Assembly (NCBI RefSeq): GCF_009914755.1
Contig: NC_060926.1
Length of the DNA: 64,000 nucleotides
Direction: 5' to 3' (one strand)
Source of the DNA: the human T2T-CHM13v2.0 reference genome, Homo sapiens
Numbering within the stretch: position 1 is the stretch's first letter; each line of letters opens with the position of its first letter. The position numbers and the translations under genes were made by a program. Below, piece after piece: positions 1 through 64,000 of the stretch. The notes under the pieces are model-generated. The model worked only from the letters and a program-made list of their open reading frames with translations. It was not told where the DNA came from and ran no database searches.

Positions 1-409
1 TGATTCTCAGAGTTTTTAAATCTATCTTTGACACAATGGTTTTGCATATAGTCTATGTTTATTTTCTTCATTTCTTGGTATTTCTTGATTCCTAATTACC
101 AGGGAATATGAGAAGTACTTAATACATCTCAGTTGCTGAGTGAAGAATCTAGTATATATTAAATTAATGTTTCCCACATTTTATAGTATAGAGGCTAGAA
201 CCAATGCCTGATTTCAATGTTGCTACTGTATACCACTTGTATTTTTATTTGTTTCTATTTCAAGCTGATTTGTAGAGGTAAATTGTAAATCTGTGCATAT
301 ATCACCATTTTCCCTAGAAATGTGACTTTTATATTTTTCTATACAACATCCTAATCTGAATAGATAACAATTTGGTGAGTATTCAAACTTCATCTCTTTT
401 AAAAAATTA

Positions 410-956
410 ATTTATCTATTTTATTATAAATTGACAGATCATAGTTGTATAGATTTCAAGGGTACAAAGTGATGTTATGATTTATAAATGTAATCTGGAA
501 TAATTAAGTCAAGCTAATTAATATAGCCATCATTTCAAATGCTTATCATTGTTGTAATTAGAACATTTGAAATTTGTTCTCAATGATTTTGAAATGTACA
601 AGATGTGATTATTAACTATATTCACCATACTGTGCAATGGATTTTAAAAAAAATTGTTATTCCTCTCCTTTGATGCTTTGTACCTTTGAACCACCATCTC
701 CCCATTAACCCCAATCCCCAGCCTCTGTAAATCACCATTCTACTTTCTGCTTTTTTGATGTATTTGATTGTTCTAGAGTCTACATGTGAGTGAGAACATG
801 CACTATTTGTCTTTCTGTGACTGGCTTCTTTTACCTTCATATAATGTCCTCCAGGTTTATCCATGTTGCTGCAAATAACAATAAATTCGTAAATTTTTTT
901 TTATTTTTTAAGGCTGAATAATACTTCATTGTGTATATATATACCACATTTTCTTT
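410..956 (-). mobile_element. Old L1MA (L1MA7-9-like) 3' UTR, first piece of an element that continues at 1863-2034 and 13892-14310
   Basis: T-rich tail followed by 'ttgacag...gggtacaaagtgatgttatga...aagctaattaatatagccatca' and 'gtgagaacatgcactatttgtctttctgtgactggct', typical of an antisense L1MA 3' end. Confidence 0.8.
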
Positions 957-1850
957 TTAGAAACCTTCTTTTAATGAAAGCAAATTTTTCTTTCTCAAAA
1001 TTAGTTTAGATTTAGGGGGTACATATGCAGGCTTGTTACATGTATACAATGCATATACATAGAATGGTTTTGCAGTATGGTTTGGGCTTCTAGTGGACCC
1101 ACCCCCAATAGTAAACATTGTACCCAATAGTGATTTTTAAACCCTGACTCCCCTCCTATGCTTCCCCTTTTTCAGTTCCCCAGTGTCCATTATTTCCATC
1201 TTTATGTCCACATGTAATTTAGCTCCCACTTATGTGAGAATGTGTGGTATTTGATTATCTGATTTTGAGTGATTTCACTTAGGATAATGGCTCCAGCTCC
1301 TCCCATGTTGCTACAAAGGGTGTGATCTCATTCTCTTTTTATGGCTGCATAGTATTTCATGGTACATATATACCACATTTTCTCAACCAGTCAACTGTTG
1401 ATGAACACTTACATTGATTTCATGACTTTGCTGTTGTGAACAGTGCTTTGAGAAACATACTAGTGCAGTTGTTATTTTACACAATGATTTCTTTTCCAAG
1501 GGAAGGGAAGGAAAGGGGAGGGGAGGTGAGAGGAGCGGAGGGGAGGGGCAAGGGGAGGAGAAGTGGGGGGGGAGAGAGGGGAGAAGAGAGGAGGGGAGAA
1601 GGTGGGGGAGGGGAGGGGAAATGAGGGGGAGGGGAAAGGAGAGGGAGGATAAAGTAGGGGGAGGGGAAAAGAGGGGAGGGGGAGGGGTAGTGTGGTGGGT
1701 TTGCTGGGTGGAATGGTAGTTATATTTTTAGTTTTTTGAGAAATCTTCATATTCTTTTCCATAGAGGTTGTGTTAATTAAAATTCTCACCAACTGTATGA
1801 GAATTTGCATAGAATTTACAGGCGTTTCCTTTTCTTCACATCCATGGCAA
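957..1850 (-). mobile_element. 5'-truncated L1PB-like 3' end inserted into the older L1MA
   Basis: 'tttagatttagggggtacatatgcaggcttgttacatg' 3'-end motif; 12-bp TSD CACATTTTCTTT at 945-956 and 1851-1862. Confidence 0.8.
1498..1688 (+). repeat. Purine-rich (GGGGA/GAGG-type) low-complexity tract
   Basis: About 190 bp of almost only G and A with many G3-G7 runs, interrupting L1 sequence between 'gatttcttttcc' and 'tagtgtggtggg'. Confidence 0.95.
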
Positions 1851-1862
1851 CACATTTTCTTT

Positions 1863-2034
1863 ATCCATTCATTGTTGGATAGACACAAGGTTGATTTGAT
1901 AACTTGGTTGTTGTGAATAGTACTGCAATGAACGTGGAAGTGCAGACATCTCTTTGGCATACTGATTTCATGTCTTTTGGGTAAATACTCAGGAGTGGGA
2001 TTCCTGAATCATATAATTCTATTTAGTTTTTTTT
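1863..2034 (-). mobile_element. Old L1MA, second piece
   Basis: Resumes 'atccattcattgttgg...gggtaaatactcaggagtgggattcctgaatcatataattctatttagtttt' directly after the TSD. Confidence 0.8.
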
Positions 2035-2094
2035 AATTTCAATTTTAATTTTTTTTGAACCTACTTTATTTCAAGAGCACTTTTCTTTGAAGCT

Positions 2095-3122
2095 TTTTGT
2101 TTATCTATTTTTATTTTTGTGGGTATATTATAGAGGCATATATTTATGAGGCACATAAGATGTTTTGATACAGGCATGCAAAGAATAATAATCACATAGT
2201 AGAAAAGGGTTACCCATCTCTTCAAATATTGACCCTCTGTGTTTCAAAATATTCAATTAAATTATTTTAGTTATTCTAAAATGTACAATTAAGTTATTAT
2301 TGACTAGAGTCACCCTGTTTTGCAATCAAATAGTAAATCTTAGTCATTCTTTCTATTTTTTGTACCCATTAACCTTCCCCACTTCCCACCTCTACAACAC
2401 TCCATGACTCTTTCCAGCCATCTTTCTTTCTACTCTCTTTCTCCATAAGTTCAATTCCTTTGGTTTTTAGATCCCACAAATAAGTGAGAATAGGCCTGTT
2501 CGTCTTCCTGTGCCTGGCTTATTTCACTTAGCATCATGACCTCCAGTTCCATCCATGTTGCTGTGAATGACAGGATTGTATTCATTTTTATGGCTGAAGA
2601 GTACTCCAATCCATTATGTATATGTACAATTTTTTTAATCCATCCACCTGTTGATGGACACTTAGGTTGCTTCCATAACTTGGTTATTTTGAATAGTGTT
2701 GCAATAAACATGGGAGTATAGCCATCTATTCAATATACTGATTTTCTTTCTTTTGGGTATATGCCCAGCAGTGAGATTGCTGGATCATATGGTAACTCAA
2801 TTTTTAGTTTTTTTGAGAAACCTCCAAACTGCTCTCTATAGTGGTTGTACTAATTTACCTTCCTACCAACAATGTGCAAGGGTTCCCTTTTCTCCACTCC
2901 TCACCAGCATTTGGTATTGTCTGTCTTTTGGATAAAAACCATTTTAAATGGGGTGAGACGATATCTCATTATAGTTTTGATTTGTGTTTCTCTGATTATC
3001 AGTGATGTTCAGCACCTTTTCATATGCGTATGTCCCATTTGTATGTCTTCTTTTGAAAAGTATATATTCAGATATTTTGCCTATTTTTAATCAAATTATT
3101 AGATTTACACCTACAGAGTTGT
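2095..3122 (-). mobile_element. L1MA1-4-like 5'-truncated 3' end
   Basis: 'ttttgtgggtatattatagaggcatatatttatg...gatacaggcatgca' tail motif; ORF 2451-2711(-) [20 protein letters not shown]...WMELE matches the L1 ORF2p C-terminus. Confidence 0.85.
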
Positions 3123-3299
3123 ATCTTTTCTCAGCTTTTCCTCTCTCTTAGCTCCGTCTCAATGTCCAAGTGGGCAAGATTTGGTAAACATTGTCAAGGA
3201 TGGGAAATTCCAGGTTGTTTCTCATCTTGTAGCATCCTGAGCATGACCGAGACCAAAAAAGATACATTCTTTTTAAAATTTCTGCCTTCTTCTCACTAG

Positions 3300-3570
3300 A
3301 GTTGTCATATGGGCCAGATTGAGATGGTTGGGACACAGAGATGGAACAGATCCACTGGAGTTTGAATGCTTTTTGGAAATTGGCAGTATGAGGAATTCTG
3401 GATAGACAGATGCATAACAAATGTCAGACTGAGAGTATCTTCCCAGGTGAGGTGAGGTGGTTGGAAAGCCATTAGCATTGGTGGAAGTCCAGGTAGGGAC
3501 ACGAAGGCCTGGTGAGGAGTGAGTGACAAGTGAGTACCCTGGTTTGCAGGCAGAGCATGGTTTCAGAAAA
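3300..3570 (-). mobile_element. Possible degenerate L2 fragment
   Basis: 'ggaagtccaggtagggacacgaaggcctgg' and 'ttttggaaattggcagtatgaggaattct' resemble antisense L2 ORF2 sequence. Confidence 0.35.
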
Positions 3571-4289
3571 TCTTAGGATGAACAACAGACCATTGTTCAG
3601 AGAAACATAGGCTATCAGCACCAAGCAAATATAGTGAGAATTGATAGACTGAGGTCCATTAGAAAAACAGGAAAGGAACACAGATTTTTGTCCAGACAGT
3701 GCTTGGAAGTGAAAGAGGACACCAAACAGAATACTCTTGGAGAGATCACTCAAAACAGAAACCCAGTAATGAGAATTGGGTGGTTAGACAAAAACTGATT
3801 AACAATGAAGAAGCGAGAGCTGGTTATAAAAACAGGTTATGTACAAAAAAGAGCTGGTTATTTAAAAAATAACAGTAGTTTATAGAAATCGAGTCCTACA
3901 GGACTTACGAAACTACTTAATTCTTTGATAGAACTTTTTAAAAAGTTTCCTTAGCTATTTGATTCCAGAATCTGTGGTAGGGCTGAGCATGTACATTAAG
4001 CTTAGTTAGCATTTGGTTTGGGCACCTGATGAATGCAGAGAAATGTGTTAGCTTCCTGAGGTTCCTTTTGAGGTTTTTTCCTCTCATTCTCGGCAGGTAA
4101 TTTTTATTATTTCTGCAATTTCCATTTCTAAATTCAATGAAAGAAATTCTCAAATGATTGATTGAGCCTGAAATTCTAGTTTTGGATTTATTCTTATTAA
4201 GCAAAAGTTTATTTAACATTAAACTTCAAATATTAAGCATAGGTTAACATAGGCCAAAATATCATAATTCGTTTGTTTGAAGCTCCTAT

Positions 4290-4461
4290 TTTTGGTTTGT
4301 TGTTTGTTTTTTGAAACATGGTCACACTCTGTCACCTGGACTGGAGTGCAGTGAGGCAAACATGGCTCACTGCAGCCTGGACTTCCTGGATAATCAAGCG
4401 ATTGTCCCACCTCAGCCTCTCAAAGTGCTGGGATTACAGGCTGGAGCCTCCATGCTTTGCC
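4290..4461 (-). mobile_element. Free Alu monomer (FRAM/FLAM-like)
   Basis: Single arm only: 'cactctgtcacctggactggagtgcagtg...cctcagcctctcaaagtgctgggattacagg' preceded by a T-rich tail. Confidence 0.85.
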
Positions 4462-4692
4462 TGAAGCTGCTGTTCTGTATATTGCAGTTTAAATATTTCA
4501 CCAGAGTTGTGATTAACATCAGAAAACCTGAAACTGCTACTTATGATACCTGGCCATAATATGGTACTGGTTTCCCAGAATGCAATAGAAAGTACGTTTT
4601 TAAAGATGTATATACCACCCTTACAATAGTGATACGCTATGCTTCAATGAATAAAAGTAAAATTTCTTAATACACTCATTTTATAAATGACA

Positions 4693-5620
4693 TTTTCTGC
4701 TCATTGAATTGTGATATACATGCATAGCAGTACAAATATCACAAGTGTACAGCTCAACAAATTTCCAAAACCTGAACACACCTACATAGCCAGAGCTCAA
4801 ATTATTTTTTAAAAACAAAAATACCAAATAATACCAGCCCCTAGTAAGTATATACCTCCCAAAAGTTACCACTATCCTAATTTGTGGTATCATGGATTAG
4901 TTAGCTAATGGATTGGTTTTGTTGTGAAACATTAATGGTTTTGTTGTGATATATATATGTAGCTATGTATGCAATTATTGAATCATATAGTGTGTCTAAA
5001 TATTTCTCCCAATATTGTTTTAAAATTCACCTGTAATGTTAAAGAGATTTATAGTTCATTTAATCTTGTTGTGTAATATTTTATTTGGCATATATGCCAC
5101 AGTTCATTTACACTAATGAACATCTGGGTGGTTTCTGATTCAGCACTATTATGAATAGTGCTGCTATGAACATTTTAGTACATGTCTTTTGGAGAACTCG
5201 TGTATTTCTGGTGGGTGCAGTGGAATTTCTGGGCCGTAGGTTATACTTATGTTAAATTTTAGTGGAAGCTGCCAAATAGGCAGGGCTTGAGAGTTTAAGT
5301 TATTCTGTATCCTTGCCAATAATTATTACTTTCCATTATTACAATTTTAGCCATTCCAGAGCCTGAGTACTCATGTTATTTGGGGTTTCAACTTTCATTT
5401 CTCTAATGGCTGATGAAGCTGAACAACTTTCAGTATGTTTATTAAATATTTGGATATAATTTCTGTAAAAAATATTTGCTCAAGGCTTTTGTTCATTTTT
5501 GTGTTTGGTTGCCTATTGTTTTTTAAAATTGATTTTAAGTCTTTTATGTAATTCGATATGAGTCCTTTGTTGATTATTTATGGCACGAATGTCTTCTCCA
5601 ACTCTCTGGGTTGCCTTTTA
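4693..5620 (-). mobile_element. Ancient L1M (L1ME/L1MD-like) 3' region
   Basis: 'aagtgtacagctcaacaaatttccaaaacctgaacacacc' and 'tatgaatagtgctgctatgaacatttt' are motifs of old L1M 3' ends. Confidence 0.75.
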
Positions 5621-5996
5621 ATGTTTTTGTAATTTTTTAAATTTTTAATCTTCGTGGGTTCATAGTAGGTATATATATTTATGGGATACATGAGATGTTT
5701 TGATACAAGCATGAAATGTGAAATAATCACGTCATGGAGAATGGGATATCCATCTGCTCAAGACTTTATCCTTTGTATTACAAGCTATCCAATTACATTC
5801 CTATAATGATTTTAAAATGTACGATTATCATTGACTATAGTCACCCTGTTTTACTATCAAATAGTAGGTCATATTCATTCCTTTTATTTTTTGTACCCAT
5901 TAACTTTCCCCACATCCCACCCCCTGAAACCCTCACTACCCTTCCCAGCCTCTGGTAATCATTTTTCTATTCTCAAATCTCCAAAAGTGCCTTTGG

Positions 5997-6301
5997 TTTT
6001 TTTTTTTTTTTTTTTTTTTTTTTAGATAGATTCTCACTCTCGCCCAGGCTGGAGTGCAGTGGAGCAATCTTGGGTCGCTGCAATCTCCGCCTTCTGGGTT
6101 CAAGCAATTCTTCTGCCTCAGACTCACTGGAAGCTGGGATTACGGGTGCACGCCACCATGCCCAGCTAATTTTTGTATTTTTAGTAGAGACAGGGTTTCA
6201 GTATGTTGGCCAGGCTGATCTTGAACTCCTGACCTCAGGTGATTTTCTGCCTTGGCCTCCCAAAGTGCTGGGATTACAGACGTGAGCCACTGCACCTGAC
6301 C
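5997..6301 (-). mobile_element. AluS (Sx-like) inserted in the L1MA
   Basis: Poly-T followed by a dimeric Alu ending 'gtgagccactgcacctgacc'. Confidence 0.95.
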
Positions 6302-6626
6302 CAATTGTTTTGGTTATTAGATCCCACAAATAAGTGAGAACATGGCATGTTTGTCTTTCTGTGCCTGGCTTATCTCACTTAACATAATGGTCACCAGTTC
6401 CATTTATGTTGTTGCAAATGACAGGATCTCACTCTTTTTGTGGCTGAATAGTATTCCATTTTATATATGTACCATTGTGTCTATGTATCTGTTGTTAGAC
6501 ACTTAGATTGCTTCCAAATCCCAGCTCATGTAAATAGTGCTGCAATAAACATGGGAATGCAGATATCTTTTTGATATACTGAATTCCTTTCTTTTGGGTA
6601 TATGCATTGTAAGTATATATAAAATA

Positions 6627-6677
6627 TTAGTTTGGTGCAAAAGTAATTGTAGTTTTTGCCATTAAAAGTAATGGCAA
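6627..6677. mobile_element. MADE1 (Hsmar1-derived MITE), truncated on one side
   Basis: TA then TTAGTTTGGTGCAAAAGTAATTGTAGTTTTTGCCATTAAAAGTAATGGCAA: one terminal inverted repeat, the spacer and the start of the second repeat. Confidence 0.9.
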
Positions 6678-9600
6678 TTTAATCTTGTGCAATATTTCAT
6701 TTGGTATATATTCCACAGTTCATTTATCCTAAGGAACATCTGGGTGGTTTCTGATTCAACACTATTATGAATTTGGAGATTCCTCAAAGAAATAGTTTTA
6801 GTTCTTTAGAACTTGTGTGAGCAACTTTCAATATGTTTATTAAATATATTCAAAAGTTGTTCATACCCAGCAGTGGGATTGCTGGATTATATAGTAGATA
6901 TAGTTTTAGTTTTTTTAGGAATCTCCAAATTGTTTTCCATAGTAGATGTAATAATTTATATTCTCACTGAAAGTGTACAAGAGTTCCCTTTTCTCCACAT
7001 CCTCACCAACATTTGTTATTGTCTGTCTTTTGGACAAGTCATTTTAACTGAGGTGAGATGATATCTCATTATAGTTTTGATTTGCATTTCTCTGATAATC
7101 AATGATGAGTACCTTTTCATATGCCAGTATGATATTTTTATGTCTTCTTTTGAGAAATGTCTATTCAAATGTTTTGCCAATTTTGTATTGGATTATTAGA
7201 TTTTTTTCTATAGAGTTGTTTGAGCTCCTTATATACTCTGGTTGTTAATCCCTTGTCAGATGACTAGTTTGCAAATATTTTCTCCCATTTTGTGAGTTGT
7301 CTCTTCACTTTGTTGAGTGTATCCTTTGCTGTGCAGAGCTTTTTAACTTGATATGATCCCATTTGTCCATTTATGCTTTGGTTGCCTATGCTCATGAGGC
7401 ACTATTCAAGAAACTTTTTCCACCCTTATTATAATGATACCTGGAAAAAAAAAGAAAGAAAGAAAGAAAAGTTTGCCAAGACCAATGTCCTGGATTTTCT
7501 CCCCAGGGTTTTCTTGTAGTAGTTTCATCATTTGAAGTCTTAGACTTAAGGCTGTAATTCATTTTGATTTGATTTTTGTATATAGTGAGGGGGAGGGTTC
7601 TAGTTTCATTCTTCTACATATGAATATCCAGTTTTTATAGCATTATTTATTGAAGAGACTGACTTTTCCCTAGTTTATGTTCTTGACACCTTGGTCAAAA
7701 ATGAGTTGACTGTAGGGTGTATGGATTTTTTTCTGAGTTGTTTATTATGTTCCATTGGTCTATGTGTCTGTTTTCATGACAGTGCCATACTGTGTTGATG
7801 ACTATAACTCTGTAGCATAATCTGACTTCAGGTAATATAATTCCTCCAGTTTTGTTCTTTTTGCTCAGCATTGATTGCTTTTACTCAGATTATTCTGAGT
7901 CTTTCATGGGTTCAAATAAATTTTGGCATTGCTTTTTCTACTTTGAAGAATGTCCTTGATATTTTGATAGAGATTGTATTGAATTTGTTGATTGCTTTGC
8001 GTAGTATGGACATTTTAACAATATTCATTCTTCCAATCTATGAACATGGAATACATTTTCATTTTTTGCTATCCTCTTCAATTTCTTTCTTCAGTGTTTC
8101 ATACTTTGCATTATAGAGATTTTTCACTTCTTTGGTTAAGTTCATTGCTAGGTATTTAACTTTATATGTGGCTATTGTAAATGGGATTCCTTTTTTATTT
8201 CTTTTTCAGATTGTTCACTGTTGGCATATAGAAATGCTACTTATTTTTGTATGTTGATTTTGCATCTGGCAACTTTGGCGAGTTTTTCAATTCTAATGCT
8301 TTTTTGTGGCATCTTTAGATTTTTTCAAATATAAGATCATATCATCTGCAAATAAGGATAATTTGACTTTGTCCATTGCAGTTTGGATGCCCTTTATTTC
8401 TTTTATCTGATTGCTTTAGCTAGGACAACCAATACTATATTGAATAAGAATGGTGAAAGTGTGCATTCTTGTCATGTCCCAGATCTTAGAGGAAAGACTT
8501 TCAGTTTTTCCTCATTTAGTATGATACTAGCTGTGGGCCTGTCATATATTGCTTTTATGTTGAGGTATGTTCCTTCTATCTTCAGTTTTTTATTTAGGGT
8601 ATTTTATCATGAAAGGAAGTTGAATTTTATCAAATTCCTTTAATCATCAATGAAAGGATCATATGATTTTTATCCTTCATTCACTTGATACAATGTATCA
8701 CACTGATTAATTTGAGTATCTTGAGTCATCTTTGCATTACAGAAATAATCCCCCTTGTTCATGATGAATGATCTTTCTAATGTATTGATGAATTGGTTTG
8801 CTAGTGTTTTCTTGAGGACTTTTGCATCAATATTCACCAGAGATATTGGCCCATAGTTTTCTTTTTTTAATGTGTGTTTGTCTGGTTTTGGTATCACGGT
8901 AATACTGGCCTCATAGAATGAGTTTGAAAATGTTCTGTCCTCCTCTATATTTTGGAATAGTTTAAGTAGGATTTGTATTAGTTTTTCTTTAAACGTTTCA
9001 TAGAATTCAGCATTGAAACTAAGTCCTGGGATTTTGTTTACTGGGAGAATTTTTATTACGTTTTGATATTGTTACTTGTTATTGGTGTGTTCACCTTTTG
9101 GATTTTTTTTTATGGTTCAGTCTTTGTACGTTGTATGTGTCTAGGAATTTTACCATTTCTTCTAGATTTTTCACTTTGTGGACTTACGTTGCTCATAGAG
9201 GCCACAAATAATCCTTTGAATTTCTGGGATAGCAGTTGTAACGTCTCCATTTTCATTTCTGATTTTATTTATTTGGACCTTTTCTCATTTTTTCTTTGTC
9301 TGGCTAAAGTTTGTCAATTTTGTTTAATTTTTAAAAAAACAACTTTTTGTTTCATTGATTTTTGTTGTTTTTTATTTCAGTTTCATTTATTTCCGCTCTG
9401 ATCTTTATTATTTATTTTCTTCTAATTTTGGGTTTGGTTTGCTCTTGCTTTTATAGTTGTTTAAGGTTTAGAATTAGGTGTTTTTTGAAGTTTTTTCTCT
9501 TATTTGTTGTAGGCACTTAAAGCTACAAGCTTCCCTCTGAGTAGTGCTTTTGCTGTATCCCATAGGTTTTGGTATGTTTTGTTTCCATTGTCATTTATTT

Positions 9601-12600
9601 CAAGAAATTTTTTAGTTTCCTTCTTAATTTCTTCATTGACCCACTGGTCATTCAGGAGCATATTCTCTAATTTCTATGTATTCGTATAGTTTCCAAAACT
9701 CCTATTGTTATTAATTGCTAGTTTTATTCCATGGTGGTTAGAGAAAATGCCTGATATTATTTCAATTTTTTGTGTGTTTTAAGACTTCTTTTGTGACCTA
9801 ACATATGATCTGTCCTTGAGAATGAGCCATGTGCTGAGGAAAAGAATGCATATTGTGCAGCTGTTGGATGATATGTTCTGTAAATATCTATTAGATCCAT
9901 TTGGTCTCTAATGCAGTTTAAGTCTCATGTTTTGTTTTGTTTTTTTTTTCTCTTTTTCTGATGTTCTGTTTGGAAGATCTATCCAATGCTGAGTGTGGGG
10001 TGTTGAAGTCTCCAACTATTATTGTACTGGGGCCTATCTCTCTCTTTAGTTCTAGTAATATTTGCTTTATATATCTATGTGCTCTCATGTTGGGTGCATA
10101 TGTATTAAAAATTGTTATATATTTTTGCTCTATTGATGCTATTATCATTATATAGTGACCTTTTTCTCTTCTTACAGTTTTTGTCTTGAAATCTACTATG
10201 TCTGACATAAGAATAGCTACTTCTGTCCTTTTTTAGTTTCTATTGGCATGGAATATCTTTTTCCATCCCTTTACTTTTAGTCTACTTGTGTCTTTTTATG
10301 TAAAGTGTATTTACTGTAGGCAATAGATCAATGGGTCTTGTTTTTTTTTCATTCACTCAGCTAGTTGATATCTTCTGATTGGAAAGTTTAGTCCACTTAC
10401 ATTCAATGTTATTATTTATATGTAAGAACTTACTCCTGCCATTTTGTTATTTGTTTTCCGGTTGACATGTGACTTTCTTTCTTTCTTTCCTTCCTGTCTT
10501 TTTTTAATAGAGGTAATTTTCTCTGGTGATATGATTTTCTTTCTTGCTTCTCATTTTTTGTGTATTCATTGTATGTTTTTTGGTTTCAGGTTATGTCGAG
10601 GCTTGTAAATACTGTCTTACAACCATTATTTTCACCAGATAACAATTTAACACTATTTGCATAAAGAAACAAACAAATAAAACTAATAAAAACTGTATGC
10701 CTTAACTTCACCCTGCTTTTAAATTATTGTTATTTCTATTCATATCTTATTTTACAGTTGTGTCTTGACAAGTTGTTATAGTTATTATTCTTGATTGGTT
10801 CATCATTTGGTCTTTCTACTTAGGATAAGAGTAGTTTACACACCACAGTTACAGTTTTACAATTTCTGTGTTTTTTTGTGTGTGTGTACTTGCTATTACC
10901 AGTGAGTTTTGTTCCTTCAGGTAACTACTTATTGTTCATTAATGTCCTTTTCTTTATGATTAAAGTAATCCCTGTAACATTTTTTACAGGACAGGTCTGG
11001 TGTTGATGAAATCCCTCAGGTTTTGTTTGTGTGGGAAAGTTTTTATTTCTCCTTCATGTTTTAAAAATATTTTCACCAGATATACAATTCTAGGGTAAAA
11101 GCTTCTTTTGTCCTTCAGCAGTTTAAATATGTCATGCCACTCTCTCTCTTCTGGCCTGTAAGGTTTCCACTGAAAATCTGTTGCCAGACATATTGGATCC
11201 TCGTTGTATGTTATTTGTTTATTTTCTCTTTCTGCTTTTAGAATCTTCTCTTTATCCTTTATCTTTGGGAGTTTGATTATTAAATACTTTCAGTTAGTCT
11301 TCCTTGGGTGAAATCTGTTTGGTGTTCTATAACCTTCTTGTCCTAGGATATTGATATCTTTCTCTAGGTTTGGGAAGTTCTCTGTTATTATATATTGGAA
11401 TAAACTTTGTACCTGTATCTCTTTCTCTGTCTCCTCTTTAAGGCCAATAACTCTTAGATTTGCCTTTTGAGGCTATTTTCTAGATCTTATAGGCATGTTT
11501 CATTGCTTTTTATTATTTTTCCTTTGAACTCCTTTGTGTATTTTCAAATAACCTGTCTTCAAGCTCATTAATTCTTTCTACTGCTTTATCATTTCTACTA
11601 TTAAAGGACTCTAATGCATTCTTCAGTATGCCAGTTGCATTTTTTAGCTCCCGAATTTCTGCTTGTTTCCTGTTAATTATTTCAATCTCCTCCTTAATCT
11701 GGTAGAATCCTGAATTCCTTCTTTGTTGTCTTGAATTTCTTTAAGTTTCCTCAACACAAGTATCTTGAATTACCTATACAATAGGTCACATAATTCTGTT
11801 TCTCCAGGATTGGTCGCTGGTGCTGTATTTAGTTTATTTGGTGAGGTCATGTTTTCCCGGATGGTCTTGATACTTATAGATGTTCATCTGTGGCTGGGCA
11901 TTGAAGAGTTAGGTGTTTATTATAGTCTTCACAGCCTGGGCTTGTTTGTATCTGTCCATCTTGGGAAAGCTTTCCAGATATTTGAAATGACTTGAGTTTT
12001 GTGATTTAAGATGTATCTGTTTTATGGTGCATCCAAAACCCAGTAACACTGTGATTCTTGTAGATGCGCTGAGGTCCTACCTTGATGGTCTTGGACTAGA
12101 CCCAGGAGAATTCTCTGGATTACCAGGCAGAGATTCTTGTTTTCTTCCCTTAGTTTCTCTCAAACAAATGGAGTCTCTCCCTCTCCCTCTGTTCTGACCC
12201 ACCTGGGGGGTGGAATGACACGAGCACCCCTGTGGCCATTACCAATAGGACTGGGTCTTGTCTAAGGTTTGCTGTAACTACTTCCTGGCTACTGCCTATG
12301 TTCACTCAAGGCCATGAGGCTCTACAGTCAGCAGGTGGCAAAGCCAACTGTGCCTGTTTCCTTCCCTTTAGGGCTGTGAGGTCCTGCAGGACCTAGGCAG
12401 GTTTAGAGGTGTCATCCAGTAGTTAGGGACTAGAGTCAAAAACCTTAAACATTTACCTGGCATTCTATTTTACTGCAGCTGAGCTTGTAGGCAAACTACA
12501 AGATAGAGCATTTCCCAGTTTTCTCTCCCTTTTCTAATAACAGAGGAGCCTCGCCTCATGGCCTATGCCACCACAATTCCACTGTAAGACTACCATCAAT

Positions 12601-13891
12601 GTTTCCTTCAGGGCCAAGGGCTCTTCAGTCAGCTTGTGGTAAATGCTGGTGGCTGGGACACTCCCTTCAGGGCAGTGGACTACCCTCTGGCCCAGTGCAG
12701 ATTCAGAAATGCCATTCAATACCAAGTCCTGGAATCAGAGACCCCAAGAGCCCACTTGGTGTCTACCCACTTGTGGCCAGGCTAGTACCTAAGGTGCAAG
12801 ACAAAGTCTCTTTCACTATTCCCTCTGCTTTTCTCAAGATGGAGTCTCACATCAAAGCCACAACAGCTGGGAATGTGCTCAGTCTCACCTGAAACCAGCA
12901 AGTCTCTGACCCTCAATGTAGTACCTGGGTATATTGTTGGTTATTCAGAGCCCAAGGGCTCTTCAGTTTGCAGGTGATAAATCCTACCAGGACTGGATCC
13001 TTCCCTTCAAGACACTGGGTTCCCTTCTGGCCCAGAGTGTCTAGAAAAGTTGCACAGGAACTAGGACCTGAAATGACAGCCTCACAACTCTTGACCAGTG
13101 CCTATCCTGCTGTGGCTGAGTTGGTATCCAAAGTGCAAGACAGTCCCCCCACTCTTCCCGCTGCTCTGCTCAAGTAGTAGGAAGGAGTCTCTTTTGGAGC
13201 TGTGAGCTGTGCAGCCTGGGGTTAAAGGAGGGATGATGTCAGCACTGCCTTACCTTCCCTGGCTGTCTTAGTAGTTTGTGTGCCCTCTCAGTCCTCTGGT
13301 TCTAGGCCCAGTTCAACCCTAGGACTCACCTAAAAGTTGTAATCCTTGTTGTCTAAGCTGCCTTTCAAGTTTATCAGAGCCCCGGAGGAGAGCTTTAGCC
13401 CACAATGGCAAGGCTTTCAGGAAGTCAAATTCTGCCTGCTGGAATTGGCAATTTTCCTCTGTCTAGGGCTTGTTTAAATGCTTAAATGCTCCCTCCATGG
13501 GTGGATGCCAGCTGAGTTTGATCCAGTTTTGCTTTCTTCTATAACAGGATAGCACTGTGTTCAATGCCTCAAAATTGCTGCACTCTCCCTCTCTCTATTG
13601 CACAGAAACACTCCACACCACACTGCTGCTGCCAGAGAATGAGGGAAGAGTGGTGTCTGTAATTTGAGACTGTTTTCTCTACCTCTTCAGTACCTCTTTC
13701 AGTGATATGAAGTTAAAACCAACTACGATTGCTCATCTGACTTTTTGATCTTATAAAGGTTTCTGTTCGTTTGTGTTTGTTTGTTTTTTAGTGTAGATAG
13801 TTGTTAAATTGATATCCTTGTGGTTGAGATGACAGGAGAGGTTTCTCTTCTGCCATCTTGATCCATCCCTCTCCTCTATTTTTAGTTTTTT

Positions 13892-14310
13892 GAGGAACTC
13901 TATACAATTTTCCATAATGGCTGTACTAATTTGTATTCCTATCAACTGAGTAATCAATTTCCCATTTGCCCACATCCTGGCCAACACTGTTATCTTTCAT
14001 CTTTTTCAAAATATGCATTCTGACAGGTACTAGATAAGAGCTTATGGTTTTAATGGGCATTTCTCTAATGATTAGTGATGTTGAGCATTTTTTAATTTAT
14101 CCATTGACCTCTTGTATGTTTTCTTTTGAAAAATACCTATTCAGGTCCCTTGTCCAGTTTTAAATAATGTTGTTTTCTTTCTATAGAGTGTTTTGAGTTA
14201 CTTATATATTTTGTATATTAACCCCTTATCTGATGCATGGCTTTCAGAAATGTTTCCTGAATCTGTAGTTTGTCTCTTCACTCTGTTAATTGTTTCTTTT
14301 GTTGTGTATT
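13892..14310 (-). mobile_element. Old L1MA, third piece (continuation of 1863-2034)
   Basis: 'gaggaactctatacaattttccataatggctgtactaattt' is the sequence expected directly after '...attctatttttagttttt' in L1MA. Confidence 0.8.
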
Positions 14311-17139
14311 TTATTTTTTTCTTTAACTAGACTACATTATTGTGGTTGGTTGTTTAAAATATCTCCTTCAACATACTTACTAGTCCTCCAAGATATCATT
14401 ACAATAAGTACCCAAATCTTTATCTCGAACATACCCTCCTCACCAGGCAAAAAGTAATGGACATTTTCTGTAGTCTTAAGTGATTATTCCTGATTAATGT
14501 TTATGCCATATTGATTTTGCAAGAAGTTAACTTCTGTCATTCTCCGCAACATGTTCAACAAATAATGCCATTAAGCAGCCTTGGAAAAATATATTCCTAT
14601 AAAAGTCTTTCATCTGTAAGGTAAAAATAACTTATAAGATTATATAGTATATTTGAAGAAGTCTGGTAAGTACACATTATGTCTTTCTTACCTTCTCTGA
14701 TTTGATTGGGAAATAAATAGCATTTAAGCATGCAATAAAAAAGATTGTCTTCAGAGAGCAATTATGTATAAGATCACATTTATGAATACTATACTATGAT
14801 CAATTTAATATCTTTTGTGGAAAAGTCAATTATTAAAATAAGCATTTTACCTTATTTAGATTAAAAAGAGAAAAATGCTTTGGTGACAAAGAAAACATAT
14901 TTATAAACCAAGTAAATAAATATGGGAATATAAGTGCTTATAAATTGTGCATTGCTCTGTTAAATGAACCATTTAAAGGAGACAGAACTAGTTGCCATAG
15001 CTATTTTATAAAATCAAACATCGATTTCAGTTTACTTTTGTATCCTTGTAGTAGAACTTAATAAGACCAGTAACTCACATTTTATCAGTTCAATTGATTG
15101 AAACTGGATTTTTGCTTTTAAATCACATGTTAAGATTGCAAAGAGATGAAACTTGCCTCAAATACCTTATTTTATTTCTACTCATGTTGGACATGAGTGC
15201 CTTTATCTTTTAATTATGAGACACATTTTTCTTTTTTTTGTTTTTCAACATCCTTTCTGCTTTCCAGGTTTACCATTTTAGAATGTACCATTGACTAGAC
15301 TTTCCATTCCAAACTAGTATCTTCAAAATACTCAGTGAAATTTATCAGTTCTGTATCTTCAGGAAATACAGCTGGGCCTTCCTTGGCCAAAATGTAAACT
15401 ATCTGCTCCAGTTCTCTAGGCTTTTTTTTCTATTATCCTATTTTTTTCCAGGTGTTTTTGTTTGTTTGTTTTCTCACCTAACCAGTATACATTTCACCCA
15501 CTAAACACTTGTGTCACAAATATAGAATCTCTTCCTTTTTTAGACAGTATTTTTTAAAGAACATTTATTTATTTTTGTTAGCTATTGACAAATTATAATT
15601 GTATGCACTTACGGAGTACAAAGTGATGCTATAATATTTGTATACAATATGGAATGATTGAATTGAGCTAATTAACATAACCATCACCTCAAAAATTATT
15701 TATTTCTCCTGTCTAAATGAAACACTGTACTCTTTTATCAATATCCACCTATTACCCTCCCCCACAGTCGCTGGTTTCTGGTAACCACAGTTCTGCTTTC
15801 TTCCGTGTTAGCTTCTTAGCTTCCACATACAAGAACATGTGGCCTTTGTCTTTCTATAGCTGGCTTATTTTACTTAGCATAATGTCCTCCACACTCATAT
15901 ATGTTGTTGCAAATGATATAATTTCCCTCTTTGTAAAGGCTGAATAGAATTTCATTCTGTGTATATACTACGTTTTTGTCCATTAATTGACTGATGAAGG
16001 TTTATTCCAAAACTTGACAATTATAAATACAGCTACAATAAACATGGAAGTGCAGGTATCTCCTTGACATATTGATTTCAAATCCTTTAGATATACTAGT
16101 GAAATTGTATTTTTACTTTTTTCAGAAGCCTCCATACAGTGTTCACCAATGGTTGTACCAAATTACATTCCCAACGATAGTCTAGTAGGGTTCTCTTTCT
16201 CCACACCCTCCCCTACACTTGTTATCTTTCATCTTTTTGATAATAGCTATCCTGATAAGTGTAAGGACATACCTCATTGTTTTAATATGCATTTCCCCAA
16301 TGATTAGAGATGTCGAACATTTTTTAAATGTATCTGTCGGCCATTTGAATGTCTTCTTTTAAGAAATATCTGCTCTGCTCATTTGCCCATTTTTTAAATC
16401 AGGTTATTTGTTTGCTTTCTATTGAATTGTTTGCATTTCATATATATTTTGAATATTAACTCCTTATTAGATGTATGGCTTGCAAATATTTTCTCTCAAT
16501 TCATAGGCTGCATCTTCATTCTGTTAATTTTTTTCTTTACCCTACAGAAGTTTTAAGTGTGATATAATCCTATTTCTCTATTTTTGGTTTTGTTCCCTGA
16601 GCTATCATGGTCAAACGTAAAACATTGTCCAGACAATTGTTGTATAGTTTTCCCCTGTTCTTTTTCTCTTTTAGTAGTTTTACAGTTTCACTTTTTACAT
16701 CAATTTTTAACCCAGTTTGAGTCGCTTTTGTATATGGCATGAGATGAGGGTTCAATTTTATTCTTTTGCATGTGAATACCCAAATTTCCCCATATCCTTT
16801 ATTGAAGAGACTGTCTTTTTTCTATATTGTGTTTTAGACACCTTTATCAAAAATCAATTGACAGTGAATAAATGGGGTTTTTTTTTTTTGGCTCTCTATT
16901 CTGTTCCATTGGTTGATGGATGTGTCTATTCTTATGCCAGTACCATGCTGTTTTAATTACTATCATTTTGTAATATATTTTGAATTCAGATAGTGTAATG
17001 CCTCCAGCTTTGTTTGTTTCAGGATGCAAGATTGTCTTGGAAATTTGTACTTTTTTGTGGTTTTATATAAATTTTAGTTATTTTTCCATTTCTGTGAAAA
17101 ATGAATTTACATTTCGGTAGAATTTTCATCAATATGTAG

Positions 17140-17478
<339 letters not shown>

Positions 17479-19855
17479 TAACAATATTAATTCTTCCAAC
17501 CTGTGAACATAAAATATCTTTACATTTACTTGTGTCATCAATTTCTTTCATCAAAGCTTTGAAATTTTTAGTGTGCAAATCCTTCACATCCTTGGTTAAA
17601 TGTATTTCTAAGCACTTTTTATTCTTAGTAGCTGCTGTAAATGAAATATATTTCTTCATTTCTGTTTCACATTGTTCATTGTTAGTGCATAGAAACACTA
17701 CTGACTTTTATATGTTGATTTTTTTTATCCTGCAACTTTACTATATTCATTTATTAGTTCTAACAGTTTTTTTTGGAGTCTTTAGGTTTTCATACATAAG
17801 ATCATGTCATCACCAAACATGAACAATTTTCTTAATCTTTTCCCATTTGGAAGTATTTTATTTGTTTCTCTTACCTAATTGTTCTGGCAAGGAGCGCTAT
17901 AGTCACTTTCAGCACTATAGTGAAGAGGTGAAATTAGACATTCATGTCTTGTTTCTGATCTTATAGGGAAAGTTGCCATTGTTTTCATCATTAAGTATAA
18001 TGTTAGCTGTGGCTTGTCATGCATGGCTTTCATTGTGTTGAGGTACATTCCTTCTATAGCTAATCCATTGGGAGATTTTATCATGAAAGGATGCTGAATT
18101 TTGTCAAAAGCTTTTTCTGCCTCTAATGAGATTGATCATATGGTTTTTGCCCTTCATTCTATTAATGAGGTATATCATTCTTATAAATTTGGATTATGTT
18201 GAATCATCCTTGCATCCCTGTGATAAATTCTACTTGATCATATTAAATGATTAAATGATTCATTTAATACACTGTTGATTAGATATTGCTAACATTTTGT
18301 TCGGGATTTTTGCATTTATTTTCATTTGGGATATTGGCCTGCAATTGTTTTTCTTATAATGTCCTTGTCTGGCTTTGGTACCAGGATGATTCTACCCTCA
18401 TAAAAAAAAAATTGGAAATACTCATTTTTGTAAGAGTTTGAGATGGATTTATATTAGTTCTCCTTTAAGTGGTAGAAATAAGTAAAGCCATCAGATCCTG
18501 AACATTTACTTCATGGGAGACTTTATTACTGATTCTCCCTTTAATGGTTATTTTTTATATATTTTCTATTTCTTCATGATTCAGACTGAATAAGTTGTAT
18601 GTATCTACGAATTTATCCATTTCTTCTAATTTATTTATTGGTTGGCATACAATTATTCAAAGTAATCTCTTATGATTCTTATATAGCTATACTATCAGTT
18701 GTAATTTTTCTCTTTTTTCTGACTTTAGTTATTTGAATTGACTCTCTTTTTTGTTAGTCTAGGTGAAGTTTCATTGACTATGTTTATCTTCTCAAAAAAC
18801 TTATTGATTTCATAGATTTTCTTCTATTGTTTTTCTAGTCTCTATTTGATTTATTTCTTTTCTAACATTTATTTTCTTATTTCTTCTAACTTTGGGCTTA
18901 ATTTTTTCTTCTTTTTTCTTTTATTTGAGGTGTAACATTAAGTTATTCATTTGAGATTTTTAAATATAGAGCTGTTTTTGTTGTATCCCATAAGTTTTGG
19001 TATGTTGTGCTTCCATTATTGTTTGTCTTAAGTTTTTAAAAATGTCCCTTTTGATTTCTTCTTGACCCATTGGTTATTCAAGAATATATTGTTTAATTTC
19101 CACATATTTGTGAATTTTCCAAGATTTCTTCTGTTTTTGATTTATAATTGCATACACTTGGATTAGAAAAAATATTTGATATGTTTTCAATTTCTTCAAT
19201 CTGTTCAGACTTGTTTTGTAGCCTAAGATGTAATCTATCCTGGAGAATGTTCCATGTTCCCTTTCAAAGAACATGTATTCTGTTAAATGGAATGTTCTGT
19301 ATATGTCTATTACATCCGTTTGGTCTAAGGATATTTCAAAGCTAATGTTTTCTTATTTATTTTCTGTCTGAATGATTTGTCCATTGTTGAAAGTAGGGAA
19401 CTGAAATCCTCACTCTGATTGTATTGCATTTGATATCTCCCTTCAGATCCTTTAAGATTTCCCGTACATATTTAGGTGTTCCAACGTTGGGTGTATTATG
19501 TATTTACACTTGTTATATCTTCCTGATAGATTTATCCTTAAACATTATGTAATAACCTTCTTTATCTTTTTTTACTGTGTTTGATTTAAAGCCTACTTTA
19601 AGTATAGCTAACCTTGGTCTCTCTCTTTTGGTTTTCATTTGCATAGAATATTATTTTTCATCCCCTCACTTTCAGTCTATGTGTGGCCTTAAATGTGAGT
19701 TGAGTCTATCTGGGTAGCATAGAGCTGGGTCTTGTTTTTTAAATCAAGTCAGTGACTCTATGTCTTTTTATTGGACAATTTAATTCATTTACATTCAAAG
19801 TAATTAGTGATAGGTAAGAACCTACTACTACCATTTTGTAATTTATTTTCTGCTT

Positions 19856-21360
19856 TTTTGAGCTTTTATATTTGTTTACTTATTATTTAATTTTAAAAAC
19901 ATTATTATAATTGAGTACTAAAACAAAAACAATAGCAGGTAGTGAACACATTATGATTACAATCCTTCATTCACTCACTACTGCTCATCAAATGCCAGGA
20001 GTGAGTGTTACTCACTGGTCCGTTTATGAAGTTTGGCAGTGAACACCACCTCTGGGATGATGTTTATCATCCTCACATGTTTCTCCATTGTAATAGTGCT
20101 GTTTTTCCTGATTTGAATCAAAATACACCAGTTCTAACTTGATCCATTTCATCAATCTCTTCTATTTCCTTCCTGTCAGGTAGGAGTTTACCCAACTAAG
20201 AGAGCTTATCATGAGACAGAAAACCATTCTCAGGAAAGTTTACCTTGAATTTGATGATTAGGTGATGCTTTTCATATGGTCTATGAAAAACTGGCATGAC
20301 TTCATTTAGCACACATTTGATATCTCCATATTTGACAATGTGACCTGGGTGAGAGGTGATGACTATAGTTCAGTAGTCAAGAGTGGATATTGGTTTTTGG
20401 AAACCACACAACATTTTAACCAGCTGTCTGTCCATAGACATAAACTAGTCTTCTTGTCAAGTAAAAACAGCATGGTCCTTTTCATCTAACTCAATGATAA
20501 TATCTCCTGGCTCCAATCCTGGTTCTTTGTCTCTTTCACCATGAAATGTTATCTTCTGGCCATATTTCATGTCTTTGTCAACATGAACTTCTAGAATCTT
20601 TTCCCCTCAAACTATCCTTCTTCCATTTCAGTGTTTACATCTGTCTTTAGGACTGATTCATTCTCCATGACCGTGGCACTCCATGCATACATAGAGACTA
20701 AGTATGCTGAACCATCCCAGGCCCTATTGCATGAATTCTTATTTACAGTCCAGTAACTTGGCAACTGGGACAACACTATACTTCTCTTTTTTTCCCCACT
20801 TCTGTCTTCACATTAGTCACAAATTACATTCTTGTGAAGTACCAATTTTCTTGTTGTACCATCACATACATTTTTTAAGGTTTTGAGAGCTGATGCACAA
20901 CAATGTTACTCCTCTTTCCTCTCTGCATTCTTCTTCCTCCATAAATAATTATATTGAAGATGTCCATAGGGGACCCAGAACTGCCACTTGCTCAGCCCTC
21001 TTATTTACCTGTTATCTTCCTTTGTTATACAATTCCCTTTTCGTGGCATCAGAAATAACTTTGTAAACTTGAGAAATCTGTTTAAACTTCTCTCCATTTG
21101 GATTTTTATCAGGGTGGTACTTCAAGGCCAGTTTCCTATAAGCCTTTTTCAGTTCTTCCTTAGTGGTACTTTGTTTGACCCTCCAAAAATCATGGAAACT
21201 GGTTTATTTCACCATTTTCTACAGCTACTGAGTAGGATGAGGCCAGTGTGAGAAAGCGGAAAGGACTGTAGTAACTTTTTGAAGCTCGGGCAGTTTCCAC
21301 TTCTCTACATCTCACTGAGTATTCTGGAAAGTTCGGCCCGGTGAACTGAAGCCCTTGTCT
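19856..21360 (-). pseudogene. DNAJA1P: Processed pseudogene of DNAJA1 (Hsp40): 5' UTR, whole CDS (20024-21215) and proximal 3' UTR
   Basis: The minus strand reads ATG GTG AAA TAA (nonsense at codon 4), then [18 protein letters not shown] (J-domain HPD motif), SPMDIF, VVHQLS, IHAIGPGMVQH, CMECHGHGE (zinc-finger repeat), [23 protein letters not shown] and ends [12 protein letters not shown]-stop (CAAX box). It is intronless, has a short A remnant at 19854-19859 and a degenerate TSD TTT(AT/GT)(T/C)TTCTGCTT at 19842-19855 and 21361-21374. The pseudogene number cannot be determined here. Confidence 0.96.
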
Positions 21361-22356
21361 TTTGTCTTCTGCTTGTGTTTTATATACATTTTTTCTTCCT
21401 CTATTGCCATCATCATTTGTGACTTAATGGTTTTCTGTAGTGAATTGTTTATATTTATATTTTAAAAATCTAGTACAGATATTTGCCTTTTTGTTATAAG
21501 ACTTGCATAAAACATACTTATAACAAACTATTTTAAGCTGATAACAATTTAACTTTGATTGCATTTGCTTTTGTAGAGTTACAAAACTCTACACTTTTAT
21601 TATACCCACATTTTATGTTTTTGATGTCAAAATTTACATTATTATATAATTTGTATTCCTTGAAAATTAAATTTTACCTATTGTTGTTTTGATGTATTTT
21701 TATTAACTATCATACTGAGATAAAACTGGTTTAAACATCACCATATCAGAGTATATTGAATATGATTCTGTATTTCTTCTACCATGAATTTTTATGCTTT
21801 TGTATGTTCAAGTTAATAATTAGTGGTCTTGGTGCATTTTAAAGAAGGTCCTCTAGTCATTCCGGTAGGTCAGGCCTAGTGTTAGTGAACTATCTTAGTG
21901 ATATGATTTGGCTGTGTCTTCACCCATATCTCACCTTGAATTGTAATAATCTCCATGTGTCAAGAGCAGGGCCAGGTGGAGATAATTGAATCATGGGGGC
22001 AGTTTTCCCCATACTGTTGTCACGATAGTGAATAAGTCTTATGAGATCTGATTGTTTTATAAATGGGAGTTTCCCTGCCCAGGCTCTCTTGCCTGCCACC
22101 ATGTAAGACGTGATTTTGCTCCTCCTTTGCCTTCTGCCATGATTGTGAGGCCTCCCCAGCCATGTGGAACTGTGAGTCAACTAAATCTCTTTCCTTTATA
22201 AATTACCCAGTCCCTCATATGTCTTTATTAGCAGCGTGAGAACAGACTAATACAGTAAATTGGTACCAGGAACTAGTGGGGTACTGCTATAAGGATACCC
22301 AAAAATGGGGAAGAGACTTTGGAATTGGGTAACAGGAAGAGGTTGGAATACATCAG

Positions 22357-22584
22357 AGGGCTTAGAAGAAGGCAGGAAAATGTGGGAAAGTTTAGAGCTT
22401 TCTGGAGACTTGGAGGGGTCAGAAGAGGATAGGAAGATGTGGGAAAGTTTGGAACTTCCTAGAGACTTGGAGGGCTCAGAAGAACAGAGGAAGATATGTG
22501 AAAGTTTGGAACTTCCTAGAGACTTGGAGGGCTCAGAAGAACAGAGGAAGATGTGGGAAAGTTTGGAACTTCCTACAGACTTGT
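22357..22584 (+). repeat. 57-bp tandem repeat, 4 copies, in the THE1 internal region
   Basis: Unit gagggctcagaagaa..caggaagatgtgggaaagtttggaacttcctagagacttg, visible as a 19-aa periodicity in ORF 22305-22679. Confidence 0.92.
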
Positions 22585-22772
22585 TGAATGCCTTTGACCA
22601 AAATGCTGATAGTGATATGGACAATGAAGTCCAGGCTGAGGTGTTCTCAGATGAAGATGAGGAACTTGTTGGGAACTGAAGTAAAGGTCACTGTTGCTGT
22701 GCGTAGAGATTGGCATCATTTCTCCCATGCCCTACAAGTCTGTGGGACTTTGAACTTGAGAGAGATGATTTA

Positions 22773-23198
<426 letters not shown>

Positions 23199-26100
23199 TC
23201 AAGCTGGCTGCAGAAATTGGCATAAGTAAGGAAGAGCCAAATGTTAATCACCATGACAATGGGGAAAATGTCTCCAGGCCATGTCAGAGACCTTCATCTG
23301 CAGCCCCTCCCATCATAGGTCCAGAAGCCTTGAAGTAATAAATGGTTTTGTGGGCTAGGCCCAGGGCCCCCTGCTGTGTGCAGCCCAGGGACTTGGTGCC
23401 CTGAATCCCAACTGCTTCACATCCAGCCATAGCAAAAAGGGGCCAAGTATGGCTCAGGCCATTGCTTCAGAGGGTGCAGGTGCAAGACCCATGCCTTGGC
23501 AGATTATACCTGGTGTTGGGCCTGCAGGTGCACAGAAGTCAAGAACTGAGGTTTGGAAAACTCCACCTAGCGTGCAGAAGATGTATGAAAATGCCTGGAT
23601 GTCCAGGCAGAGATGTGCTGCGGGGACGTAGTCCTCATGAAAAATCTTTGTGAGGGCAGTGCAGAAGGGAAAGTGGGATGGGAGCCCCCACACAGGGTCC
23701 CCATTGGTGCACTGCCTAGTGGAGCTGTGAGAAGAGGGCCACTGTCCTCCAGACCCCAGAATGGTAGAGCCACTGACAGCTTTCACTGCACCTGGAAAAG
23801 CTGCAGACAACGCCAGCCTGTGAAAGCAGCTGGGAGGGGACTGTACTCTGCAAAGCCACAGGGGTGGCACTGCCTAAGCCCATGGGAGCCCAACTCTTGC
23901 ACCAGCGTGACCTGGATGTGAGACATAGAGTCAAAGTAGATCATTTTGGAACTTTAAGGTGTAATGACTGCCCTATTGGGTTTTGGACTTGCATGGGACC
24001 TGTAGCCCCTTCATTTTGGCCAATTTCTCCTATTTGAAACATGTGTAATTACCCAATGCCTGTACCCCAATTGTATCTACGAAGTAAGTAACTTGCTTTT
24101 GATTTTACAGGCTCATAGGCAGAAGGGACTTGCCTTGTGTCAGATGAGACTTTGGACTGTGGACTTTTGAGTTAGTGTTGAAATGAGATAAGACTTTGGG
24201 GGACTGTTGGGAAGGCATGATTGTGTTTTTAAATGTGAAAAGGGACATGAAATGTGGGAGGGGTCAGGGGCAGAATGATATGGTTAGGCTGTGTCCTCAT
24301 CCAAATCTCACCTTGAAGTGTAATAATCCCCTCTTGTCCAGGGTGGGGCCAAATAGAGATAATTGAATCACAGGGGTGGTTTCCTCCATATTGTTCTAAT
24401 TGTAGTCAGTAAGTCTCATGAGAGCTGATGGTTTTATAAATGGGAGTCCCCCTTCACAAATTCTCTTGCCTGCCACCACGTAAGATGTGACTTTTCCCCT
24501 CCTTTACCTTCTGCCATAATTGTGAGGCCTCCCCAAGCATGTGGAACTGTGAGTCAATTAAACCACTTTACTTTATAAATTATCCAATCTCAGTTATGTC
24601 TTTATTAGCAGCATGAGAACAGACTAATACACTTAGCTTTTGTTTATCTGGACGTCTTTATTTTTGTCTTATTTCTGAAAGACAACTTTGTTGGATAAAA
24701 TATTCATGGTTGGCATTTTTTTTTTTCCTTTAGCAGTTTGAATATATTACTTCAGTCTTGCCTGGGCTCTGAGGTTTCTGCTGAACCATTCTCTTATAGC
24801 CATATTGGGACTGTTTTCTATGTGATATGTTCCTTATCTCTTGCTATTTTCATAACTTTTTTCTATGTCTTTGATGTTTGATAGTTTGATTATTATGTCC
24901 CATGGCAATCTCTTCTTTTGGTTGAATTTAACTGGAGAATTTGGGGATTCTTGCACATAGTCGTTGGCATTGTTACTTAGATTTGGGAAAATTTTAGCTA
25001 TTATTTCTTTAAACATGTTTTCTGGCCCTTTTATCCATCTTCTCCTTCTTAAAATCCTATTATGCATGGATTAGGCCTCTTGATGATGTTCAGTAATTTT
25101 CACAGACTTCCTTCATTCTTATTATTTTCTTGGCTTATTTTACTGGTTAATTTCAGATATTCTGTCTTCTAACTTACTAATTCTTTTCTCTGTCTGATCA
25201 AGCCTGTTGAAGCTTTCTATTGCACTTTTTCTTACATCCATTATATTCTTTATCTCTAGGATTTCTATTTGTTAGTTTTTTAATGTTTAAAATTTCTTTA
25301 TTAGTGTTCTCATTTTGTTCATTTATTACTTTCAAATTTCACTTAATATTTTATTATTTTTACATGTATTCTTGAAGCTAATTAAACTTCTTTAAGAGGA
25401 TTATTCTTAATTCTTTGTCTGCCACTTCATAGAACTCCATTTCTTTAGGGTCCGTTATCGGAGTTTTCTTATTTCTTTTCACTTTTTTATTTACTTTATT
25501 GTTAAATTTCTCTTATTGTTTTCTAAATGTAGTTTAGATTTATGGGATACATGTGCATACTTTTTTACATAGGTATATTGTGTACTGGTGGGGATTGGGC
25601 TTCTGGTACATTCGTTAACCAAATATTGAACATTGTACCCAAAAGGTAATTTTTCAAAACTCACCCCATATCTATTACTTTGGAGTCCCTAGTGTCTATT
25701 TTTCTAACTATTTATCTATCTATCCATGTATACCCATTGTTTTGCATCCACTTATAAGTGAGAACATGAGGTATTTGGTTTTCTGTTTCTGCATTATTTT
25801 GCTTAGAATAATGGCCTCTAGCTCTATCCATGTTGCTGCAAAGGACATGAATTTATTCTTTTTATGGCTGGGTAGTATTCCATGGTGTATAGATACAATA
25901 TTTTCTTTATCCAATCAATCTTTGATGGACACTTAGTTGGCTTAATGACTTCACTATTGTAAGTTGTACTGCAATGAATGTATGAGTGCAGATGCCTTTT
26001 AATATAATTATTTCTCTTCTTTTAGGTGCATACACACTCATAGGTTTGCTGGGTCAAATAGGAGTTATATTTTTAGTTCTACAAAAAATCCCTGTACTGT

Positions 26101-27152
26101 TTTCCATAGAAGTTGAACTTATTTACATACCCACGAACAGTATGTGAATGTTCCCTTTACTCCACATCCATAACAACATATGCTGTCTTTTTACAGTTTA
26201 GCAATAGCCATTTTGAATGGCTTTACATGATATTTCATTGTGGACTTAATTTGCATTTATCTGATCATTACTGATGTTGAGCATATTTTTATATGTTTGT
26301 TAGCCACTTGTATGTCTTCCTTTGAAAATAGTGTAGTTCATGTTCTTTGCTCACTTTTTAATGTTTTTTTTTTTCCCCCCTGTTTAGTTGTTTGAGTTCC
26401 TTGTGGATTCTGGATATTAGTTCCTTGTCAAATGCATAGTTTGCAAATATTTTCTCTGATTATTTAAGTGGTCTATTTACTCTGTTGATAATTTCTTATG
26501 CTGTGCAGACACTTTTTGGTTTAATTAAATCCCATTTGTCTATTTTTGTTTTTGTTGCATTTGCTTGTAGGGTGTCATCATAAATTTTTTGTCTAGGTTA
26601 ATGTCCAGAAGAGTTTTTCCTAGTTTTTCTTCTATGATTTTTATAGTTTCAGGTCTTACTTTTAAGTCTTTAATATTCAATTTTGTTTATCCATTCAAAA
26701 GACCAACAACTGAGTCCAAGAAATTATTTGTTATAATTTTGAGTTTTCTGAATTGATTAAGACTTGCTTTATGGCCAAGTATATGGTTAACTTTGGAGAA
26801 TGTTCCATGCACAGATGAAAAGAACGTATATTCTGTGGTCATTGGATGCAATGTTCCATAAAGGTCTTATAGGTACATTTGCTCTATAGTCCAGTTTACA
26901 TCCAGAATGTCACTGTTGATTTTCGGCCTTGATGATCTGTTTAGTGATGTCACTGGGGTGTTGAAGTCCCGTACTATTATTGTATTGCTATCAGTTTGTT
27001 TTCTTAGGTCTAGTAGTATTTGTTTTTTGAATCCGGGTGCCCCAGTATTAGATGCATACATATTTACAATAGTTAAATCTTCTTGTTCCATTGAAACGTT
27101 TATCATTATATAATGCATTCTTTGGTGTGTTTTTACTATTATTTAAAATCTG

Positions 27153-27464
<312 letters not shown>

Positions 27465-29449
27465 TTATCTAATGTAAGGATGGCTACTCTGGCTCATTTC
27501 TGTTCTTCATTTGTGTTATATATATTTTTCTATTTTTTTACTTTGAATCTGTAGCTGTCTTTAGTCATTACACCTGTCTCTTGTATACAGAAAATGGTGG
27601 AGACTTATTTTTTAACCCAACTTGCTACTCTGTATTTGTTAGGAGTATTGAGGCCATTTACCTTCCAGGTTAATATTATTATGTGGGATTTTGTTCTTGT
27701 CATAGTGTTGTTAGCTAGTTGTTTTGGCATTTCAGTTGTATGTAATGTTTTCTAGGATTTGTAATTTTTGTACTTAAGTGTTATTTTATGATGGTGAATA
27801 CTATCCCTTCATTTCCATCTTTACAACCTCTCTGAGCCAGTCAAGTAGTGACAAATTCCCTCAGCTTTTGTTTGTCTGGAAAAGACTTTATTTATTTTTC
27901 ATTATGAAGGTTAGTGTGGCAGGATACAAAGCTGTTGGCTAGCTTCCCCCTCCCCCACCCCAATGCTAAAAATGACCTCCTAAGCTATTCTGGCTTACAG
28001 AGTTTCTGCTGATAAATCTGTTATTAGTCTGATAGAATTTCCTTTACAGATGATGCTTCTCTATTGCCACTCTTAGCATTTTTTCCTTCCTGTTGACTTT
28101 GGATAGTTTCATTATCATATGCCTTGGTGTGGTTCTTCTTGGATTGTATCTTGTAGGAGTTCTCTGAGCTTCTTGTATCTGAATATTTAAATATTTCCAA
28201 AAGCCAAGAGATTTTTCCTGAATTATTTTCTAAAATATATCTTCCATACTTTTTTACTTTTTTCTTCCTCTCCCTCTGGAATACATATAACTCATAAGTT
28301 TGAACACTTTACACAGTACCATATTTCTCAAAGGATTTGCTCAGTTTTTAAAATTCTTCATTTTTGTCTGAGTTAATTCAAAATGCCTCTCTTTCAGCTC
28401 TGAAATTCTTTCACTCAATTTAGCCTATTGTTAAATATTTCAATTGTATTTTGTAATTCCTTTAATGGATTTTTCATTTCTAGGAGTTCTGTTTAGTCTT
28501 TTTGTAATGATGTCAATCTCTTCTTTATATTCTGAATTGCTATTGTGATCTATTTGTGTTGCTTTTCAGCTTTCTCTTTAATCTCATTTAGCTTCTTTAA
28601 AATGAACATTTTGAGTTTTTTATGTGGTATTTCAAACATTTCATTTTGGTTAAGATCCATTGCTGGAGAGTTAATGTAGTGCCTTGAAGGCATTGTGACA
28701 CTTTGTTTTTTTCCTATTTTTAGAGTTCCCACCCCCCCGCCCCCCCACACCCCGGCTTTTTCTCCTCTGGATAATTTATCTCCCCTTATTTTTTGAGTTA
28801 GATTTCATTTGGATGACATTTCCCACCCTACCCCTCATTGTGGAGGTGGCTATAATGTATGTTGTCTATGGTCCTTTGACTTTGGTCTGGTTGCTTTCAG
28901 TGACCAAGAGTCTGTTTTTAAGTTCCTTGGTTATAGATAGCCCTTTCATAGTGCCTTTTCTAAATTCTGGTTGTAGTAGTCATGTTCTAGGCATATGAGC
29001 AGGTTCACTGGCACCTATGAGGCTGAAGCGATATTGGTATCAGGAAGCTTATCTTGCTACCCAGTGCTACGCACTGGTGTTGAAAGATTTCCTATTGTGT
29101 TATGCTGTTTCTCCTCGAGGCCAGTGGGTGGTGCTCATGGGTAAGAGCCAGAGAACTTCTCCCAGTAAACAAGGATCAAGTATATATTCATTTGCATCAA
29201 GGATCAAGTATATACCCATCTACATCATCAGTCACAGCTGATACACATAGGTATGTATACTTATTCCTTGTTTACTGGGAGAAATTTTCTATTGTCTCAG
29301 ACAATGGGCTGATCTGTGTAATGCACAGTAGTCTGAGCTCCGTGCTCAGCCCTGGAGGGAAGGACCAAGATGACTGGGGCAGAGCTAGGCAGACCCACCT
29401 ACAGGTTCCCAAATGGTAGGCATAGGCACCATCTTTGAGGTGTGGTCTT

Positions 29450-30480
29450 GTGGATAGCCATCAAGCACCTAGAGGTGTGCCTAGGCATGGAATTGGAAGA
29501 CCTACATTGCCCTAAGTTCTCTGCATGGGAAGGGGGGTGGCCTAAACTTCTAATCTAGAAGAGTTGGTGCTCCAAACACCTGGAGATATGTCTGGGTGTC
29601 AAGCGGAAAGAACACCACTGCACTAACATCTCTGCAACTGAAAGGAAAGGTGGCTCAGGCTCCTAATCCATGCAAGTATATGTGCCTAATACATGGAAAT
29701 ATGCCCCAGCAATGATTGGAAAAACTGCTGTTACATGGGCTTTACAGGGGATGGGAGAAAGTACTTAAGTTCCTAATCTGGTTGGGGGGCAGATGTGTCT
29801 CAAGGTGGGTGATATGCCCAGGGAAGGAGCAGAGAAACTGCCACCACAACAAGATCTTTGTATAGGAAGGTCAGGACAGCTCAAACACCTAATATGTGAG
29901 AGTGAGTGTGCTAAATGCTTGGAGTTACATCCAGGTGTGGAGCAGAAGAAGTGCCACTGCACCAAGTCCTTTGCATGGGAAGGAAATGGTACCTCAGGCT
30001 CCTATTCCAGGAAGGTAGGTACACCAAAAACCTGGAGATATATCCAGGTGTGGAGCAAAAAGTTTACCTTTGCACCAAGATTTCTGCAAAGGGGATTGTG
30101 TAGTCTCCTAATCTAGGGTGGCTCAGTCTCCCAATCCAGGTGAGTGTTTACTTCGATTGCCTGGAAATGTGTCCCTCTGTGAGACGGGAAGTTATCACTG
30201 CTACAACAAAGATTTTGTAGGAAAAAGGAGGGGCACCTCAGGCTGATAATCCAGGTGAGCAGGTGTGTGCTGAATGCCTGGAAATATGTCTAGTCATAAA
30301 GCGGACAGGACTCCAGTGCCCCAAAATCTCTGCACAGAAAAAGAGCAAAAACTTACTAATCCAAGTGAGTGGGTGATCCAAATGCCTGGGAATATGCCTG
30401 GGTGTGAGGTGGAGAGAGGTTCACTGCACACAGATGCAAGAGAAGGATGGGTTGGACCATACTCCCAATTCAGGTGAGCA
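29450..30480 (-). repeat. About 9 diverged ~113-bp tandem monomers in the L1PB 5' UTR
   Basis: Recurring cctgga(g/a)atat..c.gg...ccactgcaccaag.tctctgca...ctcaggctcctaatcca near 29468, 29579, 29692, 29810, 29918, 30031, 30160, 30277 and 30385. Confidence 0.8.
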
Positions 30481-33182
30481 GGACTAGAGTGGGGCACTCT
30501 ACCCTGGTTGACCAAGGGAGCAGTCCGGGGCACCCAGCAATGGCATATGTAGGCTGGTTCCAAGTCACAAATCTGTCTCTGGCTGCAAATCCCAGATTAA
30601 ATCTTGGCTTGAGCAACTCTTCTTGCTGCAGTCTTGTGACTGGAGAGAGCTGATTCCAGTGCTTACCACTGAGGTGCTCTCCACACTTGCCATTCAATTC
30701 TGGCTGTGAGCATTAGTCCTCCAATGCAGAGCAACTACTCCAATCTCTGGCCCTTGACCAAAATGCCTGCAGTGGCTGCCGCTTCCAGGTCACCAAACAA
30801 CGACTGATGTTCTATAAGCCTGAATTGAAAATGATTTCCTCCTCTCAGTTCTGGGCATCGGAAAATGCCTACAGCTTTTCCCATTATCTTTTCCTCTGTC
30901 TGTCTCCTCAAGTTTTCTCCAGGGCTTCAGAGGAACTAGGTGCTCTCTCTTGGCCTGGGTTGCATGGAACCCTAGTGGGAAGGTGAATCACAGCAGGAGA
31001 CTCTGCTTCCTCATGTACTGGTGCTTCTCTCACTTTTATCAGCTGAATGCCATCACGGGGCTGCTTGCCCACTTTCTCCTCCCTGAGATCTGGGTTGTTG
31101 CTCACTATTCCAGTGAATTCTCATTTTCCTTCTTGAATTAAAGCTCAAAGAGTTTATCTTTATGCACTGTTTTGCTATTTCCAAGTGGCTGAGACATGCT
31201 AAAAGCCTCTAGTACGCCATCCTGGGGAAAAAAAGGTTTTATTAGCTTTTTTTGGAGCTGTTGTGATCTCCTGATCCCTTATAGTCTTCACGTCCTTGCA
31301 GTAATGTCTACATTCGTAGAGACAGCCACTCCTCTGGCTTTTATAGGTATTTTTTTGGCAGAGATAGGCCTTGCCTATTTAGTCTAGCCTATGATTCTAG
31401 ATGGGCCAGATGGTAACAACCCTGGGCAGGCAGGGCTTGTTTTAGGCTCTCTACATGGCTGGGCTGCTGCCCCTGCTCTGATTTTAGGTGAGACTGCTCG
31501 CTGGACTCCCTCTGCAGTGAAACCACTGGCTGAGCTCTGCAATTGAAGAGAGCTGCAGGGTGGCCACTACAGTTGCCTTTGACTGGGCCAGGCCACAGAA
31601 TGTGACTCTGCAATTGGCCACAGCTGCTGGATGGCCACTGCAGTTGCCCCTGATTGGACCTGGCCAATCAGATCTCACTGGGTCTGGCCTGGTATTCCTT
31701 GACCAGGTGGTACTGCTATTTGATATTTGTAATTGGACAAGGTTGCAGACTGGGCCCTGAAACTAGGCAGAGTCACTGCTTGGGATGGATGGGACCAGTT
31801 TCTATGCTCAGTAGCAATGACAGGTTGAGGTTTGCTTCCCTACCTAGGTCGGGTGGGCTTTGAGGCTGAGCTGAAAGCTCCCAGTGTAACAGAACTAGTT
31901 CTGGCACTTGCTGTAATGCGCTGTGGCAAGTTGTCTACCTCTCTGGGCAGGTGACATTCTTCATTTATCAAACTAATTCTACTATCGTATTGGATACCAA
32001 GTCAGTCACTTGCCACTTTAATTTGAATAGTTTAGATCAGTGAGATTTTTGTAGTATTGTGTATTTGCATTTAAGCTCTATGTGGAATAGAATATAGATG
32101 TCCTTTATTGAAGTAATTTTAGATGTCAGGAAGAAAAGATTTCCCCTCTTTTTCTAGGTTTTTTTTCTCTTTTCCCTTACTTTTCAAGAGAAGAATGGTT
32201 GTCACATCATTTACAGTCAATGTAATATAAGAGGTTAACCTCTCTGGAGAAAATATTGACACTTTTATACTTTAATAAGAATATCTGATATAGTTGTAGG
32301 AAGAATGGCATCATAATAGGCTGTGGAAGAAAAGGTAGAATGGAGAGATTTTTGAAGACCTCAACTTACATCTAACTCACAGTTGAACAACTATTTATGA
32401 TCTGTCTCTTTTTAACTTTAACTTTTATCTTATCCCAAGACAATTATATATAGCTCAAATTATAAAACTGACCCTAATCTTAACTCTACCTGCAAATTCA
32501 ACTCCAACTCTAACCATGAACACTATATTAATGTACACTGATGTGCGTTCATTTATTTCTGACTGATATATATCGATATAATCAATTGATGATTGATTAG
32601 AATGAATCATACTTTGCTGATGGGGTATAATTTGAATTTTAACAAACAATTTTTCTGGAAAACTAGTTGAAATACATATTCATGTTTTTATATTATAGAA
32701 ACTATGGTATATTTACAGCCTTTTAATCATGTATATAAAGAATTTTTATTGATTAAAGTAATCAATAAATGTAATACATCATAAATACTAAATCATAAAT
32801 ATTATCTTGAAAAACTCAAGAGTAAATGCTTAGTAAATATTGCTAGATATTTATGGGCTTATAGGTGATGTTTCTTTTCTCTCTCTCTCCCTTTTCTCTT
32901 TTTTCCATATTTTTCTAATATGTACAAATTAATTTTATAATCAGAAAAATAATAGGAGAAGATGGCATTGCAATTATGAAAAAAGTAGAAGCTAAATTAT
33001 ATATCAGTTGGGTTTTATATAAAGACAGAATGCAGAGTTCAAGTAAATGCAGAGTTTAGTTGATTCATCAAACGTTTATATGGGTAGGAAATCTATATTT
33101 ATACTTCCCTATAATCCCTTTGACAAGAAAACTTTTTTTTGGTAAACTTATTCTTGTTGAAATTTAGTCAAGAACAAAGATA

Positions 33183-33492
33183 GACTGGGCATGATGGCTC
33201 ACACCTGTACTCATAGAAGTTTGGGAGGCTGAGGCAGGAGGAGTGTTTGAGTCCAAGAGTTCAGACCAGCCTGAGCAACAATGAAACATCATCTTTACAA
33301 ACATTTAAAAACAAAACTAAACTAAACAAAAAAACAGGCATGGTGGCATGCACCTGTAATCCTAGTTACTCAAGTGGTTGAGGCAGGAGGATTGCTTGAA
33401 CCCAGGAGGTCAAGGCTGCAGTGAGCTATCATTATGCCACTGCGCTCCAACCTGGGAAACAGAATGAGATCCTGTCTCTACAAATTAAAATT
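33183..33492 (+). mobile_element. AluJ
   Basis: Diverged dimer with 'ggattgcttgaacccaggaggtcaaggctgcagtgagctat' and an expanded A-rich linker. Confidence 0.92.
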
Positions 33493-35949
33493 ATAACAAT
33501 AATTTCTGGTGGTGTACTTCTGATCAAATACTGCACATGCTCAAGCACATTCTCTGACAGTAGAAAACATCCCAATCATGTGTCATTATTACAGAAGTAA
33601 AAATTAATTTTTCTGATGCTTTATTATAGAAAGATAAATATTGCCTTAATGACTGAAGAAGTAATGCAAATTTTCCTTTTTTAAGAATAAGTAGATAGGA
33701 GAGGATGGGGTAGGGTTTAGAGACAGAGGAGGAGGAAGTTTCTTTACTCTTTAGGACACCTAATATATCACTAAAATAATGTCATACTGACTTATAAAAA
33801 TAGATCACAAATGCTTTCACTTTCTAAAACTTAGGGCATTCATTTGGATACCATACATTGATAGAAGCAAAACCAAGTCAAATATTAACACAAAATACAT
33901 TATTAAAAATTTATTCATTTATTAAGTCAACTTTGAAATTTAGTTTTTCAATATATTGCCAGAATTGATATAGAGGTTTCATAATAACTCCTTCCTGCCT
34001 CATTCATATGTTGATATATTCTACTTACTTTTCAGATTTCTATTGAGGGCAAAATCCCAAGTTATTAAATGGAAATCAGTCATGTTATCATGCAAACTAT
34101 TCTCTTACTAAAAATGACTGAAATTTTCTATAAACTTTCTTAATTTTTTTTCATTATAAAAGATACATAATTCCCAAGTAAGATTAGGGACACTAAGTCT
34201 AATATCTTTTTCATCACGTACTCAGCTTATGTAATTTTAGTAATCTAATACATGTAAATATAAGTAATATGCCTTTATGCTGCCTTAAAAATATTCAAAG
34301 TTGTGCACTTATTTAAGAGCAAGAATCACATCATCTTTCTAGAGCCTTCTTTGGACACAATGCAACACACTGAATAATATTGAATGACTATGTCTTGTAT
34401 AATTACTAGAAATTAGGTTCACACTAAATATACTGCTCCAAGATTTGTTTGAAATTTTATTCTTTCTTTTTTTAATCTGCTTTCTACTTGTATCTTTATT
34501 AAAACTCTAAGATTATTCATTAGAAACTTTGTCCATAATAAATTATAAAATCACCTTTGAAATTAGGTGGTGACCTTCTCATTGCAAATCCGAGTGAATC
34601 AATAGGAAACTTCGAAGAAATATTTTAATGCAGATACTATAATAAACAATAAGAAAAACCTATTATATCTGTTCAAACACTCTTTTAACTCAGAGATTTG
34701 ACATAGATGTGAAATATTGTTGTAGAAATAAATCAAAAAACAAATAATGAAATCTGCTGTTTCCTTTGTGGTGTGCATTTTAAAAAGTGGTTGAAAGTAA
34801 AATATTTTTGAAAATTTTATCCAGAATTGTTTTAAAAAACTAAGACACAAAAGAGGGAGAGTTGTTTATGTTTTACCCATCACAGTTGGTTGTGAATACA
34901 ACTGTACAAGTCTGGTGTTCTTATTCTAACTCAGCTTTGAGAGGCTATAAAATTTCCCTTGAAATGTGTTCAATAAGGCCAAAGAGCACAATGTTTAGAT
35001 TTCCCTGTTTATCCTTCCCATAGCACCCTAGCTGTCTCCAAGGACAAAACATCTTTGGTGCTTCACTACAGCTATTAAGTTATTTTTTGTAGCTTTAAAA
35101 TGTCAATTCCAACAAAGCATTAACATCCTGAAGAAGCTTCTTTCAATTTCTCACTTGCCCATGTCTTTCATTCCTGATGCTATCTACCCCAAAGATTTTT
35201 GAACTAACTACCTATAAAGCACACATTTATAAAAACATTTGTAAAGTGAATGTTTTTTAAAAAAAGACTGTCACCTTCTATAACAATCTTTGTAGCTTCT
35301 CTTCTCTGTGCAGCTCTGACATTTCAGTAATTGCTTCAACCTTAGTGCAGCCGGGCTTTGTGCTTTTCCTAGATGAAACATTTCCTTGACTCCTTATTTT
35401 AGAACTTCTCTACTTTGATTATTAAGGCACTAAGTTTCTCTTCCTTGGCCAACGCTGCTTTTAGCCTGTCAACATGTCTGAATCAAGTTTTTCCTCAGTG
35501 AACAGGGGAATCTCATGGTGAAAAGTGGTTCTACCATTTCTTGTCTTTTAAGGCTCGTTCTGGATGAACTAAACATACCTGTGGAAGTGTTTTTCCTGTT
35601 TTTTGTTTGTTTGTTTGTTTTGTTTTGTTTTAAATTTAATGAAGTAGATTGACATTTTGTAAAAACTACAAAGCTACTGAAAAGACATAGCTATAATATG
35701 CAGATCAGATGTTAGTGTCTTCTTTATGATTTGTGGATAGTCAGGATTGTTTCAAATTGAAATAAAATCCTGCAAGTGAATGTTGATGTTTGAGGAGGAA
35801 ATAAGCCAAAACAAAACAAATGAATAAGAAGTCACCTCTATTATCTTTGTTTAGGGCAGCAGACACTTTCGAGTTTTTCTGTTACCTGTTTCAGAGGTGG
35901 GATGGGGTGGAAATACAGAAGACTTAGATTCAGTGCATTTCAAAGAGGA

Positions 35950-36068
35950 TGCTATGGTCTGAATGTTTGTGGTCCTCAAAAAGTCATATGTTGAAACTTA
36001 ATCACCAATGCGATAGTTTAAGGAGGTGGGGCTGTTGGTTGGTGATCAGGTCATGAGGCCTCCATCAA
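35950..36068 (+). mobile_element. MST/MLT1A-type MaLR LTR, 5' fragment
   Basis: 'tgctatggtctgaatgtttgtg...catatgttgaaacttaatcaccaatgcgatagt...gtcatgagg'. Confidence 0.75.
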
Positions 36069-36099
36069 TCATTATGGCAGAAAAGAGGCAGCTAGGGGA

Positions 36100-37115
36100 T
36101 TGAACAGACAATTCATTGTGCCCATGTACAAAACTGACACATTTCTCTTGTACTCACATTTTATTGGCCAATGCAGTAATGTCAAAATGGGAAAAGCTCC
36201 TTTGTACCCCTCGCAGGATGTGCAATGGGGGTGTGGCTTGCTTCTTCAGTGCCTCACTGCTCACACCTCTAGGGGAGCATACAGACAGCAGGCTTCGGGG
36301 CTTTGAGACCACAGCAGTGTCTAGGGGTGGATGTTTACAGCTCCTGAAGCCCCAGTGGGTGTGTGTTACAGAGTGCCCTTTTAGTTTAGCCATCCATAGG
36401 TGGCTTGGGTTAGTCAGCTCAGTTAGACTTTCTACCTTGTTACAAGGACAGAGGGCTTTTTGTATCCCGGGTTCTTGCCTTGGTGTACTGGAAGAATCAG
36501 ATCACACATCAGCTTGGAGAATGAGTGCAAGGTTTTATTGAGTGGAAGTAGTTCTCAGCAGATGGGAGAGCCAGAAAGGAGATGATTTTCCCTTGGAGTT
36601 GGGCCACTTAGCTGCCCAAGCTCTCCTCCAACTGCCCTGGCCAAACTGCCTTGTTCCACAAGTCAATGGCCTGCTGGCATGCCAGTGTGCTCCTATGCCG
36701 GTGTGCTCCTATCCTGGTGTGCTCCTATGCCGGTGTGTTCCTCTCGATGTCCAGCTGTCTGTGTGTTCCTCTGCTGGTGTGCTCCTCTCGACATCCAGCC
36801 ACCTATGTGTCTGCCTGCTACAGTCTCAGAGTATTTATAGGCACAGGATGGGGGCATGGCAGGCCAGGGTGGTCCTGGGAAATGCAACATTTGGGCACCA
36901 AGGCAGGAGTGCCTGTACTCACCTAGGTTTGTAGGCACAGGCCTGGGGTGGAGCCCTAGTCAGGGACCACGCCCTCCTCTACCCAGTACTTCCCTTCACC
37001 CCTTCTCCATCATTTTAAAGAACCATGCCCTTCCCTTCCCAGAACTTCTGTATCAACATGACAGGCTAAATTAAAGAGGTGAGGAAGTGCAATTCTCCAT
37101 TCATAAGGAGAAGAG
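36100..37115 (-). mobile_element. Old MLT1 (J/K/L-like) fragment split by the LTR1 insertion
   Basis: 'ctcacattttattggccaatgcagta' joins 'acatgacaggctaaattaaagaggtgaggaagtgcaattctcc' across the insert. Confidence 0.55.
36183..37055 (-). mobile_element. Solo ERV1 LTR of the LTR1 family
   Basis: The minus strand begins TGATACAGAAGTTCTGGGAAGGGAAGGGCATGG...GTGGTCCCTGACTAGGGCTCCACCCC and ends GGAGCTTTTCCCATTT; AATAAA at 36534-36539(-); flanks ATGT and ACAT fit a CpG-decayed ACGT TSD. Confidence 0.85.
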
Positions 37116-37302
37116 ATAATGGAAACAGTAGAAATGTCTACATCTTTTATGTAACCTACTAAACTCTATTTACAAGTATCTTATGACTCATAATAGAAGA
37201 CACTTAATACAAAAATGATCACATTAAAAGACTTTTAGCCCTATTCTCTCTGCTAAATAATTCCAACTCTTCTCAATCTCTATTATAATCTCAACTTCTA
37301 AA

Positions 37303-37412
37303 CTTTTTAAAAAATTTGTATAAATTTAAGCAGTACAAGTGCAGTTTTGTTACATGGGTATATTGTGTATTAGTAAAGCCTGGGCTTTTAATGTAACCAT
37401 CACCCAAATAGT
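37303..37412 (-). mobile_element. Very short L1PB/L1MA 3'-end insertion
   Basis: 'tataaatttaagcagtacaagtgcagttttgttacatgggtatattg...gtaaccatcacccaaata'. Confidence 0.75.
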
Positions 37413-37489
37413 TTTTCTTCATTATTTTTCTGTACTCCTCTTTGAAAGCTAGATGTTAATTTATATAGCAAAGTGAGAAGGTAGAAAAG

Positions 37490-37705
37490 CAGAGTAATAG
37501 GAAAGCAGGTAAGATTCATATTCAAATCCCAGCTCTAAAATTCACTAGCTGTGTGGTCTTGGACCCATTACTTAATCTCTCTAAACTCAGCTTCCTCAGC
37601 TGAAATTTAGGGTGACCTATTATTAAGGTTTTGCAAAGAACAATTAATGTTTGTGAGCTCCTAATACAGTGCCTAGTACATAATAAGTACTGAATAAATG
37701 AACTA
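37490..37705 (+). mobile_element. MIR
   Basis: Core 'ttcaaatcccagctct...actagctgtgtggtcttgg...ttacttaatctctct...cagcttcctcagctg' and tail 'acagtgcctagtacataataagtactgaataaatg'. Confidence 0.88.
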
Positions 37706-38783
37706 ACTTCAGAGATGGGCACATATCCAGGACAATATATCTTTCCTTTTTTTTTTCTGTGAATAACTCTTGTTCTAGACGCAAAACATATAATTTCATT
37801 TATGCTATTTGTTAAAAGTTTGACTTTTGTTCTGAGCCTGTGAAGAGATGCTAGTAAGTAATTAAAGTGTGGAAAGTTGTGTGGTGTTTCTATTAAAAGC
37901 AGAGCCAATGGCACTAACACAATTTTCAAGTTATAGACTTGACACAGTTACTACAAAGACATTGATTCTGCTTCTCAGGCACCTCATTTTACAATGCACT
38001 GTTGTGGTTTAATTCTTAAAGTGCATATTCCATATTACACTTGGATTTTAAAACTTTGATAAAATTAAGTACAATAGAATTAATGTAAACTCTCTTTTAA
38101 CTTCAACTACTGTGATCTACAAGAAAGATTTTTAAAATAGTATATTTATTATTTCATATTCTTATAAGCAGGAATTTCAATGTTAGTCCCAAATGCATTG
38201 CTATGTTCCACTTTTATATTATAAAAATAATATGGAAGGCAAAGCTGATCTGTGTATTTCCAGACTCACAATAAAAAGGTAATTTCTCATGAGTGATGGT
38301 TTTACTAGAGACCACAGTTTTCATAAAACATCTGGATTACAATAGCTAAACGGGTTCCAATTTTTCTTAGATGTAAATACAATATCCATATGTAGCACAA
38401 CATGAAGATTTTCAGCTTTTCTTTCTTTTCATCAGCCTCTGAAGTCTCTGAATAAATCAAGAACTGTTTACATTTTCTTCACTGTTCAGCTTCATTTCCA
38501 TCTAGTTTAACATGTGTGGTGAACGTAATGTATTCATTTTTTTCAAGAAAATTCTCTATTTTTCTGACACCATGCATGATTCAGCAAGACACCATCAGAG
38601 TCAATAATAGCTCGGGTGAACTGCCTTCTTATCTCAGTTAGACTTCCTGAATACACTCTTATAAAGTAGCCTGCACGTTTTCTCTCTCATGACAATGATC
38701 AATTATATAATGGTTCCATACAGCTTTTATCTCAAATCATCCCATCCTAGGTAACATAATCTTCTTTTGGAAAGAATTTGAAG

Positions 38784-38817
38784 ATATATATATATATATA
38801 TATGCATATATATATAT
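38784..38817. repeat. (TA)n microsatellite, interrupted
   Basis: (AT)n run, then GC, then a second (AT)n run. Confidence 0.9.
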
Positions 38818-39349
38818 CAGAAGCTATCATTCTGTACATTTGACCTTAATATAATTCCTCCTAAGCCTCCGTTTAACCTACTTCTGGAACCACTAAAGTC
38901 CTTTAAACTAGCAAAGTGGGCTGCTGATCCCTCAATGCTGTTCTCCGTAATCACATCAGGCAGTCCTTGCTTATGTCTAATCTCTGATTGCTACAAATCT
39001 TGCTCAACTTCAAACCCTTGGTTCTGTATTTCCAAGTTTAATCATATTTCTGGTTCTAAGGATTTAGTAGAAATCTTTGCTTTTACCAGCACACTCATAT
39101 GAAAGAAACTCTTGCTCTGTCTACCCATATCTTCTTGATGTTTACACAGTCATGCTCTAACACTAACCACTAGATCATACCATTGCAGGTATTACAAAAT
39201 AAGACATCCACGTGGAGGAACTACAGAATACACAATGAATATTTTTTGGGGGGAGATATGCCCCCAAATATATGATATGCCCAAAATAATAGCCTACTTT
39301 CCACTCAAATTTGAGAACAGCAAAAATATTGCCTGCTCGTTGTGGCAAT

Positions 39350-39700
39350 AGATTGAGGGGTTATTATGTGCCTAGCACTGAGTTAAGTGCCAGGGATACA
39401 GTGATGGCTAAGAGAGACATGATTCCTGTCTCCTCAGGACCTACTTACAGTTTAATGGGTAAGATGGATAATTAAACATGAGGTTACAATGCCATGTGAT
39501 AAACTCTATGTTAATTTGTTGGTGAATGCATGGAATGACCATGTGCCTGTTTCTAAAGAACAATTACATAAACTTGGTCCTGAGAGGCAATTAGGTATTA
39601 ACAGAGTGAAGTGGTGGGCTTGCAGTAGAGGGTGACAGAGGTTAATAATCCAGGCAGAGGGAACATCATATGCAAAGGCACTAAAGATTTTGGTTCATTC
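39350..39700 (-). mobile_element. L2 3' region
   Basis: 'tatgtgcctagcactg...gggatacagtgatg...gacatgattcctgtc...caggcagagggaacatcatatgcaaaggcac'. Confidence 0.8.
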
Positions 39701-39782
39701 GATTCCATTGAATTGAAGTTTTGTTGCAGAAGATACTAAAATTATCACATAGCCTAAATATTATATTTTGCCACTTTAAGAT

Positions 39783-39902
39783 GCAGCATATTGGATTGAG
39801 AACAATTGTGATGTCAGAACCTATAAAATTGTTAGATTAGCTTTGCCACTGAGCAGGTACAGAGATGTGAAGTGACTTTCTATTGCCTCAGTTTGCTCAT
39901 CC
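39783..39902 (+). mobile_element. Degenerate MIR fragment
   Basis: 'ttgccactgagc...aagtgactttctattgcctcagtttgctcatc'. Confidence 0.45.
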
Positions 39903-40587
39903 TCACCCTGCCATCTTGTCCTGTTATAAGAAAATGCGCTTACATACTTTTTGGTGTCACAGAATTAGAATGAACACATCTGTCGAGAATTGATTCATTT
40001 TCTTTCTAGTTGAGATGTATACCATGCACTGGGTGATGAAGCTTTGGTATGCATGCTGGGCAAGAATAAGTAGTCAGCTACTCCCTGAAGTGTGAATTCC
40101 CTCTCCATGGCAACGAAAACTCTCTGCCATTAGAAAAGTGGGCTTTTGTGTATACATATACACAAAATATTTTTTATGTTTACATATCTCAGAAAAAGTA
40201 CTAAAGATGAGGCACTTTTTAAAATTAAAAACTTGTCTTTGAGTTTAAAAAAAAAACTAAATGTAGCAGATTTAACATTTTCTGTTGTTCCACAATTAGT
40301 CAACAAAAATCAAAGTTGAGGAAAAGAGATGAGAATTACTCTAAATTCTATAGAGAATTGCAAATGATTTGGATTAGACATCACTTCCAATTAATAGAAT
40401 ATGGAAAATGTCACTTCCAAGATTAGGTTATGAAAAAGTGCTGACTTTGTTTGCTTACTCTCTCTCATTATTTCTCTTGCTTACCTTAAGCGAAACCAGC
40501 TACCATGTTGTGACCTGCGTGGACAGGTCCATGTAATAAAGAACTAATGTCTATAGTCAACAACTCAAGAGAGATCTTGAGGCCTGC

Positions 40588-41416
40588 TATTCTGGGTTGA
40601 ATTTCATCCCACCACCCCCTAAATTCATATGTTGAAGACCTAACTCCTAGTACCTCAGAATGTGACTGAATTTGGGGGCTGAGTATTTACTGAGGTACAG
40701 TCATATATGGCTTAATGATAGAGACACATCTGAGAAATGCCTTCATGCATTGATTTTGTCATTTTGTAAATATCATAGATCTTTCTATGCATCATAGATC
40801 AAATATTTCAGAGATACATTTTACACAAGCTAGATCACATTTCTCAGTTGTATCTTACACAAGCTAGATGATATAGCCTACTACACACCTGGGCTATATG
40901 GTATAGCCTATTCCTCCTAGGGTATAAACTTGTACAGCATCCTGTTCAGTTCCTGTAATGAATACTGTAGGAAATTGTAACATAATGGTATTTGTGTATC
41001 TATACACATCTAAACATAAAAAGGATACCATAAAGTACAATATTATAATTGTATGGGACCTCTGTTGCTTATGTGGTCTGTTGTTGACCAAAATGTAGTT
41101 ATGCAGTGAATGACCAATTAAGTTAAAATGGGTTATTAAGGTGAGTTTAATCTAACATACCTGATATTTTAATAAGAAGAGAAAATTTGGACACAGACAA
41201 AGAGAAGACAATGTGAAGGTATAGGAAGACAATGGCCATCTACAAGCCATGGAGTCTTGGAACAAACCCCTTTCTCATGGCTCTCAGAAGAAACCAATCC
41301 TATCAACACCTTGATCATGGTCTTCTACCCTTTGGGAATCATTATAAAATAAATTTCTGTTGTTTAGACTACCCAATCCGTGGACTTTGTTATAGCAACC
41401 CACGCAGACTAAAATA
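40588..41416 (+). mobile_element. MLT1B-like LTR, split by Tigger3a
   Basis: 'gggttgaatt...aaattcatatgttgaag.cctaac...cagaatgtgactg' and 'aataaatttctgttgttta...ttgttatagcaacc...gactaaaata'; 5-bp TSD (C/T)CTGC at 40583-40587 and 41417-41421. Confidence 0.85.
40698..41116 (+). mobile_element. Tigger3a (MER7-type) non-autonomous DNA transposon
   Basis: TA then CAGTCAT...CTTAA terminal repeat; 'tagatgatatagcctactacacacctgggctatatggtatagcctatt'; ends 'gttatgcagtgaatgac'. Confidence 0.9.
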
Positions 41417-42135
41417 TCTGCCAACAACCATGTGAGCTCACTCACTCACATGGTTAGTGAGCTCTTTTGAGGCCTGTCAACACCCAGGTGAGCGTGCTTG
41501 AAGGAAACTTCTCTCCCAAGTTGAACCTTTGGAAATGGTTACAGACATACCGGAAACAGGTAGGCCCAGAATGGGAATCTAGAGTGAGTGAAAATTGAGG
41601 ATGGTTTGGGCTTAGTGTAAAGGTAGAAGTGAATTCATCCAAAGTGCTGATGGATATTTAAATCTAAAGTTTAAGAGTGAAGCCAGTTCATATTGATATA
41701 AATATCTAAATTATGAGGATACATTTCTGAGCTAGAAAATACATATCATGAAAATCAATGTGGCAATAATAAAGCTTTGGAAAATATGCAGTTTGCAGTT
41801 TTAGTATTATAGTGGGAGAGAGGAACCATCAGGAAGCCAAGGAAAGAAAAATCCCAGAGGTTACATTTGTCTTGAAACCAAGAGGAAATGACTTCATCTT
41901 AAAATTAACAAAATAAAAGAATCATCTAAGAGATTTCTGTTTTTGTTTTTTTGTTGCTGTTTGTTTGTTTGTTTTTCCCAGATGAGAATGTATACCAGAG
42001 AAGTCTTTTATAAACCTCATTTTCCTCACCTTCCATATTTCATCAGTCACCTTCAATGGTACCATATTTCTTTCAGGCTCCATTTTAATCTCAACCTGGA
42101 CTTCACACCCTTTTATCTGTTGTCCAGGGCCAAGC

Positions 42136-43044
42136 TTATAGGGTTTCGCTGTGTGCCCACCCAGAATCTCATCTTGAATTTTAATAATCCCCATGTGTCA
42201 AGGGCGGGACCAGGTGGAGATAATTCTATCATGGGAACAGTTTCTCCCATACTGTTCTCATAGTGCGTGAGTTCTCATGAGATCTGATGGCTTTATAAAG
42301 GGCTTTTCCCTTCATTCAGCTCTCATTCTTCTCCTTGCTGCCACTATGTGAAGAAGGATGTGTTTGCTTCCCCTTCTACCATGCTTGTAAGTTTCCTAAA
42401 GCCTTCCCAGCCATGCTGAACTGTGAGTCAATTAAACCTCTTTTCTTTATAAATTACCCAGTCTCGGGTATGTCTTTGTTAGCAGCATGAGAAGTGACTC
42501 ATACAGTAAACTGGTACTGCAGAGAGTGGGGTGCTGCTATAAGGCTACCCAAAATGTGACCCGTAAATGTTCCAAAGCAACTTTGGAACTGGGTAACAGG
42601 CAGAGATTTTAACAGTTCAGAGGGCTTAGAAGAAGGTAGGAAAATGTGGGAAAGTTTCGAACTTCTTACAGACTTGGAGGGCTCAGAAGAAGATAGGAAG
42701 ATGTGGGAAAGTTTGGAACTTCCTAGAGACTTTTTGAATGGCTTTGACCAAAATGCTGATAGTAATGTGGACAGTGAAGTCCAGGCTGAGGTGGTCTCAT
42801 ATGGAGATGAGAACTTGTTGAGAAATGGAATAAAGGTAGCTCTTGCTATGCTTTAGCAAACAGACTGGTGGCATTTTGCCCCTGCCCTAGAGATCTGTGG
42901 AACTTTGAACTTGAAAGAGATGATTTATGGTATCTGGCAGAAGAAACTTCTAAGCGGCAAAGCATTCAAGAGGAAGCAGAGCATAAACGTTTAGAAAATT
43001 TGCAGGCTAATGATGCAATAGAAAAGAAAAACCCATTCTGGGGG
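42136..43044 (+). mobile_element. THE1D-like 5' LTR (42136-42505) plus truncated internal region
   Basis: LTR with 'atgtgaagaaggatgtgtttgcttccccttc' ending 'gactcataca', then 'gtaaactggtac' internal start; stops at 'cccattctgggg' with no 3' LTR. Confidence 0.92.
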
Positions 43045-43329
43045 ATATATTTTAAATATTGCTAGGCCGTCAAAACAACTACAGATTGATGCATGTCCTT
43101 AATTTTCCTAAGTCTTATGTGAAGTCTAGGCAGAGCAGCCACTCAGGCACTCCCAGAGCCCCAGGAGCTTTAAATACCCGGGCTTCCCAGCAAAAGAGGC
43201 TGCAACTCTGGCAAAGTAGAAGGTTAAACTCACATACATACCCCTAGGGTTGAATCCAGGGGGCTGCACAGTGACGTCTATAGGCCCCACTTCCACAACA
43301 CCTCGCAGGATAAGACACACTGGCTTGGA

Positions 43330-44480
43330 ACTCCAGCCAGCCATGGGTGACTACATTACACCTCCCTGAGGTGGAGCTCCCAGAGGGACAGGTGGGCCAC
43401 CATCTTTGCTGTTTAACTGACTTAGTCGTTGTTGCCTTGGGGCTCTGGGGAATCTGAGACAACTAGGGACTGAAGTGGTCCCCTGTCACAGTACAGCAGC
43501 TCTGTGGAGAGATGGCCAGACTCTAGTCCTAGATCTTGGTTCTCTTCACTAGGTGCAGTCTCCAGACTGAGGTGAGGTCTACAACCACCCTCATCAATTT
43601 TTTCCAGCCAGCAGCATTTCCAAACCACCTTGGAATGGAGCTCCCAGAGAGAGTGGCCAAGCTCCATCTTTGCTGTTTCTCAGCCTTAGGTGCTGTTGCT
43701 TTCAGGCTTTGGAGAGTCCGAAGCAACTAGGGGCTGGAGTGGACCCTCAGCACAGCACAGCTGCTCTCTAAAAAGTGACCAGACTGCTTTTTTATGCGAG
43801 TCCCTAATCCTGTTTCTCCTCACTGGGTGGGACCTGCCAACTGGGGTCCCCAACCACCCTGGGCAGTGGGTTCAGGTGGGTGACAGGTTTGTGCCTCCCT
43901 GGAGTGGAGCTCCCAGAGGAAGGGGCAAGCTGCCATTTTTGCTGTTTCGTAGCCATCACTGTTGATATAGCCTTTAGGTACTGGAAAATCTGAGGCGACT
44001 ATGGACTGGAGCAGACTCCCAGTGAACTGCAGCAGCCCTAAGGAGGTGGCCAGACTCTTTGTTTTGTGGGTCCCCAATCCAGTATCTCCCTACTGGGTGA
44101 GTTCTACCAGCACTGCAGTGGCAGTGGCAGAGGGGCTTTCAATTGCCCCTGGGGGCTCCACCTCAAGGAATTTGGAGCCACTGTTACTGGGAGTGTTCAG
44201 CCAGTGAGGTGAAGCAGCTGCACTGCTGCCATAAGCTTGGGGGCCTGCTTGCTGGGGAGCTTGTTGGGTCTCCAGCCACACCCTCTAGGGCTATTGAGCC
44301 TGTAGCAGCTCTGCAACTCCCTGTGACAGAGCTCCCAGTGTGGGCGTGGGGGATGCCATATTTGCTGTTTCATAGCCCTAGTCCTTGCTGTCTCCAGGCT
44401 CCGGAGAGTCCTTGGGGACCAGGGTTTGGTCCTGACCTCCAGCACAGAGCAGCCACCTCACAGAAAAGTGGTCAGACTGT
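43330..44480 (+). repeat. About four ~265-bp tandem monomers in the L1 5' UTR
   Basis: 'gagctcccag....ccat.tttgctgttt' recurs near 43374, 43638, 43907 and 44329; the last interval is lengthened by the inverted insert. Confidence 0.82.
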
Positions 44481-47400
44481 TCCCCATGGAGGCCTGACTT
44501 CTAGGGGAGACCCAACAAGCTCCCCAACGAGCAGGGCCCCAAGCTTATGCCAGCAGTGCGGATGCTCCACCTCACTGGCTGAACACTCCCAGTAACAGCG
44601 GCTCCAAATTCCTTGGAGGTGGAGCCCCCAGGGGCAATTCCTCACTTCTCACTGGGCAGGGCTGCCTGATATGGGACTCCATCACAACCACCCTGCCTGT
44701 AACTCACCACTTCAATCAGAGGCAGCCCAGCATTTCTCTGAAGAGGAAACCCAGAGTCAACCAACAACCCTTCTGGCACTGCAGTTACAGTGGTATTTAT
44801 TACCCTAACAGTCCTTGGGATGGGGAAAGAACAAAGAACAAAGTGCGTAGTCACTACGCTGACACCTCCAGCACACTGCAGCCACCATTTGGAGAGGAGT
44901 CCAGCCCCTCTTCGCCAGTTGGGACTCCTGGCTCATGACTGTGGACCAGTCACCCTACACGGCTGAGCATACTCACTTCTAGTGGCCCAGAGTTTTCCTA
45001 GAAAGAGGCTCCCAGAGGCATTTGACAACTCCTCTGCCACTGCCACAGCAGCACTTTAATCCCTGCTGCCCTTGGGGAAGAAACAAAGAGCCTAGGGCTA
45101 CACTGAGCTTACAGCAACCCACAATTATGATACTGAGAGGAGATCAGTCTCTCCTCCTGGTGAGCCTTTGACCCCCTCCTCCCCAACAAGCAGGGCCCCA
45201 AGCTCATGCCAGCAGTGCAGCTGCTCCACCCCACTGGCTGAACACTCCCAGTAACAGCGGCTCCAAATTCCTTGGAGGTGGAACCCCCAGTGGCAATTGA
45301 AAGCCCCTCTGCCACTGCCACTGCAGTGGTACTACCCCTGCTACCCTCAGACTAACAAAGGAGCAAAGACCATAAGTATCTGTCCACACCTCCAACAAGT
45401 AGCAGTTGATCCAAGGATAGGAGGCCGGTCCATCTTCCATGGGTAACACCCACTCCCACTGTTCATAAATAGGCAGGGAACCGCTGGCTCGGGTCCACAG
45501 CACAGGACCCCCATCTTGGGCTAATCACGCTGAGTGGTTGCTAACCTGAATCTCCTGGGGTGGAGCTCCCAGGAGACAAGTAAAAGACCTTCAGCCACAA
45601 CCACTGCTAAGGTCCCTTCCTCTGCTGCCTCCAAGTTGGGGAGAAAACATAAACCCTGAGATTATACCAGAGATATGATGGGAAGCCCAGGAGTACTAAG
45701 CTGTGATCTATGTCCAGCACTCAAATGGGAGGAGAGCCCACACTGTCAGAGCACCAAGAGGGAGAACAACTGCAAATGTGAGGAAATATAGGGGAGCCAC
45801 ACAACTGAGCAAAAGCCTACCAACTGACTGCTACACTTAAGTGCCACCTACTGGATCACACCTCAAAGCTTCAACACCAAAACTACCTCACTAGCATAAC
45901 CCCCTGTGAAACCAAATATAAGTCAGCTGCAAATAAAGACCCTGTACAAAGGCTCAGTCCTGTGAAGATTCAGAAAATAAGCCTACTGACTGTACTCAAT
46001 GTATATGACATTTAAAGAAATACCCACATTCAGAGATGAGAAACAAACCAATGCAAGAACTCCAGCAACTAATCGGCCAGAGTGTCTTATGTCCTCCAAA
46101 CAACTGCACTAGTTCTCCAACAAGCATTCTTAACTAGGGTGAGTTTGCTGAAAATACAGAACTGGAATTCAGAATATGGATAAGAATAAAAATCAAAATT
46201 CAGGAGAATACTGTAACATAATCCAAGGAAACTAAGAATCACAATAAAACAATACAAGAGCTGACAGACAAAATAGGTAGTATAAAAAAGAACCTAAATT
46301 ATCTGATAGAACCAAAAAACATACTACAAGAATTTTGCAATGCAATTGCCAATATTAACAGCAGAGGGAACCAAGCTGAGGAGGAATCTCAGAACTTGAA
46401 GTTTCGCTGTCTGAAACAATACAGTCAACAAAAATAAAAAAGAACAGAAGGGAACAAGCAAAACATTTGAGACATAGGAGATTATGTAAAGAAGCCAAAT
46501 CTACAAATCATTAGCATCCCTGAAAGTGACAGGGAGAAAGCAAACAACTTGAAAAACACATTTCAGGATATTATCCATGAGAACTTCCCGAACCTAGCTA
46601 GGGAGGCCAATATTCAAATTCAGGAAATGCAGAAAACCTCTGGCTTGGGCCCATTCAAAAATAGATCATCCTCAAGATACATAATCATCAGATTCCCCAA
46701 GGTCAAAATGAAAGAAAAAATAATAAAGGCAGTAAGAGAGAAAGGACAGGTCACCTGTAAAGGGAAGCTCATCGAACTAAAAGCATACCTCTCAGCAGAA
46801 ACCCTGTAAGACCGAAGAGATTGCAGGCCTATATTCAGTATTCTTAAAAAGAAAAGTAACTCCAACCAAGACTTTCATATCCAGCCAAACTAAACTTCAT
46901 AACTGAAGGAAAAATAAGATCCTTTTCAGCCAAGTAAATGCTGAGGGAATTTTTTTTTTTTTATCACCAGACATGCCTTACAAGAGCTCCTAAAAAAATT
47001 ACTAAATCTTGAAAGTAAAGCCCATTACCAACCACTACAAAAACACACTTAAGTACACAGACCAGTGATACTATAAAGCAACCACACAAACAAGTTGACA
47101 TAATAAACAGCTAATAACACAATGACAGGATCAAATCCACACATATCAATATTAACCTTTAATGTAAACATGCTAAAAGCCCCAATTAATAGGTAGAGAA
47201 TGGCAAGCTGGATAAAGAAGCAAGATCCAATTGTATGCTATCTTCAAGAGATCTAACTCACATGCAATGACACCCAGGCTCAAAATAAAGGGATGGAGGG
47301 AAATCTGCCGAGGAAATGGAAATCAGAAAAAAAGCAGAGGTTGCAATCCTAACTTCAGACAAAACAGACTTTAAACTAACAAAGATCAAAAAAAGGCAAA

Positions 47401-49902
47401 AAGGGCATTACATAATGGTAAAGGATTCAATTCAACAAGAAGACCTAACTATCCAAAATGTATATGCACCCAACACGAGATCACCCAGATTCATAAAGTA
47501 AGTTCTAAGGACCTTCAAAGACACTTATATTCTCACACAATAATAGTGGGAGACTTTAACACCCCACTGACATTATTAGACAGATCATTGAAGCAGAAAA
47601 TTAACAAAGATATTCAGGATCTGAACTCAACATTGGACCAAATGGATATGATAGATGTGTACAGAACTCTCCACCCTGAGACAACAGAATATATATTCTT
47701 CTTATTGCCACATGACACATACTCTAAAATTGACCACACGCTGAAACATGAAACAATCCTCAACAAATGCAAAGAACCGAAATGACACCAAACACACTCT
47801 CAGACCACAGCAGAATGAAAATAAAATCAAGACTAAAAAATTAATCAAAACTATACAATGACAGGAAATTAAACAACCTGATCCAGATGACTTTTTTTGG
47901 GTAAATAATTAAGGCAGAAATCAAGAAGTTCTTTGAAGCTTGTAGAACAAAGATGCAACATGCCAGAATCTCTGGGATATAGCTAAGGCAGTATTACTAG
48001 GGAAATTTATAGTACTAAATGCCCACACCAAAAAGTCAGGAAGATCTCAAATTAACAGCCTAATATCACAAGTAGAAGAACTAGAGAAGCAAGATCAAAC
48101 CAACTCCAAAGCTAACAGAAGATCACAAATAACCCAAATCAGAGTTGAACTGAAGATCAAGGCACAAAAGTGTATTAAAAAATTCACCAAATCCAGGAGA
48201 TGGTATTTTGAAAAATATAATAGATAGGCCACTTGCTAGACTAACAAAGAAAAGAGAGAAGATCCAAATAAATACCATCAGAAATGATAAAGGAGATTTT
48301 ACCACTAACCCCCCAGAAAAACACATAACAATTATAGGCTGATATGAACACCTCTATGCACACAAACTAGAAAACCTAGAAGACATGGATAAATATCTGG
48401 ACACATACACCCTCCTGAGACTGAAGCAGAAAGAAATTGTTTCCCTGAGCAGACCAATAATGAGCTCCAAAATTGACTCAATAATAAATAGTCTGCCAAG
48501 CAACAAAAGGCCCAGGACTAGGCAGATTCACAGCCAACTTCTACCAGATGTACAAAGAAGAGCTGGTAATATTCCTACTAAAACTATTTCAAAAAATTGA
48601 TGAGGAGGGACTGCTTCCCAACTCATTCTGTGAGGCCAGCATCACCGTGATACCAAACCCTGGCAGAGACAAAACAAAAAAGAAAACTTCAGGCCAGTAT
48701 ACTTGATGAACATCTGTGCAAAAACACTCAAGAAAATACTTGCAAACTGAATCCAGCAGCACAACAAAATGCTAATCCACCACAATCAATTAGACTTTAT
48801 CCCTGGGATGCAAGGTTGGTTCAACATACACAAATCAATAATGTGATTTATCACATAAACAGAACTAAAGATAAATATTACATGATCATCTCAATAGAAG
48901 CAGAAAAGGCTTTCAATAAAAAGCCTTTATTATGTTAAAAATAATATAGGCTTTATGTTAAAAAACTGTCAATAAACTAGGTATTGGAGGAACATACCTC
49001 AAAATAATAAGAGCCATTTATGACAAACCCAAAGCCAACATCATACTGAATGGACAAAGGCTGGAAGTATTTCCTTTGAAAACTGGCACAAGACATGGAT
49101 GCCATCTCTCACCACTCCTATTCAACATAATATTGGAAGCCCTGACCAGAGCAATCAGGCAAGAGGAAGAAATAAAAGGAATCTAAATAGGAAGAGAGGA
49201 TGCCAAACTATCCCTGTTTGCAGATGACATGATTGTCTAACTAGAAAATGCAATAGTCTCTGCCCAAAAGCTCCTTAAAATGATAAACACTTCAGCAAAG
49301 TTTCAGGATACAAAATCAACATGCAAAAATCACTGGCATTCCTATACACCCACAAAAATAAATATGAGTGCCAAATAAGGAATGCAATACCATTCACAAT
49401 TGACACAAAAAGAAATAAAATACTTAGGAATACAGCTAACTATGGAGGTGAAATATCTCTAAAATCAGAATTACAAAACACTGCTCAAAGAAATAAGAGA
49501 TGACACAAACAAATGGAAAGATTTCATGATGAAGATACTAAAAGCATGGCAACAAAAGCAAAAATTGGGGATCTAATTAAACCTAATTGTTTTCTGCATG
49601 GCAAAATAACTTATCAACAGATTAAATAGGCATATTACAAAATGGAGAAAATATTTGCAAACTATCCATCTGACAATGATCTAATAACCAGCATTTATAA
49701 GAAACTTAAACAAATTTGCAAGAAAAAAAGCAAACAACCCCATTAAAGTGTGGACAAAAACCATGAACAGCCTCTTCTCGAAAGAAGACATACCTGTGGC
49801 CAACAATAATATGAAACAAAAGCTCAACATCCCTGATCATTAGAGAAGTGCAAATTGAAACCATAATGTGATACCATCTCACACCAGTCATAATGGTTAT
49901 TA

Positions 49903-49955
49903 TTAAGTTGGTGCAAAAGTAACTGGTTTTTGCCGTTAGTTTTGCATCAACCTAA
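49903..49955. mobile_element. MADE1, internally deleted
   Basis: TA + TTAAGTTGGTGCAAAAGTAA...TTTTGCATCAACCTAA + TA, inserted in L1 ORF2. Confidence 0.92.
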
Positions 49956-50727
49956 TATTAAAAAGTCAAAAAATAACAGATGCTGGTGAGGTTGTGGAGA
50001 AAAGGGAATGCTTATACATGTTGATTGGAGTGTAAATTTCCTCAACCATTGTGGAAAGCAATGTGGCAATCCCTCAAAGAGTTAAAAAGAGAACTATTCC
50101 ATCCAGCAATCCTATTGCTGAGTATATACACAAAGGAATATCAATTTTTCTACCATAAAGACGCATACATGTGTATGTTCATTCCAGCACTATTTACGAT
50201 AGCAAAATATGGAATCAACCTAAATGCCCATCAGTGGTAGAGTGGATAAAGAAAATATGGTATGTCTACACCATGGAATACTATGCAGCCATAAAAAAGA
50301 ACAAGATTATATCTTCTGCAGGAACATGGATGGAGTTGAAGGCCATCATTCTTAGCAAACTAATGCAGGAATAGAAAACCAAATATCACATGTTCTCATT
50401 TATAAGTGGGAGCCAAATGATGAGAACACATGGACATAAAGTGATACTGGAGCATACTTGAGGGTGGAAGGTGGAGGAGGGGGAGGATTAGAAAAAATAG
50501 CTATTGAGTATTAAGCTTAGTACCTGGGTGATGAAATAATCTGTACAACTAACCCCAGTGACAAGAATTTACCTATATAACAAACGTACACATGTACCCC
50601 TAAACCTAAAATAAAAGTTAAAACATGGAAAAAAAATAAATATTGTTTGTAATCCTACTACATGTTGGTAACCACCATAAACTTTTGGCCTTTATCTTTT
50701 CAGTATTTTTCTATATGTATGTAATTA

Positions 50728-51066
50728 CCATCAGTCCTCTGTATTTGGTGGGTTCTACATCCATGTATTCAACCAACTGAGGATTGAAAATATTTTTAAA
50801 AAAGATAGTTCCATGGTTGCATTTATACTGAAAATGTACAGACTTTTTTTTCTTGTCATTCTCCAAACAATATAACAACTATTTATATAGGATTTACATT
50901 GTTTTATGTATTATAAATACTCTAGAGGCTATTTAAAGTATACAGGAGGATGTGCATGGGTTATATGCAAATACTACATGATTTTACATAAGGAACTTGA
51001 GCATTTATAGATTTTGGTATTCACAAGGGGTCCTGGAACCACTCCCTAAAGAAACTAATGGCCAAT
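50728..51066. mobile_element. MER2 DNA transposon
   Basis: 'ctctgtatttggtgggttctacatccatgtattcaaccaac...aaagtatacaggaggatgtgcatgggttatatgcaaatactac...ggggtcctggaacca'. Confidence 0.88.
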
Positions 51067-51089
51067 CCTCTTGATTTAATTATTTAATT

Positions 51090-51400
51090 TGGGATTATAT
51101 TTTATATTGTATGATAACCTGCTTTTATCACTTAAAATTCATGCTGAAAATTTTACACATTTTCACATTTTTCCAGGCATGATTTTTAATAGCTACATAA
51201 TAAATACTTGTATGGGTATACTCTAATTGGTATAATCTGTTTGCTACTATTGGTCATGAAGGTGATTTTCCTATATCATAGAAATCCTCATTTGTATTTT
51301 ACCCTCTGTCATTGAGAGAAATTCCTAGAAGAGAATAGGAATATTCTTAAGGCATTTGATTTGTATTGTCAAATTGTTCTGCAAAAAAGTCGTATTACAA
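51090..51400 (-). mobile_element. Highly degenerate L1ME-like fragment (also probably 50646-50727)
   Basis: 'ctgcttttatcacttaa', 'tttttaatagctacataata', 'aattcctagaag', 'tattgtcaaattgttctgcaaaa'. Confidence 0.55.
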
Positions 51401-51499
51401 ATTTGGGAAGAATTGGGGTATTTACAAAATGCATGCTTCCTAACAGAAACATACTAGGTCTCTCCATTTATTTAATTCAACTTTGGCGTTCTGAGGTAA

Positions 51500-51819
<320 letters not shown>

Positions 51820-53021
51820 CTGAGGTAACATTTCATAGGTCTTAAAGGCTTTAAAAAAAATACAGGTTTTTCTACATTTTGTGTTAAGCTATGCATTTTT
51901 TATATTGTTCTTTGAGATAAAAATGTTCTTGCACTTTCTCTTTACAATCCAAACCCAGGACATCTTTTAAAATCTGAGCACAATATTAGGTACTCTAAAA
52001 CTTAGCTTCTTAATCCTTTAATGGTGCAGTAGAGTTTCCCAACCCACAGCTCCTCAAATGACATGGGCAAACTATATTATTTCATATTGCTCTTTGTCTC
52101 TGTTCTCTCACTTCTGAAATCAAAGTTATAGAACTGAAACCTAATATTTTCAGTTAGAAAACACTCTTCTAAAGTTAGACAACAGTGTTGTTATTTTGCT
52201 TTAAAAAAAAAAAAAACTAGAAAATGCCCTTCCCATATTACATGTTATGTATCAAAGGAAAATTTAAATCTTCAGATTTAAGAACTAGTAATCCACCCTG
52301 GAAGGGTACAATGAAAGGGAAATAGCATTTTCTTATACTTTATTCACACAATATTTCATTTTTCTCTATAATACCTATAATAATGCAAGCAAAATAGAAA
52401 CACATGTTAAACAAATGAATAAATACTCTAGAAAGCTGGTGGTCACAATGATGCAATCTCCCACAGTGTATGTATATTTTCTCTTATAAGGAGGTTGGTC
52501 TTGTTAATGCTATATACAGTATGTTGTAACACCTCTTAGGGCGGACTACTTTGAATTTTCAGACGGTAGAAGGATTGTTCCTTTTGCTATAAAGTATCTG
52601 TTTTAACTTTAAATATCAGAGAGTTTAGTTACATTTTAGTCTGGAAGCCAAGAAAAAAAGCATGGGCAGTTTTAATCTTGAAATTCAAAACTATTCATCA
52701 CAAAGAACTTAATTCTGAGATCTAGGTTAATAAACTTTTAAATTAAACTTCACCTAAAATTTAAAAAACAGAAAAATTTTGATTTAAAAATTATAAACAT
52801 TAAATCATTATGTAAGGTAATATTTTAGTGTTCTACTTTTCTTTTAATTTAGGAAATTTTACTGGTGTTTCCCTTAAAATGTCTCTCTCTCCTAAGTCAT
52901 TTATCTTTTAGAGTTAATTTATTATTAGTTATTCAGAAAAATGTACAGCACCATAAAAGAAAATTTCATACAGCAACCTGCAGCTAAACACAATTGTGGT
53001 TAAAAATTTTAAAACCAATGA

Positions 53022-53366
<345 letters not shown>

Positions 53367-56300
53367 TGGATAACTTTTTCTTAATGTGATACTTCAGAAA
53401 TTTTTTGAAGCAGAAATAAAACAAATTTAAGCAATGATAAATGTGGTTAGAAGAACTGTCATTCATATCTGGTAAAGAAATATTTTATAGACAAAATAAT
53501 GCTCCAGTAGAGTTAGTTCCATTTTTTTCTTTGCCATAGTTTCAAAACACAGGTGACACTTAAATTAAAAAGAAAGAAACAAAAGGCTAAACAGACCTCA
53601 CAGGTTTGGCTTTCAGCTGAGCCGGGGAGGGTGGTTGTGAGTGCCCCAGATTTGTGAACTTTTCCTCACCATGTTAGTTTGTACTCATTTCTCTTTCAAA
53701 TAATTGCACTAGAAATATCTTGCTAGTGATTGACAATTCATTTATAATATTTTAATTTTATAGACAAAATAATGCTTTCACATTATTTAAAGCATTTAGT
53801 TTGATTGGAAATCTGCTGAAAATAGAGTCAATTTTTGGAAAATAATTGTACCGTACGTGATTTTGTAGAGACATTCCTTGACTAAGGTAGTGGAAAATGT
53901 GCTCCCTGTTTGCTTCCATCAAAGCTAAAAGGGACATTGTCAGTGGAGAAAACCGAGCTGAATTACCGGACCTTGGAACTGACACACACCTGCCAGTGAC
54001 ATGAAACTACCTGATGACCTCCTGGGCCCAAATCAAGTGATTTATTTAGAAAATCAAATCCCAGCTAGGTACTTTTTTTTTTTGTTCCTTTTCTTTAGCT
54101 TTTGGAGGGAAAAATGTATCCTGTTTAAAAATAAAAATCAAACTTTGGAAGTTTACTTTATGACCTCTACATAAAATATGCTTAATATACTCTTGGATTC
54201 TAGTCAACTTTAGGTTACAATTGATTCCTTGAAGACAGATATTCATGGAAATCCACTGTTGAAAAAGATTATTTCACATTTTTACCATCAGTTCTGTTGA
54301 CTTGTTTGTGTTTTCAATGGCAAAAGATTACCCTCAATTTGATAAGCTTCATACGTTCTCCTACTATATCAAAGAAGAGAGAGCTACGAACACACGCAGT
54401 CAATTCACAATTATTCACTTAAGCTATCTGTGGCATATTTTATACCCATAATATGGTATGTATCTTGGAGTGTTCTCTTAGAATTAGTACATGCTCTTTC
54501 CTCTGTTCTTGCGTGTTTTCACCTGCAGATCAAATTGTGCCAGAATGCAAGTCGAGAAGAAAGCCCTCACCTGCACCCTGTAGAGTGTTCTTAGTCCAGG
54601 TCAGAGAGTTAAAGCGTTCACTTCTACTTCTTTTCCACATACTTGCTACTTTAGCAATGGTGGCCTTTGTGTGAAGATGATTAGTTTTATATAGATGAAG
54701 TATTTAATACAGGAAAAGACCCATTATAATGCAAGAGCATCAGTATTGTCTACTTGACTCATTTCCCATGGTCAGGTTTCTGGGATGGCACAGACTGGGA
54801 GAATGTGGTGTCAATTATCGCAAGAAGAGAGAAAACACAAGAGTGGGGAGCATTTTCTCCCTAATGCAATGTGTGCCACACACAAAACATGCGAAAGGTG
54901 ACCTGTGCTGGGATCCTGCTTTATGCATTATTTAATAAAATGTATTATATCTGTCATAACTCAAATGTTTAAATTCCAAAAGCAATCAGATGACTTGGTG
55001 AAAATGATCATGTCATGTTGGAATAACTAATTTGAAGCTCTATTTTATCAATTGCCATGGTAAATCATCTTTTATAAAAATAAATATTACAGTAAAGTGT
55101 AACAAAAATTATATCACAAATTTAGTACATTGAGATTTAAAGAAAGCATTCTTGGCAGTATAGAATGAAATTCAATACATGTATCCAAAAAAATTAGACA
55201 ATATTGCCATAAAATATATTATTTGGTCAAAATATTCTCTGTTTCTAATGTAGTAAAGTACATATCCATAGAAGTTTGTGTAGCATCTCAGGAAGGCAAA
55301 AGTAGACATGTTGTTTCACAGTACTTTCTTTGGTGCCATACATTTTAAAAAATATATAATGGCAGGTCTTCTCCTGCCAGTTTAGAGTTAACTCAGCTTT
55401 TCCAATATGGACAAAAACCATATTTTATAATTTCCACGGATAAATGTAAATCATTAATGGGAGAAAATGAGAAAATTTATCTTCTCCCACATGTTTGATG
55501 CAATAAGTTACAGAGTTTATTTCTATCATTAATTTCACTTTAGTCACGTTTTTTGATAAATGGAAAGGAATGTTTAAAGCTTTAATCTTATATGATCTGT
55601 ATTATCAAAGGAAGAGTTAATAATGCATTTAATGAGTATTAACATGAAAGCTAGCACTCAGGCCACAATTAATGCCTACTTCGTCAGCAGATGTAGAAGA
55701 CAAGTAAATAACAGAGAGCCTAATGGCAAGTCTGTTAGATGTGTCATGGACAGAGGCTTTTTGAAATTCAGTAAAAGCATCTAGTACTCAGTTTCAATCT
55801 GAAAGAACGAATGTCCAGAAGCATTGCAATTGGGCTATAAATAACTATTGGAAAGAGGTATGCTATATTTCCATAAATGGTTAGAAAGAATGACTTGGTG
55901 ATGCTCTTAGTCTTCTTGAAGGTGTTACATTATAATGTGAGCAAAGGCCCTTTTTGAACTATTCTCCACACTGACAAAATAACATTCACTTTATATGGGT
56001 CACAGAAGCTCAACCATCCTAAAAATTAATCACATTGGCTCAACATGTTTAATCTCAAGGGATCCCTCGAGGACTTTTCCTATCACTCTGCTTCCTATGT
56101 CACCTCTAGTCTGCATGGGTAGAGATCAAAGGCTTAATGTGTTTCCCTGAAGAACCCATCAATTACATTTCTTTTGGTAACGGGAAGTGTGTTATAAAAG
56201 AATTAGAAACCTCCCCTTGCGATGAGAGGCTGGTACTCCTGTGGGATTCAGTTACATCTTTAGACAAGAAGCTTTGAAGTAAAGATAAAATTATGATAAA

Positions 56301-56504
56301 GACAGGCAGTGCAGAAGCCTGCTGTTTGACCTTGCTGAGACTCACACTCCATGCTATTGCTGGCCTATGCCCACTGAAGTATACCCATAAGCAGACTGGA
56401 AATACAATGATTTTTTTTGTCCAAAGGTGAGGTGGAATGCCTTCTATATTTTACTGTGTTTTTCTGGAGTAACTCTGACATAAGCCCTACCATCATCTAG
56501 CACC

Positions 56505-56659
56505 TGGCTTTTCATGGGCCACAGCATCAGCATTACTTGGAAGCTTGTTAGAAATTAAGAATCTCAAGTTATTTCAGACCTACTGAAGCAGAATCTGCAT
56601 TTTAAAAATATCCCCAGAATATTTGTGTGCATGCTGAAATTTTAGAAGCCCTGCTCTAC
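56505..56659. mobile_element. MER5A (hAT-Charlie)
   Basis: 'cagcatcagcattacttggaagcttgttagaaat...cagacctactgaagcagaatctgcatttt'. Confidence 0.88.
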
Positions 56660-57949
56660 ATTGTCCCTATTTGATTGAAGTCAACACATAACTCCTTTTG
56701 CGCTAGCTGGTAGCTTATCTTGATCTTACAATTCAGGATTTGCTGTGCTTATTCTCCTACTACCCTTTCCCTCTTCACTGGATAAATAGAAAATATTTGA
56801 TGAGGGAACAGTTTAGCATTTACTTAAACAAATTATTTAGTTTCCAATTAAATATTTGAACAATTTTTACTATTGTATGATAATATGTATAATATAGTTT
56901 GAGTAGAGCAATTAGAGGTAAAAGGAAATGTATAAGTGAATTGAATACTTTCTGAGTTTATTACTATATATGTTCATGTTTGCATCACTGTCCAATCCTT
57001 TATGTTTTATGTGAATTCATCTACTAAGATAAATGCAGTGTTTACTTATACTGACACAATAATTGCAAATTGAATTACAAAATATTTATATGCAAACTGG
57101 CAATTTTAACAGGTACAGCATAAAAATGTCCTGGTTTAAGATACAACCAATTACCTCCTGTTTCCTAATAAACAGGGAATAATTCAAAGAAAAACTCCCG
57201 TGAAGAACCAGTTTTAATGAGAAAAGCTCACTCTAGTGTTGTATACGGAGAAATTATTTTATCTAAGTTGTTATATAACAGATGCATCAATTTTCAAATT
57301 GAACTCTTAAAAAAGTTGTCATACTTCTGGTGTATTTCCATGTTATGGTTAATTAATCGTTATTTAGGTTTTACTACCTTTTACTTAGAAGTAGTTAAAC
57401 TGTTATCCCCACATTTCTATCTGCATAACATTAAGCACTATTATTGCTGATATTTTAAAGGTGATGTTACAAATGTTTGTGTATAAGCATGTGTACCCGA
57501 GAAATACTGACATATTATTTTCACATCATCTAGATATAAACTCTGTATTTGTTTACTAGTTCTAATAGGTTCTAAGGATTAAAAGTTTACAGGAGATGAA
57601 ATGCAAGCTCACTGGCTGCCTCACTGGGTGACTTAACAGGTGTCCATATGAAGAAAAAGTGGGCATTGTGACCCCCATAAGAAGAAACACAGATATAAAT
57701 AAAGACCATGTCTTTTGGATATTTTCCATTAAAATTTAGTATTTGGTTTTTTTCTATGGTTAGTGTTTAGTTTGTTCTATTTTTGTGTTCTTGCTAAATG
57801 TAAAACATTCATCTTGCTTCATTGACCTGGAAAAATGAAAAGGACAGCTGCATAGATCAGGGATTCTTGGAACTTCTTCAAGTGCTTTCAGACCCTGTGT
57901 ACCTTCCCCAGCCTCCTCAACCAGAATGGCTTCTATAGTTACTAGAAAT

Positions 57950-58060
57950 TGTATTCATTTATCGACATGCATACCCTGATAGTGTTTGTATATGCTAATA
58001 AAACTGGGAGTAATGCAAAGGAATCGGACAAATACCCAGGAGTCTCAACAATCACCATGT
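57950..58060 (-). mobile_element. Degenerate L2 3' fragment
   Basis: 'tattcatttatcgacatgcat...gtttgtatatgcta...actgggagtaatgcaaaggaatcggacaaatacc'. Confidence 0.4.
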
Positions 58061-58164
58061 CAGGTCTCAGAGGCTGGAAAATCATCCAGAGCACAAGAAT
58101 TATCAAGTAGGTGTCCATTGCTTCCTATTCAAATGCTCTGCCATTATAGTAACTATAGTCAGTT

Positions 58165-58530
58165 ATATTATTGTCAGAAGTTATTTGCTATCCATCCCTA
58201 TTAAATAATTACATTGTCTTGGCCTATATCACCGTATCAGATATGATTCTATGACTTAGTTTGGCCTATTAAATGTGAGAAAACAAGTGACAAATGGCAT
58301 TTCCAAACACAGCCTCTAAGTGCTACCAGTCTTTTTCCTTAGCCATGGGAATGATATGTACCATAGGGCCCGGTCATTCAGCCAGAGTCCTGAAATGAGG
58401 AAATGGAACAAAGCTACAACTGAGACATATTGGTATATATTTGAGGGAGAAATAAGCATTTGTTTTTGTCAGGCATTGAACATTTGTGCCATTTGTTACT
58501 GTAGCATTATCTTGCCTAGAATGACTGGCA
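58165..58530 (+). mobile_element. Old MLT1 (I/J/K-like) LTR
   Basis: 'atgacttagtttggcctattaaatgtgag' and 'gagaaataagcatttgtttttgtcaggcattga...tttgttactgtagcat'. Confidence 0.75.
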
Positions 58531-58592
58531 TGGTCATCAGCTATTCTATGTTGCTATCAATTGATTTCTCTTATGCTTATTCCATTTAGTTT

Positions 58593-58593
<1 letters not shown>

Positions 58594-58632
<39 letters not shown>

Positions 58633-58651
58633 CCCCCCACCACCACACACA
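58594..58651 (+). repeat. (CT)n microsatellite followed by a C/CA-rich run
   Basis: About 18 CT units then caccccccaccaccacacaca. Confidence 0.95.
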
Positions 58652-60370
58652 CATGCATATCTCAGAGAAATTGCAGGTTTGTTTCCAGACCACTGCACAC
58701 TTCAATAAAGCAAATATTGCAATAAACCAAGTCACATAAATTAGGGGGGCTTTCTTAGTACATATGAAAATTATGTTTACCCTACACTGTACTTTTTTAT
58801 GTGTGCAGTATTATTATGTCTATAAATTCACATACCTTAAAGAAAAAATAATAAAAAATCCTAATGATCATCTGAGCCTTCAGTTAGTTGTAATCACATT
58901 GCTGGCAGAGGATCTTGCCTCGATATTGATGGCTGCTTACTGATCAGGGTGGTGGCTATGAAGCTTGGAGTGGCTGTGAAAACTTCTTAAAATAAGACAA
59001 TAATGAAGTTTGCCATATGGATTGATGCTTTATTTCATGAAAGATTTCTCTGTAACAGGAGATGCTGTTTGATAGCATTTTGCTCACAGTAGAATTTCTT
59101 TCAAACTTGGTATCAATCTTCTCAAAACCTGCAGCTACATTATCAATTAAGTTTATGTAATATTATACGTCATTTGTTGTCATTTCAACGACGTTCACAA
59201 GCATCATCACCAGTAGAACCTAACTCAAGAAACCGCTTTCTTTGCTTATCCAAAAGAAGCAACTCATTCGTTGAAGCTTTATTGTGACATTGCCTCAATC
59301 CAGTCAGATCTTCAAAGTCTACTCCTAATTCTACTTGCTATTTCCATTACATCTGCAGTTACTTCCTCCACTGAAGTCTTGAATCCCTCAAAGTCACAAA
59401 GCTATTACTTCCACATTGAAAATCTGTTGCTTAGTATATCCACCTTTACAAATTATTTTAGCTATATATTCCAGATAACTTGCTACAGCTTCTCCATCAG
59501 CACTTGCTACTTCACCTTGTACTTTTATGTTATGGAGATGGCTTCTTTCCTTAAATCTCATGAACCAATCTCTGCTACCTTCCAACTTCTCTTTGGCAGC
59601 CTTCTAATCTCTCTCAGCTTTCATAGAATTAAAGAGAGTTAGGGCTGTGTTCTGGATTAAGCTTTGGCTTAAAGGAATGTTGTGGCTTGTTTGATCTTCT
59701 GTCCAGATCATTCAAACTTTCTTGATATTAGCAAAAAGGCTGTTTTGCTTTCTTATGATTCCTGTGTTCTTTGGAGTAGATTTTTAAATTTTCTTCAAAA
59801 ATTTTTCCTTTACATTCACATCTTGGCTGTTTGGCTCAAGATGCCTAGTTTTTGGCCTATCTTGCTTTTGACATGCCTTTTTTTTTTTCTATGCTTAATC
59901 ATTTCTATATTTTTGATTTAAAGTGAGAGATGTGTGACACTTCCTTTCACTCGAACACTAAGAGGCCATTGTAGAGATATTAATTGGACTACTTTCAATA
60001 TTGTTTTACTCAGAGAAGAGGGAGGCCTGAGAAGAGTGAGATGAATGAACAGCTGGTAGGTGGAGAAGTCAGAACACACACACATTTATCAATTAAGTTT
60101 TTCTCTTGTATGGCCACAATTCATGGCACCCCAAAAGAGTTACAATAGTAACATCAAAGATTACTAATCACAGATCACCATCACAGATATAATAATAATG
60201 AAAAGTTTCAAATATTGTGAGAATAAACTAAATGTGACACAGAGACATGAACTGAGCACCCATTGTTGGAAAATTGGTGCCAATAGGCTTGTTGGACTCA
60301 GGGTTGCCACAAACTGTCAATTTATGAAACACACAATATCTGAAAAGCATAATAAACAAAGGTATGCTTG
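58652..60370 (-). mobile_element. Tigger1 DNA transposon with an internal deletion
   Basis: Termini CATGCATATCTC and AAGGTATGCTTG resemble the CAGGCATACCTC terminal repeat; ORF 59394-59585(-) [34 protein letters not shown]...[11 protein letters not shown] matches the Tigger1 transposase; about 1.7 kb against about 2.4 kb for a full element, with a junction near 59395. Confidence 0.93.
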
Positions 60371-61790
60371 TGTATGGCTTTTTTGTATTTATTGTTTCCA
60401 CTTATGTATGGTATGTATTGCTTCGTGTATTCTTTCACTGTGATTTTATTATTTTGTGTCTCCTGTGTCTTTCTGCTTCTAATTTGTACTGTCCACTCTC
60501 TAAGTTTCTCATTAATATTCTCAAGAAAATTAGTCATTTTATCATCCTGGCTGAGCAGAATGTTCATGCCTGTCCAGTTTATTGGCCATTAGTCAGCCAT
60601 TATAGTCGTGTATCTGAGGACTTTTGTGGCATGTCATTTACTACATGGAGAATATTTTGGTAACAATTTTCATGATAGGTAAAATGTCACATGCCCTTAA
60701 GTTTTCTTAGAAATCATGAATAGTTATTAAAATATCTTTCTTTAAGACTTTCTCAAAATGTTAGCACCTATAAATGGAATAATTGTATTATTGCCATGGA
60801 TTCTATTCAGGAAATCAGATGTAATCAGAAGCTAAAATACAATTAAAAGAAAACTGAGTGTTTCTAATAAGCTTTCTCTTTATTAACTAAAATACATATT
60901 ATAATGAAAATCACATTGATCTCTCATTTTAGGATATTTGGTTTGGTTCGTTCTACTATTAGTCACTCTATTAGTCATAGGAGATGAATGATTTCATTCT
61001 TTTCCATTTTCTCTGTTATCATTTTCTTGCAAACTTTATAGTAGAGAAAAAGAGTTCTATATAATCTCCAGGCTCTGCTCACTCTGCTGTGTTTATGAGT
61101 CCATCTAATCCTTACAACCACATTTCAGGTTGACAATTGTTAAGACATCAGTGGATATGGATGCCAATTTCATGAAATATCCCTGAGAATAACACATCCT
61201 GAATTATTTTTGAAACTTAAGGTATTCATCCTGCAGAGGAGAAATAGCTTCAACATTCTTTCATTTCTGTTCAATCAATTTCCACAAATTTGTATTCCAA
61301 GGCAAGCCTCTTTCATTTAGTCACAGCATTACAGAAACCAAAAGCTCAAAATACCTCTAAAACTACTGAATGGAATCCTGTCAAAATAGAAGCTCAGGCT
61401 CATGCCTTAGCATCTGCCCTCAGAAAAACTGTGAAGTTTTTAGTGGCAACAGAGGAAGAGAGGATGCATTAGAAATAGCACTTGGCCTCACATATTTTTA
61501 GAGGAAATCTTGATTCTGCTACTTTCTGGCTGTGTGATCGTCACAACTCAGTGCCCTTAACAAGAACACAAATTAGATTTAATATTCATTACATTCAACT
61601 GAAGATTCTTATTTTGATGCCATCCTGGATTCCTCTATTTTAATGCCTGTAATTTCAGGGTGCCACTGGTAAGCTCAGTGTTCCCCTCAGGACCACAGTC
61701 TATGAGCCTCAAGCTCGTCTTACCCCATGTCCGAAATTCAGATGGATATTTTCATTGTTTTATTTCAAATAGTTTATTTCAGTATATTAA

Positions 61791-62515
<725 letters not shown>

Positions 62516-62707
62516 CTACCTTTTCATCCCTCGAACATTTAACCTGCTGCTGGAGTGACCACATCTGCATTTGTCAAGAGCCTCTTTAGACATTCTTAAG
62601 CCAATGAAATGACATTAACAGAAGAAAAGGAATGTTGGGATTGAGACATGCCAATGAAATAGAAATTAGGGTTAAAATAAAGAAAATCAAGACAAATATA
62701 AGTAAGG

Positions 62708-63024
62708 TTTTTGTTGTTGTTGTTGTTTCTTTTTGAGATACAGTCTTGCCCTGTGGCCGAGGCTTGAGTGGAGTGGTCTGGTCATGGCCCACTGTAGTTT
62801 CAACCTCCCTGGCTCGAGTGATCTTCCTACCTCAGCCTTTCCAGTAGCTGGACCACAGGCATGTGCCATCATCAGCTAATTTTCTTTTTATGTTTTAATT
62901 TTTTGGTAGAGATGGAGTCTCACTAGGCTGCCCAGATTGGTCTCAGTCTCCTAGGCTCAAGCTATCCTCCCACATCAGCATTCCAAAGTGTCGGGATTAT
63001 AGGCATGAGCCACAGCACCTGGCC
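62708..63024 (-). mobile_element. AluJ
   Basis: (TTG)n tail and a diverged dimer with 'ctcctaggctcaagctatcctccc'. Confidence 0.92.
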
Positions 63025-63399
63025 AGTAAAATTCTAACAAAGGGGAATGAGTGAAAGGTGACAAAAGTTATTAGTGAAAACATTATATCTGATGGCTTTC
63101 CTGTTCTCTTTCCTTCATTTTCATTAAAAAAACTCGTGACTAATTAAAAGTGAAAAGGAAGAGTGCATTTATTTTTTACCTGTTTAACTATTTTTTTTCT
63201 TTGAAGAAGTTCAGAGTAAATAACATGGAAATAACTACACAAACAAATTGTAACTGATTTCATGTAAAAATGAGTGATACTTAAGTGTAATGTAAAATCC
63301 TATACATTTTATTATAATAAAAGAAAATAAAGAGCAGAATCATGTCTACATAAAATGAAAGCACACCAGAAAGACAGGCTTATATAAAATATGCAATTT

Positions 63400-64000
63400 T
63401 ACATTTTCTTTCTAAATTAGTGAGAAGACAAGAAGGTTGTAAAATAAAGGAAACACTGTTAATAAGAATTAGAAAAGTTTAGAACATAAGTGGCAGAACC
63501 TAAAAGTTTATTACATAGAAAATATTACTTAGAAATTAAAGTAGTCTAAATAAAACACAAGAGTAAATGAGCATAAATTATGAAATATATATGTAATTAC
63601 GGTATACATAGATTGATATATATGAATTGTTAGATAGAATATAATGTAAATTATGAAACAGAATATTAAAATGAGAAAAATTTAAAAAGAAATGAAAAGG
63701 TTTGAGGAGGAAATGAGAACAATTGGTAGTCAAAGAAAGCTCAACATTTAGATAATATGAATCTCTAAAGACAAAAAAATCAAAGCAAGGGTATAGAAAA
63801 ATACTAAAATACAATAAGTAACATATAATGAAAAGAATTATATTTTCATCAAAAATTTTAACACCAATAATTTATTCCAAAACGAAATTGAGTAATAAAA
63901 TACTAAAGAAATTAAAATGTGAGCCGCTAATTTTGTATCTAGCAAAGTTGATTTTCAAATATAAAGGTCACAGACAAACTTTTTGTGACATGTAAAAACT
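63400..64000 (+). mobile_element. Ancient L1M/HAL1 ORF1-region fragment running off the window
   Basis: A-rich; 63930-63992 translates ILYLAKLIFKYKGHRQTFCDM, similar to the ORF1p C-terminal motif ILYPAKLSF. Confidence 0.6.

What the first reader, a model, noticed from the sequence alone, without database searches (positions are those of the whole stretch)
2018..13891. Candidate ancient L1MA 3' transduction: one TSD brackets a full-length L1 plus ~3.6 kb of non-self DNA
Seen: the old L1MA host breaks at 'TCTATTTAGTTTTTTT' (2018-2034) and resumes collinearly after 'TCTATTTTTAGTTTTTT' (13875-13891), which abuts the 5' terminus of the full-length L1MA1-3 at 13874. I see no copy of this TSD at that L1's own 3' end (~5625). 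The far end of the block carries a minus-strand AATAAA (2065-2070) followed by a degenerate A tail (2031-2056). Between lie an older L1M fragment, an Alu monomer, unique DNA and a possible L2 relic. The L1M and L2 families are older than the host L1MA, so they could not have inserted into it individually. Established: L1 transcripts can read past their weak poly(A) site and mobilise 3' flanking DNA. Inference: 2035-13874 arrived as a single ~11-kb retrotransposition event, an unusually long and old transduction that family-by-family annotation would miss.
Basis: partly seen in the sequence, partly recalled or inferred. Interest (0 to 1): 0.8.

Follow-up and report, generated by a model that had tools for sequence, protein, structure and literature searches.

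The report
L1 carrying neighbour-locus DNA, chimeric tail

Summary
An old minus-strand host L1 breaks at 2034 and resumes at 13875. The two pieces overlap by 16-17 nt in L1 coordinates, so one target-site duplication brackets 2035-13874.

Window 3123-5620 has exactly one long paralogue in the genome, at C2:154019616-154022062 (82% identity, same strand, about 170 kb upstream). There it lies directly 3' of a full-length L1 collinear with 5625-13874. That L1 has its own exact 12-nt duplication, so it is the source.

Only 2.5 kb (3123-5624) is copied flank. The terminal 1.07-kb L1 piece (2057-3122) is absent at the source. It is not an older L1M: it is the same type and about the same age as the full-length L1.

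Best reading (about 0.45): one reverse-transcription event began on a truncated L1 RNA and switched to a read-through transcript of the neighbouring L1. Rivals are that the piece once sat at the source and was lost, two successive insertions, or DNA repair. A source this close has a chance of about 1e-4 under random integration and is unexplained. Both mechanisms are known kinds; interest is moderate.

The parts
1856..2034 (-). Left piece of the old host L1 (the 3'-ward part in L1 sense)
   Evidence: rc(1690-2034) aligns to ruler positions 309-494 at 76%; 1912-1986 matches the full-length L1 on the minus strand.
2018..2034 (-). Target-site duplication, copy next to the poly(A) tail
   Evidence: same host L1 positions as 13875-13891.
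2035..2056 (-). Degenerate poly(A) tail of the whole composite
   Evidence: A-rich run in sense between the 36-nt tail and the duplication.
2057..2092 (-). 36-nt non-L1 tail behind the terminal L1 piece, holding AATAAA (2065-2070)
   Evidence: extends past the point where both full-length copies end; no match at the source locus (score 11 against a shuffle mean of 10.8); the 91-nt probe finds only itself in the genome.
2093..3122 (-). Piece Y: a 5'-truncated L1 3' end (1,030 bp), same type as the full-length L1, absent at the source
   Evidence: collinear with the full-length L1 on the minus strand; not at the paralogue; near-star relation to both full-length copies.
3123..5611 (-). Copied 3' flank of the source L1 (unique DNA, Alu monomer 4289-4455, old L1-like fragment 5058-5611). 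The source locus lies outside the window at C2:154019616-154029395 (window places -174384 to -164605): the same 2.5-kb flank plus a full-length L1 with its own exact 12-nt duplication at C2:154022057-068 and 154029384-395.
   Evidence: 82% over query 3-2497 of 2498; 3125-5951 matches paralogue 14616-17410 at 81%; p-distance 0.152.
5612..5622 (-). Decayed copy of the source L1's own 3' target-site duplication, carried along with the flank
   Evidence: aligns to the exact 12-nt repeat at the source.
5623..13874 (-). Element X: full-length L1 (A-rich 3' end, 3'UTR, broken ORF2 and ORF1, about 1.9-kb 5'UTR). Its 5' terminus abuts the duplication.
   Evidence: collinear with the paralogue L1 to within about 100 bp of its 5' end; 5' ends align. 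ORF1 dsRBD-like domain at 10984-11289 (E 5e-15) and endonuclease domain at 9918-10232 (E 2e-5).
5997..6302 (-). Alu inserted into X later (absent from Y and from the source L1)
6605..6863 (-). 258-bp patch inside X, of uncertain timing: a MADE1-like half, two pieces of the copied flank and an inverted L1 bit
13875..13891 (-). Target-site duplication, copy next to the L1 5' end
13875..14306 (-). Right piece of the old host L1
   Evidence: 13877-14306 matches L1 positions 6542-6974 on the minus strand at 69%..

Best explanation
A single target-primed reverse transcription event placed a composite of about 11.2 kb into an old host L1.

Shown:
- One 16-17-nt duplication and one A tail bracket the block.
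- The full-length L1 (X) and the 2.5 kb behind it are a copy of the L1 locus 167-177 kb upstream.
- The copy starts at the L1 5' terminus.
- It carries only the 3' copy of the source's own duplication.

Inferred:
- Reverse transcription started on the poly(A) of a 5'-truncated L1 RNA, which gave piece Y and its 36-nt tail.
- After about 1.07 kb the enzyme switched template to a read-through transcript of the neighbouring L1. Alternatively, the two RNAs had been ligated beforehand.
- It entered that transcript at an internal, non-polyadenylated point 2.5 kb past that L1.
- It then ran through the flank and the whole L1 to its 5' end.

Because the source is so near, the second template may have been an RNA still held at its site of transcription.
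For: - Duplication and host contiguity.
- Unique paralogue: 1 of 68 non-self matches covers the whole 2498-nt probe (40 of 5052 candidates were scored).
- A 281-nt probe across the flank/L1 junction is spanned only by itself and the paralogue, 2 of 40 scored matches.
- Collinearity extends through the whole L1.
- The source has an exact 12-nt repeat at both of its L1 ends. The window copy keeps only the 3' one.
- X is specifically related to the source L1 along its body. The pair shares 49 derived sites in 3210 columns, the highest of 21 pairs (the others range 13-39). It ranks first in both halves of the body.
- Lineage-private changes are equal in the two copies: 231 against 226 in 3134 columns.
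- Homology to the source stops at Y's 5' end.
- No AATAAA or ATTAAA lies within 50 nt of that junction, and there is no A run there. Three hexamers conserved in both copies were bypassed further up the flank.
- Y and X+flank have the same orientation with no poly(A) between them. This is the layout described for [RNA]/L1 chimeras (PMC13174262; abstract, section 10 and passages read).
- Y is nearly equidistant from both full-length copies: unique sites 74, 59 and 58 in 726 columns.
Against: - No species alignment was available, so simultaneous arrival of Y and X+flank is not shown.
- Y carries somewhat more private changes than the two copies (63 against 48 and 48 in 726 columns). This fits an older Y or a diverged Y source as well as chance.
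- The known chimeras that I read about have small RNAs, Alu or mRNA pieces as 5' partner. None there has a 10-kb L1 read-through RNA.
- The 4-nt CAAC overlap at the junction is weak evidence. It also fits ordinary 5' junctions and end joining.
- The flank is less diverged than the L1: p 0.152 against 0.187 for the L1 3' part and 0.205 for the body. A single copying event does not predict this, and I cannot explain it.
Confidence: 0.45

Rival explanations
1. Piece Y sat 2.5 kb downstream of the source L1. The transcript read through to the poly(A) signal in Y's tail, and the whole RNA was retrotransposed. Y has since vanished from the source, either because that allele was never fixed or by a precise deletion between its own duplications.
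For: - Y's tail holds AATAAA 8 nt before the A tail.
- There is one duplication.
- Y may be slightly older than the copying event (63 against 48 private sites).
- Homology stopping exactly at Y's 5' end is what an empty insertion site would look like.
Against: - Y is absent at the only paralogue in the genome.
- Its 36-nt tail has no match beyond the junction there (54.8% of 500 shuffles score as high).
- The model needs an extra loss event.
- It also needs a random integration to land within about 177 kb of its source. The chance is about 1e-4 on my own uniform null, with no paper checked.
Confidence: 0.2
2. Two successive insertions. First came a canonical transduction of X plus 2.5 kb that ended in its own A tail. 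Later Y inserted at the 5' edge of that tail, in the same orientation, and took over the tail.
For: A tails are L1 endonuclease targets (recalled). The orientation and position of Y fit such a nested hit.
Against: - No A run and no duplication remain at Y's 5' side. No word of 6 nt or more is shared between 2000-2060 and 3100-3180.
- No poly(A) hexamer lies near the end of the flank in either copy.
- Y is not younger than the copies.
- The proximity of the source remains a coincidence.
Confidence: 0.1
3. DNA repair, with no RNA copy of the flank. An ordinary full-length L1 occupied 2035-13874 (its 5' end at 13874, with Y as its 3' end). A break formed at the L1 position of Y's 5' end. One end invaded the similar L1 170 kb away and copied that L1's 3' part and 2.5 kb of flank. 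It then rejoined Y by microhomology.
For: - It explains the nearby donor in cis, the missing poly(A) at the flank/Y junction and the CAAC overlap.
- It explains the duplicated L1 3' part.
- Y has more private changes than the copied tract (63 against 48).
- Repair of a LINE break from endogenous LINEs is known (recalled; the papers found were not read).
Against: - Its main prediction failed. The L1 body in the window is not older than the source L1: 231 against 226 private sites in 3134 columns, and 42 against 44 in the supposed converted tract.
- The window body shares more derived sites with the source L1 than any other of 21 pairs.
- There is no sharp change of divergence inside the L1. The 2-lnL interval for a change point is 4230-7400.
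Confidence: 0.1

Closest known systems
L1 3' transduction (read-through of the L1 poly(A) site, flank carried to the new site). Mechanism recalled. Lengths in polymorphic human cases from PMC9311842, passages read: 8-997 bp, median 63, 268 high-confidence events, limited by short reads.
   Same: The L1 is followed by the 3' flank of its parent inside one target-site duplication. The parent has its own duplication, and the offspring keeps only the parent's 3' copy.
   Different: The flank does not end at a poly(A) signal followed by an A tail. It runs into a second L1 piece that the source lacks. At 2.5 kb it is long compared with the polymorphic cases cited. The offspring lies about 170 kb from its parent on the same strand.
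[RNA]/L1 3' chimeric insertions such as U6/L1, formed by template switching or RNA ligation (PMC13174262; abstract, section 10 and passages read)
   Same: A 5'-truncated L1 3' end with an A tail, a second RNA copy fused to its 5' end in the same orientation, no poly(A) between them, and one duplication around both.
   Different: The 5' partner is a roughly 10-kb read-through transcript of another full-length L1, not a small RNA, Alu or mRNA piece. It was entered at an internal point rather than at a defined RNA 3' end.
Twin priming (5'-inverted L1 insertions; recalled)
   Same: Two L1 segments inside one duplication.
   Different: Twin priming inverts the 5' segment. Here all segments are in the same orientation, and unique flank lies between them.
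Break repair copying from a dispersed LINE with end joining on the other side (recalled; not read here)
   Same: A nearby donor in cis, a microhomology junction, and duplication of the L1 3' part.
   Different: The polarised substitution counts and the shared derived sites do not show a separate older element in the window.

Membership tests
L1 insertion by target-primed reverse transcription | Target-site duplication of about 7-20 bp flanking the insert | tested here: met
   16-17 nt. The host pieces overlap at ruler positions 308-326.
L1 insertion by target-primed reverse transcription | A tail at the 3' end, next to the duplication | tested here: met
   The degenerate A-rich run at 2035-2056 merges into the A-rich start of the duplication.
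L1 insertion by target-primed reverse transcription | T-rich endonuclease site (TTTT/AA-like) at the nick | tested here: inconclusive
   The nicked strand reads T6/GA: a T run followed by GA rather than AA. The consensus is recalled.
L1 3' transduction | The DNA behind the L1 matches the 3' flank of another L1 elsewhere | tested here: met
   82% over 2495 of 2498 nt, directly 3' of a collinear full-length L1.
L1 3' transduction | The source has its own duplication, and the offspring carries only the 3' copy and starts at the L1 5' end | tested here: met
   An exact 12-nt repeat lies at both ends of the source L1. A decayed copy is at 5612-5622 and none at 13874.
L1 3' transduction | The transduced segment ends at a downstream poly(A) signal of the source locus and is followed directly by the A tail | tested here: not met
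   The flank ends at 3123 against Y's 5' end. There is no hexamer within 50 nt and no A run. Y and its tail are not at the source.
[RNA]/L1 3' chimera | A 5'-truncated L1 with an A tail at the 3' side, a second RNA copy fused 5' in sense orientation, and one duplication | tested here: met
[RNA]/L1 3' chimera | Both parts arrive together in species alignments | not testable with these tools
   No other mammalian genome was available. Internal dating gives Y private sites 63 against 48 and 48 in 726 columns.
Twin priming | The 5' segment is inverted relative to the 3' segment | tested here: not met
   All L1 segments match the full-length L1 on the same (minus) strand.
DNA-level segmental duplication | Breakpoints unrelated to element ends, and no A tail or duplication | tested here: not met
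   The copy begins within about 5 nt of the L1 5' terminus and sits inside a duplication with an A tail.

The most novel reading that the evidence does not exclude
The L1 reverse transcriptase, working on chromatin at the host site, switched from its own L1 RNA to a nascent, unprocessed read-through transcript still tethered at a full-length L1 about 170 kb away in the same intron. Retro-copying of flanking DNA could then be local. Template choice would depend on nuclear proximity, not only on the cytoplasmic RNP.
Probability: 0.25. Interest if true: 0.6.

Novelty: new member of a known kind. Interest (0 to 1): 0.38.

Why it matters
It is a worked, datable example of an old L1 moving 2.5 kb of non-L1 DNA, with source and offspring both still readable. 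Family-by-family repeat annotation would list it as unrelated fragments.

Two features go beyond the textbook case: the second L1 piece at the tail, and a source only about 170 kb away. If a genome-wide survey found more such pairs, they would bear on how the L1 reverse transcriptase picks and changes templates. As a single locus it is a curiosity rather than a new principle.

Tried and rejected
1. My first by-eye reading took 2470-3120 to be inverted relative to 2100-2465 (twin priming). blastn against the full-length L1 showed all pieces collinear on the minus strand, so this was dropped.

2. Y as a copy of X's own 3' end from the same RNA was rejected. Y's 36-nt tail differs from the flank behind both full-length copies.

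3. The search for Y's source found nothing. A 91-nt probe over the tail found only itself, with 1 candidate. Y's best genomic matches are 76-80% identical, with 40 of 9377 candidates scored.

4. The DNA-repair model looked promising at first:
   - blast identities were 81% for the flank against 77% for the body.
   - Y had more private sites than the copies.
   - A first count gave 108 against 85 in 1093 columns (p 0.11).
   It failed with more reference copies (231 against 226) and on shared derived sites.

5. A polarisation anchored on the window copy was biased. It gave 36 against 62 in the tract, where unbiased alignments give 48/48, 57/64 and 42/44. It was not used.

6. One of six long reference copies (chrY, L038+L054) was dropped. 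It is a near-duplicate in structure of the chrX copy.

7. I could not show that an old L1 runs on across the source L1. The right flank of the source gave no blast hit. The source's insertion status therefore rests on the 12-nt repeat.

8. No other offspring with this flank was found. These are lower bounds, since only 40 candidates were scored per search.

9. Tools and sources that were unavailable or unused:
   - The search of earlier findings was not open.
   - 'GALNT13' does not occur in the 4 held supplement files of PMC13174262. I could not search them by coordinate, so the locus may still be listed there.
   - No repeat library was available, so no subfamily name was tested.
Full report
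**Observation**

blastn of the reverse complement of 5625-13874 against the window shows that every L1 piece here lies on the minus strand. These are the host pieces (1912-1986 and 13877-14306), the 1-kb piece at 2108-3122 (called Y below) and the full-length element (X).

I used Y as a coordinate ruler. On it, the right host piece ends at position 326 and the left host piece begins at about 308. The host pieces are therefore adjacent and overlap by 16-17 nt. This is a real target-site duplication around 2035-13874, next to a degenerate A tail (2035-2056) and a minus-strand AATAAA (2065-2070).

X has no such repeat at its own 3' end: the longest shared word is 7 nt. Y has none at its own ends: no shared word of 6 nt or more.

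X is full length in architecture:
- An ORF1 dsRBD-like remnant lies at 10984-11289 (E 5e-15).
- An endonuclease remnant lies at 9918-10232 (E 2e-5, 24.8 bits against a cut-off of 24.5).
- About 1.9 kb lies 5' of ORF1.
- 2 of the 5 open frames scanned hit L1 families.

**The source locus**

I searched the window's own genome with 3123-5620. That gave 69 matches, with 40 of 5052 candidates scored:
- One is the query itself.
- One covers the whole query: C2:154019616-154022062, plus strand, 82%, query positions 3-2497.
- One is a 99-nt match inside X.
- The other 66 cover only the Alu-monomer part, at about query 1164-1363.

I fetched 40 kb around the paralogue. The window and that region are collinear from 3125 to 13758 in four blocks: 81%, 81%, 77% and 73% identity. 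The paralogue is therefore a full-length L1 with the same 2.5 kb behind its 3' end.

A 281-nt probe across the flank/L1 junction is spanned only by itself and the paralogue. The other 38 of 40 scored matches start at query position 175 or later, in L1 sequence.

The paralogue L1 is flanked by an exact 12-nt repeat at C2:154022057-068 and 154029384-395. That repeat abuts its A tail on one side and its 5' end on the other. The window copy keeps a decayed version of the 3' repeat at 5612-5622 and none at its 5' end. There, X starts within about 5 nt of the paralogue L1's 5' terminus and directly abuts the host duplication.

The paralogue is therefore an ordinary insertion and the source. The window copy is derived, and it begins where an L1 transcript begins.

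**What does not fit a textbook transduction**

Homology to the source stops at 3123, exactly at Y's 5' end. Left of C2:154019616 the source continues with unrelated DNA.

Y's L1 part ends at 2093 and is followed by 36 non-L1 nt that hold the AATAAA. That tail has no match within 700 nt of the source junction. Its local score is 11; shuffles average 10.8 with sd 1.5, and 54.8% of 500 shuffles do as well. A genome search with 91 nt over the tail finds only itself.

No AATAAA or ATTAAA lies within 50 nt of the flank's end, and no A run separates the flank from Y. Three hexamers conserved in both copies were passed earlier in the flank. The copied flank is therefore 2.5 kb, and the final 1.07 kb has a different origin.

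**Y is not an older family**

In 726 columns where Y, X and the source L1 all align:
- 517 are identical in all three.
- 74 are unique to Y.
- 59 are unique to X.
- 58 are unique to the source L1.
- 18 differ in all three.

Polarised with 29 other genomic copies, private changes are 63 (Y), 48 (X) and 48 (source). Pairwise shared-derived counts are 5, 6 and 6.

Y is the same L1 type and at most modestly older.

**Testing a DNA-repair alternative**

The source is only 167-177 kb away on the same strand. Under a uniform null for integration, that has a probability of about 2 x 177 kb / 3.1 Gb, or roughly 1e-4. This is my own calculation; I read no paper on local bias.

A repair model would explain the proximity. 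In it, an ordinary full-length L1 breaks at Y's 5' end, copies from the neighbouring L1 into its flank, and rejoins by microhomology. The model predicts that X's body is a separate and probably older element.

First signs pointed that way: 81% identity for the flank against 77% for the body, and 108 against 85 derived sites in 1093 columns (p 0.11). With five independent long reference copies, the window and source lineages carry equal numbers of private changes:
- Body: 231 against 226 in 3134 columns, p 0.85.
- 3' tract: 42 against 44 in 647 columns.

The X-source pair also has the most shared derived sites of all 21 pairs. It has 49 of 3210 columns against 13-39 for the others, and it ranks first in both halves of the body. 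The whole of X therefore looks like a copy of the source L1. The repair model keeps little support.

One anomaly remains. The flank is less diverged than the L1, with no sharp boundary:
- Flank: p 0.152 +/- 0.008.
- L1 3' part: 0.187.
- L1 body: 0.205.
- The non-CpG values are 0.127, 0.161 and 0.177.
- The 2-lnL interval for a change point is 4230-7400.

**Mechanism**

The layout is a truncated L1 3' end with an A tail, a second RNA copy fused 5' of it in the same orientation, no poly(A) between them, and one duplication. This is the layout described for [RNA]/L1 chimeras, which are made by template switching or by RNA ligation (PMC13174262; abstract, section 10 and passages read).

I therefore favour one reverse-transcription event that began on a truncated L1 RNA and moved to a read-through transcript of the neighbouring L1. 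The 4-nt CAAC overlap at the junction is compatible but weak.

My confidence is about 0.45 in this mechanism. It is about 0.85 in the narrower claim that X plus 2.5 kb is an RNA-mediated copy of the upstream locus inside one duplication.

The rivals are:
- A later Y insertion at the old A tail (0.1).
- DNA repair (0.1).

The proximity of the source favours a local template, such as a nascent RNA, but it is a single observation.

**Age**

K2P between the two copies is 0.173 for the flank and about 0.22-0.24 for the L1. That is 0.09-0.12 per lineage. At a recalled neutral rate of about 2.2e-9 per site per year, the event is roughly 40-55 million years old.

It is younger than the Alu monomer, which both copies share. 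It is older than the Alu at 5997-6302, which is in the window copy only.

**Verdict**

The finding is a new example of known kinds of event (3' flank mobilisation and chimeric L1 insertion) with an unexplained nearby source. Interest is moderate.

Noticed in passing
window 6605-6863: A 258-bp patch interrupts X at a TA with no loss of L1 bases. It holds a MADE1-like half, two pieces of the copied 3' flank and an inverted bit of nearby L1. The two flank pieces are 99 nt (89% to window 5058-5156, 88% to the source flank) and 30 nt (93% to both). The 99-nt piece is about equidistant from both flank copies, so the patch dates to about the time of the event. It looks like multiple template jumps, but the source L1 has a deletion at that place, so timing and origin stay open.
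   Followed up: partly
L010, about C2:154022537-154022561 (source L1): The source L1 lacks about 330 bp of ORF2 3' sequence that both X and Y have. This is a later deletion in the source. It spans the position of the patch in X.
   Followed up: partly
window 3125-5611 versus 5650-13874: The copied flank is clearly less diverged from the source (p 0.152; about 0.095-0.10 in its leftmost 700 bp) than the L1 (0.187-0.26). The difference persists after removing CpG-type columns, and the boundary is not sharp. Later gene conversion between the two loci, rate differences or constraint are possible causes; none was tested.
   Followed up: partly
window 7416-7471: A 56-nt insertion in X relative to the source L1: about 27 nt of unrelated sequence followed by an A/GAAA-rich run on the plus strand. 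It may be a tiny tailed retro-insertion or a microsatellite.
   Followed up: no
window 1500-1855: A GA-rich simple repeat (1500-1690) is followed by another old L1 fragment (1695-1855). That fragment covers the same L1 region as the start of the right host piece, including a third copy of the duplication-like motif at about 1722-1738. It is only 75% identical to the host piece over 73 nt, so it is a separate old fragment and not part of the duplication.
   Followed up: partly
L010, about C2:154022069-154022100: The A tail of the source L1 contains a run of nine T between two A runs. This is odd for a poly(A) tail.
   Followed up: no
L026+L052 (chrX) and L038+L054 (chrY): Two reference L1 copies, one on C23 and one on C24, show almost the same block structure and coordinates against X. 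They are presumably one insertion in X-Y shared sequence, so they were counted once.
   Followed up: no

What the first reader, a model, noticed from the sequence alone, without database searches (positions are those of the whole stretch)
6604..6862. Patchwork templated insertion joined to a half MADE1
Seen: L1MA 'tttgggtatat|acccagcagtggg' is split by ~260 bp. In order it contains a TA-flanked MADE1 cut off early in its second terminal repeat (6627-6677); a ~95-bp copy of 5059-5156 (6678-6772, about 8 substitutions and one 3-bp gap by my count); TTGGAGATTCCT (6773-6784), the reverse complement of 6917-6928; ATAGTTTTAGTT (6792-6803), equal to 6900-6911; AGAACTTGTGT (6808-6818), close to 5193-5203; and 6819-6847, a copy of 5421-5449. 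Established: serial template switching (MMBIR/FoSTeS, polymerase-theta end joining) makes such mosaics, and MADE1 was mobilised by the Hsmar1 transposase. Inference: this is a fossil of double-strand-break repair, possibly caused by aberrant Hsmar1 cleavage at the MADE1. The ~90% identity to the donor is broadly compatible with an anthropoid-era event.
Basis: partly seen in the sequence, partly recalled or inferred. Interest (0 to 1): 0.7.

Follow-up and report, generated by a model that had tools for sequence, protein, structure and literature searches.

The report
Ancient DNA-repair patch beside broken transposon
A 259-base insert in a human intron is stitched from five short copies of nearby DNA plus half of a tiny transposon; it is likely the scar of an ancient chromosome break, a known kind of event with no predicted function.

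Summary
The patchwork is real. A 259-bp insert (6604-6862) splits an L1 with no host base lost and 2 bp repeated. Anatomy fits a chimeric repair-mediated duplication (Pace et al. 2009), a described class.

The half MADE1 is ordinary: 25 of 57 sampled copies lack an arm, and 28 of 30 lost arms end within 6 nt of the central hairpin, as here. None of 12 one-armed copies had templated neighbours within 1 kb. Hsmar1 cuts at element ends, so it does not explain the truncation.

New: the donor lies in a ~4-kb tract itself copied from 177.5 kb upstream, and that source's only large deletion spans the patch site.

Best model (0.35): a MADE1 already sat at this TA site, its hairpin broke or stalled replication, and serial template switching filled the gap. 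Rivals: late-arriving MADE1 (0.30), transposase excision (0.22). Primate orthologues, not available here, would decide. New member of a known kind.

The parts
6604..6862 (.). whole insertion, 259 bp, in an antisense L1 (L1MA-type; subfamily name recalled, not from a call); host flanks intact, AT repeated
6604..6626 (.). 23-bp AT-rich filler ending in TA; no significant source
6627..6677 (+). MADE1 fragment, 51 of 80 nt: outer end intact, ends at the foot of the 9-bp central stem; 3 differences from the sample majority arm
6677..6772 (+). direct copy of 5058-5156 (8 substitutions, one 3-bp gap)
6770..6794 (-). inverted copy of right flank 6907-6931 (22/25); AAT microhomology with the preceding piece
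6788..6807 (+). direct copy of right flank 6896-6915 (18/20); carries bases found only in the local L1
6808..6817 (.). linker; match to 5193-5203 not above chance
6818..6847 (+). direct copy of 5420-5449 (28/30)
6845..6863 (-). fold-back (snap-back) copy of 6818-6836; borderline significance alone
5058..5156 (+). donor 1, an old L1-derived stretch 62-68% like other L1 copies
5420..5449 (+). donor 2
6896..6931 (.). donor 3, right flank, sampled in both orientations
3125..5620 (+). non-L1MA part of the tract copied from G000:C2:154019616 onward (177.5 kb upstream); 15.3% divergent; the 1.1 kb tested has two copies in the genome
2035..13874 (-). composite L1 unit (1.1-kb L1 3' piece, copied tract, full-length L1) flanked by a target-site duplication at about 2018-2032 and 13875-13891; marks the window as the acceptor

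Best explanation
The 259-bp insert is a mosaic of five copies of nearby DNA and half a MADE1, set in an L1 that lost no base; it is likely the scar of a break repaired by repeated template switching, and the break likely began at the hairpin of a MADE1 that would already have sat at this TA site. Shown: the pieces, their orientations, 1-3 bp junction homologies, intact host, local origin of the right-flank pieces. Inferred order, read left to right on the + strand: the left end gains 23 nt of filler, re-primes at ATA and copies the MADE1 (from the sister chromatid) until the new strand can fold on itself just past the loop, jumps to 5058-5156, touches the right flank twice, copies 5420-5449, snaps back on itself and joins the right end through one base. 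No transposase and no function are needed. The repair-scar core, shared with the first three rivals, stands at about 0.95; the MADE1-first hairpin trigger is the uncertain part.
For: Pieces above chance. Host intact with +2 bp in a TATATA run; only 0.7% of positions of this L1 lie inside TATATA and 580 of 7991 are TA starts, while 42 of 58 intact MADE1 ends abut TA, so the break site looks like a mariner target. The fragment ends where 28 of 30 lost arms end. The fold-back lies 3' of its template, which fits left-to-right synthesis. Both right-flank pieces keep C at 6912 and one keeps G at 6916 where the flank now has T, as expected of copies made together. MADE1 hosts 3 of 824 proximal duplications in Pace et al. 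Table S1 against 0.3-0.5 expected by bases, P 0.004-0.013. The upstream paralogue's only long host deletion (window-equivalent 6389-6908) spans the same site, as expected if both copies once carried a fragile element. Patch-donor divergence is 7.9-8.8% pairwise (95% range 4-14%), about 4% per lineage, against 8.4% for MADE1 arms from their majority: the point estimate falls later than typical MADE1 insertion.
Against: The 23-bp filler lies between host and MADE1, needs an extra step here and has no source. None of 12 one-armed MADE1 showed templated neighbours within 1 kb, nor 4 of these 12 genome-wide, so arm loss does not usually leave a patch. The paralogue's deletion junction holds no MADE1 remnant. 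Only 1 of 28 rebuilt MADE1 sites lies in TATATA. With 10295 copies a 260-bp patch holds a MADE1 by chance at 0.0009, so about one coincidence is expected among a thousand patches. The age range overlaps Hsmar1 activity, so it does not exclude excision. The three MADE1 rows of Pace et al. have another anatomy (insert inside the element) and n is small.
Confidence: 0.35

Rival explanations
1. Latecomer. The patch formed first at an unrelated break; MADE1 later inserted at a TA in its AT-rich first 23 bp and then lost an arm, as most copies do, taking an unknown part of the patch with it.
For: Explains filler, TA and intact outer end with no extra step. Arm loss at this position is common. About one such coincidence per thousand patches is expected. 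The three-way pattern patch 3, local 6, paralogue 7 allows a patch as old as the duplication (t/T 0.78, range 0.39-1.0).
Against: Needs the break to fall by chance in a TA run with +2 bp and the paralogue's deletion to overlap by chance (about 261 of 10,400 aligned bases). The patch's divergence point estimate is lower than that of MADE1 arms.
Confidence: 0.3
2. Transposase excision with aborted gap repair. Hsmar1 cut out a MADE1 at the TA; repair from the sister recopied part of it and then switched templates.
For: Both host flanks survive to within a base of the TA run, net +2 bp, as an excision site would. Tc1 excision leaves templated inserts in 24% of deletions (PMC4490562); rice excisions leave 1-123 bp fillers in 58 of 94 cases (PMC4423477). 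Hsmar1 was active about 58-37 million years ago (PMC2800235), and the upper age range of the patch reaches MADE1-level divergence.
Against: Neither register gives an exact duplicated-TA footprint: one base must be lost in each. The age point estimate is about half that of MADE1 arms. The cut inside the element is not a transposase site.
Confidence: 0.22
3. Capture. The MADE1 piece, with or without its flank, was picked up from another locus or from an excised element at an unrelated break.
For: In 15 of 20 chimeric duplications of Pace et al. the second donor lay on another chromosome. One copy (L004) shares a 10-mer with the filler.
Against: No second filler-MADE1 junction in the genome; the L004 flank scores 10 against a best of 9 among 58 other flanks; the nearest upstream MADE1 is only 85% identical.
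Confidence: 0.09
4. Not a separate repair event: template jumps during L1 reverse transcription, or during the copying of the 4-kb tract, made the patch.
For: All donors lie inside the copied tract, and the two long pieces are as close to the source as to the local copy.
Against: Inverted pieces cannot come from one RNA. The patch shares bases with the local copy that the paralogue and close L1 copies lack: 6898-6903, 6922, and two columns of donor 1 where outgroups side more with the paralogue. Patch-local divergence is lower than the duplication's 15.3% (P 0.02, open to selection bias).
Confidence: 0.04

Closest known systems
Repair-mediated duplications (Pace, Sen, Batzer, Feschotte 2009, PMC2671141; text parts 1-3 of 8, passages, Table S1 part 1 and four searches seen)
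   Same: Insert of 50 bp or more interrupting a transposable element, donor within 5 kb (1.6 kb; their peak about 1.2 kb), microhomology, filler, no poly(A), about 8-11% divergence like rows they mark 'All primates' or HCOR.
   Different: Their chimeras have two donors (20 of 1,136); this has three donor regions, five pieces, two inversions and a transposon half. The donor also has a paralogue, which their filter would likely drop. Not listed in Table S1.
Polymerase-theta templated insertions and snap-back synthesis (PMC4912351, PMC4490562; passages seen)
   Same: Mix of untemplated, in-trans and snap-back pieces; single-base junction homology; break ends preserved.
   Different: Median insert 7 bp in vitro and templates next to the break; here 30- and 96-bp pieces come from 1.2-1.5 kb away, which is closer to strand-invasion repair. 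Enzyme not testable.
DNA-transposon excision scars with filler (Tc1 in C. elegans, PMC4490562; rice, PMC4423477; passages seen)
   Same: TA-rich site, flanks kept, foreign filler.
   Different: Part of the element remains and 23 bp separate it from the host; no exact footprint.
One-armed MADE1 (bioRxiv 10.1101/115030; passages seen, supplements not seen)
   Same: Single intact terminal repeat, the majority form (6246 of 10295).
   Different: None of 12 sampled one-armed copies has a templated patch beside it.

Membership tests
Repair-mediated duplication (Pace 2009) | Insertion of at least 50 bp interrupting a transposable element | tested here: met
   259 bp in an L1 with contiguous flanks
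Repair-mediated duplication (Pace 2009) | Donor on the same chromosome within 5 kb and more than 50 bp away | tested here: met
   main donor 1.6 kb upstream
Repair-mediated duplication (Pace 2009) | Only one other copy in the genome | tested here: not met
   two copies, local and 177.5 kb upstream; shared bases favour the local one. This is a pipeline filter rather than a mechanistic trait
Repair-mediated duplication (Pace 2009) | Microhomology, filler or short duplication at junctions, no poly(A) | tested here: met
   1-3 bp homologies, 23-bp filler, 2-bp repeat
Repair-mediated duplication (Pace 2009) | Empty site in an outgroup genome | not testable with these tools
   no primate genomes held; the paralogue has lost the site; other L1 copies serve only as a proxy
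Polymerase-theta end joining | Inserts templated from sequence beside the break, including snap-back | tested here: met
   6770-6794 and 6788-6807 clear, 6845-6863 borderline
Polymerase-theta end joining | Short inserts only from the immediate flank | tested here: not met
   96 and 30 bp from 1.2-1.5 kb away
Polymerase-theta end joining | Dependence on POLQ | not testable with these tools
   fossil event
MADE1 | Hsmar1-type terminal repeat and central spacer | tested here: met
89-98% to genomic copies over about 50-70 nt; exact 22-nt centre shared with 184 other places.
MADE1 | 80 bp with both repeats and TA on both sides | tested here: not met
   51 nt, TA on the left only; missing arm not found in the 10 kb to the right. 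A fragment
Hsmar1 excision footprint | Duplicated TA with or without a few terminal bases | tested here: inconclusive
   net +2 bp, but each register needs one lost base
Hsmar1 excision footprint | Event within the period of transposase activity | tested here: inconclusive
   4-14% pairwise range against 8.4% per lineage for MADE1 arms
L1 3' transduction (for the 4-kb tract) | Poly(A) at the far end of the carried flank | tested here: not met
   3124/3125 joins the tract to a truncated L1 piece with no T run
L1 3' transduction (for the 4-kb tract) | Target-site duplication round the unit | tested here: met
   present, but equally expected if a resident L1 was later repaired from the upstream copy

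The most novel reading that the evidence does not exclude
MADE1 palindromes were heritable fragile sites in the primate germ line: one MADE1 sat in this L1 before the 4-kb tract was copied from 177 kb upstream, and both copies then broke there independently, leaving a patchwork in one and a 261-bp deletion in the other. Genome-wide, MADE1 would be several-fold enriched at repair-mediated duplications and would lose arms at a fixed point beside the loop without transposase.
Probability: 0.25. Interest if true: 0.55.

Novelty: new member of a known kind. Interest (0 to 1): 0.27.

Why it matters
As one locus it matters little: an intronic scar in old repeat DNA with no predicted function. It is a clear fossil of multi-step template switching in the germ line. 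If the wider reading held, some ten thousand 80-bp palindromes would be a dated, genome-wide natural experiment on how short hairpins break and are repaired in primates, and would explain why most MADE1 copies have one arm, which bears on SETMAR binding sites and mir-548 genes. That reading is testable with public primate alignments.

Tried and rejected
Source for the 23-bp filler: candidates 4844-4854, 5661-5677, 6458-6468 and 5074-5084; the best score is at chance level. Distant donor of filler plus MADE1: none. Paralogue as an empty-site control: it has deleted the site. Patch from an L1 family copy: rejected, 62-68%. Templated neighbours of one-armed MADE1: 0 of 12 of the 25 one-armed loci given 1-kb flanks (the window as positive control gave 2 hits at 1 kb and 3 at 1.7 kb); 0 of 4 searched genome-wide; of four more from the query-biased, one (L006) gave a 14-bp hit belonging to a separate hairpin; L002 (simple AT repeat) and L009 (rearranged, both ends kept) were left out. 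Donors beyond 1 kb would be missed in 8 of the 12. Short junction matches: mean 6.9 at 30 broken arms against 6.5 at 52 intact ends, P 0.09, with unequal search space. Three-way L1 tree to place the end of the copied tract: unresolved; the third copy is itself rearranged there, and the L1 3' part differs significantly from neither the unique part nor the L1 body. 7420-7440 as a second templated piece from 4615-4635: E 0.74, not accepted. Pace and Feschotte 2007 and Miskey 2007 could not be read. The palindrome review PMC7999016 (passages) gave only general support. Searches were seen mostly as listings.

Full report
Observation. The insert is at the stated place. A small-word self-search recovers the long copy 6677-6772 of 5058-5156 (88.9%, E 1e-31), 6818-6847 of 5420-5449, an inverted 6770-6794 of 6931-6907 and a direct 6788-6807 of 6896-6915. 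Against 50 null tiles of 4 kb from the surrounding region (the two loci holding the paralogue left out) and 200 shuffles, these four pass (0, 0, 0 and 1 of 50; 0 of 200 each). These five pieces cover 176 of 259 bp, the MADE1 51, and 33 stay unassigned. Other L1 copies show the empty site as GGGTATATACCC or a close variant; the window keeps every host base and repeats AT. Junction homologies are 1-3 bp. L1 subfamily names used here are recalled; no repeat library was available.

Which donor. A genome search with the long piece gave 4 matches: itself, the local donor (89%), a copy 177.5 kb upstream (88%) and a weak L1 hit. The upstream copy belongs to a block matching window 3125 to about 13870. 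Its non-L1 part differs by 367 of 2406 sites, 15.3%, and 1.1 kb of it has exactly two copies in the genome. The upstream L1 has its own target-site duplication and its host continues on both sides; in the window a different duplication encloses 2035-13874, so the window is the acceptor. The non-L1 pair is closer than the L1 bodies (13.4% against 17.2% without CpG, P 1e-4; transversions 5.2% against 7.7%, but transitions alike), the junction at 3124/3125 has no poly(A), and the source is near and in the same orientation. I infer that a resident L1 broke and was repaired from the upstream L1, copying about 4 kb; a chimeric retrotransposition is the weaker alternative. Over the two long pieces, private changes are patch 3, local 6, paralogue 7, with one three-way site: patch age relative to the duplication 0.78, range 0.39-1.0. 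The right-flank pieces carry bases at 6898-6903 and 6922 that the two closest L1 copies and, where it survives, the paralogue lack; two columns of donor 1 also group patch with local, and none clearly groups patch with paralogue. So the donor is most likely local and the patch somewhat younger than the duplication (7.9-8.8% against 15.3%, P 0.02, with selection bias; at the same 126 sites local and paralogue differ by only 14).

The half MADE1. An exact search for the 22-nt centre found 185 places. I took the first 60 of the 184 others in list order, chromosomes 1-4, and dropped 3 that share flanks with a fourth. 25 of 57 lack at least one arm tip, and 28 of 30 such arms end within 6 nt of the centre, where the window's copy ends. 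The sample is selected for an intact centre and cannot see cuts inside it. A published annotation counts 6246 one-armed copies of 10295 (10.1101/115030, passages; its supplementary annotation, not seen, may list this copy). Hsmar1 nicks at the element's ends and was active about 58-37 million years ago (PMC2800235, passages). The truncation is therefore ordinary and not a transposase cut. The missing arm was not within 1 kb in 10 of 10 tested. The upper 95% bound is about 19-26%, so a rare link is not excluded.

Is MADE1 the cause? For: the break sits in a TA run; both flanks are intact with +2 bp; MADE1 hosts 3 of 824 proximal duplications in Pace et al. against 0.3-0.5 expected (using their 45% repeat share and the 10295 count); and the paralogue's one long deletion of host sequence, among the six indel blocks of 30 bp or more listed (the others are the window's Alu, a 56-bp insert and an unpolarised 100 bp), spans this very site. 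Against: 23 bp of unexplained filler separate host and MADE1; there is no exact footprint; no MADE1 remnant at the paralogue's junction; only 1 of 28 rebuilt MADE1 sites lies in TATATA; and a chance overlap of 0.0009 per patch gives about one case per thousand patches. Weighing these by judgement, not by calculation, MADE1-first gets about 0.57 and the latecomer 0.30. Within MADE1-first I favour the hairpin (0.35) over excision (0.22), because arm loss at the loop is common without any sign of end cleavage and the patch's per-lineage divergence (about 4%) is below that of MADE1 arms (8.4% in outer columns of 52 arms); the ranges overlap.

Mechanism. Shown: piece order, orientation, junctions, local origin. 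Inferred: left-to-right synthesis from the left end, because the fold-back follows its template; forward progress along the upstream donor (5058, then 5420) with two visits to the right end; final joining through one base. Long pieces from over 1 kb away point to strand invasion; the short in-trans and snap-back pieces look like polymerase theta, which mixes untemplated, in-cis and in-trans synthesis (PMC4912351, passages) and leaves templated inserts after Tc1 excision (PMC4490562, passages). No enzyme can be assigned.

Known or new. It works like, and by all mechanistic features tested belongs with, the repair-mediated duplications of Pace et al.; it fails only their single-copy filter. It is not in their Table S1: no GALNT13 row and no chr2 row with coordinates beginning 1540-1549 (the hg18 position is my estimate from recall). 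A search for GALNT13 with MADE1 found 0 papers. A search for MADE1, palindrome and hairpin listed 20 of 1,541 papers; those holding all three terms were microRNA papers, and none treated MADE1 as a fragile site (listing only). Subscription journals are largely outside this library.

Verdict. Real, old, most likely without function; a well-preserved multi-piece member of a known class. The transposase trigger is unproven and not the leading reading. The wider claim that MADE1 hairpins are germ-line fragile sites is open and cheap to test. Interest 0.27.

Noticed in passing
window 3125-13870 and G000:C2:154019616-154029350: Old local duplication at 177.5 kb distance inside GALNT13 intronic sequence; the window is the acceptor. 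Likely ectopic repair of a broken L1 from an upstream L1 that ran 2.5 kb into its flank. Larger and perhaps more interesting than the patch.
   Followed up: partly
G000:C2:154022536/154022537 (L023): The paralogue's L1 lacks window-equivalent 6389-6908, 261 bp of host around the patch site, with a clean junction. Unexplained coincidence (about 3-5% by chance).
   Followed up: partly
window 7416-7471: 56-bp insert absent from two related L1 copies, ending in an A-rich tail, near the inferred end of the copied tract; weak match to 4615-4635 (E 0.74).
   Followed up: partly
L041-L100 (sample of 60 MADE1): Arm loss clusters within 6 nt of the 22-nt centre (28 of 30 arms). A 9-bp deletion between two GCAA repeats recurs (L003, L016, L057, L066, L083, L095, L099). 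Several copies carry internal duplications (L048, L058, L062, L075, L085).
   Followed up: partly
L068; L061, L074, L079, L088: L068 appears to have an Alu starting at the MADE1 centre (Alu start recognised from recall). Four copies share flanks, so one insertion was spread by segmental duplication.
   Followed up: no
window 49901-49959 and G000:C2:154187124 (L013): Two further damaged MADE1 nearby: one internally deleted with both ends, inside an L1; one one-armed, 13.5 kb upstream of the finding, 85% identical to the fragment and not its donor.
   Followed up: partly
window about 5975-6300: Alu present only in the window copy of the duplicated block, so younger than the duplication; its subfamily would give a minimum age.
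   Followed up: no
PMC2671141 Table S1 rows 176, 406, 745, 533: MADE1 hosts 3 and HSMAR1 1 of 824 proximal repair-mediated duplications; 'MADE1' does not occur in the paper's main text.
   Followed up: partly
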